From Candidatus Omnitrophota bacterium (GTDB lineage Bacteria; Omnitrophota; Gorgyraeia; B26-G9): DNA of 64,000 nt. Made by a program: the position numbers and the translations under genes. Position 1 is the stretch's first letter, and each line of letters opens with the position of its first letter. A model generated the notes under the pieces. The model was not told the DNA's origin. It made no database searches and saw nothing but the letters and a program-made list of their open reading frames with translations. Positions 1 through 64,000 of this stretch are shown one piece after another. The stretch is from positions 1,340 to 65,339 of the forward strand of contig JBDRJV010000010.1 in NCBI GenBank assembly GCA_043814605.1. The letters run 5' to 3'.

Positions 1-113
1 AGGCGGATAAAGATACTCAGTTAGGTTCAGTCGTGCGGGTTTGGGATATTTGCCGCAAAGTAGGGATATCTCAAATTAATATTGCTACTTTGCAGGAAGT
101 AAAATAAACTAAA

Positions 114-770
114 ATGGAGGGAAAGAATATTTTTGGGATTGCTTTATCTTGTTCTGTCCTCTGGCATCTTTTAAGTGTACAGGCAGTTAATATTGTTTGG
201 CCGGATAAACTTATTTCTCATAACTTTACGGCAATTAACTTTTTAGGTGAAATTTTAGAAAAGTCAGAATATACACAGGCAGATTTAAATAAATTAAATT
301 CTTTGCAAAAAAATGTTAAAACAGAAGAAAAATTAATACCTAACGCCAAGCCAGAAGAGATATTATTTAATACAGAACGCAGACAATTAAAAAAAGAGTC
401 GTTGCCTTTATCCGAACTTTCCCAAAAAAGCGTGCCAGAAATTGTTTTTGACATTACTGATAATAAGCAGTTTTTAGTACTGGAAAAAATAGATGATAAG
501 AACAAAAGAAGTGTTTTGTTTAAACCGGAATTGCCGGAATACCCGGATTGGGCAAAAGAATGGGGTCATTACTTTGAGGTTGAATTAAAATTTTTGATTT
601 TACCCGATGGAACTGTGGCAAATGTGGAAAAAAATACATCTAGCGGGTATCCGGAGTTAGATGAAATTGGAGTTAGATATATAAGAAAATGGAAATTTGT
701 ACCGCTTTTGATCGATCAGACTCAAGCCGAACAATGGGGAACAATTAAATTGGTTTTTAAACTCCAATGA
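114..770 (+). CDS. TonB C-terminal domain protein (energy transducer TonB-like)
   Basis: C-terminal region YPDWAKEWGHYFEV...ILPDGTV...RKWKFVP resembles the TonB_C fold motif. There is an N-terminal hydrophobic anchor. Confidence 0.45.
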   Translation: MEGKNIFGIALSCSVLWHLLSVQAVNIVWPDKLISHNFTAINFLGEILEKSEYTQADLNKLNSLQKNVKTEEKLIPNAKPEEILFNTERRQLKKESLPLSELSQKSVPEIVFDITDNKQFLVLEKIDDKNKRSVLFKPELPEYPDWAKEWGHYFEVELKFLILPDGTVANVEKNTSSGYPELDEIGVRYIRKWKFVPLLIDQTQAEQWGTIKLVFKLQ

Positions 771-1009
771 TTAATTTAGAAATTGCACAGGCAATTGCTT
801 TTTATTTATTATTCTTTATCGTATTTTTTCTCGGGGGGTATTCTTTTTTTTATCTTAAGAGAACGCAGGATAAATTACATTGTAAAGAATACAAATTATG
901 GAAATGTTCTATTTGTACTTTTGTTTATTCGAGTGTTTTTGCCAGTAAAATGACCGTTTGTCCGCGTTGCGGCAGTTATAATAAAAAAGAAGAAGACGAA
1001 ACAGCTTAA
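767..1009 (+). CDS. small membrane protein with C-terminal zinc-ribbon (CxxC...CxxC)
   Basis: Has a TM helix followed by a CSIC...CPRCGS cysteine pattern. It overlaps the stop of the upstream gene (ATGA). Confidence 0.4.
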   Translation: MINLEIAQAIAFYLLFFIVFFLGGYSFFYLKRTQDKLHCKEYKLWKCSICTFVYSSVFASKMTVCPRCGSYNKKEEDETA

Positions 1010-1085
1010 GCGTGATCAGGTTTTAATGAATTTAGACGGGCTAAACAAGATCAATGTAAGATAAAATTAGTAAGGCAATATTTAT

Positions 1086-1409
1086 ATGATAAAAGCAAAT
1101 ACAGAGGTTGTTATCTTGATAACGGCTAGTTCTGCGGATGAGGCAAACATGTTAGCTGAAAAGCTGGTTGAGTTAAAATTAGCGGCTTGTGTGAATACAA
1201 CAAAAGTAAATTCTTTATTCCATTGGCAGGGGAAAATTGATAAAGCCGAGGAAACTCTTTTAATTGTAAAATCAAAATCAGAATTACTAGAAGAACTAGA
1301 AACAATTGTAAAAAAATATCACAGTTACGAGGTTCCGGAAATTATTGCTTTGCCGATTGTGGCGGCCAGTAATAACTATCTTAAGTGGATAAATAATTCT
1401 GTTAAATAA
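1086..1409 (+). CDS. cutA: divalent-cation tolerance protein CutA
   Basis: 107 aa, with a CutA1-like sequence throughout (VVILITASSADEANMLAEKLVELKLAACVN...HSYEVPEIIALPI). Confidence 0.65.
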   Translation: MIKANTEVVILITASSADEANMLAEKLVELKLAACVNTTKVNSLFHWQGKIDKAEETLLIVKSKSELLEELETIVKKYHSYEVPEIIALPIVAASNNYLKWINNSVK

Positions 1410-1441
1410 GAATAATGAAAGTAAACATGCGTATTTTTAAA

Positions 1442-1472
1442 ATGGGGCACGAATTTTTGTGCCCCATTTAAA
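1442..1472 (+). terminator. intrinsic terminator after cutA
   Basis: GC hairpin TGGGGCAC-loop-GTGCCCCA followed by a T-rich tract. Confidence 0.5.
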
Positions 1473-1508
1473 TTTAAATCACTTTTAGTTTATGTTATAA
1501 TACATACT

Positions 1509-2108
1509 ATGAAAAAAGGATTTACACTCCTAGAATTGTTGATTGGTATTGCAATTTTTGCAATTATTGCTGCTTGTGTATATTCAAGTTTATATTTAGG
1601 ACTTAAGGTTTTTAAGCAAGAAGAAAGCCGGGATGAACTTATGCAGCAAGCAATGCTGACCTTAGATAAATTAGCTAAAGATTTGCGTTGTGCATTTATC
1701 AACCCCAATAATGAACAAATAAAATTTATTGGTACAGATGCTAAAATTGACTTTTTTATTGTAAGTCCGGAATTAGATATTGAAAATACAGTTTTTTATT
1801 TAGAAGAAAATGAGGATTCAGATGTATTTTCATTGTTAATGTCAAAAACTAAGGTCCGGTATTTCGAGGGGGATGCAGAGGGAAAAAGTAAAATTAGTGT
1901 TATTAATAGAAGTATTAAAGAATTTAAATTAGCTTACTATGATCATGAAACTAAAGAGTGGTATGAGAACTGGCCTAGAGAACTGGAATTACCTAAATTA
2001 ATAAAAATTAAAATCAGTTTTGCCCAGAACTCAAATCAAGAAAATTTTTTAGATTTAGTTAAATATGTAGCTGTGCCAATTGCTCAAACTTTAGAATTTA
2101 CACGATAA
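1509..2108 (+). CDS. prepilin-type N-terminal cleavage/methylation domain pseudopilin
   Basis: N-terminus KKGFTLLELLIGIAIFAIIA is the class III signal peptide of type IV pilins/T2SS pseudopilins. Confidence 0.75.
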   Translation: MKKGFTLLELLIGIAIFAIIAACVYSSLYLGLKVFKQEESRDELMQQAMLTLDKLAKDLRCAFINPNNEQIKFIGTDAKIDFFIVSPELDIENTVFYLEENEDSDVFSLLMSKTKVRYFEGDAEGKSKISVINRSIKEFKLAYYDHETKEWYENWPRELELPKLIKIKISFAQNSNQENFLDLVKYVAVPIAQTLEFTR

Positions 2109-2169
2109 AATAGTTTTATGCATCTAAAAAAAAATAATTAGGTTTTGTTAAATTTTAAGAGGATTTATT

Positions 2170-3024
2170 TTGAACAGTTTTACAGATTATAATAGTAATA
2201 GCTCAAAAAAAGGGATAATTCTCGCTTTAGTATTATGGATATTATTTTTTCTTTCAGTTACGGTTCTGACTTTAAGTTTTCGCAATAGACTTAGTATTAA
2301 ACTGCGTAGTTTATATAATCAACAAATGCAAATGCATTATTTGGCTAAAGAAGGAATTAATCGGGCAATTATAAAACTAGCTCAGGATGATAATAATTTT
2401 GATTCCCGCAGCGAAGTTTGGGCCGAAGATTTTACTTTACAAAAAGAGCAAGGATTGTTATTGTGCAAAGTAGTAGATGAAGATAGATTTATAAATATTA
2501 ATACAGCCACTGAGGAAATGCTGGAAAATATACAGCTTATATTTCCTCAAATTAGTTTGCAGAACATTGAAAAACTTATTAAAAACCGCCCTTTTAATAT
2601 AAACGGGGAAATTAAAGCAATTATTAATCAAGATAAGGAAGATTTTAATTTAATTCAACCTCAAACAACAAGTATTGAGGATTTGGTAACAACTTTTTCT
2701 GATGGAAGGATAAATATTAATACAGCACCCCGGGAAGTGTTATTGATGATTCCTGGAATCAAAGAAATTACGGTGGATACAATTATTAATCATAGAGATA
2801 TTGAGGCTTTTATCGCTAATGAAACTCTTTCAGAAGATCTCTCTTTGCTGGGATTAAGTGCAGCTCAGGTGAGCGCATTAATTAAATACGTAAAGGTTGA
2901 TTCTGCGGTTTTCCGTATTGCCGCACAGGCTGTTTCAAAGACAAAGAATATTTCAAAGAATATAAATTTAGTATTACAACGTAAAGACCATAAGTTTAAA
3001 ATGTTGATGTTTCAGGAGAATTAA
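2170..3024 (+). CDS. GspK/PilX-like minor pseudopilin with tandem helix-hairpin-helix motifs
   Basis: TTG start and N-terminal TM. Carries two ININTA(T/P)xExL HhH repeats typical of GspK. Confidence 0.5.
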   Translation: MNSFTDYNSNSSKKGIILALVLWILFFLSVTVLTLSFRNRLSIKLRSLYNQQMQMHYLAKEGINRAIIKLAQDDNNFDSRSEVWAEDFTLQKEQGLLLCKVVDEDRFININTATEEMLENIQLIFPQISLQNIEKLIKNRPFNINGEIKAIINQDKEDFNLIQPQTTSIEDLVTTFSDGRININTAPREVLLMIPGIKEITVDTIINHRDIEAFIANETLSEDLSLLGLSAAQVSALIKYVKVDSAVFRIAAQAVSKTKNISKNINLVLQRKDHKFKMLMFQEN

Positions 3025-3026
3025 CA

Positions 3027-4376
3027 TTGTTAAAAACAATCAGTTATATTACTAAACAAAACTTTAAAATAGTACTTTTTAATATTACCACTGATTCTCT
3101 GCAGGTGGTTAAAGAAAAAAGTTTTGCTTTAAAAAACGGGATGATTGATTTTATTCCCATCATTGATTTTCTTAAAAAAGAAGGATTGCTGAATGTGCAC
3201 ATTGTTAGTTGCCTTTTCCGCTATCAAGTGGGGGCCCGGTTTTTTTCTTTTCCTTCCCCGGATGAAAAAGAAATTGCGAAAATGGTTAATTTTGAATCGG
3301 CTGAGCTCCTGCCGCTTAAGCCTGAGGAAATCGTGATGCGCTATAGCGTGCTTAATAAAAACAATAGCGGTTATTCCGATACTTTTGTTGTCGTTGTGCC
3401 AAAAGAAGAGGTGCGCCAATTTGTCGAAAAATTTCAAAAAACACAATTAGATATTGATATTTTAAGTTTAAGCAGTTTGGCAATTTTTAATTGTGTAAAA
3501 AAAGTAGCGGAAAGCAAAAATGGAATCGGTTTAAAAAACAATACGATGGTTGTTTATTTTGAGGATAATATTATAGAGGTTATTATTATAAAAAATAAGA
3601 AATTAGAATTCAGCCGCGGCTTCCTTGTTAACGATAATAAAAATTTTTTTCAAGTTTTAATCAGTGAAATTAGACACAGCATTGAATTATTTTTTAGTAA
3701 CCTGGAATTAAAAAAATTGGAAAAAATTATTGTTTGCGGGGTAAATATTGATTTAAAAAAGATTGCGGATACATTAGCAGCTATTTTTGAGATCCCGGTA
3801 TCGGTCAATCAAAAAATTAATATTGCTTACGGATTAGCTTTAGATGATGAAAATCGAATTAATTTATTAAGTGATGAAATTATAGCGAAAAAAATTAAAG
3901 AAAAATTAAAGAAAAAATTAATAATTTGCGGACTTATTTTACTGGTCAATATGATTTTAGCAGCCGCTGTGTTTTTTGTTTCATTAAATAATAAAAAGGC
4001 ATATATGGCCAAAATGGATGAAGAAATTCTAAAATTAAGGCCGCAAGCGCAGGAGATACAGAATAAAATTCAAAAATTAGAAATGGTAGAAATGCAGCTG
4101 AGTTCTCAGGCCTTAATCCTTAATGCTATTACCGATCTGGCTAATGTAACTTCGAGTGCTTGTACTTTAAACATGCTTTCGATTAATGAACAGGGGCAGC
4201 TTCTGGTGCGCGGACAAACAAAAAATTTGCAGGATGTTTTAGATTTTGTCAGTGCAATAGAAAAATCTGCGCATTTTAAAAATAGTCATCTTAATTATTC
4301 CAGCCGAAGAAAAATTAAAAATCAAGAGGTTATTGATTTTGAGATTCAAGCTGATCTAGATGAAAACCCGAATTAA
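3027..4376 (+). CDS. PilM-like (actin-fold) pilus assembly protein fused to PilN/GspL-like TM coiled-coil segment
   Basis: 449 aa. The N-terminal roughly 300 aa are PilM-like. Residues about 300-320 form a TM helix (LIICGLILLVNMILAAAVFFV), followed by coiled-coil. Confidence 0.45.
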   Translation: MLKTISYITKQNFKIVLFNITTDSLQVVKEKSFALKNGMIDFIPIIDFLKKEGLLNVHIVSCLFRYQVGARFFSFPSPDEKEIAKMVNFESAELLPLKPEEIVMRYSVLNKNNSGYSDTFVVVVPKEEVRQFVEKFQKTQLDIDILSLSSLAIFNCVKKVAESKNGIGLKNNTMVVYFEDNIIEVIIIKNKKLEFSRGFLVNDNKNFFQVLISEIRHSIELFFSNLELKKLEKIIVCGVNIDLKKIADTLAAIFEIPVSVNQKINIAYGLALDDENRINLLSDEIIAKKIKEKLKKKLIICGLILLVNMILAAAVFFVSLNNKKAYMAKMDEEILKLRPQAQEIQNKIQKLEMVEMQLSSQALILNAITDLANVTSSACTLNMLSINEQGQLLVRGQTKNLQDVLDFVSAIEKSAHFKNSHLNYSSRRKIKNQEVIDFEIQADLDENPN

Positions 4377-4381
4377 ACCGC

Positions 4382-4933
4382 ATGCAGATCATTACAGGTT
4401 TTTTAAAAAGCCGCACAATAAAAATCCCTAAATCAAAACTTATCCGGCCTACTTCAGGTAAAGTTAGAAAAGCGATATTTGATATTTTAGGTGATTTTAT
4501 TATCAAAAAAAATGTATTGGATTTATTTAGCGGCAGTGGAGCGTTAGGGCTTGAAGCATTAAGCAGCGGGGCTGAAAGTGTGACTTTTGTGGAAAAAAAT
4601 CAGTTTTTTGTGAAAGTGATTAAAGAAAATGCCAAAAATTTAGTTTTAGGCAAAAATACGCAGGTTTTTGGATGTGATGTATTTGAGGCACTTAATATAT
4701 TAGCAAGAAAAAAAATAAGTTTTGAAATAATTTTTATCGACCCGCCTTACTATCGAGATTTGGCAAAAAAATGCTTGCTCGAAATCAGCAAGTATGATAT
4801 AGTACATCCACTTGGAATCGTAGTGGCAGAACACCATAAAAAAGATGAATTGCCGGAAAACTGTAATTCGCTAACACGTTGGAAATACAAAAAATATGGA
4901 GATACTTTTGTCTCTTTTTATTCCTACTCATAG
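4382..4933 (+). CDS. rsmD: 16S rRNA (guanine966-N2)-methyltransferase RsmD
   Basis: Motif LDLFSGSGALGLEALSSGA and a DPPY motif (N6/N2-MTase), over 183 aa. Confidence 0.75.
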   Translation: MQIITGFLKSRTIKIPKSKLIRPTSGKVRKAIFDILGDFIIKKNVLDLFSGSGALGLEALSSGAESVTFVEKNQFFVKVIKENAKNLVLGKNTQVFGCDVFEALNILARKKISFEIIFIDPPYYRDLAKKCLLEISKYDIVHPLGIVVAEHHKKDELPENCNSLTRWKYKKYGDTFVSFYSYS

Positions 4934-5059
4934 CCACAGAAAATATATTTAAGCTGAATTTATCTAATTTTATGAAGAATTGAATTTTTCTTGAGGGCAG
5001 GTATTTAAAAGTAATTATTTAATAATATTATTCAGCTTAAAATCAGGGAGGGTTTTTTT

Positions 5060-5545
5060 TTGAAAAAACGTGCAGTTTACCCGGGAACTTTTGATCCCGT
5101 AACATACGGGCATATTGATTTAATTAAAAGAGCGGTTAAAATTTTTGATGAAGTTATCGTCTCAGTTGTGGATAATACGGCTAAAAATACTTTATTTAGC
5201 ACAAAAGAACGCATGGAGATGATAAAAAAAACAACCCAAGGGTTTTCAAAAGTCAAAGTAGAAAGCTTTAATCAATTAATGGTTGATTATGTTCATGAGA
5301 AAAAGATTAATGTGGTTATTCGTGGATTAAGAATGATTTCTGATTTTGAATATGAATTTCAGATGGCTTTGACTAATCGAAAAATTAATAAGAATATCGA
5401 AGTAATATTTATGATGCCTAATGAATCATATTCTTTTGTTTCCAGTAAACTAATAAAAGAAGTAGCGGCTTTAGGCGCAGATCTTTCCGCGTTTGTTCCT
5501 AAATTTGTTGAAAAAAAATTAAAGAAAATATTAAATAATTCTTAA
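5060..5545 (+). CDS. coaD: phosphopantetheine adenylyltransferase
   Basis: AVYPGTFDPVTYGHIDLI is the CoaD signature (T/HxGH). Confidence 0.9.
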   Translation: MKKRAVYPGTFDPVTYGHIDLIKRAVKIFDEVIVSVVDNTAKNTLFSTKERMEMIKKTTQGFSKVKVESFNQLMVDYVHEKKINVVIRGLRMISDFEYEFQMALTNRKINKNIEVIFMMPNESYSFVSSKLIKEVAALGADLSAFVPKFVEKKLKKILNNS

Positions 5546-5569
5546 AGTAAATATTTTATCGGGGGAGTA

Positions 5570-6565
5570 ATGAAAATTTTAAAAAGTATTAAAGCTAGAG
5601 CAAAACAATTGCAAAAAACGATAATTTTACCGGAAGCTAAGGAAAAAAGAATTTTACAGGCGGCGAAGATTATTATTGAGGAGCAGTTAGCCAAGATTAT
5701 TTTGTTAGGGGATAAAAATAATATTGCTGATTTATCCGAAAAAGTGGGATTAGATATTTCCCGGGTAAAAATAATTGAACCGTTAAAAACAGAAGAATTT
5801 GAAAAATTTTCACAGGAGTTTTATGAGTTAAGAAAAGCAAAAGGAATTAGCCTGGAAGATGCCCGAGCAACAATGGGAAATTTTGTTTATTATGCAGCAA
5901 TGATGATTCGTCATGGTTTAGCGGATGGTTTTGTTGCCGGAGCGATTACCACAACTGCAGATGTAGCCAAAGCCGCTATTTATTGTATTGGTTTTGGAGA
6001 AAAAGTGCGTACAATTTCTAGTTCTTTCCTGATTAGTGTTCCGGATTGTACTTATGGTCAAGAAGGGGTTTTTATTTTTGCGGATTGTGGAATTTTGCCG
6101 GATCCATCCGCAATGCAAATGGCAAATATCGCAATGTCGGCAGCGGAACTTTTTAAATTATTAGTTGAAAGTGAACCTCGAGTCGGACTTTTGAGTTTTT
6201 CTACAAAAGGCAGTGCAGAACATGTAATGGTGGAAAAAGTAGTTAAAGCTAAGGAATTAATTAATAATAAGTATCCGGAATTAATTGTGGATGGAGAACT
6301 GCAATTAGATGCGGCTATTGTTCCGGAAATTGCAAAAATTAAAGCTCCGGATAGCCCGGTAGCTGGTTCGGCCAATGTACTGATTTTTCCAGATTTGAAT
6401 GCGGGCAATATTGGGTATAAATTGGTACAGCGGTTAGCAAAAGCTGAGGTTATCGGGCCAATGATGGCTGGTCTTAAGAAACCTTGTTGTGATTTATCCC
6501 GGGGTTGTACTATTGATGAAATTGTTTACGGGGTTTGTACAACAGCGATTAGAGTGCTTGCTTAA
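5570..6565 (+). CDS. pta: phosphate acetyltransferase (Pta/Ptb family)
   Basis: PTA_PTB domain motifs (ADGFVAGA, SRGCT). It is adjacent to the acetate kinase gene. Confidence 0.8.
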   Translation: MKILKSIKARAKQLQKTIILPEAKEKRILQAAKIIIEEQLAKIILLGDKNNIADLSEKVGLDISRVKIIEPLKTEEFEKFSQEFYELRKAKGISLEDARATMGNFVYYAAMMIRHGLADGFVAGAITTTADVAKAAIYCIGFGEKVRTISSSFLISVPDCTYGQEGVFIFADCGILPDPSAMQMANIAMSAAELFKLLVESEPRVGLLSFSTKGSAEHVMVEKVVKAKELINNKYPELIVDGELQLDAAIVPEIAKIKAPDSPVAGSANVLIFPDLNAGNIGYKLVQRLAKAEVIGPMMAGLKKPCCDLSRGCTIDEIVYGVCTTAIRVLA

Positions 6566-6589
6566 ATAAGCATAAAGAATAATAGGCAT

Positions 6590-7735
6590 ATGAATATTTT
6601 AGTTATAAATTGCGGTAGTTCCTCGATTAAATATCAGCTTTTTTGCATGGAAAAATCTGTTAGTTTAGCTTGCGGTATAGCTGAAAAAATAGGCTGTAAA
6701 GATTCCTATCTTGTTTATGAAAAAGCTGGTAAAAAAATCAAATTTAAAATTGATTTACCAGACTATTTTAAAGCAATTGAAAAAATTGCACACTTATTAA
6801 CTGATCCTACCCAGGGGGTATTAAAAAATAAAAATTCAGTCCATGCGGTTGGGCATCGTGTTGTTCACGGAGGAGAAGAGTTTAAATCTTCCGTGATAAT
6901 TAATAAAAAAGTTTTAAAAAAAATAAAATTTTATTCTAAACTTGCGCCTTTACATAACCCCCCGGCTTATAATGGTATTAAAGCAACAATAAAAATTTTT
7001 CCGCAGATTAGACAAGTGGCGGTGTTTGATACCGCTTTTCATCAGACAATGCCCGAGCACGCATTTATCTACGGACTGCCGTTAAATTTGTATAAAAAAT
7101 ATTGCATTCGTCGTTACGGATTTCATGGAACAAGTCATCGTTATGTTGCTTGTGCTGCCGCAAAATTGTTAAAAAAACCTTTAAGTAAATTAAAATTAAT
7201 TACTTGCCATTTAGGTAATGGCTGCAGTATCACAGCGGTAAAAAATGGGTTTTCTGTTGATACCAGTATGGGATTTACGCCTTTGGAAGGATTAGTTATG
7301 GGAACACGTTGCGGAGATATTGATCCGGCATTAGTTTGTTATATTATGGAGAAAGAAAAGTTGGGAATTGACGAAGTTAATGAGTTGATGAATAATAAAA
7401 GCGGACTGATCGGATTATCCGGTATTAGTAATGATATGCGTGATTTACTCTTTGCCGCTAAGGGAGGGAATAAAAGAGCAAAGTTAGCAATTGATATTTT
7501 TATTTATAAAGTAAAGAAATATATTGGTGCTTATATTGCCGCAATGAATGGGGCGGATGCGGTCATTTTAACGGCAGGGATAGGTGAAAACGTTTTAATA
7601 ATTGAAAAACGGTTAAGAAAAGAATTGAGTAATATTTTTAAAAATAAGGTTAAACTATTGAGAATTCATACACAGGAAGAAAAATTGATTGCTATGGATA
7701 CTTTTGATATTATCAATAAGTTAAAGAAAAAATGA
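6590..7735 (+). CDS. ackA: acetate (or butyrate) kinase
   Basis: N-terminal ILVINCGSSSIKYQLF plus VGHRVVHGG and FHGTSH motifs of the acetokinase family. Confidence 0.8.
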   Translation: MNILVINCGSSSIKYQLFCMEKSVSLACGIAEKIGCKDSYLVYEKAGKKIKFKIDLPDYFKAIEKIAHLLTDPTQGVLKNKNSVHAVGHRVVHGGEEFKSSVIINKKVLKKIKFYSKLAPLHNPPAYNGIKATIKIFPQIRQVAVFDTAFHQTMPEHAFIYGLPLNLYKKYCIRRYGFHGTSHRYVACAAAKLLKKPLSKLKLITCHLGNGCSITAVKNGFSVDTSMGFTPLEGLVMGTRCGDIDPALVCYIMEKEKLGIDEVNELMNNKSGLIGLSGISNDMRDLLFAAKGGNKRAKLAIDIFIYKVKKYIGAYIAAMNGADAVILTAGIGENVLIIEKRLRKELSNIFKNKVKLLRIHTQEEKLIAMDTFDIINKLKKK

Positions 7736-8175
7736 AGATAAATTTAAATGAAATTCCTAAGGATGGGATAGTATTAAAAGAAACGAAGGCTGCCCCGGAT
7801 TTGGATATTGAGCGAGATGATTTTGAATTTTACGGTCCGGTTACAATTATTTCTGATATTAATCGAGACCATGATAATGTACAGATTTTGATTAATATTG
7901 AAGGAGAAATAAGGTTTACTTGTGCGCGTTGTTTAAGTCCGTTACGGCAGATAATAAAAAGGGAAGTAAAAATATTTAAAACTCTAAAAGAAGAAAGATC
8001 TGTTGATTTGACTCAAATTGCCAGAGAAGAAATTATATTAGGGTATCCTTTAAAATTATTGTGTAATGATAAATGTAAAGGCTTGTGTCCAATTTGCGGG
8101 ATTAATTTGAATAAAAGCCAGTGTGATTGTAAACCTCAGGAGATGTCTTCCGGAGGGATAAATATTGATATTTAA
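7732..8175 (+). CDS. yceD: YceD/DUF177 large-subunit-associated protein
   Basis: C-terminal CxxC...CxC cluster. Conserved position upstream of rpmF-plsX. Confidence 0.65.
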   Translation: MKINLNEIPKDGIVLKETKAAPDLDIERDDFEFYGPVTIISDINRDHDNVQILINIEGEIRFTCARCLSPLRQIIKREVKIFKTLKEERSVDLTQIAREEIILGYPLKLLCNDKCKGLCPICGINLNKSQCDCKPQEMSSGGINIDI

Positions 8176-8258
8176 GTAGCAGTTGAGATATATTAAAAAT
8201 TTTATTTTTTGTTTTATAATTTTAAAGATTTAATTTAAGAGTAACTAAGGAGGAAACA

Positions 8259-8453
8259 ATGGCTCATCCAAAAAGAAAACATTCTAAAACAAGACGCGAT
8301 AAGAAAAGAACTCACCAGAAATTAGAAACACCGACAGCATCTATTTGCCCGAGCTGCAAACAACCCAAGCAGCCCCATCGTGTTTGCCCGCATTGCGGTG
8401 AATATAAAGGGAAAAAATATATTGTAAAGAAAGAGAAAAAACCGAAAAAATAA
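8259..8453 (+). CDS. rpmF: 50S ribosomal protein L32
   Basis: MAHPKRKHSKTRRDKKR...CPSC...CPHCG with a strong upstream RBS (AAGGAGG). Confidence 0.9.
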   Translation: MAHPKRKHSKTRRDKKRTHQKLETPTASICPSCKQPKQPHRVCPHCGEYKGKKYIVKKEKKPKK

Positions 8454-8503
8454 ATTGCGAAACTTATAATTTACAAATAATTTTTTAAAAAAGGAAGTAT
8501 TGC

Positions 8504-9502
8504 ATGAAAATAGCAGTAGATGCAATGGGTGGAGATAATGCTCCGGATGTTGTAATTAAGGGAGCCATTGAAGCAGCTAAAGAAATAGATGCTGAAATAA
8601 TTTTGGTAGGCGAAAAGAATATTTTAGAATCAAAATTATCTTCTTATAATAATATCCCCTCAAATATTAGTCTGGCACAGGCAGCGGAAGTGATTGAGAT
8701 GAAAGAACCACCGGCAATAAGTGTCCGCCGAAAAAAAGATTCATCGATTAATGTTGCGGTTAATATGGTTAAAGATAAAAAAGCAGATGCTGTTGTTTCT
8801 GCAGGAAATACAGGAGCTGTTGTTTGTGCGGCAAGTCTATTTTTAAAAATTCTTCCGGGTATCGACAGGCCGGGGATTAGCGTGCTTTTACCGACACTAA
8901 AAGATGTTGTGCAGGTAATTGATATGGGGGCGAATATTGATGCTAAACCCGAACATCTTTTACAATATGGAATTATGGGAAGTATATATAGTAATTTTGT
9001 TCTGAATAAAGATAACCCTACAGTAGGGTTATTAAATATTGGGGAAGAAGAAACAAAGGGGCCTGAATTCGTCAAGGAAACTTTTAAATTACTGGAACAA
9101 AACAAAAATATTAATTTTATTGGTAATGTTGAAGGCCGAGACATTTATATGGGTAATTGTGATGTTATTGTTTGTGACGGGTTTTTAGGAAATGTTGTCT
9201 TAAAAGTATCTGAAGGATTAGCAGATGCAATAAAAGAAATGCTGAAAAGAAATCTTTCTTCTAATTTTATGGTAAGGCTAGGGGCGTTTTTAAGTGCGCC
9301 GGCTTTTAAAACATTAAAAAAAGAAATTGATTATTCTGAATATGGAGGAGCGCCGCTTTTAGGTGTGGATGGAGTTTGTATTATTGCGCATGGCGGCTCG
9401 AGTGCGAATGCTATAAAAAATGCGATTCGTGTTGCTCAAGAATCCCTGTTACAGAAAGTTAACCAGCATATTGTGGAAATAATTTCGGGCAATAAGGACT
9501 GA
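8504..9502 (+). CDS. plsX: phosphate acyltransferase PlsX
   Basis: MKIAVDAMGGDNAP start and conserved PlsX sequence. Sits in fab-cluster synteny. Confidence 0.9.
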   Translation: MKIAVDAMGGDNAPDVVIKGAIEAAKEIDAEIILVGEKNILESKLSSYNNIPSNISLAQAAEVIEMKEPPAISVRRKKDSSINVAVNMVKDKKADAVVSAGNTGAVVCAASLFLKILPGIDRPGISVLLPTLKDVVQVIDMGANIDAKPEHLLQYGIMGSIYSNFVLNKDNPTVGLLNIGEEETKGPEFVKETFKLLEQNKNINFIGNVEGRDIYMGNCDVIVCDGFLGNVVLKVSEGLADAIKEMLKRNLSSNFMVRLGAFLSAPAFKTLKKEIDYSEYGGAPLLGVDGVCIIAHGGSSANAIKNAIRVAQESLLQKVNQHIVEIISGNKD

Positions 9503-9552
9503 CCTTATATTAATAAGTTAATTTAAGAGAAGTTAAGCAGAAAGCTTATAAT

Positions 9553-10506
9553 ATGGATTATGAAAAAATTGCTTTTATATTTCCCGGCCAGGGAGCTCAA
9601 TATGTAGGGATGGGTAAGGATTTATATCAGAAATTTGAATCGGCCAAGACAATTTTTGAAAAATCTAACGAATGTTTAGGCTTTGACTTAAAATCTATTT
9701 GTTTTGAAGGCCCACAAGAAGAACTAACACAAAGTGCAATTTGTCAGCCGGCAATTCTTACGCTAAGTATTGCCGTGCTTGAGGTTTTAAAAGATAAGGA
9801 GGAATTTCAAGCTTTGATTCCTTATGCCTGTGCGGGTTTAAGTTTGGGTGAATATGCGGCATTAGTTGCTTGTGAAAGTTTAAAATTTGAGGATGCAGTT
9901 AGGTTAGTACATAAAAGAGGGCAATTTATGGATACAGCTTCAAAGGAAAATCCCGGAACAATGTCTTGTATCCTCGGATTGGATATTACTAAGACAAAGG
10001 AAATTTGTCAGAAAACTAAAGCAGAAATAGCTAATTTAAATTGCCCGGGTCAAATTGTACTCTCAGGTTCAGTGCAGGCGATTGCTCAAGCAAATACATT
10101 AGCGAATGAGCAAGGGGCAAAACGGGTTATTCCGCTTGATGTTAGCGGTCCTTTTCATTCCAGCCTGATGTCTTCTGCCGCAGCTAGTTTGAAAAAAGAG
10201 TTAGATAATGTAGAAATATCAAAGCCAAAAGTTATGTTTATACCTAATGTTACCGCACAGGAGACTGATGGTCCGGAACAAATCAGGCAATTACTAACCC
10301 AGCAGGTTGCGAGTACAACATACTGGGAAAAAAGTATTGGTAATTTAAGAAATCATAACATTAATACCTATCTGGAACTTGGTCCAGGAAAGGTGCTGAA
10401 AGGTCTTTTACAGCGAATTGACCGCAGCCTTGAAGTAATTAATCTGCAAAAAACTGCGGATTTTGATATTTTATTAGAAAAAATAATGGAGATACAGGGG
10501 GAATAA
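9553..10506 (+). CDS. fabD: malonyl-CoA:ACP transacylase
   Basis: FIFPGQGAQYVGMG and GLSLGEYAAL active-site serine motif. Confidence 0.9.
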   Translation: MDYEKIAFIFPGQGAQYVGMGKDLYQKFESAKTIFEKSNECLGFDLKSICFEGPQEELTQSAICQPAILTLSIAVLEVLKDKEEFQALIPYACAGLSLGEYAALVACESLKFEDAVRLVHKRGQFMDTASKENPGTMSCILGLDITKTKEICQKTKAEIANLNCPGQIVLSGSVQAIAQANTLANEQGAKRVIPLDVSGPFHSSLMSSAAASLKKELDNVEISKPKVMFIPNVTAQETDGPEQIRQLLTQQVASTTYWEKSIGNLRNHNINTYLELGPGKVLKGLLQRIDRSLEVINLQKTADFDILLEKIMEIQGE

Positions 10507-10507
10507 T

Positions 10508-11248
10508 ATGAAATTAGAAGGTAAGGTTGCGGTTATTACTGGTGGAGCACAAGGCATTGGTAAGCAAATTGCGATCACATTAGCTAAAGAAGGAGCAAAT
10601 TGTGTAATCTGTGATGTGAATGAGGAAGAACTGCAAAAAGCCGCAACAGAAATTCAAACTCAAGGAGTAAAGTGTTTACCAGTAGTTTTAAATGTAACAA
10701 ATTTATCTCAATGCGAGCAAATGGTAAACAAAATTATTGACAAATTCAAAAAAATAGATATACTAATCAATAATGCAGGGATAACCCGAGACGGGTTATT
10801 TATTCGAATGCGTGAAGAAGACTGGGATTCAGTCATTGCTGTTAATTTGAAAGGGACTTTTAACTGCACCAAAGCTACCGTTAAAGTAATGCTTAAACAA
10901 AGAGCGGGAAGCATAGTTAATGTCGCTTCAATCATTGGACTTATGGGTAATATGGGTCAGGCTAATTATGCCGCATCTAAGGCTGGAATAATTGGTTTGA
11001 CGAAGAGTGTAGCAAAAGAAGTAGCTTCTCGTAATATTAATGTAAATGCTATTGCTCCTGGGTTTATTGAAACAAAAATGACTCAAGTTTTATCCGAAGA
11101 TGTAAAAACAGCAATGCTAAAACAGATTCCGTTGAATAGGTTTGGAAATTCAGAAGATGTAGCAAAATTAGTGTTATTTTTAGTCAGTGATGACGCAAGC
11201 TATATCACAGGCCAGGTAATTCAAATAGATGGCGGGATGTTGATGTAG
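10508..11248 (+). CDS. fabG: 3-oxoacyl-ACP reductase
   Basis: SDR family: TGGAQGIG, NNAG, YAASKAG catalytic motif. Confidence 0.9.
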   Translation: MKLEGKVAVITGGAQGIGKQIAITLAKEGANCVICDVNEEELQKAATEIQTQGVKCLPVVLNVTNLSQCEQMVNKIIDKFKKIDILINNAGITRDGLFIRMREEDWDSVIAVNLKGTFNCTKATVKVMLKQRAGSIVNVASIIGLMGNMGQANYAASKAGIIGLTKSVAKEVASRNINVNAIAPGFIETKMTQVLSEDVKTAMLKQIPLNRFGNSEDVAKLVLFLVSDDASYITGQVIQIDGGMLM

Positions 11249-11272
11249 CATCTTGAAAGGAGGAAGTAAAAA

Positions 11273-11515
11273 ATGGCAGTTGAAGATAAAGTGAAATCAA
11301 TAATTGTTGATCAGTTAGGAGTTAAAGCAGAGGAAGTAACAGCAACAGCTTCTTTTGTGGATGATTTAGGTGCTGATTCTCTGGATACAGTAGAGTTGGT
11401 AATGGCGCTGGAAGAAGAGTTTGGGATTGAGATTCCAGATGAAGATGCTGAGAAAATGACTACTGTAGGCGAAGCAATTAAATATATTGACAGCAAAAGC
11501 AGCAATAAAGAATAG
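11273..11515 (+). CDS. acpP: acyl carrier protein
   Basis: [20 protein letters not shown] phosphopantetheine-attachment motif. Confidence 0.95.
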
Positions 11516-11611
11516 AGAAATCAATATTAAATTATCCCGTTAAACATATATTTTAGAAAAAGAAGCCATAGAGAGGAAAACCTGGGAATTAGTTTCTCTG
11601 AATAAAATATT

Positions 11612-12850
11612 ATGAATAGAAGACGTGTAGTTGTTACAGGTGTGGGAACAGTAACACCTGTTGGTAATACAAAACAAGAATTTTGGAATGCTCTTTGTGA
11701 AGGGAAAAATGGCGCAGGGAAAGTTAGCTATTTTGATGTCTCAGAATTTTCTTCACAAATTGATGCGGAAGTAAAAAATTTTGATCCTACCTATTGTATT
11801 AATCCCAAAGAACTCAAACGCATGGATAGATTTGTCCAATTTGCGGTATGTGCAAGCAAAATGGCGTTTGATGATTCCGGGGTTAATTTAGACAAAGAAG
11901 ATCCTACCAGAATTGGAGTCCTTATTGGTACAGGAATTGGCGGGTTGCATGTTGTGGAAGAACAGCAGGTTACTTATATGAAAAAAGGCCCAAAACGCAT
12001 ATCGCCTTTTTTAATTCCGATGCTTATTGTTAATATGGCTCCGGGACAGGTATCGATAAGCTTAGGATTAAAAGGTCCTAATTCCTGCGTAACAACTGCT
12101 TGTGCTTCCGGCGGTCATTCCATTGGCGATGCATTTATTTTAATCCAAAGGGGTGATGCGGAAATGATGCTTGCTGGCGGAACAGAAAGCTGTATTACAC
12201 CTTTAGGTTTTGGCGGTTTTTGTGCAATTAAAGCATTAACAACAAGAAATGATGATCCTTTACATGCTTGTCGTCCTTTTGATAAGGAAAGAGATGGGTT
12301 TTTAATGGCAGAAGGTTCAGGGATTGTAATGCTTGAAGAATATGAGCATGCTAAAGCCAGAGGTGCGAATATTTATGCAGAAATAGTCGGATACGGCCAA
12401 AGCGGTGATGCTTATCATATTACTGCGCCTGACCCAACAGGAGATGGGGGAGCCAGATGTATGCGGAGTGCACTTAATGATGCTAATGTTAGTATCGAAG
12501 CTGTTGATTATATTAATGCACATGGGACATCTACTCCTATGAATGATAAGGTAGAAACTTTAGCAATTAAAAAAGTTTTTCAGGAATATGCTAAAAAAGT
12601 AGCGATAAGTTCGACAAAATCTATGACCGGTCATTTACTCGGAGCTGCCGGAGGCGTAGAAGCTGCAGCATGCGTTTTAGCAATTAAATATGGGATTATT
12701 CCTCCCACAATAAACTATGAGCATCCAGACCCGGATTGCGACCTTGATTATGTGCCGAATACAGCGAGAAAACAACCCGTAAATGTTGCGATATCTAATT
12801 CGCTGGGTTTTGGTGGGCATAATGTAACTTTAGTATTTAAAAAAGCTTAA
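11612..12850 (+). CDS. fabF: 3-oxoacyl-ACP synthase II
   Basis: KAS II motifs: active-site Cys (TACASG) and HGTST His motifs. 412 aa. Confidence 0.9.
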
Positions 12851-13043
12851 CTATAATTATTAAAATAAATTTTAAACATTGAGGGCAACCATAAAAGTTG
12901 TCCTCAATTTTTTAGGAATTAGCCAATTGACAGTAAATATAATTTTAGGTATAATAAATTTCTATTTTATTACTTCAAGAATCGCTTAACTCAATAAATT
13001 TATAGAGTTTAAATATTTAGTCAATTGAAAGGGGTGTCAAATT

Positions 13044-14211
13044 ATGGATTATTTGCTTACTGAGGAGCAGCTAATGGTAAGAGATCTGGCCAGAAAAATT
13101 GCTCAGGAAAAATTAAAACCTGTAGTGGCTGAATATGATCAACAGGAGAAATTTCCTTGGCCAATTATGAAACTACTTGCTGAATCTGATCTTTTTGGAG
13201 TTTATATTGATGAAAAATACGGGGGGAATGGGTGCAGGAGTTCTGGAATTATGTTTAGTTACCGAAGAACTTTCCCGTATTTGCGGTGGAGTTGCCGTAA
13301 GTTATGCGGCAAGCGCATTGGGGACTGATCCGATTATTCTTTTTGGCTCAGAAGAGCAAAAGAAAAAATATTTACCAGATTTAGCTAGCGGTAAAAAAAT
13401 TGCGGCTTTTGGTGTGACTGAACCTAATGCAGGTAGTGACGCCGGGGCAATTGAAACTACAGCGAAAAAAACCGGGGATCATTATATTTTAAACGGGACA
13501 AAGCATTTTATTACTAACGGGGGAGAAGCGGAAATATATGTAATTATCGCTATGACCGATAAAGCCAAGGGCCAACGCGGTTCTAGTGCTTTTATTGTCG
13601 AAAAAGGAACCCCTGGTTTTACATTTGGCAAAAAAGAAGAAAAATTAGGAATTCGCACTTCCACTACCAGTGAACTTATTTTTCAAGATTGTAAGGTTCC
13701 CAAGGCTAATCTATTAGGTAAAGAGGGCATGGGGTTTATAATCACCATGAAAACATTTGATTTATCTCGTCCGGGAGTTGCGGCTCAAGCATTAGGAATA
13801 GCGCAAGGATCACTGGATCTGGCTTTGGAGTATTCACGGCAGCGAGTACAGTTTGGTAAACCGATTTCTAGTTTTCAAGGAATTCAATTTATGCTTGCAG
13901 ATATGGCAACACAAATTGAAGCAGCCCGGGGGCTTGTTTATGGTGTAGCGCGAATGATTGATAGCGGCAACACAAAGGTTGCTAAGGAATCAGCCATGGC
14001 TAAATTATTTGCATCTGATGTTGCGATGAAAGTCAGTATTGATGCAGTACAAATATTTGGTGGTTATGGATATATGCGTGATTATCCAATTGAGAAATTC
14101 ATGCGTGATGCTAAAATTACCCAGATATATGAAGGCACCAACCAAATTCAGCGCAGTATTATTGCGGCGAATTTAATCAAAGAAGCTTTAGCTGCTTCAA
14201 AAAAGGTTTAA
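13044..14211 (+). CDS. acyl-CoA (butyryl-CoA-type) dehydrogenase, interrupted by a +1 frameshift in a G6 tract (13221-13226)
   Basis: The N-terminal 60 aa sit in one frame (ORF 13044..13328) and the remaining ACAD sequence in another (13177..14211). The junction ..EKYGG|MGAGV.. is restored by deleting one G of GGGGGG. Confidence 0.7.
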
Positions 14212-14217
14212 CCAATT

Positions 14218-15012
14218 ATGAATATTATTGTTTGTATAAAACAAGTCCCGGATACAACTGATGTCCGGATTAATCCAGAGACAAATACTTTAATTAGAGA
14301 TGGAGTTCAATCAATTATTAACCCTTTTGATATGTATGCAATTGAAGAAGCGTTAAGGTTAAGGGAACGTTTTAAAGGAAAAGTTACGGTAATAACTATG
14401 GGGCCGCCGCAGGCGGAATCAGCTTTAAGGGAAGCGCTTTCATTAGGGGTTGATGAGGCAGTTTTATTATCAGATCGGGCATTTGCCGGAAGTGATACTT
14501 TAGCGACTAGTTATGCTTTAGCGCGGGCAATAGAAAAATTAGGCGGTGTAGATATAATTATCTGCGGTAAACAGGCGATTGATGGTGATACAGCTCAAGT
14601 TGGCCCAGGAATTTCTGTTTGGCTGGATATTCCGCAGGTTGCTTATGTTAAAAAGATTGAGGATGTTAGAGAAGAAAAAGGCAAAAATATTTTTCGGGTG
14701 CAAAGAATGGTTGAAGAAGGGTATGAAGTCTTGGATATCCCTGTACCGTGTCTTTTTACTGTGGTTAAAGAGATTAATGAACCCCGAATGCCTTCATTAA
14801 AAGGCATGATGCGGTCTAAAAAGGCAGAGATTATTAAATGGACAGCGGAAGATATTCAAGCCCAGGAAAAAAAGATTGGCTTGGATGGTTCTCCGACTCA
14901 AGTTGTGAAGATTTTCAGCCCTCCGGCTCGGGCCGGAGGTCAAAAGCTTATGGGAGAACCGGAAGATATTGCGGAAAAATTAGCAGAGTTGTTAAAAGAT
15001 AAAATTATTTAA
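14218..15012 (+). CDS. etfB: electron transfer flavoprotein beta subunit
   Basis: MNIIVCIKQVPDT start and EtfB fold sequence. Adjacent to ACAD and etfA. Confidence 0.85.
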   Translation: MNIIVCIKQVPDTTDVRINPETNTLIRDGVQSIINPFDMYAIEEALRLRERFKGKVTVITMGPPQAESALREALSLGVDEAVLLSDRAFAGSDTLATSYALARAIEKLGGVDIIICGKQAIDGDTAQVGPGISVWLDIPQVAYVKKIEDVREEKGKNIFRVQRMVEEGYEVLDIPVPCLFTVVKEINEPRMPSLKGMMRSKKAEIIKWTAEDIQAQEKKIGLDGSPTQVVKIFSPPARAGGQKLMGEPEDIAEKLAELLKDKII

Positions 15013-15045
15013 TATTTAAATTATTAAAAAAATAAAGAGAAAATT

Positions 15046-16230
15046 ATGGCAATTGAAGTTATTCAAGAAAAATGTGTTGGTTGTAAATTATGTTTAAAAT
15101 CATGCCCTTATGACGCAATTGATATAGTTAATAATGTGGCGGTAATTAATGATAAGTGTACGCTTTGCGGAGCATGTGTGGAGAGTTGTAAATTTGATGC
15201 TATTCTTTTAAGAAAACATGAAGAAGTTGAGATAAATCTTGATGAATACCAGGATGTTTGGGTTTTTGCCGAACAAAAAAAAGGGAAAATTCAGTCAGTA
15301 GTGTATGAACTCTTAGGTGAGGGTAAAAAACTTGCTCAAAAAAGGAAACAAAAATTAGCTGCGGTTTTGTTAGGAGATAAAGTTAAAGCCAGGGCAAAAG
15401 AGTTAATTGCCCGCGGTGCCGATAAAGTTTATTTACTGGAGCATCCGGCGCTTGTAAATTATCAGGCGGAAATTTATGCAAATGCATTAACAAAGATTAT
15501 TCAAGATTATAAGCCAGAAATTGTGTTAACCGGAGCCACAACCATTGGCCGTTCTGTAATTCCCCGGGTTGCGGTTGAGTTAAAAACAGGTCTTACTGCG
15601 GATTGTACGGGGTTAGATATTGATGAAGAAAGAGGGATGCTGCTGCAAACCCGTCCGGCTTTTGGCGGTAATATTATGGCCACAATTATTTGTCCCAGCC
15701 GACGGCCGCAAATGGCTACGGTAAGACATAAGGTGATGAAAGAGGCAGAAGTTGATAATAGCAATAAGGGAGAAGTTATTGAGATTGATGCGAAAAGTAT
15801 TAATTTTAAAGCCAAGGCTAGGTTTATTGACAGCATTGAAGAAATTGAGTCAACGATTAATATTGCGGAGGCAGATATAATTGTTTCCGGTGGCCGGGGA
15901 ATGGGTAATGCGGAGAATTTTAAACTACTGGAACAATTTGCAAAAACTATTGGCGCAGCTGTCGGTGCTTCACGGGCTGCTGTAGATAGCGGGTATATTC
16001 CTTATTCACATCAGGTCGGCCAAACCGGAAAAACAGTGTGTCCAAAAATTTATTTTGCCTGCGGAATTTCCGGGCAAATCCAGCATTTAGTAGGCATGCA
16101 ATCATCCGATATTATTGTTGCCATTAATAAGGATCCGGATGCGCCGATTTTTAAAGTTGCTACCTACGGCATTGTTGGCGATTTATTTACAATAATTCCA
16201 GTATTAATTAAAAAATTCCAGAAAAAATAA
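15046..16230 (+). CDS. etfA: electron transfer flavoprotein alpha subunit with N-terminal 2x[4Fe-4S] ferredoxin domain
   Basis: N-terminus has two CxxCxxCxxxCP motifs. The C-terminal part is an EtfA FAD-binding domain (…SGGRGMG…). Confidence 0.85.
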   Translation: MAIEVIQEKCVGCKLCLKSCPYDAIDIVNNVAVINDKCTLCGACVESCKFDAILLRKHEEVEINLDEYQDVWVFAEQKKGKIQSVVYELLGEGKKLAQKRKQKLAAVLLGDKVKARAKELIARGADKVYLLEHPALVNYQAEIYANALTKIIQDYKPEIVLTGATTIGRSVIPRVAVELKTGLTADCTGLDIDEERGMLLQTRPAFGGNIMATIICPSRRPQMATVRHKVMKEAEVDNSNKGEVIEIDAKSINFKAKARFIDSIEEIESTINIAEADIIVSGGRGMGNAENFKLLEQFAKTIGAAVGASRAAVDSGYIPYSHQVGQTGKTVCPKIYFACGISGQIQHLVGMQSSDIIVAINKDPDAPIFKVATYGIVGDLFTIIPVLIKKFQKK

Positions 16231-16368
16231 TCTGCAGATTAAAGATCCCGTAGATGCGAAACTCCGAAGAAATTCTAGAGAAGTTACTCTCTTCGGAGCA
16301 AAAGACTAAAGACCAGAAACTAAAACATACTCTTATAAGTTAATTTGTAAAAAATTATAATAATTTAC

Positions 16369-17070
16369 ATGTTCAATGGAAAAAAGCAAAAATTGCCGCA
16401 TTTCCCTATCCTGGTTATAATCGTTATTATAATCGTAATTTATATTCTAATGTATTTTCATCCGCATTATTTTACTGCCTACGATAAAAAATTAATTAAT
16501 GATTTTATCAATATTTTTTGGCTGTTTATTGGTTGTTATTTTATTGTGGATATCTTGAACAGAAAGTTAGTTTCTAGCTCTAAGGTTACGAATAAAATCC
16601 CGCAAAATTTTAAAAGGCACATATCCAAGGATAAAACTTTTAGTTTTTATTATCCAAAAAACTGGCAGTTGACCCGTGCTAAAGACCCTCTTTTATATAT
16701 ACAAGCTAAAGAACCGCATATTGAAAAAACAGATTTTTTAAAAAACTTTAATATTTCTTTTCAAAATATTACCGCTGCGGTTGATTTGGAGTTATTGTTT
16801 AAGATGGTTAAAGAAGGCGTATTATCTGGCTTGACAGATGCAAAATTAGAATACGAAACTATTTTTCATACAAGAAATTTATACGGAATTATTTATAAAA
16901 TTAATTACAAAAATAATAATGGATTAAAATTATGTTGCTATCAGATACCCATGACAAATAATTCTAAAACAAAAATGGTAATTCTAACTTTTACGGCTAA
17001 AGCTAAAGATTTTCCGCAAGCGAAATCTTTATTTGATACAATTGCCAACTTAATGGAAATTTCTAATTAA
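16369..17070 (+). CDS. hypothetical membrane protein
   Basis: Two N-terminal TM helices and no recognisable domain. Confidence 0.35.
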   Translation: MFNGKKQKLPHFPILVIIVIIIVIYILMYFHPHYFTAYDKKLINDFINIFWLFIGCYFIVDILNRKLVSSSKVTNKIPQNFKRHISKDKTFSFYYPKNWQLTRAKDPLLYIQAKEPHIEKTDFLKNFNISFQNITAAVDLELLFKMVKEGVLSGLTDAKLEYETIFHTRNLYGIIYKINYKNNNGLKLCCYQIPMTNNSKTKMVILTFTAKAKDFPQAKSLFDTIANLMEISN

Positions 17071-17478
17071 AAAAATAAAAAAAGGGAAACTTTTTGATAA
17101 AAAGAATAGCTAATCAGGCAGATTTAAAACTGCGGAGACGGTATATTAATATTGTTTAATGGTTTTTTGAATTTTCAGGTTGATATAAAGATAACCTGCT
17201 GATAGTAAAGGGGTTAATGTGCTGCTTTATAAGCCATAAGGAAGTTTTTAGTGATAATTTACTGTTTGTGTGGGTTAATGCAGAAAATTTTTTAAAATTA
17301 TTAAGTGATAAAATTTTTATACATCCGCGGCCTAAAACCGCGCCCATTTATAGCGTGGATAAAAGGAGGCCGCTTGAGTATTCCACCCCAGGAACCACGG
17401 GCTTTAGCCCGTGGGGGTTCCATTTGTAGTTTTTGGTATTTAGTCTATAGTCTATGTATTACTATTTTATCAAATATC

Positions 17479-17507
17479 TTGCATATATAATTTAAATTTG
17501 TTATAAT
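17479..17507 (+). promoter_or_regulatory. sigma70-like promoter upstream of smc (TTGCAT-17nt-TATAAT)
   Basis: -35 TTGCAT at 17479-17484 and -10 TATAAT at 17502-17507, with a 17-nt spacer. Confidence 0.5.
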
Positions 17508-17556
17508 TTTTTAAAGCAAGGGAGTGCCCCTGCCAAAGTTTGTATAAGGATATAAA

Positions 17557-20500
17557 ATGTATTTTAAAAAGCTAGAACTTTATGGTTTCAAGTCTTTTGT
17601 TGAAAAAACCACGCTAATTTTTGAGCCCGGAGTAACAGCAATTGTTGGGCCTAATGGTACAGGAAAAAGTAATATTTCTGATGCCATAAAATGGGTTTTA
17701 GGTGAGCAGAGTGCAAAATCTATGCGTGGATCTAAAATGGAAGATGTTATATTTAACGGAACCGAATCCCAGCCTCCGGTTAATATGGCTGAAGTTTCCC
17801 TGACTCTTTCGAATAAAGAAAAACTCTTACCCATTGATTACGATGAAGTGATCATTACCCGCCGTCTTTACCGCTCGGGTGAAAGTGAATATTTACTGAA
17901 TAAAACTTTAGTTCGTTTAAAAGATGTCCATGAACTTTTAATGGGTACAGGAATTGGAACAGAAGCTTATTCATTACTGGAGCAGGGACGTATTGATGCA
18001 ATTTTGAGTTCAAAGCCAGAAGAAAGACGCGTTGTTTTTGAAGAAGCCAGTGGAATTACACGTTATAAAAAGAAAAAGAACGAAGCAATGCGTAAATTAG
18101 AGGCAACGGAAGAAAATCTTTTAAGAGTTAATGATATCGTTGTAGAAGTTAATCGTCAATTAGGGTCGATTCAAAGGCAAGTATCTAAAGCCCGGCGCTA
18201 TAAAGAACATTTTGAACAGTTGAAAACATTAGATACACAATATGCATATTGCGAATATAAAATTTTAGGAACGGAAAAAAATTCATTTCAAGAAAAAGAA
18301 AATAATTATCACCGCGAGCAAACAAATTTAGAAAATTATCTTAATGAATTAACCCAGTCATTTTCTCGCGTAAAAGAAACTCTTTCCCTGGTTGAGCAAG
18401 ATTACAACCAGCTAAACAATAAAGTAATTAGTGCCAGCACTCAAATCGAAAAAAATTCTGACAGGATAAACCTGAATAAGGAACGGATTGATGAATTTAC
18501 ACAACGGGTAAGCAGTTTAGGCCTGGACATTGAAAATGCTAATAAAAAAATCCGTGAATTAACACAGCAATTATCTTTATTGCAAACTAAAATTGATCTT
18601 TTTACAGAGGAAAAAAATTCAAAAGAACACAATTTAAACTTAAAGCAGGCAACAATTTCGGAAATTGAAGGAGTAATCAAAACTACGCACCAAGTGGTGG
18701 ATGAAAATCGTTTAAGTGCCGTAAAATTACTCTCAGAACATGCACAAATTAAAAACGAATTAGCAAAACTTTCCGCGAATATTCATAATGCACAGTCACG
18801 ATTATTGCGTTTGAACCAAGAAAAAGAGAAAACAAATCAGGAGCTTAAAATAATCAATTCTCAGCTTCAAGAAAAAGCCAGTGAATTGGATCAGCTAAAC
18901 GGAAAAGTTGATCACGAACAATTACAGGAGAATGATTTAAAACAAGCCTATAGTCAGCTTAAAGTACAAATTAAAGATTTAAAATTAAAAATTCAGGATG
19001 ATAAACAAACATTAGTGGGGTATCAATCTCAACTTGAAGTTTTAGAAAAATTAAATAAGGAGTATGAAGGTTTTTCAACGGCGGTAAAAACTTTAATGCG
19101 GAATAAAAAAGAAAACCCTGAAATTTTTAACGGGGTGCATGATGTTCTAGTTAATTTAATTGATGTAAACCCCGGTTTTGAATTAGCCGCAGAAACCGCA
19201 TTGGCAGAATATTTGCAGGCTGTTGTTGTCGATAATAAAGAAACTATAAATAGATTATATAATTTTATTTCAAATCAGAAATTAGGCCGTGTTAAATTTT
19301 TAATGCTTGATTCAATCGAAGATTGCCATTGCCAAGGGAATCAACAATCTGAAAAACAAGGGTTTAAAAAAATCAGCCAGACAATTAGCTGCCAGGATAA
19401 ATATAAAAAATTAATTAATTTTCTACTTAAAAACACATATTTAATCCCCGGGGAGAAAACTTCGGAATCTCAATTTTCTCAAGAAATTATTCCCGATACT
19501 GTTAGCGGTCCGCAGATTTCCGATGCGGGTATTGTTTTTTCCTGCGCGGCGGGGAATGCAAAAACAGTGGAAATAATCGGCGAATTTAATAATTGGGGTG
19601 CTTCAGAACGGATTAATTTAAATTTTTATTCGGATCGGATTTGGCGCACTCATATTAAATTGAAGGAGGGAACATATCGCTATAAATTTGTTATCGATAA
19701 CCAGGCGGTAACAGATCCGAATAATCCGTATAAAGAGGCAGACCAAAATGGTAACATAAATTCCGTAATTAAAATTATAACAGCTAATGTGAGTGGGGAA
19801 AAACAGGATTTGAATTTATGGGGCAAAGTTCAAACTAATGATCGGATTGTAAATATTAATGGAGAACTTTATTCTTCTGTTGAGTTTATTACTTCTTGTC
19901 TGACAGAGCAGGGGATTGGTTTAATTTCGCAAAAAGCCCGGATGCGGCAGTTAAAAATTGAATGTCAAAATCTGGAAAATGCAATAATTAGGGAAAAGCA
20001 GATAGACTCAGAAAAAGAGCAGCAAATGTTTAATCTGGAAACACAATTAAACCAATTGCATGAGCTGCTGCAGGAGGAGAAAATTGTTTTAGCAAATATA
20101 AATTCTGAAAAAGCTAATATTGAATCAACCAGAAAAAAACTTGATGATGAACTAGCCGTAATTGATATTGAGATAGATGAAACAATTCTTGATGAGAAAG
20201 AGTTAATAGAAAAAGAGTCTCAGAAGAAAGAAAGGCTTAAGGAAATTGATAAAGCAGCCGCCTTAAATGAACACGAAATGGCACGCGGACAAGAATTAAT
20301 CGCGATTAAAACTCAGGAAAGAGAAGAGCTTTTGATTATTATCTCTAAAATGAAAACTGAGTTTTCTCTTTTAAGCGAGCAGGAAGAAACATTAAATGCT
20401 AATTTTTCTATGTTGAAACAATCTCAAGCAGAACAGCAAAATAATGTTAATGAGTATTTAACATTAACTGAGGAACTGAAATTCAAGACAGAGGATTGTA

Positions 20501-21516
20501 CCCGTCAGGTGATTGAACTTGAAGCAAACCTGCAAGCCTTAGAACAAGAAAAAAAACAGACGGAAACAGCATTAAATCAAATATCAGAAAAAAGAGCTTC
20601 ACTGCTGCAGGAATTTGAAGAGACTCAAAATCAAATAAAACAAAAAGAAAATGAACTTAATATAACTAAAAACAATATACGAGATTTAGATGTTAAAAAG
20701 GTAGAATTAAATTATAAAATTGAGTATTTGGTAAATAGAATTAAGCAAGCTTATAAAGTAGATATGGAAAATTTCAATGATTCTGAAATAAAAATTGAGG
20801 AAGATATTGATTGGGATAAACAAAAAGAACAGATTGATATTTTAAAGAGTAAAATTGATCATATCGGTACAGTTAATTTGGCAGCAGTTGAGGAAGAAGA
20901 AGAGTTAAGAGAAAGAGTAGAATTTTTGACAAGTCAGAAAGACGATTTATTAAATGCTAAACAATCATTAATGCAGGCAATTCAAAAGATAAACCGGCAA
21001 ACAAAAAGCTTATTTTTGGAGACATTTGAAAAGAGTAAAGTTACTTTTAAAGAATATTTCAAACTTTTATTTAGCGGGGGAGATGCACAGCTGCATTTAA
21101 CGGAAGGCAAAGATGTTTTAGAAAGCGGCATAGAAATTATTGTCCGGCCTCCGGGGAAAAGGCTGCAGAATATTAGTTTGCTCTCAGGCGGAGAGAAAAC
21201 GCTTACGGCAATTGCATTATTATTTGCAATTTTTAAAATTAAGCCAACTCCTTTCTGTGTTTTAGATGAGATGGATGCGCCTTTAGATGAATCAAATATT
21301 GATAGATTTACACGAGTTTTACAGGAATTCTTAACAAGTTCTCAATTTATTATTATTACTCATAACAAGAAGACGATTGCTATGGCTGATGTTATGTATG
21401 GAGTAACTATGCAGCAGCCTGGGGTTTCGAAACTTGTATCCGTTAAATTTAGTGAGTATAAAGAAAATCAGCAGCTTGAACATGTTCACGAAATTAAAGA
21501 GGCGGCACTTACCTAA
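17557..21516 (+). CDS. smc: chromosome partition protein SMC with an inserted CBM48/AMPK-beta-like carbohydrate-binding domain in the hinge
   Basis: Walker A GPNGTGKSN, long coiled coils, and the LSGGEK signature with Walker B CVLDEMDAPLD. The hinge carries an extra roughly 85-aa segment (nt about 19528-19780) matching the CBM48/AMPK1_CBM consensus (FNNW...YRYKFVIDNQAVTDPNNP...GNINSVI). Confidence 0.9.
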   Translation: MYFKKLELYGFKSFVEKTTLIFEPGVTAIVGPNGTGKSNISDAIKWVLGEQSAKSMRGSKMEDVIFNGTESQPPVNMAEVSLTLSNKEKLLPIDYDEVIITRRLYRSGESEYLLNKTLVRLKDVHELLMGTGIGTEAYSLLEQGRIDAILSSKPEERRVVFEEASGITRYKKKKNEAMRKLEATEENLLRVNDIVVEVNRQLGSIQRQVSKARRYKEHFEQLKTLDTQYAYCEYKILGTEKNSFQEKENNYHREQTNLENYLNELTQSFSRVKETLSLVEQDYNQLNNKVISASTQIEKNSDRINLNKERIDEFTQRVSSLGLDIENANKKIRELTQQLSLLQTKIDLFTEEKNSKEHNLNLKQATISEIEGVIKTTHQVVDENRLSAVKLLSEHAQIKNELAKLSANIHNAQSRLLRLNQEKEKTNQELKIINSQLQEKASELDQLNGKVDHEQLQENDLKQAYSQLKVQIKDLKLKIQDDKQTLVGYQSQLEVLEKLNKEYEGFSTAVKTLMRNKKENPEIFNGVHDVLVNLIDVNPGFELAAETALAEYLQAVVVDNKETINRLYNFISNQKLGRVKFLMLDSIEDCHCQGNQQSEKQGFKKISQTISCQDKYKKLINFLLKNTYLIPGEKTSESQFSQEIIPDTVSGPQISDAGIVFSCAAGNAKTVEIIGEFNNWGASERINLNFYSDRIWRTHIKLKEGTYRYKFVIDNQAVTDPNNPYKEADQNGNINSVIKIITANVSGEKQDLNLWGKVQTNDRIVNINGELYSSVEFITSCLTEQGIGLISQKARMRQLKIECQNLENAIIREKQIDSEKEQQMFNLETQLNQLHELLQEEKIVLANINSEKANIESTRKKLDDELAVIDIEIDETILDEKELIEKESQKKERLKEIDKAAALNEHEMARGQELIAIKTQEREELLIIISKMKTEFSLLSEQEETLNANFSMLKQSQAEQQNNVNEYLTLTEELKFKTEDCTRQVIELEANLQALEQEKKQTETALNQISEKRASLLQEFEETQNQIKQKENELNITKNNIRDLDVKKVELNYKIEYLVNRIKQAYKVDMENFNDSEIKIEEDIDWDKQKEQIDILKSKIDHIGTVNLAAVEEEEELRERVEFLTSQKDDLLNAKQSLMQAIQKINRQTKSLFLETFEKSKVTFKEYFKLLFSGGDAQLHLTEGKDVLESGIEIIVRPPGKRLQNISLLSGGEKTLTAIALLFAIFKIKPTPFCVLDEMDAPLDESNIDRFTRVLQEFLTSSQFIIITHNKKTIAMADVMYGVTMQQPGVSKLVSVKFSEYKENQQLEHVHEIKEAALT

Positions 21517-21537
21517 AAGAAAAATTAACCCCGCAAG

Positions 21538-22722
21538 TCACATTAATTCCCGGCTAAACATACAAACCCTGTTGCGGCCTGTATTTTTGGCAGCATAAAG
21601 CGCTTTATCGGCACAATTAACTAATTCTTCTTTAGTAGATGCATCTTGCGGAAAACTGGCAACTCCAATGCTGATTGTAATTCTTTTGGGGGTAGCCTTC
21701 TGATTGTGGCAGAAAGAATATGCAGCAACTAATTTTCTAATTCGCTCGGCTGAAGAATAAGCTTTTTCTTTATATGTTTCTGGTAAAATGATTGCAAATT
21801 CCTCGCCTCCATAACGGGTTACAGAATCAACTTCCCGGCATGAATTTTTGAGAATTTCTGCCAGATCTTTCAGTAAATCATCTCCGGCAATATGGCCTAA
21901 TGTATCATTAAAATCTTTAAAGTAATCAAGGTCCACCATGAGCAAACTTAAGTACCGATTAAACCGAGTGGCTCTTTTTACTTCTTCATTAATTTGATGC
22001 TGAAAATATCCGTAATTCCAAAGATTTGTAAGCCGGTCAGTATTAGACATAACCAATGCTTTTTCAAACTCTTGAGAATTCTCAATCGCTAAGCCGGCTT
22101 GATCGGCAAACATCGAAAGCTTCCAAATATCATCTGTTGTAATTGAACGTTTTGAATAAAAATTATCAACCAGCATTACTCCCACAACATGATTTTTAGC
22201 TAATAAAGGAACAGTAACAAAATATTCCATATTAAACAAAGACACAACCGGATCGTTTTTTTTAATTAAGAGTTTTTTTTCATCATTAATAATTTCAAAA
22301 GGGCTTTTATTTAAAACGGTTTGGGCTAAAATCCCGGAAGATAAGTTTATTGGTAGTGACATATTTTTGACGGTATTATTTAAATGCGAATCATTACTTC
22401 TGCCAAATTCTTGATAGGCATTGAGCAATTCATCCAAATTTTTACCGGATTTTTTTATAAATCGCCAAATATCCTGGGCATGATCCCCTGAATCCGGGCC
22501 GATGCCCATACGGCCTTCTAACTGATTAGTGTTTTCATTAACTAAAAAAACCATAGCTCGGTTAAAACCCAGCCCTTCGCCGGCGGTAACACTAGTTAGG
22601 ATAATGTAGAGAATTTCATCCAATCTCAGCGTTGAACGCATGGCATTACCAATTTCATAAAGCATTAATAGTTCCGCGCTGTATTGACTCTTAACTTTTG
22701 AGGGTATTGTTTTTCTTAACAT
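21538..22722 (-). CDS. GAF domain-containing diguanylate cyclase (GGDEF)
   Basis: N-terminal GAF-like region. C-terminal GGDEF domain with an RYGGEEF motif. Confidence 0.8.
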   Translation of the reverse strand: MLRKTIPSKVKSQYSAELLMLYEIGNAMRSTLRLDEILYIILTSVTAGEGLGFNRAMVFLVNENTNQLEGRMGIGPDSGDHAQDIWRFIKKSGKNLDELLNAYQEFGRSNDSHLNNTVKNMSLPINLSSGILAQTVLNKSPFEIINDEKKLLIKKNDPVVSLFNMEYFVTVPLLAKNHVVGVMLVDNFYSKRSITTDDIWKLSMFADQAGLAIENSQEFEKALVMSNTDRLTNLWNYGYFQHQINEEVKRATRFNRYLSLLMVDLDYFKDFNDTLGHIAGDDLLKDLAEILKNSCREVDSVTRYGGEEFAIILPETYKEKAYSSAERIRKLVAAYSFCHNQKATPKRITISIGVASFPQDASTKEELVNCADKALYAAKNTGRNRVCMFSRELM

Positions 22723-22795
22723 AGGTTTTATTGTATAATCAGTCGGTTTTTCTTGTCAATAACAAAAGCAGTAAAAAAATCAGGCAGGGAAGAAA

Positions 22796-23356
22796 TTAAT
22801 CCCAAGCAGCAGAAAATTCACAACAATTAGCTCCTTTTGTAACGCATTTAGTTTCAAATAGTTCTATATTTTTTGCCCCGCTCATTTTGAGAATAGCCTT
22901 AAAATAACCGATAGTGAGCATACAGAAACTTTGATGAGGAGTTTTATAATCCTGAATTTGTAAGGTTGCGGTATTATTTTTAACTGATGTCACTTTTATA
23001 GATCCATGATCATGTATTCTTTTCCAAAAAATTGGGCTGCGGGAAAGAACAAATAAGGGATCACCGAAATGAATAAATACTTTAAAAATTTTAGCAGTAC
23101 CCACCTCTGCTCCATAAGCACCTATTTCCTCGCATAATTTATAGTCTCCTTTTCCAAAAATCTTATCCAGGGCAATTATCAAATTAATAAGAGTTTGTTC
23201 CGGGTACATGTTTATGGAATAAAGATGCCGGCAAAGCAGGGTTTTGTCTGGATCCGGTAATTGTTCCAGAATCTTATCAAAAGCTTCTGGTCCAAATTTT
23301 TCTTCGATAAACTTTTTTGCGATTAAGAACTGGCTGCCTTTTAAATTTGCGTTCAT
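22796..23356 (-). CDS. V4R-like small-ligand sensor domain protein (putative)
   Basis: C-terminal E-x-K-C-x3-G-A-x-CCEF pattern resembles the V4R (4-vinyl reductase) domain end. It sits immediately upstream of, and co-oriented with, the GGDEF gene. Confidence 0.35.
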   Translation of the reverse strand: MNANLKGSQFLIAKKFIEEKFGPEAFDKILEQLPDPDKTLLCRHLYSINMYPEQTLINLIIALDKIFGKGDYKLCEEIGAYGAEVGTAKIFKVFIHFGDPLFVLSRSPIFWKRIHDHGSIKVTSVKNNTATLQIQDYKTPHQSFCMLTIGYFKAILKMSGAKNIELFETKCVTKGANCCEFSAAWD

Positions 23357-23445
23357 AGCTTTAATTTTAGATAAAATAATAACCTTGTCATATACTCTAA
23401 TTTATTCTAATATATAATTTGAATAAATACAAGGAGTAATAGAAA

Positions 23446-24033
23446 ATGAAGCCAAATAAAGCGTTGATTATTGTTGATATGCAGAATGATTTTTGCCCGG
23501 GCGGAAGTTTAGCTGTTCCAGGGGGGGATAGAATAGTCAGCATTTTAAATAAGTACATCCGTTTTTGTAAAAAAAACAAAATCCCTATTTTTCTTTCCCG
23601 GGATTGGCATCCTCCCAAAACTCGCCATTTTGAAAAATTTGGCGGACTCTGGCCAAATCATTGTATCCAGAAAACCCCCGGGGCTAAGTTTCATCCCCGG
23701 TTAAAATTCATAAAGCAGGCAGTTATTATTTCCAAGGGTATGGACCCGGGGAAAAACAGTTATTCTGCTTTTGATGCTGTCAATCATCAGGGAATAGGAT
23801 TACTGGATTTATTGAAAATATTAAGAGTTAAAAAACTTTTGATTGGAGGTTTAGCTACAGATTATTGCGTAAAAGCAACCGTGCACGATACGATCAAATA
23901 CGGGTTTAAAGTTGATTTATTACAGGATGCCATTAAAGGGGTTAATAAAAGAGCGTGTGATTCAGCCAAAGCAATCGAAAAAATGCTTAATTGGGGAGCA
24001 AAAAAAATTACGATTGATAAGTTTAATAAATAA
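23446..24033 (+). CDS. pncA: isochorismatase-family cysteine hydrolase (nicotinamidase-like)
   Basis: ALIIVDMQNDFCPGGSLAV...DWHP and a catalytic Cys in ATDYCV. Confidence 0.7.
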   Translation: MKPNKALIIVDMQNDFCPGGSLAVPGGDRIVSILNKYIRFCKKNKIPIFLSRDWHPPKTRHFEKFGGLWPNHCIQKTPGAKFHPRLKFIKQAVIISKGMDPGKNSYSAFDAVNHQGIGLLDLLKILRVKKLLIGGLATDYCVKATVHDTIKYGFKVDLLQDAIKGVNKRACDSAKAIEKMLNWGAKKITIDKFNK

Positions 24034-24060
24034 TTAATTATTACCGAGAAACTGAATAAA

Positions 24061-25434
24061 ATGAAATTAAAGAAACAAATAATAGTTTTTATAATTTTTA
24101 TAGTGATTTTTTATGGGGAGATTGTTTTTCTGCAGGCAGAAATAAATTATGAACAATTAACCGCAAAATATGAAAAACAACTTTCTCAAAATTGGTTCAA
24201 ATTTGGCATTAAAAGACAATTAAGCATTTTATATCATAATTGGGCGCATGAACTTACCGAAAAAGGGTTATGGGAAGAGGCGATAACAAAGCAAACCAGG
24301 GCGTATCAATTACAGCCCCAAGAGGCAATAATAAAAAACGCTCTGGCTTATTATTACAATGGCTATGCTTTAGAACTGAGGGAAAAAAAATATTTTCAAG
24401 AAGCAGTAATAAATTTAAAAGAAGCTATTAATTACGCATCAGAGCAGTCACAAATCAAAAAAAATCTTGCTGTAGTTTATGTGGACATGGCAAACGAAGA
24501 GTTTCACTTGGCGGAATATATGAGGTGTGAGAATTTTTTAAAAGAAGCAGAATTGCAAGACCCGGAAAATGCTTATCTTTATGTTTTAAAAGGAGAAGTA
24601 GATTATGTGCAGGATAATTATTATTTTGCCCAAGAAAATTGGGAAAAAGCTTTACAAATCAATCCGCACTTATCTGCAGTAAAATTAAAACTAGAAAAAC
24701 TTAAAAACGAAAAAAATATTGAAAAAAATTTTAATGTTCAGGAAGTAGAACATTTTCGCTTGAAATTTGAAGGTCTCGATAACCGGAAATTAGCTGATAA
24801 AGCCGCGGCAATACTTCGCGATGCTTATAGAGAAGTAGGGCAGGATTTTAGTTGTTTTCCGCAGCAAGTAATTCCAGTGATTATTTATCCCAAGAAGGAA
24901 TTAAAAAAACTGGATTATTTTCCAGACTGGGCAGCGGGGACTTATGATGGCAAAATCCGTATTGGCGAAGATTTGGCAATAATGGGTAAAAATGGTTTAC
25001 AAATGAATTCAGTATTATTTCATGAATATACGCATGTAATTATCAGGCTCTTGGGCGGGGATAATGTGCCGCTTTGGCTGAATGAAGGTTTAGCTGAGTG
25101 CCAGGCTCAAAAATTTAAAAATTTGGAGGAAAAAAGAGCCAGACAAATATTACTTAAGCTGGCGTTAAAAAACAATACACTTTTTTCTTTAGACCAGTTA
25201 GGAGCAATGAATCTAATGAAATTATTAGCTTTATCGGGGAAAAGCATTGAGCTTGTTTATGCACAGAGTGAGTCTTTTGTTAGTTATTTAATTGAACGAG
25301 CTTCTTATTATGATATAAGAAATTTATTAGGACGATTAGGAGAAGGTGAAAATATTTACAAAGCAGTAAAGGATGTTTTGTTTGTTGAACTGGAAGTATT
25401 AGAAAAAAATTGGAAAGCAGATGTTTTACAATAA
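24061..25434 (+). CDS. TPR-repeat protein with C-terminal zincin-like HExxH (HEYTH) domain
   Basis: Signal/TM at the N-terminus and TPR-like helical repeats. Carries LFHEYTHVII...NEGLAE (HExxH + downstream E). Confidence 0.45.
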   Translation: MKLKKQIIVFIIFIVIFYGEIVFLQAEINYEQLTAKYEKQLSQNWFKFGIKRQLSILYHNWAHELTEKGLWEEAITKQTRAYQLQPQEAIIKNALAYYYNGYALELREKKYFQEAVINLKEAINYASEQSQIKKNLAVVYVDMANEEFHLAEYMRCENFLKEAELQDPENAYLYVLKGEVDYVQDNYYFAQENWEKALQINPHLSAVKLKLEKLKNEKNIEKNFNVQEVEHFRLKFEGLDNRKLADKAAAILRDAYREVGQDFSCFPQQVIPVIIYPKKELKKLDYFPDWAAGTYDGKIRIGEDLAIMGKNGLQMNSVLFHEYTHVIIRLLGGDNVPLWLNEGLAECQAQKFKNLEEKRARQILLKLALKNNTLFSLDQLGAMNLMKLLALSGKSIELVYAQSESFVSYLIERASYYDIRNLLGRLGEGENIYKAVKDVLFVELEVLEKNWKADVLQ

Positions 25435-25477
25435 ATTATAAATTTAAAAATATTATGCTATAATAATTATTATTTTA

Positions 25478-25912
25478 ATGTACAAAAATCAATTCTTTTA
25501 TAAAGGAGGAAGCGTGGCTCAGAGAATACTAATTGTTGATGACGAAGCAGAATTGAGAGAGATATTAAGTACAGCATTAGTCCGGGCAGGATATGAATTT
25601 GAAACTGCAGCCGGGGGCAGGGAAGCGGTAGGTGCGTACCTGGAATCCTTAGACGAGGATAACCCCTATTCTGCGATAATTTTAGATATTATGATGCCTA
25701 AAGGGGATGGGCTGCAAACGATTGAGGCAATTAGAAAAGAAGAACAGCGCCGGGGAATTCAACTGGGGCATGGAGTGTATATAGTGATGCTGACCGCATT
25801 AAAAAATCCTTGGGTAGAAGCATTTAATAAAGGTTGTGATGATTATTTGCTTAAACCCTATAAGATAAATGAACTCTTAGAAAAACTAGAAAAAAAATTA
25901 AATAAAAATTAG
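25478..25912 (+). CDS. stand-alone response regulator receiver domain protein
   Basis: ILIVDDE...DIMMPKGDG...LTA..K receiver motifs. No output domain. Confidence 0.7.
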   Translation: MYKNQFFYKGGSVAQRILIVDDEAELREILSTALVRAGYEFETAAGGREAVGAYLESLDEDNPYSAIILDIMMPKGDGLQTIEAIRKEEQRRGIQLGHGVYIVMLTALKNPWVEAFNKGCDDYLLKPYKINELLEKLEKKLNKN

Positions 25913-25964
25913 CTTATAAAAATCAGCTGATTTTATTTTTCTTTTTTTACCTTCTGATTATAGT

Positions 25965-27104
25965 ATGGAACCGCTTAGTATATATATTCATGTCCCTTTT
26001 TGCCTGAAAAAATGTTTTTACTGTAATTTTAATTCAAAAGAAATTAAAAATCAGCAGCAAATAGAAAAATATGTACAAGCTTTAAAAAAAGATATTTTAA
26101 TTTCAAGTCTGAATTTAAAGAATTTAAATAATTACGAAATAAAAAGTATTTATTTTGGCGGGGGAACCCCATCTTTAGTCCGGCCGGATCAAATCTCAGA
26201 AATTATAAAGTTAATAAAAAAAATATTTATTTTTGATAAACTGGAAATAACCCTTGAGATTAATCCGGCAACAGCAATAAGTGGAAAAATAATCCTCTAT
26301 AGAAAAGCAGGGATAAACCGGATCAGTCTGGGAGTACAATCTTTTAATGATTGTTTTCTAAAGAGATTAGGCAGATTACATAATGCCTCGGATACATTAG
26401 CAACTGTTAAAATGATCAAAAAAGAAAAAATTTCTAATTTTAGCATTGACCTCATTTACGGAATTCCCGGGCAGACACTAAAAGATTGGCAGGAAGATTT
26501 AGATAAGGTTATTGGTTTAGATATTAATCATGTTTCTTTTTATGATTTAACTGTTGAAAAAGGCACAACTTTTTATAAAAAAAGGAAAAAGTTTAATTTT
26601 TTATCGGAAGATGAAAAAGCGCAAATGTATATCTTAGGGAGGCAGAAACTCAAATCTGCCGGATTTTTGCAGTATGAGATATCTAGTTTTGCCAAAAAGG
26701 GCTATGCATCAATGCATAACCAGGCATATTGGCTGAATCAAGAATATTTAGGCTTAGGAGCGGGAGCATATTCTTATTTAAACGGGTTGCGTTTTAGCCG
26801 CGTTAAAGATCACCAAAAATATCAGGATCAGGTACAACAAGGGAAAATTAAATTTTATAATCAGGAAAGGTTAAAGCAAGATGCATTGATCAAGGAGACA
26901 TTAATTCTTAATTTAAGACAGATGAAAGGAGTTAGTCTTAAAGACATAGAATACAGATTTAAGATCAAAATTCCAAAAACAATAATTGGTAAGTTAAAGG
27001 AATTAAATAAGTATAAGTTATTATCTAAAACTAAAACTGGGTATCGGCTAAGCCAAAAGGGGATTTTAGTTTACGATGCGATTGCCGGTGAGCTATTGGA
27101 TTAA
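25965..27104 (+). CDS. hemW: radical SAM family heme chaperone HemW (HemN-like)
   Basis: CxxxCxxC (CLKKCFYC) radical-SAM motif, HemN-like length and a GGGTPS motif. Confidence 0.8.
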   Translation: MEPLSIYIHVPFCLKKCFYCNFNSKEIKNQQQIEKYVQALKKDILISSLNLKNLNNYEIKSIYFGGGTPSLVRPDQISEIIKLIKKIFIFDKLEITLEINPATAISGKIILYRKAGINRISLGVQSFNDCFLKRLGRLHNASDTLATVKMIKKEKISNFSIDLIYGIPGQTLKDWQEDLDKVIGLDINHVSFYDLTVEKGTTFYKKRKKFNFLSEDEKAQMYILGRQKLKSAGFLQYEISSFAKKGYASMHNQAYWLNQEYLGLGAGAYSYLNGLRFSRVKDHQKYQDQVQQGKIKFYNQERLKQDALIKETLILNLRQMKGVSLKDIEYRFKIKIPKTIIGKLKELNKYKLLSKTKTGYRLSQKGILVYDAIAGELLD

Positions 27105-27182
27105 GTTGAGGCTTGAATTTTTTAGATGTTCGTGGTATAAATAATACCTTAATAATTACAAATTTATAAATTAAATGTTTAT

Positions 27183-27269
27183 GCGGAGGTGGTGGAATTG
27201 GCAGACACGCTAGCTTGAGGGGCTAGTGGGAGCAATCTCATGAGGGTTCAAATCCCTCTCTCCGCACCA
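27183..27269 (+). tRNA. tRNA-Leu (anticodon GAG)
   Basis: Cloverleaf with a long variable arm and anticodon loop TTGAGGG. T-arm GGTTCAAATCC and an encoded CCA. Confidence 0.85.
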
Positions 27270-27274
27270 TATTA

Positions 27275-27303
27275 AAATCTTCCTTTTTGGAAGATTTTTT
27301 TAT
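27275..27303 (+). terminator. intrinsic terminator after tRNA-Leu
   Basis: AATCTTCC-TTTTT-GGAAGATT followed by a T7 run. Confidence 0.6.
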
Positions 27304-27595
27304 TTAGGTGAGGGATTTGAAGCAAGCGCCCGCCAAGTGGACACTATGAAGTGGACAGTGGCGAGGTCTCGCCATGCTTTGTGGCGGAAACGCCGATTTT
27401 CACCCCACCCCATTGGTGTTGCTTCGCGATCTAAAAAAATAATCCTTTTTTACCTGCTTTTTTGGTTTAGGCTTGCACGGATTAAAATGTTGTGGTATAC
27501 TTCCACATCACTATCTTAAAGGAATTTATTCGACATGATAGTAATGTTATTTCTAGGGGGATAACAGAGTGAATTGTAGCATTTTATTAAATTTT

Positions 27596-27673
27596 GGGAT
27601 ACGAAGCGATAGCGTCTTTACTCTAATTAAGGCGTTATGAGAAGCCCCCTACTTCCCCCGTTCTTCGTATCCC
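27596..27673 (+). ncRNA. long-loop hairpin repeat, copy A (GGGATACGAAG...CTTCGTATCCC + U-tract)
   Basis: Perfect 11-bp inverted repeat enclosing a 56-nt loop with the conserved C-rich segment GCCCCTACTTCCCCC. Followed by TTTTTT. Confidence 0.5.
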
Positions 27674-27727
27674 TTTTTTATATTTAAATTTAAATTACTA
27701 TAGTTTATTGAAAAAAACTAATATATA

Positions 27728-27736
27728 TGGTATAAT
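27728..27736 (+). promoter_or_regulatory. extended -10 promoter (TGGTATAAT) between the two hairpin repeats
   Basis: TGnTATAAT consensus. The same TGGTATA(A/C)T element recurs upstream of other genes in the window (35044, 42894). Confidence 0.45.
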
Positions 27737-27846
27737 TCTACTAAAGATAAACACTTAACTTATTCAGGGGGGTAGCGGGTTTTTTTTTATTCGCATTAAT
27801 TAAACAGTTTTTAAAAGTATTGTTTAATAAACTTATTCTAAATTTT

Positions 27847-27920
27847 GGGATACGAAGAACAGAATCGCCTTATCCCCTAAGGCGGTTATTGGCCCCTACT
27901 TCCCCCTGTCTTCGTATCCC
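27847..27920 (+). ncRNA. long-loop hairpin repeat, copy B, in the 5' leader of the 27966 gene
   Basis: Same 11-bp stem as copy A. The loop has a CGCCTTA-TCCCC-TAAGGCG sub-hairpin and the conserved GCCCCTACTTCCCCC segment. Followed by a T-rich tract. Confidence 0.5.
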
Positions 27921-27965
27921 TTTATTTAATAAGTTTAATGAGGTTTAGAATTATAATTTACTAAC

Positions 27966-29669
27966 ATGGGGAGGGGAAAAGAAATGGTTAGCAAAAATAT
28001 AAAACAATGTTTGCATTCAAGAAAAATACTGATTTTTTTAGTTATTTTTGGGGTTTTATTTTTTTATGTAAGACCTTTATTTTCTCAAGAAACAGGTTTT
28101 CTTAAAACTAAAATTAAAACTGTTTCCGGGCCAAAACTTAATGAATCGGAACGGGTTAAACAAGTACTGCGCAACCTGGAGATTCCGGAAGATATGGGTT
28201 TTATTAAAGAAATCCATGTACCCAGTAATCCCAACGACCAGTTAATTATCACGATTCAGGATCTGCATTGCCATTATCAGGCGCAAAAAAATATTTGTAA
28301 AGTTATTGACTACCTGACGACAACCTACGGTTTAAAAGTAATCAGTGTTGAAGGCGGCAGCGGTAAAATTGATACTACTTTTTATAAGGAGCTTCCGGAT
28401 GAGAAAATTAAGGAACAGGTAGCCGATTATTTTTTAAAAGAGGCGAGGATTAATGGTACGGAGTATTTTGCGATAACCACAAATAAAGACATTGCTCTTT
28501 ACGGAGCAGAAGATGACAAATATTACAATAAAAATCTGGATGCGTTTCTCAAGGCTCTGCCAAACCGTGAGAGGATTTTAGAAAATATTTCTGTCTTAGA
28601 AAATGATTTAAGTATTCTTAAGAATAAAATATATAACAAAAAACTCAAAGCATTAGATGATTATATTGTTGCTTATGAAAATGGAGAAGTAGATTTTGAG
28701 AATTATATTACGTATATCTGTAAACTCTACGATTCGGATAAACTTGCCCGTGAATTTCCACAGGTTAATCAGCTTTATGAGAGTTTACAGATTAAAACTA
28801 AAGTAGATTTAAAAAAAGCAGAAGAGCAGCGCAAGGAGCTGATTGATTATTTAAGTAAAAATTTAACCCGGTATGCTCTGGAAGAATTTTTAAAAGCGAC
28901 ATTTGAATTCAAGGCAAAAAATCTAGACAGCTTAAGTTATCATAATACACTGGAAAAACTTTATCGTGAAATGCAGAATAAGTCTCAGGTTTTAGCCAAG
29001 GCTTGGCCGCAATTACATTGTTATATTCAATATTTAAATAAACATGAGACATTAGATAAATTTGAACTTTTCCACCAGCTGGATAAATTTGTAGAAAGGA
29101 TTAAGAACAATATTTATACCAGCTATACGCAGAAAACATTAGACCATAATTTAAAAGTTATTCGCTTGGCCCGTAACTTGTTTTCAACTAAATTATTAAA
29201 CCGGGATATGCAAGCCATAACTAAATACCGCAGTGAATTTAAAGCCAAAGATATGAAGAAGTTTATTAAAAGCCAGATGCAGCGGTTAAAGTTAGAGTTA
29301 CACATACCTTCCGATGAAGATCTAGAGGTGATGGAAAAAACTTTGCCGGATTTAGAGGATTTTTATGAATATGCGCACAAACGTAATAATATTTTGGCTA
29401 ATAATACGGTTCAAGCTATGGATGCAGAAAAAGAAAATATCGCGATTTTAGTTACCGGAGGGTTTCATACAGACGGGATCACAGATTATTTTAAAGATAA
29501 ACGAATTTCTTATGTGGTGATTGCCCCAAAAATTGATGAATTAGATCAAGATGATACCCGTTATATTAATGCTTTAAAAGGCAAAAAAACACCGTTTGAG
29601 GAAATGATTGAAAACGAAGCAACCCCCTTAAAAGATACATATTTTGAGGAAAATGAAAATAAAAATTAA
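27966..29669 (+). CDS. hypothetical signal-anchored protein (likely start 27984 with GGAGGGG RBS)
   Basis: N-terminal TM helix. Mostly charged/helical and no recognised domain. Strong SD GGGGAGGGG lies 8 nt before ATG 27984. Confidence 0.5.
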   Translation: MGRGKEMVSKNIKQCLHSRKILIFLVIFGVLFFYVRPLFSQETGFLKTKIKTVSGPKLNESERVKQVLRNLEIPEDMGFIKEIHVPSNPNDQLIITIQDLHCHYQAQKNICKVIDYLTTTYGLKVISVEGGSGKIDTTFYKELPDEKIKEQVADYFLKEARINGTEYFAITTNKDIALYGAEDDKYYNKNLDAFLKALPNRERILENISVLENDLSILKNKIYNKKLKALDDYIVAYENGEVDFENYITYICKLYDSDKLAREFPQVNQLYESLQIKTKVDLKKAEEQRKELIDYLSKNLTRYALEEFLKATFEFKAKNLDSLSYHNTLEKLYREMQNKSQVLAKAWPQLHCYIQYLNKHETLDKFELFHQLDKFVERIKNNIYTSYTQKTLDHNLKVIRLARNLFSTKLLNRDMQAITKYRSEFKAKDMKKFIKSQMQRLKLELHIPSDEDLEVMEKTLPDLEDFYEYAHKRNNILANNTVQAMDAEKENIAILVTGGFHTDGITDYFKDKRISYVVIAPKIDELDQDDTRYINALKGKKTPFEEMIENEATPLKDTYFEENENKN

Positions 29670-29831
29670 ATCATTTTAAAAGATAGAACATTTTATACAT
29701 CTTAAACGCTTAGTTTTCAACGTATTATAGCGTTTATTTTTATGTTTGGGAGTTAGCAAAAGAATGTTTTTTATGATATACTTTATGACTATTTTTAAAA
29801 ATTAAAAAACAGGGATTAAAGGATAGTTTTA

Positions 29832-32800
29832 GTGAAAAATTTTAATAGGAAAAAATTCAGTTTAGGGATTAAAATTATTGCCATTGTGCTTATTCAAGCA
29901 TTCTTGGTTTTAGATTTTGCTCAGGCGGCGCAAGGAGATTTTTCTTATCCTGCACAAAAGGAACAGCTGAGTACTTTGGCTCCGCAAATGCAGCTGGATG
30001 CGAAAGCTGTACAAAATATATTCACTACAGCTAATCAATCCCCTCAAAAAACACAGGATTTTGTGCAAACCAAACCTAAGGATTCTAATCCTCAAACTAA
30101 AGGATCTGGGCCTAGAAGAATTATAGCCAGTACAATATTATTTTTGTATTTAACGTTTCCATTTTTAAATACCCTGCCATTTTTTAATGCTTTGGTTTCA
30201 ATTGCTGCACCTGTTCAACAGACTCAGGCTGTGAGCATTACTGCCCCGGAAATGCCCCAAGAATTAGCACAATTAATTTCTAAAGTATCTATTGAAAAAC
30301 CTACAGATATCCAAGGAAGTCCAACTGAAGAGATTAAGGTAATTAAGACCAATATTTATGAAGGCAGGATGGAGTTTACCAATTTAAAGGCCAGAGAAAG
30401 AGTAGAACAAATTAATAAAGCTATAAATATAATTTGGCAGAAATATCCGCAATTGTGGCAATCAGATGATTATATTACAGAAAGAATCAAGGCTACGAAT
30501 AATTCTCCAGAATCAATTGCATTAGGGCATGCACTGCTTTTAGAGAAACTTATTAAGCATGAGAATGTAAAAGAGAAAAATGCTCTTTTATATATTGGTA
30601 ATGTTGATCAGGGAGTAGCGGAAACTCGGGGTTCACAACTGAGATGGTTTGGCAGGCCGCTCATAAAAATCAGTAAAGACTATATTGATAATCCATTCTG
30701 GATTGCATTTATGCTAGAGCATGAGAATATTCATGCTAAAGAAGGTATAATTCAAAGATTGATTCTTTATAATATTCTTAATTTTGCTAAATTCGTTTTT
30801 TCCTTTGCTATACCGGAAGAAAAAGAAGCTTATAAAGCAGAAGCAAGATTTACTAAGATTTTTGGCATAGAACCATTAGAAGAGGGGGGAATGTTTATTC
30901 ATGAATTAGATGTAATGCCACCATATTATCACCCAAAAACAGAAATTCTAATTAAGTTTTTAATTTTTAATTTTTTTACAACAATTTTACCTTTATATTT
31001 CATCGGGCGTTTAATTATAAGATATTTTCAAAATAGAACTGGTAACCAACGTAACACATATACAGAAAACAAGAGGGGTACTGGGTTAAGTTCAGGCGCA
31101 AGAAAAAGTTCACTAAATATTGGTTCTGGAAGAAGAAACGTAAGAAAAAACGTAAGAAAAAACCGTTATCGCTCACTTATATTACTTCCTTTTCTAAAAT
31201 TGTTTGAAGTTATTGACCCGGCAAACTCATTGGCTGCAGATTGGCTGAGTGATTTAACCTCAAATCCTTTGTTTGGTATTAATTTAGCAGGAGTTGTTTT
31301 TGGCATCGCAGCAATAATAATTATTATTACGCTTAGAAAAATAAGGGAATTAAGGGATTTAGATGATACTTTGCGATTTAATTTTAAGGGATTAGCTGAT
31401 TATTGGCATGAATTTGTCTTGAACAAATTGAAATTAATTAATGAAAATAAGATTATGGATAATTTAAAAAGGTATAAAGATAATCCAACTTTGGAAATCG
31501 TCCGGGGATTTATCTTAGAAACAATTACTAAATTTAAGGAAAATCGCCAGTTAATTCGTTATCATAATGAATTTCATATTAATGAAATGCTTGATTTTTT
31601 TGAAAAAATAACAATAAATAATAATTTTAAGTTTTTAAGAGGGAATAGATCGGAAACTTTAATCAAAGCCGCAATTTATATGCATGATGCCGGATATTTC
31701 AGAAAACTTAAAGAAAAAGAGTTTATCCGCATAGGCCATGAAGCAAAAAGTAATGAAATGTTCCGTGATTTTCAGGTTTACTTAAAGAATTTTATACTTG
31801 ATCCCATTGACCAAAATGATTTTCAATTATTTTCTCAACTGGAATTAAAGGCAATCGAACATATGGTAGATATGACTGCGCTTAAAACCGGGCAAGAAGA
31901 AAAAGAATTTGACCAGGAAGTCGCAGATTACACCCAGGCCTATAATCTATTAATGAAATATCAAAGCCCGGGAGCTATTAATCCTCAGGATTTAGAAACT
32001 TTAAAAAATAATAATTTCATCGTTAATAAATTTCAAGATAATGGAGTATTATTAGCAGACTTAAATAATCTTGAGCACCGCCAATTAATTCTGGATGCAA
32101 TCTTAGGCGGTGAAATATTAGCTATGGCAGATATTTATGGCCAGGATAAAAGTTATATTTTCCGTATTCCTTATCTGCAAAAGGAATTTAATGAAGACAG
32201 AAACCGGGGCGATCAAACCAGTCCAGCAGCAGAAACAATGCTTGAGCAGGTTGCCGGAAGTTATGGATTCCATCAGTTTGCTGAGAAAATAAAGCTGAAT
32301 AAATTAAAATTAATTTTACCTTATTTGAATTCGACTCCAGAATTAATTAAAGCCAGACAGGAAACATTAAAAATAAGCAGGAACATTGATGCCGCAATTA
32401 ATGAAATAAAATCAGGAGAATATATACAAGCGGATATTGATGTATTATTGGATTTTGTTAATCAAGGAAAAAAAGATTTTGGTTATGATCAGAATTTCAG
32501 CCAAGAGCTTTTTGATGAAATTAATGAATTTGTTCAAAAAGGGAAAAGGCAAAAAGAACAAGGTATTGTTCAAGATTTAAATTTTTTTCAGGCCGTAGAA
32601 AAGTCAGAACTATATCAGCTTATTGATCAAAAAGGAAAAGATCTTTTACTTAAAAGTTTAAAAGTTAAATTCGTTGATCCCCCTAAATCACCTGAAGAGG
32701 AACAAAACGGGGCAGGAATTATTATTAACCAGGGAGACTCGATTTCCCAGACCGGAGCGTATATTCTTTTATCCGGCTATGTAAAAGTTAAAAAAGATGG

Positions 32801-34925
32801 TTATCGAGTCAATACTTTAGTCCCCGGTGCTATTTTTGGGGAAATCGCGGTGATTAACGGATATGACCGGACTTCTACAGTACAAGTACCGCATAATGTA
32901 AAAGTGCCGGTAAATCTTGTAGAGATTCCTGCAGCAATATTAAAACAGCTTTATTCAGAAAATATCAGATTAAGAGAGTTTTTAGATAAAACGATTAATA
33001 CCAGATTACAGGAACTCGAAGAAATTGAAAAGTTTGATAAAACTAACCGGGAAATAAAAACAGATGAAATACTGAAAATTATATATGGACAAGATCATAT
33101 TATTAAAAGAAATGAAAATGCCCGAGAAATGGCGCAGCGTATAATAGATCGAGCTCCGGTATCAGAAGTTATGGAAAAACTGGAAAAGATATCACAAGGC
33201 CAAGCTCAGGAAATATCAAATGAGGAATTAAATTTAATAATCGCCTTATTGAATTCCCAAAATCCTTTGGGGCAAATTATTAATAAAGGGGAAAAAGGAG
33301 ATAAAATAGTTGCGTTACAGGTACCGGGGATATCTGAAACAAGTCTGGGAATTAAGCAATTAAATGATATTTTAAAGTATCAGTTGAATACACGTTTGAT
33401 TCAAATTAAAAGAGATATTATTCTTAAGTTAATGCAGGAGCAGGGATTAATTAATGATCAGCAGGGTAGAATTTATAGTACTTATAAAGAAGATGTTTTT
33501 TTAATTAACAAAAATATTCTGTTAACCCAAGCTAAACTTGAAGATTTACGCAAAGAATTTAGAAAAAGAATATTTGAGTTTATAAAAGAAAATTCTATCT
33601 TTAGGGATAGGCTTATTAGTAACAACATTACCCTTGAAGAAATAGCGCAGTTTCCCCTTGATTTTGGGGTAAGCGAAATAAAAGAAGCTTCTGCTCAAGG
33701 CCGGCTCTTAGCGGATATTAATGCGCATCAGGCAGTCACTATTTCTAAACTGAATAATTCTGCATTTTTTTCAGAACAAGATTATAAAAATGTAATTGCT
33801 AAAATTAATATTTTAAGAAATCAGCTTGTTTTTAAAACTTCAGTTTTTGACCAGGAAAATGGAGCCTATTTCTTGAAAAATAATATTAGTGATGCCTTAA
33901 GGAAAAATATGTTATGGAGCGGTCTTCCTCTAAACATTAAAGAGTATTTTAATAATTTAGAAGTTAATTATGATCTGGCCCGGGAATATTTTTCTTATTT
34001 AAATATCCATGATTACATAAAAAAATGGTCGATTGATGGTGATTTTGAATCGACTGCTGATGATGATGTTTTTGAATCGGCTTATGAAAGAGCAGAAAAG
34101 ATACTGGATATTACAAACCAACTTAAAACTATCCAAAAAAATCAAGATCCCAAGTTATTGTTTAGCCAGGCAAAGGAGTATTTAGAACGGGAAACCAAGG
34201 TCCAGGAGTTTACTTCAGCCCATGCTTTTTATAATTTTGGTTTAAAAGCTAAACATCCGGTTATAATCACACTGGATATTGAAAAAATGGGATTAATGAA
34301 TATAAAATCTTTTGAAATAGATTTGCAAAAAATCAGTAATGCTATTTCTGAAGGGGATCAGGAAAAACTGCAAATGCTTTGGATGAGTGCCGCTGATGAT
34401 GTGACTGAAAAGTTGGTTAAAACAATGCAAATCGTGAAAAAATTTATAATTAAAAAATTCGATTTAGAACAATATCAAATAGTCGAAGAAATGGGCGGGG
34501 ATGAATTCAGCTTAATTATTGATAAGAAAATTGAAACTCAAGAGTTAGCGCATTTGCTGAATGTTATTAAAAATTATGTGAGTCAGGAAATGGATATTGG
34601 GGTTCGCATGGCGGCAACGCAAGCCATAGAACAATTGCGGAAAGATTTTGAAAATAGAGGCAAAATACGGGATCCTTTAGCCTTTGCTGTAGGAATGAAT
34701 ACTTCCGATGAAATGATTGAGATAATTAAACAAAATTATGAAAATAATGGAGAGTATGATAAAGTAATTATTCAGAATGAAAAAGGCGACATGATTATAT
34801 ATGAAAACGTACTATTAGAACAGCCTGTAACAACAGTAGATTTAGATATCCTTGAAGCAATTATTGGGGACATGCACCCCAATGACATATTAAAAGATTT
34901 GGATTTAGTGGGCCAGGCTATTTAA
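29832..34925 (+). CDS. giant multidomain membrane signalling protein: conserved N-terminal module + TM segments + HD phosphohydrolase + cNMP-binding + GGDEF
   Basis: HD motifs (HNEFHINE...YMHDAGY). cNMP-binding consensus (GAIFGEIAVINGYDRTSTV). C-terminal GGDEF (EEMGGDEFSLI). Several TM helices and a basic R/K-rich linker. Confidence 0.7.
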   Translation: MKNFNRKKFSLGIKIIAIVLIQAFLVLDFAQAAQGDFSYPAQKEQLSTLAPQMQLDAKAVQNIFTTANQSPQKTQDFVQTKPKDSNPQTKGSGPRRIIASTILFLYLTFPFLNTLPFFNALVSIAAPVQQTQAVSITAPEMPQELAQLISKVSIEKPTDIQGSPTEEIKVIKTNIYEGRMEFTNLKARERVEQINKAINIIWQKYPQLWQSDDYITERIKATNNSPESIALGHALLLEKLIKHENVKEKNALLYIGNVDQGVAETRGSQLRWFGRPLIKISKDYIDNPFWIAFMLEHENIHAKEGIIQRLILYNILNFAKFVFSFAIPEEKEAYKAEARFTKIFGIEPLEEGGMFIHELDVMPPYYHPKTEILIKFLIFNFFTTILPLYFIGRLIIRYFQNRTGNQRNTYTENKRGTGLSSGARKSSLNIGSGRRNVRKNVRKNRYRSLILLPFLKLFEVIDPANSLAADWLSDLTSNPLFGINLAGVVFGIAAIIIIITLRKIRELRDLDDTLRFNFKGLADYWHEFVLNKLKLINENKIMDNLKRYKDNPTLEIVRGFILETITKFKENRQLIRYHNEFHINEMLDFFEKITINNNFKFLRGNRSETLIKAAIYMHDAGYFRKLKEKEFIRIGHEAKSNEMFRDFQVYLKNFILDPIDQNDFQLFSQLELKAIEHMVDMTALKTGQEEKEFDQEVADYTQAYNLLMKYQSPGAINPQDLETLKNNNFIVNKFQDNGVLLADLNNLEHRQLILDAILGGEILAMADIYGQDKSYIFRIPYLQKEFNEDRNRGDQTSPAAETMLEQVAGSYGFHQFAEKIKLNKLKLILPYLNSTPELIKARQETLKISRNIDAAINEIKSGEYIQADIDVLLDFVNQGKKDFGYDQNFSQELFDEINEFVQKGKRQKEQGIVQDLNFFQAVEKSELYQLIDQKGKDLLLKSLKVKFVDPPKSPEEEQNGAGIIINQGDSISQTGAYILLSGYVKVKKDGYRVNTLVPGAIFGEIAVINGYDRTSTVQVPHNVKVPVNLVEIPAAILKQLYSENIRLREFLDKTINTRLQELEEIEKFDKTNREIKTDEILKIIYGQDHIIKRNENAREMAQRIIDRAPVSEVMEKLEKISQGQAQEISNEELNLIIALLNSQNPLGQIINKGEKGDKIVALQVPGISETSLGIKQLNDILKYQLNTRLIQIKRDIILKLMQEQGLINDQQGRIYSTYKEDVFLINKNILLTQAKLEDLRKEFRKRIFEFIKENSIFRDRLISNNITLEEIAQFPLDFGVSEIKEASAQGRLLADINAHQAVTISKLNNSAFFSEQDYKNVIAKINILRNQLVFKTSVFDQENGAYFLKNNISDALRKNMLWSGLPLNIKEYFNNLEVNYDLAREYFSYLNIHDYIKKWSIDGDFESTADDDVFESAYERAEKILDITNQLKTIQKNQDPKLLFSQAKEYLERETKVQEFTSAHAFYNFGLKAKHPVIITLDIEKMGLMNIKSFEIDLQKISNAISEGDQEKLQMLWMSAADDVTEKLVKTMQIVKKFIIKKFDLEQYQIVEEMGGDEFSLIIDKKIETQELAHLLNVIKNYVSQEMDIGVRMAATQAIEQLRKDFENRGKIRDPLAFAVGMNTSDEMIEIIKQNYENNGEYDKVIIQNEKGDMIIYENVLLEQPVTTVDLDILEAIIGDMHPNDILKDLDLVGQAI

Positions 34926-35043
34926 GCGATAAAAAACATTTTAATCGAAAGTTATTTTTTGTAACTATAATAGAATAAATAAGTTAAGTTAATGATAATT
35001 TTTTAAAAAATTATCATTTTTTTTTGTAAAAATATAATTTATA

Positions 35044-35052
35044 TGGTATACT
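35044..35052 (+). promoter_or_regulatory. extended -10 promoter (TGGTATACT) upstream of 35161 gene
   Basis: TGnTATAcT preceded by TTGTAA at an appropriate spacing. Confidence 0.4.
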
Positions 35053-35160
35053 TTATAATCCTTTTTATTAAGTAGGCGGGTAAAATAGTATAAGTTATTA
35101 ATTTACAGGTAATAAAAGACTAATACTTCATTAGTAAAATTAAAAACATAAATTTAAAAA

Positions 35161-37719
35161 ATGAAGCCAAAAAACACAAAATTTCAAAAAATAATTGCAT
35201 TTTTATTAATGCAGACATTTCTAATCATAACTTGTTTGCCAGTGCCGGGATATGCGGGGAAGAATACTCAAGAAAAAAAGGTAAATCAGGTTAATTTAGA
35301 TAATCTTTCTCCCGTGCTTGGCTTAAATAGTGAAACAATAACAAATGTATTCAAACAAATTTCTCTTGAGCAGCGAGATAAAACAAAGGATATCATAACA
35401 AAAGGTGCATTAAGGCCATTGTTTTTAAGAGAAGATAATTTATTGATTTATGATAAGGCAAGTAAACAAGCAATGCTGGGGTTTTTTTTGGGTAAGGGAG
35501 TGGTCTTATTAAGAAAGATTTCTCTAAAATATTATAAGCCGGCAGTCAGAAGAATTGATGGATGTGCTTTGATAACTTTAAAAACAGAAAAAGGAATAGG
35601 ACTAATCCACTTTTTCCCGGATAATACTTTTAAAAGAGTTAATCATGTTATAAAGGCTCTGGTAAAAGAGCTAAAACAGCAAATAAATGCAGATTCTCAT
35701 GCAAAGGTTGAAATAATTTTTTCTAAGCTAACTTTTGAAAACAATGACGTAAGTTATGCGCCTTTTGAACAAACACTGATTCAGGGGTTTAAAAGAGAGT
35801 TAGGCATCAAGGATATTAAAATAATAATTGAAGATGGAATAATCGGCAATCTCGAATTTGATATGGAGCAGGAAAAATGGGATTATGGAATAGCTGAGAT
35901 TAAAGTAAAACAGAAGAAGTTTTTTTATAACCGTAATTTATTAATAAAATTAAAGGCTATATTAAAAATAATTAATGATATTTATGAAAAAATAGTATAT
36001 TTTCCCGCTCTATTTATAAGATCTAAAGATGAAAAAAGATCATCAGCTCTAAAACCGTTATTACTTGTTACGAAAGGCTCATATGATGAGCCCTCAATCA
36101 GGCGTAGCTATAGTGATTTAAATAATATTACTTTTCGGGGAAAAATTGATGAAGTTATTTTACAATTTGCAAAAAAATATCCCGGCCGGAAAAATAAGAT
36201 AAATATTCTGCTTATCGGCGGAGGAAGATTGCAGGATGAACAGCTTAAAGTGCATATCGAGGCTGATTTAAAGATCCCAAAGAACAAGGTGAATGTATTT
36301 TCATACGCAAATGAAAACTTAGCTTTAATGAGAGATAAAAATCAGTTAACGATTGGCGATATTGATAATGGGTTGCCATATAATAGTGATTTTTTTCATC
36401 TGGCTATTGTTTCTGATGTTGTCGCTCCTTATTTTAAGAATAAATTTGCAGCCTTAAGACAGATACAAAGGACATTAACTAATGACGGAAAAGCTTTTGT
36501 TGCTGATTTTGGATTATTTTCATTCGTGGATAAACGGGGGAAATTCCATAATCTAAATCTCCTAATGTTTAAAACAATCAGTCAAAATAAATATGAAAGA
36601 GATGATGGTAAAGATTCAGTCATCTTAAGAAATATAATATTTGGTAAAACTCCCCGGATTCCTGAGTTTAAATTAAAAGAACCTATCCCGTTTAAGTTCG
36701 GAAAAGCTCTAAAATATGAAAGCAGATATGAATGGAATCAAACACTGGCTGATTTATTAGATAAAATATCCAGCCAAAATAGATTTTTTTCATTTTTTAC
36801 ATTTAGTATATCTATCTTTAGCTTTTCATTTTGGGGAAAAGAAATAAACATTAATATTCCCGCAGGATATATTTATACTGGCCTGGGATTTTTTATTGCT
36901 GCGCTTGCTTTTAAATTTCTCCCTAAAATCATAATAGGTATTAACTCAATAAAAAATTCTTTTAATCCGCAAAGAAGGGAAATGCTTGAGAAAATTTTTA
37001 ACCCTTATTTATTATTAGGAATAATGCTTATTCCTTTTATCAGTTTAAAAGGGGATTCTAATTTACAACATACAACCAGGTCTTTAGTTGTAACTCTTTT
37101 ACTCAAAATAGCATTAACGCGAGAAACTTCTGATGATGTTTTTGAACGTGATAAGCTGATTATTAATTTAACCTATACCCAGGCATGGCTGGTTTTTGAT
37201 GAAATAAATAATAAAGAAATCGCGGGGATTGCTTGTGATATTTATACAAAAGCGGCAAATGCAGTTTTAACTGTAAGAGATGGATATTATCCGGAAACTG
37301 ACTTTTATGATTATCAGTTATTTAGAGTTATTGCGGCAAAAATTAATGGCGAAGACTGGGTTTCTCTAATGCAGGAGTTTGCGGATGAAAATAATAAAAA
37401 CAAAAAAAGACCTATGCAAAATGAAGATGCGCAAGATGGTGATACAGGAATTATCATTGCTGCGGGTATTGGCTGGAATAATAATGGGAAAATTCCTCTT
37501 AATGCTTATAAACGTAAGGTGCAACCAATTTCTAAATACCCAGTCCTGAAAGAATATTTTGATGAAAATAGCCAAACAGTTCAAAATTCTGTTCCGGAAG
37601 GAAGGGAAAAACCCGAAAAATTACAGGCAAATTTACCTTATATCGTTAATATATCAAAGGCAGGAAAAGCATTATTGCAAACAATAGAAAAACACAGTTT
37701 AATTGAACAATCAATTTAA
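35161..37719 (+). CDS. large membrane protein with conserved N-terminal module (paralog family), central Rossmann-like region, multiple TM helices
   Basis: N-terminus is homologous to those of 29832, 38072 and 61699. TM cluster at aa about 530-620. No confident catalytic domain. Confidence 0.5.
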   Translation: MKPKNTKFQKIIAFLLMQTFLIITCLPVPGYAGKNTQEKKVNQVNLDNLSPVLGLNSETITNVFKQISLEQRDKTKDIITKGALRPLFLREDNLLIYDKASKQAMLGFFLGKGVVLLRKISLKYYKPAVRRIDGCALITLKTEKGIGLIHFFPDNTFKRVNHVIKALVKELKQQINADSHAKVEIIFSKLTFENNDVSYAPFEQTLIQGFKRELGIKDIKIIIEDGIIGNLEFDMEQEKWDYGIAEIKVKQKKFFYNRNLLIKLKAILKIINDIYEKIVYFPALFIRSKDEKRSSALKPLLLVTKGSYDEPSIRRSYSDLNNITFRGKIDEVILQFAKKYPGRKNKINILLIGGGRLQDEQLKVHIEADLKIPKNKVNVFSYANENLALMRDKNQLTIGDIDNGLPYNSDFFHLAIVSDVVAPYFKNKFAALRQIQRTLTNDGKAFVADFGLFSFVDKRGKFHNLNLLMFKTISQNKYERDDGKDSVILRNIIFGKTPRIPEFKLKEPIPFKFGKALKYESRYEWNQTLADLLDKISSQNRFFSFFTFSISIFSFSFWGKEININIPAGYIYTGLGFFIAALAFKFLPKIIIGINSIKNSFNPQRREMLEKIFNPYLLLGIMLIPFISLKGDSNLQHTTRSLVVTLLLKIALTRETSDDVFERDKLIINLTYTQAWLVFDEINNKEIAGIACDIYTKAANAVLTVRDGYYPETDFYDYQLFRVIAAKINGEDWVSLMQEFADENNKNKKRPMQNEDAQDGDTGIIIAAGIGWNNNGKIPLNAYKRKVQPISKYPVLKEYFDENSQTVQNSVPEGREKPEKLQANLPYIVNISKAGKALLQTIEKHSLIEQSI

Positions 37720-38071
37720 AAATAACTCTTTCCCGGCATTCTTTAATTACATAAAGAACATATTCAACCCCCCCCTAGAAACAGTAGATTTTAAACTTAT
37801 TTTGCTTTTTTAATAGCTTTTTTACTAATTCTCCGATACAAAAGAAAAAAAATTTCTCACTCCCCTTGCAGAATTAAAAATTATGTGATACACTTAAAAA
37901 GTCTTTTTAAAGTTGTTTAAAAATTGTTCGCTCTTTAAATTAAATATCTTTAGAAGAAAGTTTAAAAAGAAACTTAGAAACTCTTCTAAAAACGCATATT
38001 AGGGGTATGCGCAGTTTTACCTAAATTGCAGTTTAAATAGTTGAATAGCAATTAGAAAGAAAGGTGAAATT

Positions 38072-40546
38072 ATGAAGCAAACCTCTAAATCAAAATGGAT
38101 TTATTTGCGGATAATTAGTTTAGTCTTAATCCAGGCATTTTTTTGTCTTAATATTAGTTATTCCTTTTCCCCAAAGCTTTCCTCATATAAGAATCAAAAA
38201 CAAACGGAAGTGGCAACTTTATCCCCGCAAATTTGTATCAGTATTGAATCATTTCAGTATAACTATTCTAACTATCACAAGTATTTTAATCAATCCGGGA
38301 ATAATCAAACAGATTTTACTAATCCGGATCATGATCAGCAGATTTCCATTATTGATTTTTATGAACAGATTAACCCTGATGAAGCAGGTAAAAAGGATCC
38401 TGGAAGTACGCAAATTTATCATCTCTCCTGGAGAACAATTAGCTTAGCATTAGCAGGTTCTTTTATTGCTGCGGTGGAGTTTTTTTCTTTCTTGCAGGTT
38501 TTAGGCTTAACAGGGCAAATTACGTTACTAACACTTGCCGGTCCGTATTTTGCCGCATTATTTATGGGAAGCTTGATTTCTGTATTGTGTGGGATCGGGT
38601 TCAGAGGAATAGGGTACTCTCTGGCTGCTGCTAGGCAAGGATTAAAGGGTAAAAATCATGTAAACCAAAAAGGAGTATTTTTAAAAATTCCTGGTTTAGT
38701 AAATCAGGAACAACGCAAACAAATTATGGAAAATGGGAAAAAGGTACATAATACGTCAACTTTTACATTAATCAGTGCGATGCTGGCTTTAATTATTATT
38801 CCAGTACAAATTGAACTGGCTGCTTTTGTCATTATCCCTATGGTTGTAAATATTATATTATATTTAGCCAAGTCCATAAATACAGAGATTCAATATCAAG
38901 AAAAGACTAAGTTTAATAAGATCTATTGTACCTGGCAAACTTTAATTCAGGCGTTTATTGTACCGTTTATGTACTTACGTATTGAAACAGTTCTTAAAGC
39001 TTTTGCGCAATCGCCAACTATAACCGGTCTAATCAGTGCTTTAACAATCCCGGTAAGTTTGCTAAGTATTGGCGGGTTTGCCGGGATTGGTTTTCTAATT
39101 GTGGTAATTGCTTTAATAATGCATGAGATGGGGCATAATAGCGTTGCGCAGAGTTTAAAAGTTGAAAGATCTTTTGGTATTGATAAAAAGGGAATATCTA
39201 TGGAATTAAGTAAAGAGCTGGAGCTGGAAAAAATCAGGATGATTGTACAAAGAGGAATTTATAATAATAAATGGTTTATTTCATTAGGTATGCAGTTTTT
39301 CTGGTTCATTTTTTTTGGGATAATTGCTTGTTTGTCAAGTATCCAAATTTTTATAGTTATCCCGCTGATTATTGGAAAAGTAAATAAAATCTTTTCTGAA
39401 ACTGAGGAAGATGAGTTATTTTTAGAGAAAACCAAGGGAAAAAATGTTTTTGAAATATTAAGAGAAGTAAAAGATTTTGTTTCAGTGTTAGCAAAATCTA
39501 TAAAGAAAGAGGAAAAGCCGGCAATAATACTGCTTGGCGGTTATTTTGCCGTAGGTAAAAATGAACTTTTTGAACTGATAAATAAAACTTTAAAGGGAAG
39601 TAAAATGTTCAATAAGAAAATCCGTATTATATCCATAGACCGGTTATTAAAGACAGAATCTAAAAGAGAAAAGAATTTATCCTATCCTTATAATACCTAT
39701 GAATATGAAAAATATATCAAAATGGTGGAGGATTTTTCTGAGGGGAAACCGATTTATTTGCCATTTTACCTGCATATTTTTTCAAAGAGATTGTTAATTA
39801 GTAAAGAAATAATTCAAGCATTAATTAAAGAAAAAGGTGTAATTTTAAGTGATTTTGATGGTGTTAAAATGATAAAGCTGGATAAGGCTAAGAAAAATTT
39901 GCCAGTGAAGAATTTTGTAAGTTCTCAGCGATTAGAAAGGATAAAAAAACAAATAAAATCAAAAAGGCAGAAACCGGAAAAATATCTCCAAATTTTTAAG
40001 GTTTTAAGTGAAAAGCCATTGAGCAGTTTTTTAGTTAATAGCGCTAATGATATCTATGTAAGAATTAATAATGATGGGACAGGGGAAATTGTTGAGCAAA
40101 TCCGGCCGGAAAAAGAAGCGATTCATGTTTTTGAGTTTGAACAGGCATTGACATCTCCCCGGGCAAGAAACAAGGCAAAGAAAACACTGGTAGTCATGGC
40201 TTCTCAGAAAAAACGGCAGGAATATTTCATGAAAAGGTGGAGAAACGGGTTAAGATACCTTCATCTGAGTGAGCAGGAGATAGTGGAAAAGTTTAATAAT
40301 TTCATAAAAAGAGAGAATAATGATTTTGAATTTAAAAACGGGCTCTTAAAAGCACAACTAATTTTAAATACGGAAGTGCCGATAGCTGAGCAATTGCAGA
40401 AAAAAAAGAAAATTAATCATAAAATTGATGAAGAAAAAAAACAAAAACTTATTAATAAACTAAGTCAAACATTAAGCTGCTTAAAAAGTTTAAAGATATC
40501 AAAAGAAAAATCACCAATTTTTCAAACTATTCAAATAGCTATTTAA
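38072..40546 (+). CDS. large polytopic membrane protein with conserved N-terminal module, intramembrane HExxH (HEMGH) motif and C-terminal degenerate uridine-kinase/PRK-like P-loop domain
   Basis: Shared N-terminal module. MHEMGHN sits inside a TM helix (site-2-protease-like). The C-terminal ILLGGYFAVGKNE...ISIDRLL...P(F)Y pattern resembles the Udk/PRK family but has a non-canonical P-loop. Confidence 0.5.
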   Translation: MKQTSKSKWIYLRIISLVLIQAFFCLNISYSFSPKLSSYKNQKQTEVATLSPQICISIESFQYNYSNYHKYFNQSGNNQTDFTNPDHDQQISIIDFYEQINPDEAGKKDPGSTQIYHLSWRTISLALAGSFIAAVEFFSFLQVLGLTGQITLLTLAGPYFAALFMGSLISVLCGIGFRGIGYSLAAARQGLKGKNHVNQKGVFLKIPGLVNQEQRKQIMENGKKVHNTSTFTLISAMLALIIIPVQIELAAFVIIPMVVNIILYLAKSINTEIQYQEKTKFNKIYCTWQTLIQAFIVPFMYLRIETVLKAFAQSPTITGLISALTIPVSLLSIGGFAGIGFLIVVIALIMHEMGHNSVAQSLKVERSFGIDKKGISMELSKELELEKIRMIVQRGIYNNKWFISLGMQFFWFIFFGIIACLSSIQIFIVIPLIIGKVNKIFSETEEDELFLEKTKGKNVFEILREVKDFVSVLAKSIKKEEKPAIILLGGYFAVGKNELFELINKTLKGSKMFNKKIRIISIDRLLKTESKREKNLSYPYNTYEYEKYIKMVEDFSEGKPIYLPFYLHIFSKRLLISKEIIQALIKEKGVILSDFDGVKMIKLDKAKKNLPVKNFVSSQRLERIKKQIKSKRQKPEKYLQIFKVLSEKPLSSFLVNSANDIYVRINNDGTGEIVEQIRPEKEAIHVFEFEQALTSPRARNKAKKTLVVMASQKKRQEYFMKRWRNGLRYLHLSEQEIVEKFNNFIKRENNDFEFKNGLLKAQLILNTEVPIAEQLQKKKKINHKIDEEKKQKLINKLSQTLSCLKSLKISKEKSPIFQTIQIAI

Positions 40547-40648
40547 AATTAAAAAATATAAGAGTTATTATTTATCTTGCCTATCTATTTTTCTATTGTT
40601 AAAATAAAACTGAGGATATATCATTTTTAATGAAACAAATAGTAATCT

Positions 40649-42811
40649 ATGCCAATCTATGATTCAAAACAACATATCAAATCTGGAATTCCTTTAGGCG
40701 GTATTGGCGCCGGGAAGTTAGAAATAACGCCTTATGGCACTTTAGATTATATTACTTACCAGAATAATTGGACTAACCCGATATGTAATGCGACAAATAA
40801 AGATAAACAAAAAGCGCAGGGAATTGCGGGTTTTCATTTCGCCTTGTATGTAAATGCCCAGGCCGCGGTAATTTGTAAGTTATTACAGACAGAAAAAATC
40901 CAAAATTATCGGACGATAAGTCAAATTGAATTTAAAGGCGAATTTCCTTATGCGCGTTTGAATTATAAAGATCGTAACTTACCAGTTAAAATTTCTCTTT
41001 GTGCCAATTCAATCTTCATCCCTGCGGATATAAAAAATTCCAGTTTGCCGGCTTGTGTTTTTGAATTTGAAGTTATGAATCCAATGCCGAAGAATATTGA
41101 AGTGGGCATTATGTGTGTAGCGCGGAATTTAATTTCTAAAAACTCCGTGGGCAGATTAAACAGTTTAAAAAAATACGGGAAACTTGTGGGGTTAGAATTC
41201 TTACATACCCAGCCATTAGCGCAGGATTCTCAAGCGGGCGATACTTTCTTGAGTGTTTCCAAAAAATCCGGCAGAATTAGTTTTCTCTCTGGCTGGAATA
41301 TGCAAAAGGAAAATTTTTGTTTTGAACCTAAAGTAGGATTAGATGCTTTTGAATATTTTGAAAAAAATGGCACATTACCTAATCTAAGGATGAAACACCC
41401 TACTCAAAGCCAGAGTTTTGAACTCGGCGGTGCATTAGCTGTAAGTTTTAAATTAACTCCTGGTCAAAATAAAAAAGTACCGTTTTTCTATACCTGGCAT
41501 TTTCCGCAGCATTTTCAGGGCCATTTATATGAAAAAAGTTTTAGAAAAAGTAAAGATGTTGCGATTTATGTAGATAAAAACATAAATTTTTTGCAAGCCA
41601 GAACAAGGCAATTACCCGCGATAATAAAAAGTATGGAACTTGCGCCCTGGTTAGCAGATGCTTTAATGAACAATCTCTATACGCTTTTTTCCTCAAGCTG
41701 GTTAACCCGTAATAATGATTTTACTATGTATGAGTCTCCCTTAATTTGTCCTTTGATGGGGACTTTGGATGTTTATTTTTATGCATCCGTAGTGATTGGC
41801 TTGTTATACCCGGAACTGGATAAAAAAGCTTTATTATTATTTAAAAAAAATATTCGCAAAAACGGATATATACCGCATGATTTAGGGTTAGATAGAATTG
41901 ATTTGCCTTCAAATGGAACAACCATGCTGTTATGGAAAGATTTAAATCCTAAATTTATTCTGCTGGTTTATCGGGCATATCTTTTTTCCGGAGACCGGAA
42001 ATTTTTAAAAGATATGTATCCGGCTCTAAAACGGGTTTTTGAGTGTAGTTTAAACTTCGATAAGAATAATGACGGTTTGCCGGACAATGAAGGTTTTGAT
42101 ACCACTTTTGATACATGGGGATTTACTGGGGCGGGTTCTTATAATGGGAGTATTTTTCTGGTAAGCCTTTTGGCGCTTAAAAAAATTGCGGATTATTTTA
42201 ACGATAAGGGATTAGCAAAAAAGTGCTTACATTGTTTTTTAAAAGGACAAAAAAGTTTTGAGGATAAATTATGGAACGGGAAGTTTTATATCACATCAAA
42301 TGATCAAGATAAGATGTATGAGTCTTGTACTGTTGCGCAATTAGCGGGTCAGTGGTATGCATATCTTTTAGGTTTGGGAAGAGTTTTCCCGGAAGATAAT
42401 ATTAAAAGTGCGATAAAATGGATTTTTAAATTAAATGATCAAGATTCTTCATATGGCGCAACAAATTCTGTATTTGTTAATAAAAGAAGAGATAAAGAAT
42501 CCTACCATTCTCAAAATATTTGGCCGGGCGTGTGTTATTCTTTTGCTGCCTTAGCTATATATGAGGGGTTTGAGAAACAAGCTTTAAAACTAACAAAAAA
42601 AGTTTGGGAAACGATAAGTATAAAAAACAAAAGCCCTTGGAATCAGCCGGATGTAATCATTGCCCAAGACGGAAGTTTCGGGTTTGGTGATTATTATATG
42701 CGTAATAATGTAATTTGGGCTGTGCTTTTAGCTTTAGCAAAAAATAATCCTAACATAGAAATCGGCCTTGAGAAAATCAAGGTTTTAGTCAGATTTATGC
42801 ATAAACTCTAA
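40649..42811 (+). CDS. glycoside hydrolase family 116 (GBA2-like glucosylceramidase / beta-glucosidase)
   Basis: N-terminal GIPLGGIGAGKLEI motif characteristic of the GH116 N-domain. 720 aa with (alpha/alpha)6-like C-terminal region. Confidence 0.65.
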   Translation: MPIYDSKQHIKSGIPLGGIGAGKLEITPYGTLDYITYQNNWTNPICNATNKDKQKAQGIAGFHFALYVNAQAAVICKLLQTEKIQNYRTISQIEFKGEFPYARLNYKDRNLPVKISLCANSIFIPADIKNSSLPACVFEFEVMNPMPKNIEVGIMCVARNLISKNSVGRLNSLKKYGKLVGLEFLHTQPLAQDSQAGDTFLSVSKKSGRISFLSGWNMQKENFCFEPKVGLDAFEYFEKNGTLPNLRMKHPTQSQSFELGGALAVSFKLTPGQNKKVPFFYTWHFPQHFQGHLYEKSFRKSKDVAIYVDKNINFLQARTRQLPAIIKSMELAPWLADALMNNLYTLFSSSWLTRNNDFTMYESPLICPLMGTLDVYFYASVVIGLLYPELDKKALLLFKKNIRKNGYIPHDLGLDRIDLPSNGTTMLLWKDLNPKFILLVYRAYLFSGDRKFLKDMYPALKRVFECSLNFDKNNDGLPDNEGFDTTFDTWGFTGAGSYNGSIFLVSLLALKKIADYFNDKGLAKKCLHCFLKGQKSFEDKLWNGKFYITSNDQDKMYESCTVAQLAGQWYAYLLGLGRVFPEDNIKSAIKWIFKLNDQDSSYGATNSVFVNKRRDKESYHSQNIWPGVCYSFAALAIYEGFEKQALKLTKKVWETISIKNKSPWNQPDVIIAQDGSFGFGDYYMRNNVIWAVLLALAKNNPNIEIGLEKIKVLVRFMHKL

Positions 42812-42873
42812 TCTCGTATTCATAAACCAAAAAATTATAAAACCTAAACCCTAGATCATAAAATCAAAGTAAA

Positions 42874-42902
42874 TTGCAAACATTTTTTTGATATGGTATA
42901 AT
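42874..42902 (+). promoter_or_regulatory. promoter upstream of smpB (TTGCAA-17-TATAAT with TGG extension)
   Basis: -35 TTGCAA at 42874-42879 and extended -10 TGGTATAAT at 42894-42902. Confidence 0.45.
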
Positions 42903-42910
42903 TTTCGCTA

Positions 42911-43375
42911 ATGGGGAAAATGGAAAAAAAGACAATTGCGACTAATAAAAAAGCTTTATATCAATATGATATTGCGGAGAAAATTGAAGCGGGGATTGAG
43001 CTTTGCGGTACAGAGGTTAAATCTTTAAGGCAGAACAAGTTAGATTTAAAAGACAGCTTTGCCCGGATTAATAATGGAGAAGTATTTTTACATAATTTAT
43101 ATATAAGTCCTTATGATAAAGGCAGTTATAATAATGTTGACCCCCGGCGTATAAGGAAACTTTTATTACATAAAGCCCAAATCAGTAAGCTGATTGGCAA
43201 AATTAATCAAAAAGGCTTTACATTAATTGCGATTAGTTTATACTTTAATGACAAAGGTAAAGCTAAGGTAAATTTGGCATTAGCCAAAGGGCGTAAACTT
43301 TATGATCAGCGGGATAAGATCAAGGATAAGGAAACTGAACAGCGTTTGCGTAAAATATCCAGTATCCGGAAATAA
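42911..43375 (+). CDS. smpB: SsrA-binding protein SmpB
   Basis: ALYQYDI...GIEL.GTEVKSLR and a C-terminal basic tail. It is adjacent to tmRNA. Confidence 0.85.
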   Translation: MGKMEKKTIATNKKALYQYDIAEKIEAGIELCGTEVKSLRQNKLDLKDSFARINNGEVFLHNLYISPYDKGSYNNVDPRRIRKLLLHKAQISKLIGKINQKGFTLIAISLYFNDKGKAKVNLALAKGRKLYDQRDKIKDKETEQRLRKISSIRK

Positions 43376-43545
43376 AACGCTAATGGCGATTCGAGTTCAT
43401 AAAGCTATAAAGTTTATAAAGTGAAAAGCAGGTTACGGGCTAACTGGTTAACACTTGAACATAAGATAAATTACTAAAAAATTTAACGTTGTTTTTTCTA
43501 ATCGTTAACCGCTATACACTAAACGCTTATAGTTAATAGGAATTG

Positions 43546-43974
43546 GGGGGTGAAAGGGTTCGACTTAAGTGGATTAAGTAAGAGCAGCATGTCGAGGTGG
43601 TCGGGAGGCCTCGTTAAACACCTGGCAAAAAAATAAACGCTAAAACTGAAGTTCCAGCTAGCGTGGATGCACTTCTTGAAAAAATCGGAACGGGCATTGC
43701 TCATCCGACATTTTCCGGAATGCTTCCAACACCAGTGTTGTTTTAAAATAAAACAACCCGCTTTTTTATCTGCGCCTGCGGGGTAGAAAAGCGTCATCAG
43801 CAGGATCGTCCCGCCGCCTAGCTTTTAGCGGGCGGGATTAAACCCTTAAAAGCTGCCTTTTGAAATACCCTGTTTGCTGGGGATTTTAAAAGAAAGATTT
43901 ATAAACAGACTAAACATGTAGATACTCTTATTGGTTGCTTAAGGACGCGAGTTCAATTCTCGCCACCTCCACCA
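43546..43974 (+). ncRNA. ssrA: tmRNA (ssrA)
   Basis: 5' end GGGGGTGAAAGGGTTCGAC and 3' tRNA-like end GGACGCGAGTTCAATTCTCGCCACCTCCACCA (T-arm + acceptor + CCA). smpB is immediately upstream. A canonical ALAA-type tag reading frame could not be identified by eye. Confidence 0.75.
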
Positions 43975-44034
43975 AATTTTCTTGCGAAAATTTCCACAGG
44001 AGAAAACGAAGTTTTCCCCTTATGGCGCTCGCCA
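43961..44034 (+). repeat. direct repeat copy 1: last 14 nt of tmRNA + about 60 nt trailer (two small hairpins)
   Basis: Near-identical to 44263-44336 (one mismatch in the first 56 nt). Confidence 0.8.
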
Positions 44035-44193
44035 TCATGCATTGGGCTCGCTGTAACCCCTTTCCAAATGGAATAGATCTTAGTCAAAGAAGAAGGGGAG
44101 TATCCCCCTCTTCTTTAGAAATCTGTACCCCCTATAAAGGAGTCGCTTCGCGACCTGGAATAATAGAGTTATGATTTTGGTGGGTTCTATGGT

Positions 44194-44219
44194 GTTGAAA
44201 ATTGATTTTTGTGATATAA
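44194..44219 (+). promoter_or_regulatory. extended -10 promoter (TGATATAAT) inside the segment between the direct repeats
   Basis: TGnTATAAT at 44211-44219 with TTGAAA upstream (short 14-nt spacer). It would drive a roughly 110-nt transcript ending at the copy-2 hairpin + T-run. Confidence 0.35.
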
Positions 44220-44262
44220 TACATACTGTTCAAGGAGTTATGGCGTTTGCAAGTAAGACATC

Positions 44263-44336
44263 CGCCACCTCTACCAAATTTTCTTGCGAAAATTTCCACA
44301 GGAGAAAACGAAGTTTTCTTTTTATGGCGTTCGTCT
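44263..44336 (+). repeat. direct repeat copy 2 (tmRNA 3'-end fragment CGCCACCTCTACCA + trailer), ends in hairpin + TTTTT
   Basis: See copy 1. Here the trailer hairpin GAAAAC-GAA-GTTTTC is followed by a T5 run (terminator-like). Confidence 0.8.
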
Positions 44337-46193
44337 CGCTGTTGCCGGGAGCATTTCTTCGATAAACTTCCATGATTCGGGGTACCAGCTTAATCCATTA
44401 ATTTCAAATTTATGAATATATTCTAAGTAGTTGTGGTTGTGGTTATTCCCGGCGAAATAAACAAAAAAATTCCGAGTAATCTGATTATTTTCATTAATAT
44501 CAAAAATAGAAGGATATAATATATCTGCTTGTATTTTTAATTCCTGGAAGATTGTCGGAGCAATATTATTGAGTCCTACCGGAGCATCAGAAACCTGTAG
44601 TTGAGTATTGGTTTTAAAAGGTTTAACGAGGATTAAAGGTAAAGCGCGGGAGATTTTGCATTCAAGGTTATTATAACTAAAATAATCTGATTTTTTTGAT
44701 GCGCCTATTTGTTCAAAGCCTGAGATTTCGCAATTAGAGCCATGGTCGCCGATAATAAAAATCAATGAATTATCATAAAGATTGTTTTCTTTAAGAATTT
44801 CTAAAAATTTTAAAGTTATTTTTAAATGTCCTTTAGCGCAGGAAATAAATGATTTTCTGGTTTGAGGCAAATTGTTATAATGAATTTTCAAGTTTTCATC
44901 TAGACATAACGGCGGGTGAAATCCACTTAGATGATAATATTTGAAAGTTGGCAGCGGACTGTCTAAAGATATATTATTAACTGCGTTTTGTGTAAACAGA
45001 GCAAAATCATTATTTAATGTGTTTTCCGAATAAATTATTTCATTGTGTAATTCTTCCGGATTATCTGGGAGTAGTTTTAAATCACAGCCTGTTTTAAAAG
45101 TTAGTATTTTTTGAATATTGTTCAAGGAGAAGATTCTTTTTAAAAACCAAGTGCGGTTATTGTAAATATATCTTCTAAAATAATGCGGCATTATTCTAAA
45201 TAATGCCGCATCGTATAATTGAATAATATCAAAGAATTCATCGTTGGCAGATGTTCGAACAGTATTTTCATTAGTTTTAGGCTTAGGATCGATCGTGTTT
45301 TTTATATAATTCGATGCTATTCTTTTATCAATTAATACCCTTACATAAGCGTACAAATCTACTAAAAATCCGTTTTCTTTCAGCTTTTTAGGAAGGCAGG
45401 AGCTAGATAAATAAGCTTTTTCAATAAATAAATCTATCGGCAGAGTATTATCATAATATTTACCAGTTAAAATTACAGGTGTAGAAAATTCTGTTACAGG
45501 AAAAGCTCCTAAAGCATTTCGGTAATAGGTGAAACCGGCAAAATTGTTTCTCATGGTTTTGTCGTGTTCAATTATTTCGTTAAACCAATCAGATTGAAAA
45601 CTGTCTAGAACAAGAATAATCACATTTTTTTCTTCTGAAAATCTGAATTTATTAGAAGAATCAATTGTGCATTCATGACGTTGTGCTATAGACGTATCAT
45701 TTTTGCTATTTATGTATGAAAATATAAGGGAAAATAACTGAATTAAAATTAAGATTATACTGGTTTTTTTTGCAAAACTGTAAACAAGATTTGTTTTTCG
45801 AGTGAGTAATGTAAAGGTAAGAATATAAACCCCAATATCAATAATCCCTCGATAATGAAATTTGCCCCAGTCAATGTGTTTACCGTCAAACAATCCGTAA
45901 TCCCAGACCAAAATATTAGCGTTAAACCAAAACAGAAAACCTAAGACAAATAAAGTGCTGATATTTTTTTTAAATCTGTCTATATTTTTATTGTATGCTG
46001 TTAATAAATAAAGTAAAAAAATTAATGTAATTGTTATTTTGAAACAGGTAAGTACTAATCTGAAAAAAGAAGAATAAAAATTGAAATTATTTAAGTTTGC
46101 CAGGTAGAGATGTAAGGGGACAAAGAAAAAAACTGTTAAAACAAAAAAACTTACTACAACTAAAGAATGTGCAAGTTTGTTCTCTTTATTCAC
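44322..46193 (-). CDS. LtaS/EptA-like sulfatase-family membrane transferase (polytopic N-terminus + periplasmic alkaline-phosphatase-fold domain)
   Basis: Five or more N-terminal TM helices. The IILVLDSFQSDWFN motif is equivalent to LtaS VVLESFQ. The region DHGS...IFIIGDHG is typical of the sulfatase superfamily. Confidence 0.55.
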   Translation of the reverse strand: MNKENKLAHSLVVVSFFVLTVFFFVPLHLYLANLNNFNFYSSFFRLVLTCFKITITLIFLLYLLTAYNKNIDRFKKNISTLFVLGFLFWFNANILVWDYGLFDGKHIDWGKFHYRGIIDIGVYILTFTLLTRKTNLVYSFAKKTSIILILIQLFSLIFSYINSKNDTSIAQRHECTIDSSNKFRFSEEKNVIILVLDSFQSDWFNEIIEHDKTMRNNFAGFTYYRNALGAFPVTEFSTPVILTGKYYDNTLPIDLFIEKAYLSSSCLPKKLKENGFLVDLYAYVRVLIDKRIASNYIKNTIDPKPKTNENTVRTSANDEFFDIIQLYDAALFRIMPHYFRRYIYNNRTWFLKRIFSLNNIQKILTFKTGCDLKLLPDNPEELHNEIIYSENTLNNDFALFTQNAVNNISLDSPLPTFKYYHLSGFHPPLCLDENLKIHYNNLPQTRKSFISCAKGHLKITLKFLEILKENNLYDNSLIFIIGDHGSNCEISGFEQIGASKKSDYFSYNNLECKISRALPLILVKPFKTNTQLQVSDAPVGLNNIAPTIFQELKIQADILYPSIFDINENNQITRNFFVYFAGNNHNHNYLEYIHKFEINGLSWYPESWKFIEEMLPATARRTP

Positions 46194-47574
46194 AGGATTC
46201 CTTTTGTTTAAATAAATAAATTTTTCTTAAGGATTGGGTTATGTCTTTACACTTTTGCAGTTCAAAATACCGCTGAAAAACATTTTCAAATTGCGATTGA
46301 TAGTAATCGTCAAAGATATCTTTACGGTCCTTAAGCATTTTTTCAACTTGGGAATCATTTTTGGGAATAAATTCAATGATTAGCCATTTACAGATCTGGC
46401 TAAAGAATTTAGCTAAATTCTCAAAACAGATATTATCAGTAATTCTTAAGTGGTGCATTAATCCTAGCACGAAAACCATATCTGCGGGGCCTCGTTTAAC
46501 TAAAGAATCTCTTTCTTGATTAGCCCAGCCCAGGCTAGGGCTGGGATTGGCAATATCAACAACCAGAGGTAAAATATTTTTTAGATTAGCATTTTGACAT
46601 TGATGATAATTCTTTTCAATGCAGGATTCATTTTTATCTAAAGATAAAGTAAAAATTCCTTTTTCCTGGGCAATTTGGCTAAATATCCCGGTATTTGCTC
46701 CTAAGTCCCAAATGTTTTCAGGATTAGTTTGGGCTAAAAAATTATTAACTAGTTGCTGTTTATTTTTTAAAGCCTCAGGAGTATAACTATTTTGTTCATT
46801 ATAATAATTATCCCAATAAGTTGCTTGAGGCTTCCAATATAAATTTTTTACAGTGTTTTCTAGATTATCAATTAGTGCGCAGAGAGATTTTTTACTTATT
46901 TTTTGCCCAGAAGAATTAATTTCTTTTTGAAAAAATATATTTTGTGTTTTTGCATGCAGGTGAATATGGGTTAATAATGAAAAATTAAAATAACTTGAAA
47001 AAGGAAGCAGTTTACTGGCGAAAGCTAAAGGAACTCCGTCAATAAAAGACTTAAAAAAAGAAGTGCATTCTGGCCCAGCGTATTTTATTAAAGCTAACGG
47101 GGCTAAAAAATGCTGTATAAATTGTTTGTAACCTGGCCACAATTGATTATTTTTGTATTTTTCAAAGGAGAGAGTATCAATTAAAATTGGATGGCAATCT
47201 TTAAATTGAATATTATAAACGCTAGAGTCTTTTAAAATCATGCCAAATTCTAGAGCTATTTTTTGAACTTTTAAAGTTAATAATGCAGCATCTTTTAACT
47301 GGCTAAAACACCATTCGTAAGGGTAAGATACAAAAGGGATTTTTTCCGGCTGAATAATTTTATAATGGCTGGGCAGAGAACTAATATTTAAAGAAACTTC
47401 CTGATGAGGAATGAGTAAATTTTCCTGACTTAGCTGTGTATAGAGTCCGGATTGCATTAAATGATCATAATTTTCTTTATAATCATAATTAATTTGGCGG
47501 TATAAGACATGGTTATGATATAAAATAAAACCGCTAGGATCACGGAATGAGGCTGAATGTATTTTATTTACCAT
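46186..47574 (-). CDS. fusion of kinase-like (choline/aminoglycoside phosphotransferase-type) domain and class I SAM methyltransferase domain
   Basis: The N-terminal half has a Brenner-like catalytic loop (ILKDSSVYNIQF...ILIDTLSFE). The C-terminal half has MTase motif I (IWDLGANTGIF) and downstream acidic motifs. Confidence 0.45.
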   Translation of the reverse strand: MVNKIHSASFRDPSGFILYHNHVLYRQINYDYKENYDHLMQSGLYTQLSQENLLIPHQEVSLNISSLPSHYKIIQPEKIPFVSYPYEWCFSQLKDAALLTLKVQKIALEFGMILKDSSVYNIQFKDCHPILIDTLSFEKYKNNQLWPGYKQFIQHFLAPLALIKYAGPECTSFFKSFIDGVPLAFASKLLPFSSYFNFSLLTHIHLHAKTQNIFFQKEINSSGQKISKKSLCALIDNLENTVKNLYWKPQATYWDNYYNEQNSYTPEALKNKQQLVNNFLAQTNPENIWDLGANTGIFSQIAQEKGIFTLSLDKNESCIEKNYHQCQNANLKNILPLVVDIANPSPSLGWANQERDSLVKRGPADMVFVLGLMHHLRITDNICFENLAKFFSQICKWLIIEFIPKNDSQVEKMLKDRKDIFDDYYQSQFENVFQRYFELQKCKDITQSLRKIYLFKQKESCE

Positions 47575-47803
47575 CTAAATGTTTATTTTTCCGAGAAAAA
47601 AAAGATTTAAGAAAAGATTTATATTTATTAAAAATCAATTTTAAAACAAAAAAACCACTGAGTAATCCGGCGATTATTAGCTGAAATAAATTGCTGCCGC
47701 TACCAGGATCAAGATAAGCATAACTTGTTTTAGTGAAAACAGTTATATAAATGAAAATAAAAGTAATATAAAATAACATGGTTTTTATTGGTTTCTCATG
47801 CAT
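47564..47803 (-). CDS. small membrane protein (2 TM)
   Basis: 79 aa. Overlaps the start of the downstream gene. Hydrophobic. Confidence 0.3.
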   Translation of the reverse strand: MHEKPIKTMLFYITFIFIYITVFTKTSYAYLDPGSGSNLFQLIIAGLLSGFFVLKLIFNKYKSFLKSFFSRKNKHLDGK

Positions 47804-47972
47804 TCTTAATTTTCTTTTGCAAATAATCTCTTCTTATTATATAGAAATATTGTTAAAATTCAAACAGGAAATTTTATGATCATTAAATTAGGTTTTTCTG
47901 TTGGCAAAAATAGTACTTAGTGATACAATACTACGCATAACACTAATCCGCTAATTAAAATAGAATTAAAAG

Positions 47973-49088
47973 ATGTTTAAAAATAAATATAAATATAATT
48001 TGACAGTTTTAATATTTTTTTCAGTTATTCTTTCTCTAACTCTAAGTGGCTGTGCTGGTTCGGGAAAAACAAGAGCATCTTTGGGTAAAATAACGGAAAG
48101 ATCAGTTAAAATTAACGGAAAACGTTATGTTTCTGTTTTTGAAATTTGTAAAAATCAAAATATTTCCTATGATTGGGACGGATTTTCTAATATTATTACT
48201 TTAAAAAAAGAAGGTATTCAGATAAAGCTTTGTCTGGGCAGTTCGCTGATACTGTATGCAGATCAAGTGCATGATTTGGAATCACCGGTGCGAGTTTATA
48301 ACGGTTTAATTATGGCCCCGGATTCTTTTGTAAAATTTTTTCTGATAGAAAAAGAAATAATTCCGCCAAAAGAAGCAAAACCAGGTATTTTTAAAATTAA
48401 AAAAATAGTTATCGACGCTGGCCACGGGGGAAAAGATCCCGGAGCTGTTGGTAAAAGTGGCATAAAAGAGAAAGACATTGTTTTAGATCTTGCCCAGCGT
48501 TTAGGTAAAGAGCTTAAAAAACAAGGCATTAATGTAGTTTTAACTCGGAATACGGATATTTTCCATTCTTTGCAAAAACGCAGTCAGATTGCAAATGAAG
48601 AAAATGCAGATTTTTTTATCAGTATCCATGCCAATGCTGCGCAAACATCATCGGCACAGGGGTTTGAAGCCTATTATTTATCTGTAGATCATGATGATTT
48701 TTCTAAAGCTGTGCAAATCAGAGAAAATGCCGCAATAAAATTTGAAGACAATACAGAATACCAATATTCAACAGATTTAAATGCAACACTTTGGGACATG
48801 ATTCTTTCCGAAAATAGGATTGAATCCATAAAGATGGCAAAATTTGTGGCTGACGAATTAAAAAGAAATTTAAAATTAAATACGCGCTATATCAAAGGTG
48901 CTAATTTTTATGTTTTAAAAGGCGCAAAAATGCCGGCGGTTCTTTTAGAAGCCGGGTACTTGACAAATTCTCAGGAAGCCGCCAGGCTTAATAATGCATA
49001 TTATCGCCAGATGTTGGCCGAGGCAATTAGTTCCGGGATTATAAAATATAAAAGAACGTTTGAATTAAATAATGGGTTTAGCCGATGA
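47973..49088 (+). CDS. N-acetylmuramoyl-L-alanine amidase (Amidase_3, AmiC-like) lipoprotein
   Basis: Lipobox LTLSGC. IVIDAGHGGKDPGAVG and the zinc-binding motif of Amidase_3. Confidence 0.8.
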   Translation: MFKNKYKYNLTVLIFFSVILSLTLSGCAGSGKTRASLGKITERSVKINGKRYVSVFEICKNQNISYDWDGFSNIITLKKEGIQIKLCLGSSLILYADQVHDLESPVRVYNGLIMAPDSFVKFFLIEKEIIPPKEAKPGIFKIKKIVIDAGHGGKDPGAVGKSGIKEKDIVLDLAQRLGKELKKQGINVVLTRNTDIFHSLQKRSQIANEENADFFISIHANAAQTSSAQGFEAYYLSVDHDDFSKAVQIRENAAIKFEDNTEYQYSTDLNATLWDMILSENRIESIKMAKFVADELKRNLKLNTRYIKGANFYVLKGAKMPAVLLEAGYLTNSQEAARLNNAYYRQMLAEAISSGIIKYKRTFELNNGFSR

Positions 49089-49894
49089 ATAATTTAAGAC
49101 CGATAGGAATTTTTGATTCTGGCATGGGGGGATTAACAGTTGTCAAAGAGGTAATGCGTACACTGCCGCAGGAAAAGATCATTTATTTTGGGGATACAGC
49201 GCGTGTGCCTTATGGGCCAAAATCAAAAGAAACTGTTGTGCGTTTCTCAATTGAGAATATTCTTTTTTTGCTTAAACATAATGTAAAAATGATAATTATT
49301 GCCTGTAATACAGCTTCCAGTGTGGCGCTTTCTATTGTCCAGGAAAATTTTAAGGTGCCGGTTATGGGTGTAATTACCCCGGGGGTAAAAAAAGCTTTGA
49401 GTATTACAAAAAATAATCGGATTGGAGTTATTGGCACAAAGACAACAATAAAAAGTAAATCCTATGAAAAGCAAATACTTAAAATTTCTAAAAATACAAA
49501 AATATACAGTAATGCTTGTCCGTTATTTGTGCCTTTAGTGGAAGAAGGCTGGTTAAATCGGCCGATAACCAAGATTATTGCGCAAGAATATTTGTCTCCT
49601 TTTAAAAAGAAAAAAATTGATACAATGATCTTAGGCTGCACTCATTATCCGTTATTAAAGCCGGTGATAAAAGATGTCTTAGGCACAGGAGTAGTTTTGG
49701 TTGATTCCGCTAAGGAAGTTGCTCAAGGGGCTAAACAAATTTTAGTTAAAGAGAATTTACTGGCGACAAAACAAAAATCAAAAATCAATAATATCAGTTT
49801 TTATGTTAGCGACGAACCGGAAAATTTTTCGCATCTGGGGCAAAAATTTTTAGGTTTTGCTCTTAATAATGTAAAGAAGGTAAATCATGTTTGA
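49085..49894 (+). CDS. murI: glutamate racemase
   Basis: IGIFDSGMGGLTV and the CNTAS...GCTHYP catalytic cysteine motifs. Confidence 0.85.
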   Translation: MNNLRPIGIFDSGMGGLTVVKEVMRTLPQEKIIYFGDTARVPYGPKSKETVVRFSIENILFLLKHNVKMIIIACNTASSVALSIVQENFKVPVMGVITPGVKKALSITKNNRIGVIGTKTTIKSKSYEKQILKISKNTKIYSNACPLFVPLVEEGWLNRPITKIIAQEYLSPFKKKKIDTMILGCTHYPLLKPVIKDVLGTGVVLVDSAKEVAQGAKQILVKENLLATKQKSKINNISFYVSDEPENFSHLGQKFLGFALNNVKKVNHV

Positions 49895-50255
49895 AATTAG
49901 CGTAAGTATGGATTTCAGTGCGGCACATAACTTGCGTAATTATCAAGGTAAGTGCGAGAGACTGCACGGACATAATTGGCAGGTTGAGGTAACGTTTGGA
50001 TCAGAAAAATTAGATAAAAGTAATATGGTCATGGATTTTTCTCAAGCAAAAAAAATGTTAAAGCAGGTACTTGCATATTTCGATCATTCTTATATTAATG
50101 AAACAGAATATTTCAAAAAATTTAATCCCACTTCTGAAAATATTGCAAAATTTATTTTTGAAAAGCTAAAATCAGAAGCAAAAAAAATGGATTGTGATGT
50201 TATGCGTGTTAATGTTTGGGAAACACCGCGGAGTAAGGCAACTTATTATGAGTAG
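49887..50255 (+). CDS. queD: 6-carboxy-5,6,7,8-tetrahydropterin synthase QueD
   Basis: CERLHGHNW motif (CxxxHGH) of the QueD/PTPS family. 122 aa. Confidence 0.85.
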   Translation: MFEISVSMDFSAAHNLRNYQGKCERLHGHNWQVEVTFGSEKLDKSNMVMDFSQAKKMLKQVLAYFDHSYINETEYFKKFNPTSENIAKFIFEKLKSEAKKMDCDVMRVNVWETPRSKATYYE

Positions 50256-50413
50256 AGAGAATCTAAAAGCTATTATTAATAAGATGAGAATATAAACAAA
50301 AACTATAGTGTTTAGCGGTTAGAGGTTAGAGGGGATTTTTTAATTTTAGAAAAATAAATACTCTCTCTACTCTTTTCTTGCTACTCGCTACTTAATTGTT
50401 TTAAAGGTGAGTT

Positions 50414-51103
50414 GTGCTAAAAAAAGAACTGCTTAATAAAAAAGTGAAGAAAGCCGTGGTTTTGTTATCCGGAGGATTGGATTCTACGGTTACGCTTTAT
50501 TATGCAAAAACTCAGGGTTATCAAACTTATGCGTTAACCTTTGATTATGGCCAGCGTCATAAAAAAGAAATTAATTTAGCCCGGCAGATTGCCGGAAAAG
50601 CAAAAAGCTCCTGGCGGTTAGTGAAGATGCAGTTGCCCTGGGGCGGGTCAGCATTGTTGGATAAAAAAATAAAAATCCCCCAAAGGCGAAAAAATATGAA
50701 TAATATTCCCGCAACTTATGTTGCGGCGAGAAATATAATTTTTTTAAGTTTTGCCGCTTCCTGTGCAGAAACAATAAAGGCAGAAGCGATTTTTATCGGA
50801 GCAAATCAAATTGATTACTCCGGGTATCCGGATTGCCGAATGAGTTTTTTGAAAATGTTTGAAAAGATTTTGGAAAAAGGGACAAAACAAGGAACTGGCG
50901 GTAAGAAAATTTCTGTTTGTGCTCCATTAGTTAAAAAAAATAAAGAACAAATTGTAAAAATGGCTTTAGATTTAAAAATTCCGCTGGAACTGACCTGGTC
51001 GTGTTATCTGGGCGGTAAATATCCTTGCGGTATTTGCGATAGCTGTGTTTTAAGAAAACAGGGTTTTATGGCTGCGAAAACTAAAGACCCGGCTTATGCA
51101 TAA
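50414..51103 (+). CDS. queC: 7-cyano-7-deazaguanine synthase QueC
   Basis: AVVLLSGGLDSTV PP-loop and a C-terminal CxxC...CxxC zinc site. GTG start. Confidence 0.9.
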   Translation: MLKKELLNKKVKKAVVLLSGGLDSTVTLYYAKTQGYQTYALTFDYGQRHKKEINLARQIAGKAKSSWRLVKMQLPWGGSALLDKKIKIPQRRKNMNNIPATYVAARNIIFLSFAASCAETIKAEAIFIGANQIDYSGYPDCRMSFLKMFEKILEKGTKQGTGGKKISVCAPLVKKNKEQIVKMALDLKIPLELTWSCYLGGKYPCGICDSCVLRKQGFMAAKTKDPAYA

Positions 51104-51806
51104 GGCGAAAATTAAGGCAAAGATTAAAGAAGTTTTTTTTAGTTTGCAGGGAGAAGGGCCTTATTTAGGCACAGGGCACATCTTTGTGCGTTTTGATGCT
51201 TGTAATATAAATTGTGTTTATTGTGATACTCAGGCAAAAATAAACCGCAAAGCTGATAAAGTCAAAGAATATACAGTGCCGCAGCTAACAACGCGAGTTT
51301 TAGCTTTACAAAAAAAAAATAACGCACAGTTTTTAAGTTTAACTGGCGGAGAACCGCTGCTTTATGTTGATTTTATTAAAGAATTTTTGAAAAAGATTAA
51401 GCAAAAAAAATTATTAATTTATCTTGAGACCAACGGCATACTATATGCTGATTTTGCTCAAATCAGAGAATTGATCGATATCGTGGCTATGGATGTGAAG
51501 CTGCCGAGTTCCGGCAAACATAAATCTTTTTGGCTTGAACATGAGAAATTTTTAAAATTGTGCCGCGGGAAAAATATTTTTATTAAAGCTATAATCTGCT
51601 TAAAAACTACAATTGCGGATATAAAAAAGCTGACAAATTTAATTGCCCGGGTGGATAGAAACAAAATACTAATTTTACAGCCAAACAGTGATGATTTGTC
51701 TAAAGAATTAATAAAAAAGATGATGATGTTTAAGCAAATTGCTCAGAATAAGATTAAAGATGTCCGGATTATTCCTCAAATGCATAAACTTATCGGAGTT
51801 AAGTGA
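51096..51806 (+). CDS. queE: 7-carboxy-7-deazaguanine synthase QueE (radical SAM)
   Basis: CNINCVYCDT radical-SAM motif and LTGGEPLL. Sits in the que operon. Confidence 0.8.
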   Translation: MHKAKIKAKIKEVFFSLQGEGPYLGTGHIFVRFDACNINCVYCDTQAKINRKADKVKEYTVPQLTTRVLALQKKNNAQFLSLTGGEPLLYVDFIKEFLKKIKQKKLLIYLETNGILYADFAQIRELIDIVAMDVKLPSSGKHKSFWLEHEKFLKLCRGKNIFIKAIICLKTTIADIKKLTNLIARVDRNKILILQPNSDDLSKELIKKMMMFKQIAQNKIKDVRIIPQMHKLIGVK

Positions 51807-51831
51807 TATTAAAAAAGGGAAAATAGAAAAA

Positions 51832-52257
51832 ATGAAAAAAAATCAAAGAACATTAAGTGATTATGAAAATCTGCAAAAAAAAGTACGGAAATTTAAAATG
51901 CCCGAGGTTGAAGTATGGCAAAATATGTATGCTGATAAAAATTACTGGATTCAAATGGATATTCTGGAATTCACCTGTATTTGTCCGAAGACCGGATTAC
52001 CGGATTTTGCCCAAATCACTGTTGAGTATAGCCCGGGGAAATATTGTTTAGAATTGAAATCATTAAAATACTATATTAATGCTTACCGAGATTTAGGGGT
52101 TTTCCATGAACATGCAGTCAATAGAATTTTAGATGATTTAGTTAAGTCCTGTAAGCCGCGGCAGATGATTGTAACCGGTGATTTTAATTTACGCGGGGGG
52201 ATTAAAACCACAGTTAGTGCAGAGTTTAAAGAGAAAAAGACAAAGGGTAAAAGATAA
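51832..52257 (+). CDS. queF: NADPH-dependent 7-cyano-7-deazaguanine reductase QueF (type I); ORF track allows earlier start 51739
   Basis: EFTCICPKTGLPDFAQI (catalytic Cys + QueF motif). The ATG at 51832 is preferred because QueF type I is about 140 aa. Confidence 0.8.
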   Translation: MKKNQRTLSDYENLQKKVRKFKMPEVEVWQNMYADKNYWIQMDILEFTCICPKTGLPDFAQITVEYSPGKYCLELKSLKYYINAYRDLGVFHEHAVNRILDDLVKSCKPRQMIVTGDFNLRGGIKTTVSAEFKEKKTKGKR

Positions 52258-53096
52258 TGCGAAGGGTAACCGCAGAATTAATAAAGGATAAGGTTATTAA
52301 GACAGCAATTTTAGCCAATATAAAATTGCGGGCTGATGTTTTGGCGTGTTTGAAAAATGCATGCTTAAAAGAAAAAAATAGTTTAGCTAAAAAAGCTATT
52401 TCCTCAATCATTGAAAATGCAGAGATTGCGCAAAAGAAAAAAATAGCAATTTGTCAGGATACAGGCTTACCCGTTGTTTTTGCGGAGATTGGTAATGAGG
52501 TTTTTATTGATGGAGATATTAAGAAAATCATAATTCAAGCTGTCGGGAACGCTTACCGGGATACAGCGCTGCGTGCTTCTATCCAAGCTGATCCTATTAC
52601 GCGAAGCAGAAAAAATTCATTTTCTCCCTGTATTGTGCATACAGATGTTATCAAAGGGAAAAAAATAAAAATCACGTTAATGCCTAAAGGATTTGGGTCG
52701 GAAAATAAAGCACAAGTGAAAATGTTATCTCCTACGGCAACCGTACAGGAGATTGAAGATTTTATTGTCCAAACTGTAAAGCAGGCTGGAGCCAGTGCTT
52801 GTCCGCCTTATATCATTGGGGTCGGGATAGGAGGGACACAAGACTATGCCGCTCTTTTAGCTAAAAAAGCATTACTTAATCCGATCAGTAAACAAAATAA
52901 AAATTTAAAGTTAGCAAAATTGGAAAAACAATTATTAAAAAAAATTAATAAACTTAACATCGGAGCTTTTGGTTTTAAAGGAAAAAATACAGCAATAGCC
53001 GTAAAAATTAAAACTTATCCGACGCATATCGCCGGATTGCCGGTGGCCGTGAATATCAGTTGTCACGCATTAAGAAGTGCGAGTGTTACGATTTAG
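52257..53096 (+). CDS. class I fumarate hydratase / L(+)-tartrate dehydratase alpha subunit (Fe-S hydro-lyase)
   Basis: CQDTGLPVVF motif of the Fe-S hydrolyase alpha domain. Confidence 0.75.
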   Translation: MRRVTAELIKDKVIKTAILANIKLRADVLACLKNACLKEKNSLAKKAISSIIENAEIAQKKKIAICQDTGLPVVFAEIGNEVFIDGDIKKIIIQAVGNAYRDTALRASIQADPITRSRKNSFSPCIVHTDVIKGKKIKITLMPKGFGSENKAQVKMLSPTATVQEIEDFIVQTVKQAGASACPPYIIGVGIGGTQDYAALLAKKALLNPISKQNKNLKLAKLEKQLLKKINKLNIGAFGFKGKNTAIAVKIKTYPTHIAGLPVAVNISCHALRSASVTI

Positions 53097-53244
53097 GGGA
53101 TAGAGGGTTAATCCAATATTTTGGATTCTTAATCCTAAACCATAGAAAAACACGGATGATATTATTAAAAATTATTAATCCTGTAGGGTTCAGGCATGCC
53201 TGAACCGTAATTTAAGAAATGGTTATTAAATAGAAGAAAGATTA

Positions 53245-53772
53245 ATGAAGATACTAAAAGATCCATTAACAAAAAATGATATTAAGAATCTAAAAGCTGG
53301 GCAGGAAATTGCCTACAGCGGAATTTTATATACAGCACGCGATCAAGCACATCAGCGTATTGTAAATATGCTTAAACATAAAAAAAAATTACCATTTTCT
53401 TTAAAAAATAAACTGATCTATTATTGCGGGCCTAACCCGGCACAAAAAGGAAGAGTGATCGGAGCTTGTGGTCCCACAACATCAAGCCGGATGGATGTGT
53501 TTACGCCAAAATTATATGAAAACGGAATATTAGGGACTCTGGGTAAAGGAGAAAGATCTAAAGAGGTAATCAAGGCAATAAAAAAATATAAAGGAATATA
53601 TTTTGTTACCTACGCTGGCTGCGGAGCTTTGTTATCAGAATATGTAGTAAATAAACGTTTAGTATGCTTTGCGGATTTAGGGACAGAAGCAGTGTTTGCT
53701 TTAGAAGTAAAAAATTTTCCTTTGATTGTGGGGATTGATACCAGGGGGGTAAATATTTATGAGTATCGTTAA
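53245..53772 (+). CDS. class I fumarate hydratase beta subunit
   Basis: YCGP.P....[10 protein letters not shown] consensus of the Fe-S hydro-lyase beta domain. Confidence 0.75.
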
Positions 53773-54493
53773 TAAACGTAAACCGGATACAATACGTAAG
53801 GTTACAATGACCAGAAATATTATGAAGTATGCAGAAGGTTCTTGTCTAATTGAGATCGGTAACACTAAAGTGATTTGTACGGCATCGTGCGAAGATAAAG
53901 TGCCGCTTTTCTTAAGAGATAAAGGACAAGGCTGGATTACTGCAGAATATGGTATGCTGCCGCGTTCTTGCCGCAGCCGGATTGCGCGGGAATCAAGTTT
54001 AGGCAAACAAGGCGGCCGGACACAGGAAATTCAACGTTTAATCGGGCGTTCTTTGCGTACCGTAGTTGATTTAAAACAATTAGGCGAAAGAACAATTTGG
54101 ATTGATTGTGATGTATTGCAAGCGGATGGCGGCACACGTACAGCCAGTATTACCGGAAGTTTTGTGGCACTGGTTGATGCTCTTTATAAGTTGCAAACTG
54201 CCGGAACAATTCCGATTTTTCCTGTAAGAAAATATGTTGCGGCAATCAGTGTCGGCATTGTAAACGGCCAGGCAGTATTAGATTTAGATTATGAACAAGA
54301 TTCTCAGGCTGATGTAGATATGAATGTGATTATGACCTCATCTGGTGAATTTATTGAATTGCAAGGCACTGCTGAGAAAAAACCTTTTAGCCAAAAGCAG
54401 TTAACTCAATTAACGAGGCTGGCAAAGAAAGGTATTGATAAATTAATTAAATTGCAAAAAAAAGCACTCAAAGACATTCCCTTGCATTTTTAA
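53759..54493 (+). CDS. rph: ribonuclease PH
   Basis: RPD…[10 protein letters not shown]…[10 protein letters not shown]…GRTQEI conserved RNase PH sequence. Confidence 0.9.
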
Positions 54494-54586
54494 TTTTTTA
54501 AGTAGCGAGAGTATTTTAAACTCTCTACTTGTTACTCGCTTGTGCCCTTAAGGGTGCTACTTGTTACTTTAAAAGAGGAGAAAGTA

Positions 54587-55210
54587 GTGGAGGTTGTAGT
54601 TTCAACACGTAATAAAAATAAGTTTAAAGAAATCTACCGGATTTTAAAAGACAAAAAAATTAAAGTAATCAGTTTAGAAAAATTTTCACATATTCCAGAG
54701 GTAAAAGAAAACGGAAAAACTTTTAATGCTAATGCCTGCAAAAAAGCTCTAGAAATTGCTAAAATAACAAAACACTTAACGGTTGCGGATGATTCAGGAT
54801 TAGAAGTGGCTGTTCTAAATAATACGCCGGGTATCTATTCCGCACGTTTTTCCGGGCCGGGGGCAACATATGAAAAAAATAATGAAAAGCTTTTAACAAA
54901 ATTAAAAGGTGTTCCCAAATCAAAAAGAAAGGCGCGCTTTGTTTGTTGTGTTGCCGTTGCCGATGCTCAAGGTATTATTGATGTTGTTGAGGGATTTTAT
55001 CCGGGGTTTATTCTTGATAAAATAAAAGGGAAAAATGGGTTTGGCTATGACCCGGTTTTTTATTGCCCCAGGCTTAAAAAAACATTTGCGCAAATATCAA
55101 GTTTGCAGAAAAATAGAATAAGCCATAGAGCCCGAGCGTTTAATAAAGCTAAAAAAGTAATTTTGCGTTATATTGAAAATAAAAAAAATAAAAAGGAAAA
55201 ATTATTATGA
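54587..55210 (+). CDS. rdgB: dITP/XTP pyrophosphatase RdgB/HAM1 (refined GTG start; ORF track starts 54542)
   Basis: VVSTRNKNKFKE start, TFxxNAxxKA and the FGYDPVF motif. The RBS AGAGGAG lies 8 nt upstream of GTG 54587. The 54542 start would add a 15-aa non-conserved extension covering a leader motif. Confidence 0.8.
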   Translation: MEVVVSTRNKNKFKEIYRILKDKKIKVISLEKFSHIPEVKENGKTFNANACKKALEIAKITKHLTVADDSGLEVAVLNNTPGIYSARFSGPGATYEKNNEKLLTKLKGVPKSKRKARFVCCVAVADAQGIIDVVEGFYPGFILDKIKGKNGFGYDPVFYCPRLKKTFAQISSLQKNRISHRARAFNKAKKVILRYIENKKNKKEKLL

Positions 55211-56994
55211 ATTTATATTTCAGGTTATTAAGATTTATTAAACCGCATATGTTCACATTATCATTGGCAGTTTTATTTATGGTTTTTTCTGCATTCTTTG
55301 ATAGCGTATCATTAACAATGTTAGTGCCCTTGAGTGATAAAGTTCTCAGCCAAAATCCGATAATTTTTGACCGGCCATTACCTGAATTTTTAACTGTTTT
55401 AATTAATAAAATTAATGTAACAGAGTCTTTAGTGCTGCTTAATTTTACGGTCATCGCAATTATAATTTTATTTATTTTAAAAGGGCTGTTTTTCTTTGGC
55501 CGTACATATTTAATCACAAAATTAAGCCAATTGGTTATTCGGGATATTCGAGACGGGATTTATAAAAAGATTCAAAATTTTTCTCTTGATTATTTTACGC
55601 AAAGTGCAACCGGACACCTTGTTTCCCGGATAACTTATGATGTAGATATCTTAAAAGGGATAATCTCTGTCGGGATAACAGATTTAGTATATCAATTTTT
55701 GACAATGATATTTTTGGCATCCATAGTTTTTTATATCAACTGGAAATGGGCATTAATGTCGGTGGGAATTATTCCTATTGTCGCATTTCCGATTTTTAGT
55801 ATCGGGAAAGTGATTAAAAAAATTAGCACACAAGCCCAGGAAAAAATGGGAGATTTAAATCGTAAATTATTTGAAACTATTTCCGGGGTTAGAATCGTAA
55901 AAGCATTTTCTATGGAAGATGAAGAAATTAATAAAGTAGGAAATCATAACAATGCTTTTTATAAAATTATGATGCGGATGCAAAGAAGGACTCTCTTGCT
56001 TGGGCCCATGACAGAAATTATCGGTGCTTGCGGCGGAGCCGTGGTGCTTTATTATGGAGGGCGGGAGGTTATAAATCAGCAAATGTCTTTTGGGATTTTC
56101 GTTTTATTTTTAGGGGCTTTGTTATCATTGATCCGGCCTTGCCGCAGATTGAGTGAAATCCACAGTATTAATCAGCAAGGACTGGCTGCGGCAAGACGTG
56201 TATTTGACATCTTAGATGCACCGATAAAAGTAACGGAGAAAAAAGATGCGATTGAATTACCCCTTATAAGTAAAGAGATTGTTTTTGAAAATTTAAGTTT
56301 TGGTTACGATGAAAAAATGATTTTAGAAAATATTAATTTGAAGGTCAAAAAGGGGGAAGTTATTGGTTTGGTAGGGGCGAGCGGGGTGGGAAAAACAACA
56401 TTGGTTAATTTAATCCCGCGTTTTTATGATCCGATTAAAGGCGCAGTTAAAATCGATGGTATTGACTTAAAAGATGTAACTTTTAAATCTTTGAGAAAAC
56501 AAATAGGTATTGTTACCCAGGATTTAATGCTTTTCCATGACAGTGTAAAAAATAATATTGCCTACAGCCGTGAAGATGCGAGTGAGGAAGAGATAATCAA
56601 AGCCGCAAAAGTAGCCGAAGCGCATGATTTTATTATAGAGTTACCGCAAGGATATGACACTGTTATCGGGGATATGGGGATGAAACTTTCCGGCGGTCAA
56701 AAGCAGCGTTTAGCCATAGCGCGAGCAGTTCTAGACAATCCGCCGATTCTGATATTGGACGAAGCAACTTCTCAATTAGATGCGGAATCCACCCGTTTGG
56801 TACAAGAAGCGTTGGATAAATTATTAGTAAACCGGACAGCATTTGTAATTGCCCATCGCCTGGCGACAGTGAAAAAACTGGAACGAATTCTTGTTTTTGA
56901 TGATGGTAAGATTATTGAAGAAGGTACACATAATGAATTAATGAGAAAAAACGGGCCATATAAGAAACTCTTTAATTTAGAATTTCTCGCATAA
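55207..56994 (+). CDS. msbA: ABC transporter permease/ATPase, MsbA-like lipid exporter
   Basis: Six-TM domain followed by an NBD with Walker A GASGVGKTT, LSGGQKQR and Walker B ILILDEATS. Confidence 0.85.
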   Translation: MNLYFRLLRFIKPHMFTLSLAVLFMVFSAFFDSVSLTMLVPLSDKVLSQNPIIFDRPLPEFLTVLINKINVTESLVLLNFTVIAIIILFILKGLFFFGRTYLITKLSQLVIRDIRDGIYKKIQNFSLDYFTQSATGHLVSRITYDVDILKGIISVGITDLVYQFLTMIFLASIVFYINWKWALMSVGIIPIVAFPIFSIGKVIKKISTQAQEKMGDLNRKLFETISGVRIVKAFSMEDEEINKVGNHNNAFYKIMMRMQRRTLLLGPMTEIIGACGGAVVLYYGGREVINQQMSFGIFVLFLGALLSLIRPCRRLSEIHSINQQGLAAARRVFDILDAPIKVTEKKDAIELPLISKEIVFENLSFGYDEKMILENINLKVKKGEVIGLVGASGVGKTTLVNLIPRFYDPIKGAVKIDGIDLKDVTFKSLRKQIGIVTQDLMLFHDSVKNNIAYSREDASEEEIIKAAKVAEAHDFIIELPQGYDTVIGDMGMKLSGGQKQRLAIARAVLDNPPILILDEATSQLDAESTRLVQEALDKLLVNRTAFVIAHRLATVKKLERILVFDDGKIIEEGTHNELMRKNGPYKKLFNLEFLA

Positions 56995-57188
56995 ATAATT
57001 GCTTTAAAAATAAATTTTTAGTATAACCTTAAGAAACATATAAAGATATAATTTTTTAAAAAAATATAAAAAATGCTTGTAAAAATAAAAAGTTATGATA
57101 TAGTATTAAAACATTAAATAATTAATTTTCTTAGAAATATTAAATTTTTGAAACTTCAGTAATTTTTTTAATTAAAAGGAGGAATAAT

Positions 57189-58040
57189 TTGGCAGTTTCT
57201 ATAAAAGAACTATTAGAAGCAGGGGTACATTTCGGCCACCAAACTAAGCGTTGGAACCCAAAAATGGCAAATTATATTTTTGGAGAACGAAATGGGATTT
57301 ATATTATAAATTTGGAAAAAACAGAAAAAGAGCTTGAAAACGCTTGCCAGTTTTTATTAAAAATTGCCAGCCGGGGAGAGAACATTCTTTTTGTCGGAAC
57401 TAAGAAACAGGCTCAGCAGGCAGTTGTGGATGAAGCTAATCGCTGCGGCATGTTTTTTGTTGATCAACGCTGGCTGGGGGGTACGCTGACAAATTTTGAA
57501 ACTATTCGTAAAAGTATAAAGCGTTTGGATCAGCTGGAAAAAATGCGGGATGATGGAACTTTTGATAAGCTGAAAAAGAAAGAAATTGCAGTTTTCAACA
57601 AAGAAATGTCTAAATTACTTAAAAATTTAGGCGGGATCAGAACCATGAACAAGTTGCCGAGTGCAATTTTTATTGTTGATGTTAAAAAGGAAGAGACGGC
57701 AGTAAAAGAAGCGCGTCGTTTAAATATTCCGGTGGTAGCTTTAGTGGATACAAATTCCGATCCGGACATTATTGATTATGTTATTCCCGGTAATGATGAT
57801 GCCATAAAATCAATCCGGTTAGTTGCCGCAACAATTGCCGATGCAATTTTAGAAGGTAAAAGTAAGTATTTAAAAACTGATGCTGCTGCGCCGAAAAAAG
57901 AAGAAGTTATCGATAAGGCTGAAAAAATTGAAAAAAAAGAAGATGCTCAAGTAAAAAAATCTGAACCTAGGATAAAAAAACAAGAAACAGCAACTTCTGT
58001 AAAAAGGGGAGCAAAAGCAAAAAGAAAGGTTGAAAAGTAA
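57189..58040 (+). CDS. rpsB: 30S ribosomal protein S2
   Basis: [19 protein letters not shown] start and a C-terminal K/E-rich tail. Confidence 0.95.
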
Positions 58041-58633
58041 TGGCCGTATCTACAGAACAAATTAAGCTTTTAAGAGAAAAAACCGGCGCCGGGTTTATGG
58101 ATTGCAAAAAAGTTCTCTCTGAAACCGGGGGTGACATTGAAAAAGCAATTGCGGAATTGAGAAAAAAAGGTCTGGCTGTAGCTGCGAAAAGGTCCGGGCG
58201 TACAGCTAAAGAAGGATTGGTCGAGTCTTATATCCATATGGGCGGTAAAATCGGAGTTATGGTTGAAATAAATTGTGAAACTGATTTTGTGGCCCGGAAT
58301 GAAGATTTTAAACAATTTGTGAAAGATGTAGCAATGCACATTGCTGCGGCAAATCCAACCTATCTTAATAGTGATGAGGTGCCTGAGGAAATTATCGAAA
58401 GAGAAAAAGATATCATTAAATCTCAAGCTGGAAATAAACCGGCAAATGTTGTCGAAAAAATGATTGCGGGTAAATTAAATAAATTTTATCAAGAGGTCTG
58501 TCTTTTAGACCAGCCTTTTGTTAAGGATGATAAAATAAGTATTAAAGATTATTTAAATTCTGTTATCGCTAAAATTGGTGAAAATATTTTAATCCGAAGA
58601 TTTGCCCGTTTCCAGCTAGGAGAGGAGTTATAA
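58040..58633 (+). CDS. tsf: elongation factor Ts
   Basis: [19 protein letters not shown]-like N-terminus. Confidence 0.9.
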
Positions 58634-58635
58634 TT

Positions 58636-59355
58636 TTGAAGAAAAAACCAGCATTCCGCCGAATTGTGCTCAAGCTCAGCGGTGAAGCATTGCAAAATGC
58701 CAAAAAAGGTTACGGTATTGATGCGGGTGTGCTTTTAGAAATAGCGGAGCAATTGAAGGAAATTAAAAGTCTGGGGTTGGAAATTGCCGTGATTGTTGGT
58801 GCAGGTAATATTTTTCGTGCGGCTTCCACCATCGGCCGGGCGATTGAAAGGGTTACCGCGGATTACATGGGGATGCTTGCCACGGTTATTAATGGCCTGG
58901 CTTTACAAGATGCTTTAGAAAAATTAGGTGTACATACCCGTGTCCAAACAGCTATTGATATGCAGGAACTAGCGGAACCTTATATCCGCAGAAAAGCGGT
59001 CCGGCATTTAGAAAAAGGCAGAATTGTAATTTTTACGGGCGGCACGGGAAATCCGTATTTTACAACTGATACCGCGGCTGCTCTCAGAGCGACAGAGATA
59101 AATGCTGATGTTATTTTGAAGGCAACTAAAGTTGACGGTGTTTATTCTGATGATCCGGTTAAAAATAAAAAAGCGAAAAAATTTAATAAATTAAGCTACA
59201 TTGAAGTAGTTAATAAAAACCTCAAGGTGATGGATCGTACAGCGGTGACACTTTGCATGGAAAACAAATTACCGATTGTGGTTTTTAATTTATTCAAAAA
59301 AGGTAATATTAAAAGAGCAGTTTTGGGCGAAAACATTGGTACGCTTGTTGAGTAA
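58636..59355 (+). CDS. pyrH: UMP kinase
   Basis: [11 protein letters not shown]...GAGNIFRG...[13 protein letters not shown]. Confidence 0.9.
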
Positions 59356-59381
59356 TTAATATTAATTAGCAGGAGGTATTC

Positions 59382-59942
59382 ATGGGTGTTAAAGAAATTA
59401 TTCGTCAGACAGAAGATAAGATGAAGAAATCCGTGGATGTAATTGTAAACGATTTTAGTGCAATTAGAACTGGCCGGGCCAATTCCGGATTAGTTGAAGG
59501 CATTAGAGTTGATTACTATGGCACGCCGACGCCTCTTAAGCAATTAGCCGGGATTTCTATTCCTGAGGCAAGATTAATTGTAATTCAGCCGTGGGATCCT
59601 TCTTGTATCGGTGCGATTGAAAAAGCAATTTTAAAATCAGAATTAGGCATTACCCCTTCTAATGACGGGAAGGTAATTCGCTTGAGCGTACCGCCTTTGA
59701 CCAAAGAAAGGCGGGCAGAATTAGTTAAAGTTGTTTATAAGCTGACGGAAGAAGGCCGTATTTCAATTCGGGCTATAAGACGTGAAGCTAATGAGAGTTT
59801 AAAAAAACAAGAGAAAGATAAAAATATTACGGAAGATGACAGTTTTAAAGGTCACGAAGATATTCAAAAATTGACGGACAAATATATAAAGCAGTTAGAA
59901 GACCTTTCCCAGAAAAAAGAAGCAGATATCATGGAAGTATAG
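59382..59942 (+). CDS. frr: ribosome recycling factor
   Basis: RTGRANSGLVEGIRVDYYGTPTPL...IPPLTEERR. Confidence 0.9.
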   Translation: MGVKEIIRQTEDKMKKSVDVIVNDFSAIRTGRANSGLVEGIRVDYYGTPTPLKQLAGISIPEARLIVIQPWDPSCIGAIEKAILKSELGITPSNDGKVIRLSVPPLTKERRAELVKVVYKLTEEGRISIRAIRREANESLKKQEKDKNITEDDSFKGHEDIQKLTDKYIKQLEDLSQKKEADIMEV

Positions 59943-60017
59943 CAGGCAGCAGGTTGCAAGTAGCATGTAGCAGGCTAGTTATTTGAAATAAAAAAATATT
60001 TTTGTATAGAATTTAGT

Positions 60018-60093
60018 GGGCCGCTAGCTCATCTGGTAGAGCACCGCCCTTTTAAGGCGGTTGTGCTTGGTTCGAGACCAAGGCGGCTCACCA
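60018..60093 (+). tRNA. tRNA-Lys (anticodon UUU)
   Basis: Cloverleaf with anticodon loop CTTTTAA. T-arm TTCGAGA and CCA end. Confidence 0.8.
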
Positions 60094-60170
60094 TCTTTTG
60101 CTTATTTTAAGAACTATCAAATAAATAAGCTACAGATGGCAGGCCACTCAAAAAAATTTAAAAATTAAAC

Positions 60171-60248
60171 GTCCCCATCGTCTAGTTAGGTCTAGGACAA
60201 CAGATTTTCGATCTGTCGACAGGGGTTCAAATCCCCTTGGGGACGCCA
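60171..60248 (+). tRNA. tRNA-Glu (anticodon UUC)
   Basis: Strong similarity to canonical tRNA-Glu (GTCCCC..TCTAG...GGGGTTCAAATCCCC..GGGACGCCA). Anticodon loop TTTTCGA. Confidence 0.8.
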
Positions 60249-60256
60249 TAAAAATA

Positions 60257-60290
60257 AAACCACCCATGCAATTCGGGTGGTTTTTATTTT
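60257..60290 (+). terminator. intrinsic terminator after tRNA-Glu
   Basis: AAACCACCC-loop-GGGTGGTTT followed by a T-rich tract. Confidence 0.6.
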
Positions 60291-60351
60291 TATCACCGTA
60301 GCTGGGATTTGAAGCAAGCGAACGCAGACCTTTTAGATTCTTGGATTCTAA

Positions 60352-61098
60352 TAGGGACAGCGACTATTTTATTGACTTTTTTTGCGATGATTTGTATTAT
60401 AATCATATGCCAAGAATAGCCAGATTAGTAGCCGTTGATTTGCCGCATCATATAACGCAGCGAGGTAATTATCAAAATGATATTTTTAAAGATGATGCAG
60501 ATAAGCAAATGTATATGGAGTTTATTTCTGAAGCGAGTAAGAAATTTGATCTTACAATACTAGCGTATTGCTTAATGAATAATCATGTTCATTTTATTGC
60601 AATCCCCCGAGAAGCAAATTCTTTAGCCAAAACCTTTAATACCGCCCACATGAGATATTCTCAATATTTTAATAAGAGACAAGGAGTAAAAGGGCATTTA
60701 TGGCAGGGAAGGTTTTACTCCTGTGTTTTAGATGAAGGACATTTTTTAGCCGCAATACGTTATATAGAAAGAAATCCTGTTCGGGCAAAGATAGTGAAGA
60801 AAGCCTGGGAATGGAAGTATTCTAGTGCGGGAGCGCATATTGGCAAAGATGAAAAATATTTAAATTCAGTAAAACAAATTTTTAAATATATTGATTTTAA
60901 TGAAAAAAGCTGGAAAGAGTACATCGAAAGGCAAGATAAAGAAGAAGATAAAAAGCAGATTAAAAAGCATACGATGAATGGCCGGCCTTTAGGAGAAGCC
61001 TCTTTTATTGCAAAATTAGAAAAAAACAGCGGAAGGCGATTACATGCTTTAGCTTGGGGAAGGCCTCCCAAAGCTAAATAAAATGGTCGCTGTCCCTA
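60352..61098 (+). mobile_element. compact IS200/IS605-family-like (Y1 HuH transposase / RAYT-like) element bounded by 13-bp perfect inverted repeats
   Basis: TAGGGACAGCGAC at 60352-60364 and its reverse complement GTCGCTGTCCCTA at 61086-61098 flank a single transposase ORF. Confidence 0.65.
60407..61081 (+). CDS. tnpA: Y1 (HuH) transposase, IS200-like / REP-associated tyrosine transposase-like (likely ATG 60407; ORF track TTG 60341)
   Basis: HuH motif LMNNHVHFIA and a catalytic-Tyr region (GHLWQGRFYS) typical of COG1943/Y1_Tnp. Confidence 0.75.
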   Translation: MPRIARLVAVDLPHHITQRGNYQNDIFKDDADKQMYMEFISEASKKFDLTILAYCLMNNHVHFIAIPREANSLAKTFNTAHMRYSQYFNKRQGVKGHLWQGRFYSCVLDEGHFLAAIRYIERNPVRAKIVKKAWEWKYSSAGAHIGKDEKYLNSVKQIFKYIDFNEKSWKEYIERQDKEEDKKQIKKHTMNGRPLGEASFIAKLEKNSGRRLHALAWGRPPKAK

Positions 61099-61103
61099 TT
61101 TAA

Positions 61104-61349
61104 CATGAAAATAGTATCGAATCGCTGGTTTCGTCTTTCGGCCGCAAAATAATAAAAAAAAATCTCAAACTTACACCCAAAGAGATCGAGATTTGCAATA
61201 TGGTCAAATTCGGCCTGACGACCAAGGAAATAACAAGTCTTTTAAATACTTCCTCTCTGACAATCGATAAACATCGCAGGAATATCCGCAGAAAACTCGG
61301 CCTTTCGCACAAGGATATAAACTTAACCTCTTATCTGCAAAGCCTTTAA
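61104..61349 (+). pseudogene. 5'-truncated LuxR/GerE-type HTH regulator fragment (C-terminal HTH only, no usable start)
   Basis: The open frame encodes LTPKEIEICNMVKFGLTTKEITSLLNTSSLTIDKHRRNIRRKLGL (LuxR_C HTH consensus). The frame opens 5 nt after the IS right inverted repeat. There is no ATG/GTG/TTG upstream of the HTH. Confidence 0.55.
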
Positions 61350-61698
61350 ATCAGTGATCCCAATAAAATCTTAATAGGTATTTCTTCACTAGTGTCCGGT
61401 TATAAGTTGAATAATTCTAGTTGGTTACAAGAATCAGTTAATTTGTTGTTGTATTCATAATCTGTAAGTAGTTGTAATATCGGCACTTTCTCAAAAATAG
61501 TAACACTAAAAATCTGTAAAATTGTGTAGAGATTTAACTTTATTTTTAGCTGTTTTTTGATAATTGCTATTAGCACATATATGGAAATAGCTATCCAAAT
61601 TTGGGTTTTCACCGCATTTTCTGATTTATTTGAAAAAAGGAGGATATTCAGGTATACTTTAGTGCTTATTAACTAAAGGAAAAAAATAGGGAAAAAAA

Positions 61699-63183
61699 GT
61701 GAAACTCACAGTAAATACTACTTTTAGAATAATTGCTATCTTTATTATTGCAACATTTTTAACGTTAGATATTGCCTGGGCTTATCCAGTTAATATCCAT
61801 AAGGATAATCTTACTACTGAGTGTCTTTCTCCCAAAGTAGCAATATTTGCAGATAGTTTTTCTTTTGCATACAACAATTTTTACACCTTAAAAAGCAAAA
61901 CCAATATAGAACAATCCTCATTCCTTACAAACAAAAATCAGATACAGAGAAAAAATCCTATAAAAAGACTGGTTTTGAAAATAATCCCTTTATTATTAGT
62001 TTCCTCACTCATATCTGGAATTGTAATATTCTATTTTGTCCCTGTTCTGGATATTGCTGTCTTAACCAAAGTCACGGGAATACTTATTGCCATAAATATC
62101 GGCTACGCAATTATCACAACTAGGACATTAAAAAAAGAAGGCATATTAGAACAGGGTTTTCTAAAAAATCCTTGGTCTCGGGCTTTATTAGTAAATTTTT
62201 CCATAGTTTCTTTGTACATCTTATACTTAATCGAGCTTTGCAATTTTCATGCATTACAGAAATTAGGATACTATCCTCATGAGATCAAGTCTCAAGCCTT
62301 ATATACTCTTACCGAACTTCAAGTATCTAGCGGCCTAATCAAAAACTTTTATAGTGAAGAAAATCTAGTCAAAAGTGCGTTTGAAAAAGCAAAAGATGAT
62401 TATCCCTATAAAAGACACTTATACGATATTAATGAGGTATTTGAAACAAATCGCGCTAATTGTTTAGGAAAAGCACAACTAGTTTATTCTGAATTAAAAG
62501 CATTAGGGTTAAATGTTGATTTAGTTTATCAATATCCTTATCATTATTTTGTCTTAGTTCATTATTCTAACGGAAAATCTCAAATTATTGATTCAAGCAT
62601 GCAATGGTTAAGCCCTATTTTTATTTTCAATAAAGCATATAAACAAATCGATGACGGATACAGCAAATACCAAGGCAATCAAACAAAAAAAGAATTTAAC
62701 AAAGATTATCAATACATCAAAATTTTAAAAAATGAAAATCAATTAAAATCAACCAAGCACTTAGCTTTTATTTTCAACTTATTGTCCTCGGGCTGGGAAA
62801 ACAAAGATCGAGAAAAATTAGAAGAAGCTATCAAACTATTAAAATCAACAATATCACTAGAAGGAGAGTCATTTGAAACCAGAATGACCATGGGAAGAAT
62901 TTTTTGGAGATTAGGCGATAACAATAATGCACGCATACATTTTAAAAAAGCAGAAAAAATCAGCCCTTCTTATTTTGAAGATGCAGCAAAAGAAGACAAA
63001 ATAAATATCCCTGCTCTTCGAAGATTAATGGGAAAATACAAAAAAAAGAAAAAACAACAGGCAAGCAAAGCAGATGCAGCCGCAAAAGATGAACCTTTTA
63101 TCCTGCCAAGTAGTATAGTAATATTTAGTAGAAAACAACAAAACTTACTGACGAGTAATACTCTTATATTCCAAGCAATTTAA
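61699..63183 (+). CDS. membrane-anchored protein with the conserved N-terminal module (4th paralog), transglutaminase-like Cys-His-Asp core candidate and TPR-like C-terminus
   Basis: N-terminus RIIAIFIIATFLTLDI...CLSPKV is homologous to the three giant proteins. NRANCLGKAQL...YHYFVLVHY...IIDSS matches the C-H-D order of transglutaminase-like peptidases. Confidence 0.4.
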   Translation: MKLTVNTTFRIIAIFIIATFLTLDIAWAYPVNIHKDNLTTECLSPKVAIFADSFSFAYNNFYTLKSKTNIEQSSFLTNKNQIQRKNPIKRLVLKIIPLLLVSSLISGIVIFYFVPVLDIAVLTKVTGILIAINIGYAIITTRTLKKEGILEQGFLKNPWSRALLVNFSIVSLYILYLIELCNFHALQKLGYYPHEIKSQALYTLTELQVSSGLIKNFYSEENLVKSAFEKAKDDYPYKRHLYDINEVFETNRANCLGKAQLVYSELKALGLNVDLVYQYPYHYFVLVHYSNGKSQIIDSSMQWLSPIFIFNKAYKQIDDGYSKYQGNQTKKEFNKDYQYIKILKNENQLKSTKHLAFIFNLLSSGWENKDREKLEEAIKLLKSTISLEGESFETRMTMGRIFWRLGDNNNARIHFKKAEKISPSYFEDAAKEDKINIPALRRLMGKYKKKKKQQASKADAAAKDEPFILPSSIVIFSRKQQNLLTSNTLIFQAI

Positions 63184-63475
63184 TTTTAATACATGTTTAG
63201 CGAATATTTGTACATTAAAAAAATAGTTAATTATTCCAACATGCTTTACTTGATATAACTCTCAAAAACTCTATTACTTAACCGTATCTTATATTCCTCG
63301 ATTTCGCTCAGGATAAGTTTTTTCGCCGCCGCAATTTTGATAGAACTTGCCTAAAACTTTCCCTCGATATACAATATACCCGCTGTATAAATTAAAAATT
63401 TCAAATAATTTCAAATTACGAATTGCTTGACAAAATAATTTGTTATGGTAATTTATTACCATAACCATGGTGAAA

Positions 63476-64000
63476 AGATGATATCCTTACGTTCAAAAGT
63501 GACAATAAAATTACTGGATTACTATTTTCTCAATCCTGAAGCGCAAGTCTACATTAATGAGCTGGCAAGGATTTTGGAACTTGATCCCAAGAATACTGAA
63601 ACCAAGCTTAAAGAGATGGAAAAAGAAGGCCTCTTTAAGAGCGAATTCCGCGGAAAACAAAGGTATTTTTTCCTTGCAAAAGATAATCCGGTTTTAAAGC
63701 ATTACCGTCAGATTTTCCTGAAAACCTACGGCATAGAAAAGAGGCTCAAAGACGCGTTAAGCGGTATTAAAGGGCTCAGGGAAGCGTACCTGTTTGGTTC
63801 ATACGCGAGCAATAAGATGGATTCTTCAAGCGACATCGATCTTTTAGCCATTGGCACGCATTCTGTTTTGGAATTACAAAGAGTCGCCACTAAATGGCAG
63901 AAAGATACGGGCCGGGAATTTAATGTAACAAACCTAAACTCGCAGGAATTTGCGGCAAAGAAAAAAGACAAGAACCATTTTATAAATAGCGTCTTTAAAA
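63476..64000 (+). CDS. winged-HTH + minimal nucleotidyltransferase (MNT-like) domain protein, 3'-partial (runs off window)
   Basis: The N-terminus is a wHTH. GSYASN...SSDIDLLA is the GS-x9-DxD NTase-fold motif. No stop occurs before the window end. Confidence 0.45.

Follow-up and report, generated by a model that had tools for sequence, protein, structure and literature searches.

Duplication of the tmRNA gene end at an insertion hot spot in an Omnitrophota bacterium

The 3′ end of the tmRNA gene (ssrA) occurs twice in the analyzed stretch of DNA from a Candidatus Omnitrophota bacterium—64,000 nucleotides, called the window throughout—and its second copy borders a three-gene operon on the minus strand, which lies between ssrA and genes that follow ssrA closely in half of the related lineages compared. 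We read this arrangement as an attachment-site-type duplication at an ssrA hot spot that was built in two layers, that is, by the tandem build-up of insertions without a recombinase gene, and we place our confidence in this reading a little above even. The locus thus adds a case from a phylum that has received little study to a known kind of insertion hot spot, and it is not a new system. Table 1 lists the features of the locus.

Table 1 Features of the ssrA locus, with positions in the window
Feature	Position	Strand	Basis
smpB, left anchor of the conserved gene order	42911..43375	+	Pfam SmpB, E = 7e-55
ssrA (tmRNA gene), insertion target	43546..43974	+	ARAGORN; Rfam RF00023, 194.7 bits, full length
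Repeat copy 1: 14 bases of the ssrA end (43961-43974) and 57-base two-hairpin trailer	43961..44031	+	Alignment, fold
Segment X: conserved spacer with strong hairpin (44086-44116), small hairpin (44142-44154), promoter-like site and leader	44032..44262	+	L108 homology
Promoter-like site: TTGAAA, 14 bases, TATAAT, TG at -15/-14 (TGATATAAT, 44212-44220)	44195..44220	+	Conserved in L108
Copy 2 core: 14-base copy of the ssrA 3′ end, common to L108	44263..44276	+	Window CGCCACCTCTACCA; L108 CGCCACTTCCACTG at the homologous position
Copy 2 trailer part: window-specific; left edge of the putative operon insertion; overlaps the last four sulfatase-like codons	44277..44333	+	Absent from L108
Sulfatase-like/LTA-synthase-family membrane protein, operon gene 3	44322..46193	-	Pfam Sulfatase, E = 5e-11
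Methyltransferase-like protein, operon gene 2	46186..47574	-	Weak Methyltransf_23 match below the Pfam cut-off
Small membrane protein, operon gene 1	47564..47803	-	ORF; homologue in L082
Second promoter-like site, ahead of the amidase: TTGGCA, 17 bases, TACAAT (TGATACAAT, 47921-47929)	47901..47929	+	Motif; similarity to the promoter region of X
N-acetylmuramoyl-L-alanine amidase, right anchor of the conserved order	47973..49088	+	Pfam Amidase_3, E = 2.5e-58

The repeat and the segment between its copies

In a pairwise alignment, copy 1 and copy 2 (44263-44333 as a whole) are identical at 66 of 71 positions without a gap, at a start-to-start distance of 302 bases. Probes of 21 and 25 bases drawn from the repeat, with up to three mismatches, locate exactly these two copies in the 64-kb window, and two matches were obtained in none of 100 shuffles. 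The first 14 bases of the repeat, which begins at CGCC on the 3′ strand of the T-stem, are the last 14 bases of the tmRNA gene; the other 57 bases are its trailer, for which fold prediction returns two hairpins. An earlier, sequence-only reading of this DNA had described a direct repeat of about 70 bp comprising the tmRNA 3′ end and a trailer with two small hairpins, and both parts of this description are confirmed—an intact target gene is present together with a downstream direct repeat of its own 3′ end.

The similarity drops abruptly at both edges of the repeat. Gapped alignments yield no significant extension, neither upstream, where 365 of 1000 shuffles score as well, nor downstream, where 67 of 1000 do. 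We considered and rejected that a longer unit was simply duplicated in tandem, as the repeat is not extendable and the body of the tmRNA does not align with segment X. All five differences between the copies are a C in copy 1 and a T in copy 2, and one of them falls in the ssrA-derived part. Since copy 1 and the trailers of the related lineages L108 and L001 all bear a C at these five positions, copy 2 is the decaying one. The sequence-only reading had copy 2 end in a hairpin followed by five U residues. Such a structure is present (GGAGAAAAC-GAA-GTTTTCTTT, then TTAT), but the U run lies mostly within the stem, which contains only two G-C pairs.

Segment X, the 231 bases between the copies (44032-44262), holds no recombinase ORF, as had been noted before. 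That this segment of about 230 bp is a decayed island specific to the window is not borne out: X aligns to positions 12382-12614 of L108 with 84.2% identity over 234 bases (E = 2e-66), and together with trailer and core it makes up the normal spacer between ssrA and the amidase gene in that lineage, in the order trailer, X, 14-base core (CGCCACTTCCACTG), about 40 bases of leader, and amidase start. Beyond the core, the identity between the window and L108 is 41%; hence, the trailer part of copy 2 is absent from L108, which also lacks the operon. Judged by this comparison, the copy 2 trailer part and the operon are the only window-specific parts, while X and the core are common to both lineages. 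The L108 match also overturned the notion of X as a window-specific orphan without relatives. X as a remnant of a recombinase or another gene was likewise rejected, as tblastx and tblastn against the fetched loci and the recombinase of lineage L002 gave no match. Relatives of X were found neither in the other fetched loci nor in the rest of the window, which leaves X in 2 of 13 lineages (the window and L108), and blastn and exact-pattern scans of phage records, plasmid records, and viral contigs gave no match to it.

L108 is no closer to the window than other relatives, and the high similarity between the two begins only at the ssrA end. Their smpB DNA is 66.5% identical and their tmRNA genes 79.8%, with 66% at tmRNA positions 301-380, and the spacer upstream of ssrA is barely alignable (17 of 500 shuffles score as well). 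The trailer of the window, on the other hand, shares 94.7% identity with that of L108 and, over 58 bases, 96.6% with that of L001, whose tmRNA gene is only about 80% identical to that of the window. L001 is the sister lineage of L108 (tmRNA 90% identical); it has kept the trailer, and most of X is missing. Within X, the window and L108 are conserved in blocks, with 89% identity in the left block, which has both hairpins, 53% in the middle block, and 86% in the right block, which has the promoter-like site and the leader; this pattern suggests long-term selection rather than recent mobility. A small ORF across promoter and leader (MAFA.KTSATST) shows five synonymous versus five non-synonymous codon changes between the window and L108 and was not accepted as coding. 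As a side observation, the ssrA-like core can base-pair with GGAG and AUG of the leader, in the window as well as in L108, and this pairing is kept via G-C to G-U changes.

The TGATATAAT site in X is conserved in L108, where the amidase ATG follows about 80 bases further downstream. The motif by itself is no rarity, as TGNTATAAT occurs 8 times in the AT-rich window versus 5.9 times expected, and a sigma-70 scan made no call at the site because its TTGAAA lies only 14 bases upstream. TGATAYAAT-like sites precede the amidase gene in L001, in L107, and at 47921 of the window. The promoter region of X and the region around 47921 are weakly similar (3 of 500 and 22 of 1000 shuffles score as well), a similarity that is partly promoter consensus. 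Among 41 TGNTAYAAT regions, the best match to the X promoter is the unrelated promoter of a pseudopilin gene, followed by two amidase promoters in second and third place; a specific relationship of the X promoter to amidase promoters is suggestive only. Given that X is the normal ssrA–amidase spacer of L108, the TGATATAAT element is most likely a putative amidase promoter that was severed from the amidase gene in the window by insertion of the operon. The extended -10 element reported at 44211 by the sequence-only reading thus exists, at 44212-44220, but its assignment to the segment itself is not supported: in L108, it occupies the position expected of the amidase promoter.

Gene content behind ssrA in related lineages

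The comparison set consists of the ssrA regions of twelve related lineages, which are about equidistant from the window (tmRNA 77-81% identical, SmpB 71-78%). The SmpB of the window is identical to a protein recorded from a Candidatus Omnitrophota metagenome-assembled genome; look-ups by exact sequence gave no entry for SmpB or the sulfatase-like protein. A strain-level relative was not found, the next-closest SmpB being 77-78% identical, and no polymorphism of occupied and empty sites was hence seen. In 6 of the 12 lineages (L001, L080/81, L098/99, L100, L104/105, and L108), ssrA is followed by the gene order amidase-murI-queD-queC-queE-queF at a distance of 56 to 340 bases between ssrA and the amidase gene. 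In the window, the amidase-murI-que genes start at 47973 and are separated from ssrA by about 3.9 kb of additional DNA. Since amidase-murI-queDCEF lies within 350 bases of ssrA in six relatives, the three-gene operon of the window is read as an insertion. The operon itself, at 44322-47803 on the minus strand, is as described earlier, and its reading as cargo gains support, as it represents extra DNA relative to the conserved ssrA–amidase order.

The sulfatase-like gene is full length compared with its homologues, even though its last four codons run into copy 2, and its product is 42% identical to the best non-self homologue. Homologues of the methyltransferase-like protein, 50% identical, adjoin a sulfatase-like gene in L082 and L101. 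In L082, the homologue of the three-gene operon is placed directly behind ssrA in the same orientation; in L101, an operon homologue is found elsewhere, next to hipBA. None of the operon proteins has a homologue of more than 51% identity among the loci compared. The G+C content of the operon is the lowest of all 3.5-kb stretches of the window (30.1% vs 33.7%; lowest 2%), and its tetranucleotide distance is not an outlier, with 30% of stretches equally far from the average. We flag the sulfatase-like/methyltransferase operon as accessory, horizontally moved cargo for envelope modification. A tblastn search with the L002 recombinase found no similar recombinase anywhere in the window. To the right of the operon, mismatch probes, a whole-window local alignment, and an 18-mer scan of the amidase leader found no third copy of the ssrA end; the 8 of 18 matches obtained correspond to background.

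Six of the lineages—L002, L003, L076, L078, L082, and L107—show other content at the ssrA site. In L002, a large serine recombinase of 568 amino acids with Resolvase, Recombinase, and Zn_ribbon_recom domains is encoded on the reverse strand beside ssrA, with its reading direction into the ssrA end, and is accompanied by an HTH gene for a Cro/CI-type regulator; the junction sequence of this element differs from that of the window. L003 has AbiE, a restriction S (specificity) subunit, and Fic at the site, L078 has GIY-YIG, Gp49, MazG, and helicases, and L107 has a 1.8-kb insert ahead of the amidase gene. Two lineages bear repeats of their own ssrA end: in L104, a repeat that begins in the T-loop matches at 21 of 21 bases and lies 151 bases downstream of the real end; in L076, 22 of 28 bases match at 259 bases downstream. 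None would be expected by chance. Among the relatives, a large serine recombinase at ssrA occurs in L002 only, and a tyrosine integrase was not seen at the ssrA locus of any relative examined. Viral contigs contain copies of 25 to 30 bases of the conserved ssrA end that start at the T-arm and are attP-like.

The region downstream of ssrA is, hence, an insertion hot spot in these lineages. The earlier interpretation of the repeat as an attL/attR footprint is strengthened by the content behind ssrA, which differs in nearly every lineage, by the recombinase of L002, and by the repeats of L104 and L076. A structural duplication conserved in all relatives, with no variable content next to it, had been named as the observation that would speak against it; what is found is the segment in 1 of 12 relatives and highly variable neighboring content.

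Order of events and competing readings

The two-layer history would run as follows. In the older layer, trailer and X—about 290 bases without a recombinase gene—would have come to lie between the ssrA end and a 14-base copy of it. This unit is also found in L108 and would provide the trailer/terminator hairpins of ssrA as well as an outward promoter into amidase-murI-que. In both the window and L108, it is flanked by attachment sites and contains genes for neither integration nor transfer, which is the signature of a decayed integrated element or of a non-autonomous element. The 14-base core and X would predate the lineage of the window, and, given the block-wise conservation of X, the first layer may be an old fixed scar. 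In the second, window-specific layer, a block of about 3.7 kb would have been inserted exactly at the 14-base copy, comprising the second trailer copy, the minus-strand envelope operon, and the second amidase promoter. As the trailer behind ssrA would also have formed the start of the incoming DNA, the repeat would have grown from 14 to 71 bases. Catalysis might have been provided in trans by a site-specific recombinase, for example a large serine recombinase as in L002. The promoter of X would now be cut from the amidase gene and face copy 2, whose hairpins probably stop both a short transcript from this promoter and the converging operon.

We infer the recombinase mechanism, the activity of promoters and terminators, and the order of the layers—the latter from a single relative, L108. 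The operon block begins exactly after the core with a trailer copy. At its distal side, a third copy of the ssrA end is not found and, hence, the second layer lacks the distal repeat that would be expected. It also counts against the two-layer model that the structure and its surroundings have no recombinase gene, that the promoter regions, if read as homologous right arms, are only weakly similar, and that the block-wise conservation of X points to long-term selection.

Precisely the missing third copy is accommodated by the opposite order of events, which was the main reading of the earlier note and which we consider unlikely. Here, an ancestral ssrA–trailer–operon–amidase arrangement would have received trailer and X, as a recombinase-less element of about 300 bp, last and at the ssrA end, with the displaced native end now being copy 2; the small element would have entered the L108 lineage independently, where a different native flank would account for a repeat of 14 bases only. 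Only the two ssrA-end copies that are seen are needed, the arrangement ssrA–trailer–operon exists in L082, and the decay of copy 2 is as expected for a displaced native end. X is patchy among the 13 lineages, with L108's own sister lacking most of it, and its similarity between the window and L108 matches that of their tmRNA genes. Against this stands that an element of 300 bp would have to cross lineages with a trailer nearly identical to that of the recipient, while the saturated middle block of X argues against a recent transfer. Also, the X promoter lies exactly where L108 needs an amidase promoter and looks like resident regulatory DNA, and further copies of X are present neither in viral contigs, phages, and plasmids nor in the fetched loci.

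A bolder view of the same unit, and one we hold to be decidedly improbable, is that trailer and X form a self-contained miniature integrative element of about 300 bp—a recombinase-dependent counterpart of a MITE—that would spread between Omnitrophota via ssrA-specific recombinases acting in trans. If true, such an element would bring a replacement ssrA terminator and an outward promoter and thereby keep amidase-murI-que expressed, and it would have larger relatives, alike in their arms, with cargo such as the envelope operon.

More doubtful again is an origin without any site-specific recombinase, in which the real ssrA end would have undergone unequal or microhomology-mediated exchange with its 14-base copy in the amidase leader—between sister chromosomes or with ssrA–trailer–operon DNA imported from a relative—so that a second trailer and the operon were joined behind X. 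Neither a recombinase nor a third repeat is then required, and both are missing; copy 2 is copy 1 with subsequent decay, as would fit an origin in the same population; and the repeat ends exactly where the operon DNA starts, as if it were merely the part common to two alleles. With imported homologous DNA, however, recombination in ssrA or smpB would be far likelier than a crossover in 14 bases, and a second X, which should follow copy 2 after a simple tandem duplication, is absent. The ssrA-end repeats of L104 and L076 and the serine recombinase element of L002 at the same site would also be left unexplained.

The arrangement might instead have been kept for a functional small RNA, a reading that we regard as very doubtful. 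A transcript of about 100 nt from the 44212 promoter would copy the tmRNA end and trailer in its 3′ part and might compete for tmRNA processing factors or act in antisense on the terminal part of the converging operon. In its favor, the promoter-like site is intact and L108 conserves it, two hairpins and a U-rich tail are available in copy 2, and a leader hairpin (GGAG...GCCAC-YUCY) is kept in the window and L108 via G-C to G-U changes. In L108, however, the same promoter and leader run into the amidase gene, so that the insertion would have given rise to a short RNA only incidentally, and no such promoter exists in L076 and L104. The predicted fold is not exceptional (z-score -1.6; 12 of 200 shuffles fold as well), the only Rfam match is tmRNA, with other matches far below thresholds, and none of 83 predicted pairs has changes on both sides in the two-sequence alignment of the window and L108. 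Furthermore, copy 2 is gathering C-to-T changes, including one in the ssrA-derived part. The RNA of roughly 110 nt proposed by the sequence-only reading as a mimic of the tmRNA 3′ end is, hence, most simply seen as an amidase leader that was cut short and now runs into a duplicated terminator. As such a by-product of an orphaned promoter, transcription from 44226 to about 44325 is plausible, with no sign of selection for it.

That the structure is an assembly artefact has a negligible probability: the window stems from a metagenome-assembled genome, in which strain variants might be falsely joined, but a false join in the repeat cannot make a second copy attached to 14 ssrA bases and X, the copies differ at five positions, and the junction of X and core recurs in L108, an independent data set.

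Relation to known systems

With this locus, Omnitrophota, an uncultured phylum, joins the groups whose tmRNA gene often receives foreign DNA. The locus might also serve as an example of layered scars that become part of normal regulation, as both the ssrA terminator and the amidase operon promoter would lie within the putative scar. In addition, it gives a warning that short orphan units of promoter and terminator beside ssrA can mimic small-RNA genes without being selected as such. A paper by Williams from 2003 reportedly deals with traffic at the tmRNA gene.

Classical islands and prophages with tyrosine integrases in tmRNA genes have an attP that carries the part of ssrA from the T-arm to CCA. 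The locus shares with them the attL/attR logic, and the attP-like ssrA-end copies in viral contigs fit in here as well. It differs by an identity block that reaches unusually far into the trailer and covers little of the gene.

For cis-mobilizable elements (CIMEs) of the ICESt1 family, a model has been put forward (PMC5704250) in which elements integrate at tRNA/tmRNA attachment sites, decay, and accrete in tandem; the two-layer history proposed here would follow this sequence. In common with these, the window shows an intact target gene end with direct repeats, a bracketed segment without integration genes, and cargo unrelated to mobility. Unlike CIMEs, the inner segment of the window is only about 290 bases long and non-coding, and would double as terminator and promoter spacer of the flanking genes. 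Furthermore, no related autonomous element with the arms of the window was found, and the outer insertion has no detectable distal repeat.

The ssrA islands of Dehalococcoides bear a serine recombinase gene (dsiB) beside ssrA/attL on the reverse strand, have repeats of 20 bp at their borders, and occur as tandem islands, several of which lack integration genes (PMC3146451). The target, the direct repeats of its 3′ end, the disrupted gene order, and the lower G+C content are alike in the window, as is the notion of tandem islands of which some come without integration modules. The start of the window repeat is shifted toward the gene end, into the 3′ half of the T-stem, and the repeat runs 57 bases past the gene; the window also has no recombinase or integration module, and phylum and cargo differ. 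Among the relatives, the counterpart of dsiB is the 568-aa large serine recombinase of L002—on the reverse strand and beside ssrA—with a likeness that is one of position.

Insertions and ssrA-end copies in related lineages

The site downstream of ssrA is occupied differently among the related lineages (listed in the table by locus). In L002, ssrA is directly adjoined by a large serine recombinase, followed by a Cro/CI-type HTH gene. The recombinase gene ends in 12 codons that run antisense to the 3' terminus of ssrA and, hence, its reading frame crosses the insertion junction. Copies of the ssrA end are found in two further loci: in L104, the repeat encloses a non-coding segment of 130 bases, and in L076, a degenerate copy of the T-arm and acceptor end (22/28) lies 259 bases past the real one. 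The genes after this degenerate copy are foreign to the conserved gene order and encode a Zn-ribbon membrane protein, a DOT1-like methyltransferase, and CNNM.

The 1.8-kb insert between ssrA and the amidase gene in L107 carries direct repeats of ~60 bases (94% and 79% identical), spaced by ~580–606 bases and flanking a 171-aa membrane ORF. Judged from the sequence, these repeats and the ORF may represent another small mobile unit. The left side of ssrA varies as well, as a DegT/aminotransferase gene is found between smpB and ssrA only in L108.

Features at the ssrA loci of the window and of related lineages
Feature	Locus	Position	Strand	Remark
Large serine recombinase, 568 aa	L002	5002-6708	minus	Resolvase + Recombinase + Zn_ribbon_recom
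DegT/aminotransferase gene	L108	10554-11720		
ssrA-end repeat	L104	11022-11042		
Degenerate ssrA-end copy	L076	11232-11259		
Direct repeats	L107	11315-11979		
Motif TTATGGCG(T/C)T	window	44020-44027, 44238-44247, 44321-44330		3 occurrences

Trailers and a short motif

The ssrA trailers of the window (43975-44031) and of L001, L076, L078, L082, L098, L100, and L104 form two adjacent hairpins, the first of which begins at or within the CCA end. Lineages share trailer sequence types in a pattern at odds with the similarity of their tmRNAs. The reverse-complemented T-arm, GGGAATTGAACCC, is present in several of the trailers. In the window, the motif TTATGGCG(T/C)T lies at the right end of both copies of the repeat, with one further occurrence within the intervening segment, just upstream of copy 2. 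TGGCG is able to pair with CGCCA of the core, the 14-base copy of the ssrA 3' end.

Predicted tag peptide and a possible leaderless mRNA

The ssrA gene of the window apparently encodes a tag peptide of unusual length, AKTEVPASVDALLEKIGTGIAHPTFSGMLPTPVLF* (43639-43746; 35 aa). ARAGORN reports APAG* for this tmRNA, which looks like a mis-call, since the program gives homologous tags of 25–29 aa for the L002 and L107 tmRNAs.

Elsewhere in the window, TGTTATAATACATACT (1493-1511) directly precedes the ATG of a pseudopilin-like gene—an arrangement that suggests, at the sequence level, a leaderless mRNA. The 13-mer TATAATACATACT here recurs unchanged at 44215-44227.

Follow-up and report, generated by a model that had tools for sequence, protein, structure and literature searches.

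A three-gene operon, C-B-A, on the minus strand of a 64,000-nucleotide stretch of DNA from a Candidatus Omnitrophota bacterium (hereafter the window) is almost certainly a member of the NoeA/NoeB (Lani_1193-1194-1195) cassette family. The family has already been described in Sinorhizobium and Legionella, and the Omnitrophota copy is a new member of it. The genes encode a small membrane protein (C), a fusion of a kinase-like domain with a methyltransferase (B) and an LtaS/EptA-type membrane transferase (A), an architecture for which the domain calls of the initial annotation hold. We consider the reading of the locus as a NoeA/NoeB-type cassette as a whole, including envelope decoration, to be reasonably probable; that the cassette decorates an envelope or secreted glycan, taken by itself, has a little better than an even chance.

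Organisation of the operon

All three overlapping minus-strand ORFs called initially are present: gene C (47564-47803, 79 aa), gene B (46186-47574, 462 aa) and gene A (44322-46193, 623 aa, with a GTG start). C and B overlap by 11 nt (ATGGTAAATAA) and B and A by 8 nt (GTGAATAA), and a Shine-Dalgarno-like AAGGA is located 5 nt 5' of the GTG of gene A. Translational coupling of the three genes, as previously proposed, is plausible given this arrangement. A promoter-like site, TTGAAT-16 nt-TATAAT (47836..47863, minus strand), lies ~33 nt 5' of the start codon of gene C and is the best in the region, matching 10/12 positions. Since such sites are no commoner in this AT-rich region, with 24 of them, than after shuffling (21.7 expected), the site is a positional lead only.

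Relationship to NoeA/NoeB and Lani_1193–1195

Between protein B and NoeA of Sinorhizobium meliloti, the alignment is full-length (33% identity, E 5e-77), and all kinase and methyltransferase motifs are kept. The S. meliloti locus, labelled 'nodulation protein NoeA/NoeB' in database records, is ordered nodL, a small ORF with AHA/YLDPGTGS, noeA and noeB, the last encoding a Sulfatase domain; the small ORF upstream and the alkaline-phosphatase (AP)-superfamily NoeB downstream are placed as their counterparts are around B in the window. Pairwise, A can hardly be aligned with NoeB (E 0.027); profile comparison of A with NoeB-type partners gave an hhalign probability of 100% and an E value of 2.5e-40 over 461 columns. 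The nodL-noeA-noeB operon lies behind nod box n5 according to Ardourel et al. (1995, Mol Microbiol 17:687), as cited in PMC9758233 and PMC4053727, and an S. meliloti nodL mutant polar on noeA/noeB lost only Nod factor O-acetylation (bioRxiv 10.1101/2021.11.23.469708), an observation that counts against the decoration reading. In contrast to the S. meliloti locus, that of the uncultured Omnitrophota bacterium has no nodL, nod box or symbiosis context.

The Lani_1193–1195 family of Legionella anisa was defined in silico ('Pan-kinome of Legionella', Sci Rep 2022, PMC9758233). Members of the Lani_1194 family carry Arg for the β3 Lys, conserved equivalents of D166/N171/D184 and no ion-pair Glu, and 94% of the homologs are fused to a methyltransferase; of 816 neighbourhoods, 65% contain Lani_1193 and 38% the AP-fold Lani_1195/NoeB, and Lani_1195 matched EptA (5FGN) in HHpred at 3.2e-27 (PMC9758233). 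The window cassette has the same atypical kinase traits, methyltransferase fusion, small neighbour with a predicted signal peptide and AP-fold neighbour. Whereas Lani_1193–1195 were treated as putative effectors (PMC9758233), no sign of secretion was found for the window cassette. The kinship with NoeA/NoeB (Lani_1194/1195) had not been recognised in the initial annotation.

Gene B: a kinase-like domain fused to a methyltransferase

Residues 1-248 of B (46831..47574, minus strand) form an atypical protein-kinase-like domain, as evidenced by invariant columns, AF2 modelling and Foldseek, and as already concluded for the family in PMC9758233. It contains an SFRDPSG loop, R26 at the β3 position, a catalytic loop K115-D116-x4-N121 and D133 at the 'DFG' position, of which R26, D116-x4-N121 and D133 are invariant across the family alignment. 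The AF2 model of the isolated domain (pLDDT 84.5) retrieved only kinases among its best 50 PDB matches (49 protein kinases and one small-molecule kinase, AmiN; E 1e-4 to 8e-4, probability 0.98-1.0), bearing out the kinase fold called earlier, with TM scores of 0.33-0.47 that are, for this model, too low for assigning a substrate class. The nearest structural neighbours were PknG, CK2 and PAK. Because Arg takes the place of the β3 Lys in this domain and an αC Glu could not be identified, it is not certain whether kinase activity or another nucleotide-dependent reaction is catalysed.

Residues 249-462 with the stop codon (46186..46830, minus strand) make up a class I SAM-dependent methyltransferase domain, with motif I as W289-D-x-G-x-N-x-G296 and, after β4, D340-x-x-N343-P-S-P346…G349-W350…E354-R355. 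By sequence, the only match to a methyltransferase family was a weak one to Methyltransf_23 (Pfam, E 1.2e-3). The AF2 model of full-length B (pLDDT 86.9, pTM 0.89) matched ChlM, WbdD, TehB and other class I methyltransferases in Foldseek (E about 1e-7), in agreement with the earlier call, and O-, C-, S- and N-methyltransferases were on a par among the matches. In these models, B is a soluble enzyme whose kinase-like domain, with its catalytic residues intact, is rigidly fused to the methyltransferase.

The initial annotation had suggested more specific roles, with B as an ethanolamine/choline-kinase-like enzyme joined to a PEAMT-type N-methyltransferase and A attaching the resulting soluble phosphoethanolamine or phosphocholine to an envelope glycolipid or glycan, which we now regard as quite improbable. 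The kinase-like fold does carry D-x4-N…D; however, B gave no match to Pfam APH or Choline_kinase at E≤1, its catalytic loop is K-D-x4-N rather than H-x-D-x4-N, and its structural neighbours are generic protein kinases. The N-P-S-P after β4 presumably resembles the (D/N)PP(Y/F) motif of amino-group methyltransferases, which would favour N-methylation. Phosphoethanolamine N-methyltransferases (4krg and 5wp5) also came first among the PDB sequence matches of the methyltransferase half, but without significance (E 0.058) and over SAM motif I only, and the equal ranking of the four methyltransferase classes in Foldseek does not favour PEAMT. A PEAMT template was also chosen by Phyre2 in PMC9758233. 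Synthesis of such headgroups is further disfavoured by the genetic context, as no cytidylyltransferase or LicD-type gene was linked in any locus examined. Moreover, LtaS/EptA/BcsG-type enzymes take their phospho-headgroups from membrane phospholipids, not from soluble phospho-bases.

Gene A: an LtaS/EptA-like membrane protein

Residues 1 to about 165 of A (45699..46193, minus strand) form a polytopic membrane domain of 4-5 TM helices as judged from hydropathy, with four segments at 11-29, 46-64, 78-96 and 140-158 and a weaker possible fifth, picked out by eye, at about 114-131; its counterpart in profile-profile comparison is the TM domain of NoeB-type proteins. Residues about 185-623 with the stop codon (44322..45641, minus strand) form an extracytoplasmic domain of the AP superfamily, as supported by Pfam Sulfatase (PF00884, E 5e-11, residues 189-550), conserved columns and a PDB profile search. 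D197, T234, H421/H426 and D483-H484 are the key conserved residues, and the sulfatase C/S-x-P-x-R (formylglycine) motif is absent from A. In the PDB, the family profile matched LtaS of Staphylococcus aureus best (2w5q/2w5r, E about 1e-7); the conserved Thr of the family falls on T300 of LtaS, and the likeness is local, covering about 70 residues around GDHG. A matched no NCBIfam or other curated LtaS/EptA family.

A is a polytopic protein whose extracytoplasmic AP-fold domain carries the Thr nucleophile and the Asp/Asp-His metal ligands of LtaS/EptA-type phosphotransferases, the catalytic residues on which the earlier assignment depended. The polytopic N-terminal membrane domain followed by an extracytoplasmic AP-fold domain, the Thr nucleophile and the Asp-His metal pair within GDHG are common to A and LtaS/EptA, whereas the first metal ligand is Glu in those enzymes and Asp (D197) in A.

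Gene C: a small membrane protein with an invariant motif

C comprises an N-terminal signal-peptide-like segment ending SYA/Y, a family-invariant motif (Y30-L-D32-P33-G34-S-G36-S37…Q41; family form Y-[LI]-D-P-G-[ST]-G-S…Q), a single TM helix and a tail rich in K/R. The signal-like segment is found in 47/60 homologs, 34 of these 47 having small residues at -1 and -3, in agreement with the Sec signal peptides predicted by SignalP for the small hypothetical proteins homologous to Lani_1193 (PMC9758233). The homologs have about 6 K/R in the 20 residues that follow the TM helix, compared to 0.1 around the motif. From these sequence features, C is predicted to be a bitopic membrane peptide with its YLDPGTGS N-terminus facing outward and its basic tail in the cytoplasm, and its counterparts are probably Lani_1193 and the small ORF, without a name, that separates nodL from noeA. 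At least 7957 protein clusters belong to this family. In two natural proteins C and B are fused, although these fusions may be frameshift artefacts.

The extreme conservation of the C–B pair, whatever the envelope type of the host, would fit B acting on C, and thereby a regulatory or protein-modifying module in which the kinase/methyltransferase acts on C, A or another protein and signals without supplying a substituent. The protein kinases nearest to B in structure would agree with this, and some sources name B homologs 'PrmA' (protein methyltransferase), although the PrmA Pfam matches are weak. We nevertheless consider such a module very unlikely, since B is cytoplasmic and the invariant motif of C lies on the outer side, little of the cytoplasmic tail of C is conserved beyond its basic residues and one Trp, the TM scores fall short of a substrate class, and the flanks of 80 species loci contain neither a linked response regulator nor any other partner in signalling.

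Linkage and spread of the cassette

The pairing of C with B is near-obligate: in 60 of 75 species loci, B is immediately preceded by the small ORF with the motif. A gene of the AP family lies directly downstream in 40 of the 74 loci with room for one and nearby in 15 more (55/74); the remaining 19 have none near B, and B and C are evidently able to work without A. The linkage was also recovered from the other genes: each of three A-type homologs examined follows a gene of 461-463 aa, with the small gene upstream in two and the third locus starting at the B gene, and the three C homologs tested all precede a B-like gene of 330-464 aa (truncated in one case where the contig ends). The cassette is spread over bacterial phyla and is present in archaea too, and the genes around it are unrelated from one locus to another. 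Between phyla and between domains, B retains about 50-55% identity, compared to only 28-43% for A-type proteins, and the AP partner splits into several subfamilies, that of the window being rarer and longer (about 5/80 loci). The C, B and A genes are inherited together across phyla, and the cassette is scattered over many phyla rather than being lineage core. The flanks of the 80 species loci are heterogeneous, with 155 Pfam families among 145 neighbours and few glycan genes, so that the context supports no one acceptor more than weakly; at some loci, the neighbourhood includes Wzy_C, Wzm/Wzt, glycosyltransferases and flippases.

Loci with B and C only would also suit a role like that of WbdD of Escherichia coli O9a, a bifunctional kinase–methyltransferase and O-antigen chain terminator (PMC3482155), which provides the precedent for a methyl-phosphate cap. 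B would then phosphorylate and subsequently methylate the non-reducing end of a polyprenol-linked glycan in the cytoplasm, ending or marking the chain for ABC-transporter export, while A works separately outside or in some hosts only. Indeed, WbdD (4azs, 4azt and 4ax8) ranks 2-4 among the structural matches of full-length B, and Wzm/Wzt with a cap-binding Wzt_C domain adjoins the cassette in two loci (L001 and L090). WbdD likewise combines a kinase-like domain and a class I methyltransferase in one polypeptide and is the only characterised case of phosphorylation followed by methylation in envelope glycan synthesis. However, its domain order is reversed, the match covers about 234 columns, corresponding to one domain, and the coiled-coil ruler of WbdD is missing from B; the two families are only remotely related, and WbdD-like enzymes (Lcin_0519) and the NoeA family were classed as distinct kinase–methyltransferase families (PMC9758233). 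ABC-transporter glycan genes are absent near most loci, including that of the window, and the tight linkage of B to C and to an outside-facing phosphotransferase would be left unexplained. WbdD has no obligatory small membrane or AP-fold partner. We therefore judge a WbdD-like capping role unlikely.

The tmRNA repeat

The operon, abutting a tmRNA 'att' duplication, had been described as consistent with horizontally acquired cargo. The repeat is real: two 71-nt copies in direct orientation (43961-44031 and 44263-44333) are 93% identical with an exact core of 42 nt, for which 0 matches are expected by chance, and they take in the tmRNA 3' end. They do not flank the operon, however, as they enclose 231 bp with the operon outside, and no third copy was found in the window. 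Only the last 14 nt of the tmRNA and 57 nt of downstream sequence are duplicated. The second copy overlaps only the last 12 nt of gene A, stop codon included; this tmRNA-3'-end/terminator repeat is treated as surrounding sequence rather than as an established part of the cassette, and its two short hairpins could, judging from sequence, terminate the operon. None of the ORFs on either side of the cassette (40-52 kb; not Pfam-scanned) was recognised as integrase-like, and the compositional check gave no sign of acquired cargo, with GC and GC3 of A and B inside the spread of the window (z -0.8 to -1.4). The cassette is clearly mobile over evolutionary time, being found in many phyla and on plasmids, it adjoins tRNA genes, transposases and group II introns elsewhere, and the operon is one of only two minus-strand gene groups within the window, all of which count for an island origin. 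Taken together, integration of the operon as part of a genomic island at the tmRNA gene is doubtful.

Proposed function and comparison with known systems

For the favoured reading, a cassette of NoeA/NoeB type that decorates the cell surface, a three-step scheme can be offered as a tentative suggestion at most. C would tether B to the inner face of the membrane, by analogy with BcsF and BcsE, although it might instead serve as a flippase or an acceptor. B would work on the cytoplasmic side, using ATP and SAM to build or alter a group with phosphate on a membrane-bound substrate, most likely a lipid-linked donor, and A would move the phospho-substituent onto a host-specific cell-surface or secreted glycan or lipid at the outer face. 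The two candidates for the substituent are methyl phosphate, as suggested by WbdD, and an N-methylated phospho-amine.

In the BcsE–BcsF–BcsG system for phosphoethanolamine cellulose of E. coli, the amphipathic cytosolic tail of single-pass BcsF recruits cytosolic BcsE (PMC11470070). The operon logic is alike, with a cytosolic protein, a single-pass membrane peptide and a membrane-bound AP-fold phosphoethanolamine transferase, although this is an analogy only, with B and C showing no kinship to it in sequence or fold: BcsE senses c-di-GMP and has a degenerate NTPase domain, compared to the kinase–methyltransferase B, and BcsF, unlike C, has no conserved outside motif.

GtrA/GtrB/Gtr(type) and ArnC/ArnEF/ArnT are mobile cassettes that also combine a small membrane protein, a cytoplasmic-face enzyme and an outside-facing membrane transferase; conservation is high for the first two components, and the last differs from host to host. 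In both systems, polyprenyl-phosphate carriers supply the sugars that are transferred, whereas a lipid-linked donor is only supposed for the present cassette, and the enzyme families are wholly different. The component order and the pattern of conserved and variable parts are nevertheless similar, and the C-B-A cassette may follow the logic of GtrA/GtrB/Gtr(type), in which a conserved maker and a small membrane protein are paired with a variable outside transferase.

Organisation of the cassette

The three minus-strand ORFs proposed in the initial annotation were found exactly where it had placed them, in the order C (47564-47803, 79 aa, a small membrane protein), B (46186-47574, 462 aa, a kinase–methyltransferase) and A (44322-46193, 623 aa, a membrane protein of the alkaline-phosphatase (AP) superfamily that begins with GTG). 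The C/B overlap measures 11 nt (ATGGTAAATAA) and the B/A overlap 8 nt (GTGAATAA); with an AAGGA placed 5 nt ahead of the GTG of A, the translational coupling suggested for these genes is plausible. A promoter-like TTGAAT-16-TATAAT is located about 33 nt upstream of C and serves as a positional lead only, because shuffled sequence contains as many promoter-like matches. The host is an uncultured Candidatus Omnitrophota bacterium, and database entries 100% identical to A and B exist, on a MAG contig.

The window has a strong strand bias, with 42 of its 46 large ORFs on the plus strand and a GC skew that stays positive over nearly all of its length. Apart from a gene group at 21538-23356, the cassette is the only one on the minus strand. 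Divergent from it, at 47973-52257, lies a housekeeping run, judged from translations alone, of N-acetylmuramoyl-L-alanine amidase-like, murI-like glutamate racemase and queD-, queC-, queE- and queF-like genes.

B couples a kinase fold to a methyltransferase

By sequence, B gave only a weak methyltransferase match in Pfam, and its N-terminal domain had no match in Pfam or NCBIfam, or in single-sequence and profile searches of PDB sequences; this domain was identified by structure prediction and Foldseek only. The AlphaFold2 model of B consists of two domains (pLDDT 86.9, pTM 0.89). The whole model matched class I SAM methyltransferases (E ~1e-7), with WbdD among the top matches, a search that is uninformative on the kinase question because the methyltransferase domain dominates it. 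Once residues 1-248 were modelled alone (pLDDT 84.5), the top 50 PDB matches were all kinases (E 1e-4 to 8e-4, probability 0.98-1.0), 49 of them protein kinases and the sole exception the APH-like small-molecule kinase AmiN (6sui). The family, represented by 43 homologs from many phyla with a mean column identity of 66%, keeps R26, D116, N121 and D133 invariant. R26 replaces the usual Lys in the β3 strand, the catalytic loop is K115-D116-x4-N121 and D133 takes the 'DFG' position. Given that the N-terminal model finds only kinases and that the invariant residues fall on the kinase core, the kinase fold, whose absence the initial annotation had named as refuting its reading, stands. Motif I of the methyltransferase, WDxGxNxG, is also invariant among the 43 homologs.

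The chemistry originally assigned to B fared differently. According to that proposal, a choline/ethanolamine-type kinase and a PEAMT-type N-methyltransferase could together make soluble phosphocholine or phosphoethanolamine, a route that is not supported. No Pfam Choline_kinase or APH match to B was obtained at E≤1, and the loop reads L-K-D-S-S-V-Y-N, carrying Lys where the Brenner motif H-x-D-x4-N has His-x, while AmiN is a single APH-like structure among 50 otherwise protein-kinase matches. The best PEAMT match (4krg) was non-significant (E 0.058) and limited to motif I within residues 252-338, PEAMT enzymes were absent from the top 50 Foldseek matches of B, and no cytidylyltransferase or LicD gene was linked to the cassette in the loci examined. 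As for the type of methylation, the fold matches of the modelled methyltransferase do not separate O- from N-methylation, and an N-P-S-P motif in its sequence is only a lead.

Profile searching of 1.84 billion representatives with the kinase domain returned 4712 matches, nearly all with the same 450-470-aa architecture, among which there were no informative alternative kinase-domain fusions apart from two fusions of C to B. A role in anti-phage defence was also considered and is not supported, as PADLOC returned only a generic methyltransferase-level mad2 match to B (E 0.0037) and no match for A or C.

A is an LtaS/EptA-like member of the AP superfamily

Residues 189-550 of A match Pfam Sulfatase (E 5e-11) and are preceded by four clear hydrophobic segments and a possible weaker fifth in the hydropathy profile. 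This arrangement corresponds to that of LtaS, in which an extracellular AP-fold domain bearing a Thr nucleophile comes after five transmembrane helices, the possible fifth segment being weaker in A. Across an alignment of 27 relatives, D197, H426 and D483 do not vary, and conservation is about 90% for T234 and at least 90% for H421 and H484. The best solved relative of the A-family profile is LtaS from S. aureus (2w5q/2w5r, E ~1e-7), whose T300 aligns with T234; the significant PDB alignment spans only about 70 residues around GDHG. Family-level similarity to LtaS does not extend over the whole catalytic domain of A, and no curated LtaS model in NCBIfam matched the protein. Moreover, the first metal ligand is the invariant Asp (D197) in A, whereas LtaS and EptA use Glu (E255 in S. 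aureus LtaS).

A formylglycine-dependent sulfatase was rejected: the nucleophile region reads F-P-V-T234-E-F-S-T-P, with T234 at the nucleophile position and no C/S-x-P-x-R motif of the true sulfatases. The conserved residues, LtaS as the best solved relative and the lack of a formylglycine motif argue from sequence that A is an AP-superfamily member of the LtaS/EptA-like phosphotransferase type. The LtaS-like architecture claimed for A thus holds, with the Thr nucleophile and the metal-ligand positions conserved.

C carries an invariant motif predicted to face outwards

Neither Pfam nor NCBIfam has a family for C. The protein forms about 8000 clusters, all unnamed. Its relatives share an invariant Y-[LI]-D-P-G-[ST]-G-S-x3-Q motif, followed by one transmembrane helix and a K/R-rich amphipathic tail, which contains a near-invariant Trp that is Phe in the window protein. 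An N-terminal hydrophobic segment precedes the motif in 47 of the 60 relatives, and in 34 of these 47 small residues stand at -1 and -3 of the invariant Tyr, as in a signal-peptidase-type site; relatives without the segment begin almost directly at the motif. The family has about 6 K/R per 20 residues in the tail against 0.1 around the motif, which by the positive-inside rule places the motif outside and the tail in the cytoplasm of the predicted topology.

The two C–B fusions, database proteins P0258 and P0273, run a C-type peptide (signal, YLDPGTGS, transmembrane helix and basic tail) straight into a B-type kinase domain beginning at SFRDPSG. Both may be artefacts, given the apparent frameshift at the C-terminus of P0258 and the truncation of P0273. 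With this reservation, the fusions suggest that C may tether B, for which BcsF–BcsE offers a precedent of a small membrane protein holding its partner (PMC11470070).

The cassette belongs to the NoeA/NoeB family

The link to a named family came from a tblastn search of B against annotated plasmids, which gave matches in 57 Sinorhizobium megaplasmids (E ~3e-66). B is 33% identical to S. meliloti NoeA over B residues 7-459 (E 5e-77). The S. meliloti locus comprises, in order, nodL (encoding a hexapeptide acetyltransferase), an 82-codon ORF containing VPAHA immediately followed by YLDPGTGSMLVQ, a 476-aa homolog of B and a 553-aa Sulfatase-domain protein, and several records name the latter two 'nodulation protein NoeA' and 'nodulation protein NoeB'. 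A and NoeB were barely alignable by pairwise BLASTP (E 0.027), indicating that A belongs to a different subfamily. Profile–profile comparison of the two families gave a probability of 100% and an E value of 2.5e-40 over 461 columns including the membrane domain, with an A profile in which two of the 27 sequences were themselves NoeB-type.

The family has been described in silico as that of Lani_1194 from Legionella anisa in the 'Pan-kinome of Legionella' (2022) (PMC9758233). Lani_1194 is an atypical kinase in which Arg replaces the β3 Lys, equivalents of D166, N171 and D184 are conserved and the ion-pair Glu is missing, and a methyltransferase is fused to it in 94% of about 2000 homologs (PMC9758233). 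Its neighbours are Lani_1193, a small hypothetical protein often with a predicted Sec signal peptide, in 65% of 816 neighbourhoods, and Lani_1195/NoeB, an AP-fold protein with an HHpred match to EptA (3e-27), in 38% (PMC9758233). B has the Arg in β3 and the equivalents of D166, N171 and D184 of PKA, together with a modelled C-terminal class I SAM methyltransferase, and C and A are the small-protein and AP-fold neighbours on the same strand. We therefore regard membership of the cassette in the NoeA/NoeB (Lani_1193-1194-1195) family as close to certain. The window locus is a case of a known family described in silico; what is new here is a member with a rarer subfamily of AP partner.

The small YLDPGTGS ORF between nodL and noeA (L083 8718-8966, on an S. 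meliloti pSymA-type plasmid) is unnamed in the records, where it is at most a 'hypothetical protein', and many records carry no feature at this position. Since it has escaped annotation, the classical nodL-noeA-noeB operon probably has an overlooked fourth gene.

A widespread module with heterogeneous neighbours

B forms more than 8000 protein clusters and occurs in at least 585 GTDB species representatives, including Omnitrophota, Chloroflexota, Firmicutes, Actinomycetota, Proteobacteria, Planctomycetota, Acidobacteriota and CPR lineages as well as archaea (Methanomicrobia and Nitrosopumilaceae). Linkage was counted in 80 species loci, of which 75 had room upstream of B and 74 downstream. B is immediately preceded by a small ORF with the motif in 60/75 and immediately followed by an AP-family membrane protein in 40/74, with such a protein nearby in 15 more, leaving 19/74 with no AP-family partner near B. 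Spot checks agreed with this linkage: all three A-type homologs checked followed a 461-463-aa gene, with a 67-68-aa gene further upstream in two of them (the third locus starts at the B gene), and all three C homologs checked preceded a B-like gene. Identity across domains of life is about 50-55% for B, whereas A-type proteins share 28-43% with each other. At least two subfamilies can be told apart among the AP partners, the window type accounting for about 5 of the 80 loci and a commoner 510-550-aa type for the rest.

In a set of Anaerolineae/Chloroflexota loci (L021, L035, L041, L048, L054, L059, L064, L072 and L073), the AP partner is missing and B is followed by a protein of about 330 aa with two transmembrane helices and a well-conserved C-terminal domain for which Pfam has no family; this protein may be a substitute partner or simply reflect lineage synteny. 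Four further loci (L044, L052, L061 and L066) have a soluble 534-548-aa protein after B in place of the AP enzyme. The L052 and L066 proteins contain Capsule_synth (PF05159, KpsC/KpsS-like), those of L044 and L061 being judged by size and position, and the Capsule_synth neighbours give a further hint of a link to capsule or glycolipid chemistry.

Across the 80 loci, the 145 flanking proteins represent 155 Pfam families, with no dominant acceptor-pathway theme and glycan genes in the minority. Wzy_C, Wzm/Wzt, glycosyltransferases and flippases adjoin the cassette in some loci, and transposases or group II introns in others. Genes of an O-antigen-type ABC transporter are seen in two unrelated loci, Wzm and Wzt directly adjoining the cassette in L001 (12068-14276) and Wzt in L090 (3674-4981), with a cap-binding Wzt_C domain in both Wzt proteins. 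In a less likely reading, B would be a cytoplasmic capping enzyme similar to WbdD, which fits some loci, namely the two with Wzt_C neighbours and those lacking A, but leaves C and the usual outside-facing enzyme unexplained; the WbdD and NoeA families have also been treated as distinct (PMC9758233). The cassette may alternatively have a protein-modifying or regulatory role, although no supporting context was found among the flanking genes. From its wide distribution, conserved linkage and heterogeneous flanking genes, we conclude that the C-B-A module is a self-contained, mobile cassette.

The tmRNA-end repeat excludes the operon

The initial annotation saw the position of the operon beside a tmRNA att duplication as consistent with horizontally acquired cargo. 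The duplication is real: the last 14 nt of the tmRNA and 57 nt downstream, which include two small hairpins, recur 302 nt further on (43961-44333) with 93% identity and an exact 42-nt core. However, the copies enclose only 231 bp and the operon lies outside them. No third copy or longer tmRNA duplication was found in the window, and among the ORFs on either side of the cassette (40-52 kb, judged without a Pfam scan) none was recognised as integrase-like. A tmRNA-integrated genomic island is therefore not supported. The 231-bp filler has a GC-rich hairpin at 44094-44109, no convincing ORF and no Rfam match, and an Rfam scan of 42.5-48.5 kb detected the tmRNA only. An element that has since been excised or has decayed could have left this arrangement as a scar; alternatively, the terminator may have been duplicated locally. 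The 429-nt tmRNA (43546-43974) was matched over its full length by Rfam (194.7 bits); the tag peptide called by ARAGORN (APAG*) is unusually short for a tmRNA of this length and is probably mis-called, or an atypical tag in this lineage.

In GC and GC3 neither A nor B stands out, so the composition check proposed for recent transfer was unremarkable. Over the long run, acquisition of the cassette is nevertheless likely, as its phyletic pattern points to mobility and as it is also found on plasmids and beside tRNAs and mobile elements in other genomes; this part of the original claim stands without its att argument. Among the loci compared, tRNA genes adjoin the cassette in L018 (5545-5622) and L004 (9254-9325): another Omnitrophota MAG has tRNA-Pro immediately upstream of it, and a Zixibacteria MAG has tRNA-Cys immediately downstream. 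In L086 and L087 (Methanoculleus and a Peptococcaceae genome) it lies beside transposases or group II intron reverse transcriptases.

Proposed function and comparison with known systems

The initial annotation thus stands in its architecture and general theme, and falls in its specific chemistry and att argument. Decoration of the envelope or of secreted glycans is, on balance, the probable general function. A specific three-step mechanism is doubtful at best: C would anchor B at the membrane's cytoplasmic face, B would use ATP and SAM on a membrane-associated substrate and so prepare a lipid-linked donor, and A on the outer face would transfer the phospho-substituent to a host-specific acceptor. 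With B and C conserved and A variable, the donor would be expected to be conserved and the acceptor to be specific to the host. Methyl phosphate and an N-methylated phospho-amine are the obvious candidates for the transferred group, between which the present data do not discriminate.

It is conceivable, though improbable, that C, B and A constitute one trans-membrane machine that adds an undescribed phosphate decoration. B, held by the tail of C, would phosphorylate and methylate a lipid carrier or headgroup in the inner leaflet, and the modified donor would reach the outer leaflet, possibly aided by C, whose invariant YLDPGTGS…Q N-terminus would sit exactly at the outer interface. The variable A would then place methyl-phosphate or an N-methylated phospho-amine on host-specific surface or secreted glycans; in a bolder variant, the Ser/Thr of the C motif would themselves be the acceptor or primer. 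If true, this machine would supply the long-missing biochemical function of NoeA/NoeB and represent a new pan-prokaryotic class of envelope modification, spanning bacteria, CPR and archaea.

The cassette is very common, and its host-range nodulation phenotype in S. meliloti has been on record since 1995. The window presents it as a self-contained and mobile module, in which the kinase–methyltransferase is accompanied most faithfully by the small upstream ORF with its outward YLDPGTGS…Q, and the outside-facing phosphotransferase is the variable component. The main value of the analysis lies in recognising that this ORF, with its invariant motif on the outside, is an integral part of the cassette, which suggests that it should go into any reconstitution, and in showing that the cassette is widespread and independent of the host envelope type. 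For annotation, NoeA-like kinase/methyltransferase is preferable to 'SAM-dependent methyltransferase', and NoeB-like (LtaS/EptA-family) phosphotransferase to 'sulfatase'.

Among known systems, WbdD provides a precedent for a methyl-phosphate group (PMC3482155). Its match to B is structural and covers one domain only, and its order is methyltransferase–kinase–coiled-coil, whereas B has kinase–methyltransferase and a model devoid of a coiled coil. The Gtr and Arn modification systems follow a logic in which a conserved maker and a small membrane protein are combined with a variable transferase on the outside. The C-B-A pattern shares this logic, an analogy which suggests that B may prepare a lipid-linked donor.

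Follow-up and report, generated by a model that had tools for sequence, protein, structure and literature searches.

The 64-kb window that we analysed, i.e. the whole stretch of Omnitrophota DNA, carries a compact gene for a HUH-Y1 transposase-like protein bounded by terminal inverted repeats (TIRs), followed by the 3′ end of a LuxR-type regulator gene and by the tail of an IS4-family transposase gene (Table 1). Upstream lies a conserved block, tsf-pyrH-frr-tRNA-Lys-tRNA-Glu, which is common to the window and to three related loci (L086-L088), and the synteny with these relatives detected by tblastx ends at ~60262. The hairpin that follows tRNA-Glu probably terminates transcription of the tRNA operon, and the two tRNAs were the only Rfam matches in the locus. 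The IS4 fragment, which begins 50 nt beyond the LuxR stop codon, has 1441 homologues (the best of them 81% identical), matches PF01609 and is named ‘IS4 transposase’ in its relatives; a tblastn search of plasmids with this fragment returned nothing. The stretch from 61400 to 63400 is AT-richer. Beyond the tRNA-Glu terminator the DNA is variable, and this patch holds the repeat-bounded unit together with the LuxR tail and the IS4 tail. The initial annotation had placed the insertion after tRNA-Glu, and this is correct as a position, as the tRNA ends 101 nt to the left of the repeat, but tRNA adjacency was rejected as a trait of the family: among 60 loci, L037 alone has a tRNA within ~250 nt.

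Table 1. Features of the locus, with positions numbered from the first nucleotide of the window
Feature	Position	Strand	Details
tRNA-Lys(UUU)	60018..60093	+	ARAGORN, Rfam
tRNA-Glu(UUC)	60171..60248	+	ARAGORN, Rfam; synteny with relatives ends with this gene
G+C-rich hairpin between T/A runs	60256..60284	.	Terminator-like in scan; analogous hairpin in relatives
Short inverted copy of tRNA-Glu T-arm (GGGATTTGAA)	60304..60313	-	Longer in relatives L087/L088, at the same place
Whole TIRtron unit, TIR to TIR	60350..61101	+	752 bp; blastn with L001
TIR-L (left terminal inverted repeat)	60350..60380	+	Core GGGACAGCGAC = 60354-60364
Sigma-70-like promoter of Y1 gene	60372..60400	+	TTGACT, 17 nt, TATTAT; 10/12 matches
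HUH-Y1 gene of TIRYT/RAYT-group-1 type	60407..61081	+	224 aa, intact
TIR-R (right terminal inverted repeat)	61070..61100	-	Core reverse complement = 61086-61096
PAS-LuxR regulator 3′ fragment (probable pseudogene remnant)	61104..61349	+	81 codons; GerE HTH only
IS4-family DDE transposase C-terminal fragment	61400..61672	-	~90 codons; convergent with LuxR fragment
494-aa ORF	61699..63183	+	Weak TPR and transglutaminase-like matches; AT-richer stretch; not syntenic with relatives

A compact Y1 element with perfect inverted repeats of 13 bp had been noted at the outset, and these can be read directly in the sequence as TAGGGACAGCGAC at 60352-60364 on the forward strand and as its reverse complement GTCGCTGTCCCTA at 61086-61098. 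This description proved to be an understatement, since a repeat search extended the pair to 31 nt with 87% complementarity, of which 15 nt are perfect (60350-60364 and 61086-61100); the right repeat overlaps the Y1 gene around its stop codon. With up to two mismatches allowed, the 13-mer occurs at only two sites in the 64-kb window, and shuffled sequences gave a mean of 0.28 matches. A candidate extra copy, TAGGGACAG at 53678, was discarded as a chance match within a coding region. As no further copy of the repeat or of the Y1 gene was found in the window and the closest relative of the Y1 protein is 67-68% identical, nothing points to recent activity in this genome. When the single TIR arm of the window was folded as single-stranded DNA it showed hardly any structure (-0.8 kcal/mol, z -0.4), so recognition of a hairpin, as for REPs, is doubtful at these arms; within the family a good arm hairpin is seen only in GCGCC variants, e.g. 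L056.

Comparison with homologous loci carries most of the argument for a discrete element. We compared 80 homologous loci, which come from many phyla, and 42 of them have the same core GGGACAGCGAC, with no more than two mismatches, inverted on both sides of the gene at fixed distances. It is this conservation that speaks decisively against a chance pairing of the repeats; the family consensus is aaAataGGGACAGcgaCcatTTtttt. Most of 55 loci have 42-47 nt between the core and the ATG, and the right core lies 3-72 nt past the stop codon. The blastn match between the window and L001 (74.7% over 755 nt) begins at 60350 and stops at 61101. Likewise, DNA homology between loci of different species ends at the repeat edges and the flanks are unrelated, with homology in 17 locus pairs extending no more than 10 nt past the left repeat and no more than 17 nt past the right one. 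In addition, one MAG carries two copies on separate contigs (L044 and L050) that share 95.3% identity over the stretch from -6 to +4 relative to the cores and stand in different contexts, so that the TIR-to-TIR box behaves as a discrete unit. The view that this is a discrete element with terminal inverted repeats is thus supported both by the repeat pair and by the edges of homology. Solo or inverted-doublet copies of the repeat are dispersed in some genomes (L027, L006, L071 and L013), and the taxonomic distribution of the Y1 homologues is patchy. No relatives of the LuxR fragment, the IS4 fragment or the 494-aa ORF were found beside other members of the family.

The left end of the unit also carries a promoter-like sequence. 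Its -35 box starts 7 nt past the core of TIR-L, and the ATG follows 6 nt past the -10 box, so that the predicted mRNA would be almost leaderless. The motif TTGAC lies 7-12 nt past the core at 37 of 55 left ends, as against two of 49 right ends. A left repeat set against the -35 box with a spacing that is constant across phyla might be expected of a domesticated, immobile host gene whose repeats are operator or regulatory sites and whose position next to LuxR is coincidental. Such a reading would also suit the single copy in the window and the base composition of the gene (GC 0.35, compared with 0.34 for the host), and it accords with the literature, in which RAYTs are regarded as domesticated and formal proof of mobility is absent (PMC5581495, PMC6006769). 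We nevertheless consider it unlikely, as a role as operator fails to explain the equally conserved right copy past the stop codon, and the halt of homology at the repeat edges between unrelated flanks, the two 95%-identical copies in one MAG, the dispersed solo and doublet repeats and the patchy taxonomic spread all argue against it.

In its sequence and predicted structure, the Y1 protein itself resembles RAYT/TnpAREP proteins far more than IS200 TnpA. It matches Pfam Y1_Tnp with 57 bits, and its best-scoring NCBIfam model is REP_Tyr_transpos (NF047646), with a score of 71.5 bits that lies below the cut-off of 80; the IS200 model (NF033573) gave 23.1 bits against a cut-off of 55. The sole sequence match in the PDB was TnpAREP (4ER8), and the same structure was the best fold match of the AlphaFold model (pLDDT 84; 4er8_A, E 5e-8), with IS608 TnpA next. 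The motifs NHVH, WQ, YIERNP and SS (SS139-140) are all present, HVH and the YIERNP tyrosine are conserved, and every family-invariant residue is kept in the protein from the window. It ends in a conserved, helical C-terminal extension of ~80 aa (helices at 155-208, pLDDT mostly >70), in which no Pfam HTH was matched at E<=5 in 22 members. An identical protein in the NCBI database (P0001) sits on an Omnitrophota contig, and the homologues number more than 6,900. Searches of plasmids and phages returned distant homologues only, at most 32% identical.

These results bear directly on whether the unit is a classical IS200/IS605 element with TnpA only, inserted into a LuxR gene by the ‘peel and paste’ route. 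The Pfam Y1_Tnp match, fold matches to IS608, ISDra2 and IS200 TnpA (E 1e-4 to 1e-6) and a compact element adjoining a broken gene are all compatible with it, and the unit shares with IS608 and ISDra2 the HUH/Y1 catalytic fold, its small size and the lack of a visible target-site duplication. However, besides the low IS200 score, the motifs read NHVH and YIERNP instead of DH[VI]H and Y[IV]ENQ, there is no tnpB, and the 64-kb window holds a single copy. IS200/IS605 transposition requires both hairpins on one strand, whereas the ends in the window are inverted copies on opposite strands. Although the window does contain a subterminal hairpin (61053-61081, -16 kcal/mol, z -2.2), there is no conserved subterminal hairpin in the family, where the median z was -0.6 and six of 43 loci fell below -2. 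An IS200/IS605 identity, already largely ruled out by these points, is in our view highly improbable, and the RAYT- or REPtron-like affinity proposed in the initial annotation is upheld.

We conclude that the unit is a TIRtron, i.e. that its gene is a TIRYT, and that it belongs to a class that has already been published under three names: TIRtron/TIRYT (Di Nocera, De Gregorio and Rocco 2013, BMC Genomics 14:522; PMC3733652), TnpAY1 subclass 2.1 (Quentin, Siguier, Chandler and Fichant 2018; PMC6006769) and RAYT Group 1 (Bertels et al. 2017; PMC5581495). Its architecture is not new, and the locus is one more ordinary example. As in the TIRtrons first described, a RAYT-like tyrosine transposase gene is flanked by TIRs instead of REP hairpins, the spacing between TIRs and coding sequence is roughly constant, and solo, dimeric and clustered TIRs are moderately abundant in some genomes (here L027, L006 and L071; PMC3733652). 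The published TIR consensus, GGGGWSAS (PMC3733652), agrees with AGGGACAG of the window at seven of eight positions, with A for the first G, the matching form being (A/G)GGGACAG, and GGGGACAG is carried by L004, L006, L028 and L048. The window differs in that dispersed TIR copies are absent from it and in its host phylum, Omnitrophota, which like other uncultivated groups was unsampled in that study (PMC3733652). The longer core, the -35 box next to it and the limits of homology come from the present comparison and not from that source (PMC3733652).

The motifs lead to the same assignment. Subclass 2.1 is characterized by NHVH, W[EQ], a Y motif that reads YIELNP or Y[IV]HLNP, and an SS motif placed proximally in the extension (PMC6006769), and the protein from the window shares with it NHVH, WQ, the class-2 Y---NP, an SS that follows the core, and a C-terminal extension that is likewise long (PMC6006769), at a length of 224 aa compared with a median of 238. 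Low copy number and a wide, patchy spread over phyla are likewise shared with subclass 2.1 and RAYT Group 1, for which the authors found typical REP hairpins to be absent (PMC6006769; PMC5581495). The Y motif differs, YIERNP being one residue off the listed YIELNP and Y[IV]HLNP. As for the likeness of the subclass 2.1 C-terminus to HTH domains (Bac_DnaA_C, HTH_23 or HTH_28), the window protein has the conserved helical extension and gave no such match in Pfam. E. coli TnpAREP and its REPtron (Ton-Hoang 2012, PMC3333891; Messing 2012, PDB 4ER8, PMC3479197) provide the best sequence and fold match, and there, too, cognate repeats flank the gene in inverted orientation and nicking and rejoining of single-stranded DNA are expected. 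In contrast with the E. coli system, the window has no GTAG-tagged stable palindromes, its arms barely fold, only two flanking copies are present in 64 kb in place of a high-copy REP family, and the protein has an extra C-terminal domain of ~80 aa. The 5′ GT[AG]G tag of canonical RAYT/REPtron systems (subclass 2.2) is absent from the repeats of the window.

Immediately beyond the right repeat, a TAA at 61101-61103 precedes the open LuxR frame, which scores 39.5 bits with the Pfam GerE/LuxR HTH and has its first ATG, GTG or TTG at 61200. The PAS-LuxR regulator of which it is a fragment has ~270 aa, and this complete architecture is not present at the ORF in the window. A conserved segment further upstream is common to LuxR homologues of 110-133 aa, L081 shows the full architecture with a PAS domain ahead of the LuxR HTH, and tblastn homology of the LuxR relatives to the window begins only at 61107-61116, from 6 nt past the right repeat. 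The ORF is probably a pseudogene remnant, and the earlier view of it as the 3′ end of a longer gene without a canonical start is borne out by these PAS-LuxR relatives and the late first start codon. An alternative is that the ORF is an intact HTH-only regulator of ~80 aa with a non-canonical start: 81 codons without an internal stop have persisted in an AT-rich genome, and 82-aa proteins (P0121 and P0122) with 68-69% identity are encoded on three contigs with no IS nearby. We regard this as improbable, because the stretch 61104-61199 contains none of the codons ATG, GTG and TTG, a start at 61200 would lose the first GerE helix, and the longer relatives retain the upstream segment or, in L081, the PAS domain. 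HTH-only ORFs that stand without an IS do exist (L082-L084), so that the refuting case named in the initial annotation formally occurs, but the copy in L082 is itself truncated: its homology to longer relatives (KYVD, LKI) continues ahead of the annotated start and reaches the last part of the adjacent gene.

How the regulator gene was broken is a separate matter. The gene breaks off at the outer edge of the right repeat, which fits the original proposal that the insertion destroyed the 5′ part of the gene; the missing part is, however, not on the left flank. The LuxR N-terminal part (PAS and linker, the 5′ two-thirds of the gene) was absent from the left flank and the whole window by tblastn, which gave nothing on that flank even at E<=10. 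The left flank consists of the tRNA-Glu terminator region, which is common to the relatives. Because of in-frame stops at 60249 and 60255, a LuxR remnant there could have at most 31 codons (60258-60350), 12 of which are within the terminator. The segment 60294-60349 was tried as a LuxR upstream piece, as its ‘ADLL’ resembles the ‘xDLL’ of relatives, and this resemblance was treated as chance; part of the segment aligns with the post-tRNA region of the relatives. Since the LuxR 5′ part is missing from the left side, at least one further deletion or rearrangement is needed, and simple insertion alone does not explain the truncation. Aligning the locus with relatives that lack the insertion did not recover an intact LuxR gene, as these relatives keep the tRNA block and then continue into unrelated DNA. 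No empty-site allele was recovered, the Frr-anchored metagenome loci (73-76% identical) having unrelated DNA after tRNA-Glu.

The loss could also be due to the IS4 element or to a deletion of unrelated origin, with the LuxR gene cut by IS4 or by rearrangement of a tRNA-adjacent island and the TIRtron arriving at, or being carried to, the junction later. The absence of the LuxR 5′ part from the left flank and the window, the IS4 remnant 50 nt past the LuxR stop, the break in synteny just past tRNA-Glu and the AT-richer stretch from 61400 to 63400 all speak for such a history. On the other hand, the breakpoint within 6 nt of the outer edge of the right repeat would then be a coincidence, and the IS4 fragment stands at the intact 3′ end of LuxR and not at its broken 5′ end. 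We hold truncation by another cause to be a possibility of some weight, if not a probable one, and the evidence for a part played by the TIRtron is circumstantial.

On our preferred reading, the DNA substrate that the Y1 protein recognizes would be the core, just as REPs are recognized by TnpAREP, and its HUH motif and catalytic tyrosine would cut and rejoin single-stranded DNA at the core, a cleavage, strand included, that we infer by analogy with E. coli TnpAREP and IS608. Such a reaction may occasionally place copies of the repeats, or of the entire box, elsewhere, and binding at the left repeat would probably throttle the adjacent promoter as well. For the regulator, the history that we consider most likely begins with the arrival of the unit in the LuxR gene, or its recombination there, after which a deletion or rearrangement to the left of the unit would have removed the LuxR 5′ part. 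Taken as a whole, this explanation, which combines TIRtron identity with the proposed enzyme activity and LuxR history, seems to us the likely one. We know of no functional study of the TIRtron class since its naming. A bolder interpretation, that TIRtrons are autonomous mobile TIR-to-TIR boxes across phyla and that the present locus has been caught breaking a host regulator, is offered only tentatively and we incline against it. If it were true, the 11-nt core and left-end promoter would make up a universal self-regulating transposition module, and the iterated terminal motifs outside some copies would be footprints of strand-transfer chemistry.

For annotation, these findings mean that the Y1 gene should be described as encoding a TIR-associated RAYT-like Y1 enzyme and not an IS200/IS605 transposase, and that the ORFs for LuxR and IS4 should carry a fragment label. 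The locus itself adds one further example only to the class, for which the common 11-nt core on both sides, the -35 box fused to the left repeat and homology that stops at the repeats provide handles for biochemistry.

The start of the Y1 gene was placed at ATG 60407 because its homologues all begin MPR..., giving a product of 224 aa that is identical to an NCBI protein of a Candidatus Omnitrophota MAG, its nearest non-identical homologue being just 67–68% identical. Homologues number more than 6,900, differ very little in length and occur in Omnitrophota, Planctomycetota, Nitrospirota, Desulfobacterota and Firestonebacteria, among other groups. The window protein scored 57 bits with Pfam Y1_Tnp, 71.5 bits with the NCBIfam REP-associated tyrosine transposase (RAYT) model (slightly below the cut-off of 80) and 23 bits with the NCBIfam IS200/IS605 TnpA model (cut-off 55). 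A profile built from 22 family members had E. coli TnpAREP (4ER8) as its sole match of solved structure, and the AlphaFold model of the window protein (mean pLDDT 84) gave 4er8_A as its best fold match (E 5e-8), ahead of the IS608, ISDra2 and IS200 transposases. We also identified the motifs NHVH (HuH), WQ and YIERNP (with the catalytic tyrosine and the class-2 signature Y---NP), together with an SS pair that is invariant and, at the C-terminus, a conserved helical extension of ~80 residues. The initial annotation had regarded the element as REPtron-like rather than IS200-like, and the model scores and best structure uphold this.

The 13-bp perfect inverted repeat reported around this gene, TAGGGACAGCGAC at 60352–60364 with its reverse complement at 61086–61098, was confirmed in the sequence and proved to be longer, with 15 perfect nt and 31 nt at 87% complementarity. 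Only the two flanking sites match the 13-mer with ≤2 mismatches in the 64-kb window (shuffles, mean 0.28 matches), which holds one Y1 gene and two repeats, a single ORF lying between the arms, and no dispersed copy of either repeat or gene elsewhere. The gene has a GC content of 0.35 compared with 0.34 for the window, and its predicted promoter (TTGACT, 17 nt, TATTAT) leaves an almost zero leader ahead of the ATG. Single arms form weak hairpins (−0.8 kcal/mol, z −0.4). A strong hairpin (13-bp stem, −16 kcal/mol, z −2.2) takes in the final Y1 codons and spans the stop codon; it showed no conservation across the family.

Positions of features in the window
Feature	Position	Strand	Remark
tmRNA gene	43546–43974		predicted by ARAGORN; tag peptide unusually short (APAG*)
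tRNA-Lys	60018–60093		upstream of unit
tRNA-Glu	60171–60248		upstream of unit; 101 nt to left arm
Probable tRNA-Glu terminator hairpin	60256–60284
Inverted tRNA-Glu T-arm copy	60304–60313		GGGATTTGAA
Unit	60350–61101
Perfect repeat, 15 nt	60350–60364 / 61086–61100
Imperfect repeat, 31 nt	60350–60380 / 61070–61100
Predicted Y1 promoter	60372–60400
Y1 gene	60407–61081	+	stop codon 61079–61081
Strong hairpin	61053–61081
LuxR frame	61104–61349	+	straight after TAA 61101–61103
IS4-family DDE transposase fragment	61400–61672	−	last ~90 codons; PF01609; best match 81% identical

Such repeats characterise the family. The flanks of homologue genes in 80 fetched genomic loci were searched for the core. 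In 42 of the 80, the gene is flanked on either side by the core GGGACAGCGAC (≤2 mismatches) in inverted orientation; the variants are GCGCC, GACAC, GTCAC and GCCAC, and the consensus over both ends is aaAataGGGACAGcgaCcatTTtttt. Spacing is rigid: in most loci 42–47 nt separate the end of the left core from the ATG, a TTGAC −35 box lies 7–12 nt past the core at 37 of 55 left ends compared with two of 49 right ends, and the right core follows the stop codon by 3–72 nt (median 18). The arms fold well in the GCGCC variants only (for example locus L056, −6 kcal/mol, z −3.5), and no subterminal hairpin inside the ends is conserved across the family. In several members the outermost 7–12 nt of the repeat are iterated two to four times just beyond the repeats, as with 'gagaaactagg' ×4 in L050 (3900–3945; mirrored at the right side, 4717–4745) and 'gtctaactag' ×4 in L066 (3900–3944), and likewise in the left flanks of L049, L055, L008, L018, L004, L005, L046 and L060. 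These iterated motifs could be extra binding sites or strand-transfer footprints; we found no description of them in the passages on this class that the literature search returned.

The window element belongs to the TIRtron/RAYT Group 1 class, which is already known, and its architecture is thus not the novelty it had seemed. Di Nocera et al. 2013 (PMC3733652) coined the name TIRtron for a RAYT-like gene that has terminal inverted repeats (TIRs) on its flanks in place of REPs, and TIRYT for the protein encoded; they report a common TIR motif, GGGGWSAS, and similar distances of the TIRs to the coding sequence, and mention moderately abundant TIR families that form dimers or clusters in some genomes. 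Quentin et al. 2018 (PMC6006769) assign 20 of those 26 TIRYTs to TnpAY1 subclass 2.1. Its members carry the motifs NHVH, W[EQ], YIELNP or Y[IV]HLNP, and SS, have an HTH-like extension at the C-terminus and reach a median of 238 aa; the subclass is recorded without REP and is treated as equivalent to Group 1 in the RAYT classification of Bertels et al. 2017, whose paper (PMC5581495) gives this group the widest distribution among RAYTs. Because the window protein carries the subclass 2.1 motifs and the core identified in this work, (A/G)GGGACAG..., agrees with the TIR motif, we regard the element as a new member of this class, differing solely in having R where the Y motif has L, and in an extension without a Pfam-detectable HTH. 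IS200/IS605 identity was rejected on the sub-threshold TnpA score together with this assignment. Our literature search turned up no functional studies of the class since 2018.

When all loci were compared at the DNA level together with 600 nt of flanking sequence, homology between them ended at the repeats. The window and the Omnitrophota locus L001 are 74.7% identical over 755 nt, covering exactly the unit, and L044 and L050, from two contigs of one Pirellulales MAG (binning being a caveat on their sharing a genome), are 95.3% identical over 785 nt with unrelated flanks, the alignment starting 6 nt ahead of the left core and finishing 4 nt beyond the right one. Across 17 pairs with sufficient flanking sequence, alignments extended ≤10 nt beyond the left core and ≤17 nt beyond the right core; the locus comparison revealed no visible target-site duplication. 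An Omnitrophota MAG locus, L027, has three intergenic inverted doublets of the core within 8 kb (1961–1995, 2767–2819 and 7956–7994), and L071 (3273–3308) and L006 (7340–7437) have one inverted doublet each. The intergenic doublets are REPIN-like, the flanking repeat having multiplied there as in a REP family. In addition, L013 has two extra solo left ends including the TTGACC −35 box (1379 and 3084) upstream of its complete unit; these solo ends could act as portable promoters. Such extra copies would be expected if the protein uses the repeat as substrate and the unit or its ends are occasionally copied, which is comparative evidence and not proof of transposition.

Past the right repeat, the initial annotation had described a headless LuxR gene, and this holds: the frame encodes a GerE/LuxR HTH alone (39.5 bits, Pfam), and its earliest ATG, GTG or TTG, at 61200, would remove the first helix of the GerE domain. 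The closest proteins are 82–133 aa, and the longer ones share the conserved segment IKDD..ANV..L..P..., which precedes the position at which the window frame opens. As the relative L081 has a 145-aa PAS ORF ahead of its LuxR part with only a frameshift between (ALERKNTALTEVLEHIE... running on in the LuxR frame), the full-length type is PAS–linker–LuxR of roughly 270 aa. In tblastn of LuxR relatives against the window, just their last 77–80 residues aligned, from 61107–61116, so that homology begins 6–15 nt past the final base of the unit, and neither their N-terminal parts nor the PAS domain matched anywhere in the 64 kb. In all likelihood, the window ORF is the remnant of a gene. The 82-aa gene calls P0121 and P0122 were considered as natural HTH-only proteins and rejected, since in L082 the match to longer relatives (KYVD, LKI) carries on upstream of the TTG called as start and reaches into the final part of a sigma-54 activator gene. 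The L082 copy (2207–2512; also in L083 and L084), 26 nt behind that gene, is a truncated PAS-LuxR copy called as an 82-aa protein, and represents a second, independent truncation.

The proposal that insertion destroyed the 5′ part of this gene stands only in part. The break falls at the outer edge of the right repeat, a fit that favours a link to the unit, yet simple insertion is too simple an account because the 5′ part would remain on the other side, where it is absent. Once the terminator and T-arm copy are counted, ~30 nt remain of the stretch between tRNA-Glu and the left repeat. The short T-arm copy lies beyond the terminator, and the syntenic relatives L087 and L088 have an inverted copy of ~19 nt (T-arm plus part of the acceptor stem) just past their tRNA-Glu terminators; it could be an attachment-site relic or part of a bidirectional terminator. 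Relatives with Frr 73–76% identical keep tsf-pyrH-frr-tRNA-Lys-tRNA-Glu with unrelated genes beyond, and window 60249–64000 found no match in them; our search found no related genome close enough to show the pre-truncation state. The IS4 fragment, a second piece of mobile-element debris, lies 50 nt beyond the LuxR stop codon. It converges on the LuxR fragment and is 5′-truncated beside a 494-aa TPR/transglutaminase-like ORF, which lies in AT-richer DNA and has no counterpart in the syntenic relatives. GC content is 0.27–0.31 over 61400–63400 compared with the window mean of 0.34, and GC skew switches sign near 61000. From the loss of synteny, the IS4 fragment and the AT-richer ORF, the region past tRNA-Glu is therefore a variable patch holding debris of several events. 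Our preferred reading is that the unit inserted into the LuxR gene or recombined there, with a subsequent deletion or rearrangement to its left removing the rest; possibly, an unrelated truncation came first and the unit arrived later, and we consider the chances that the unit was involved at all to be about even.

Sequence comparison shows an intact HUH/Y1 enzyme, a conserved, presumably cognate site in inverted orientation on both sides, a predicted promoter joined directly to the left site, homology limits like those of a unit and, in some genomes, dispersed repeats. By analogy with TnpAREP and IS608, the enzyme would nick and rejoin single-stranded DNA at or beside the core via a 5′-phosphotyrosine intermediate. 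IS608 is excised as a single-strand circle, whereas the TIRtron sites are inverted, with one site per strand in a given orientation, so that one-strand excision is not directly applicable and moving the unit would require either cleavage of both strands or replication. The adjoining promoter may be repressed when the enzyme binds the left site, perhaps through its C-terminal domain.
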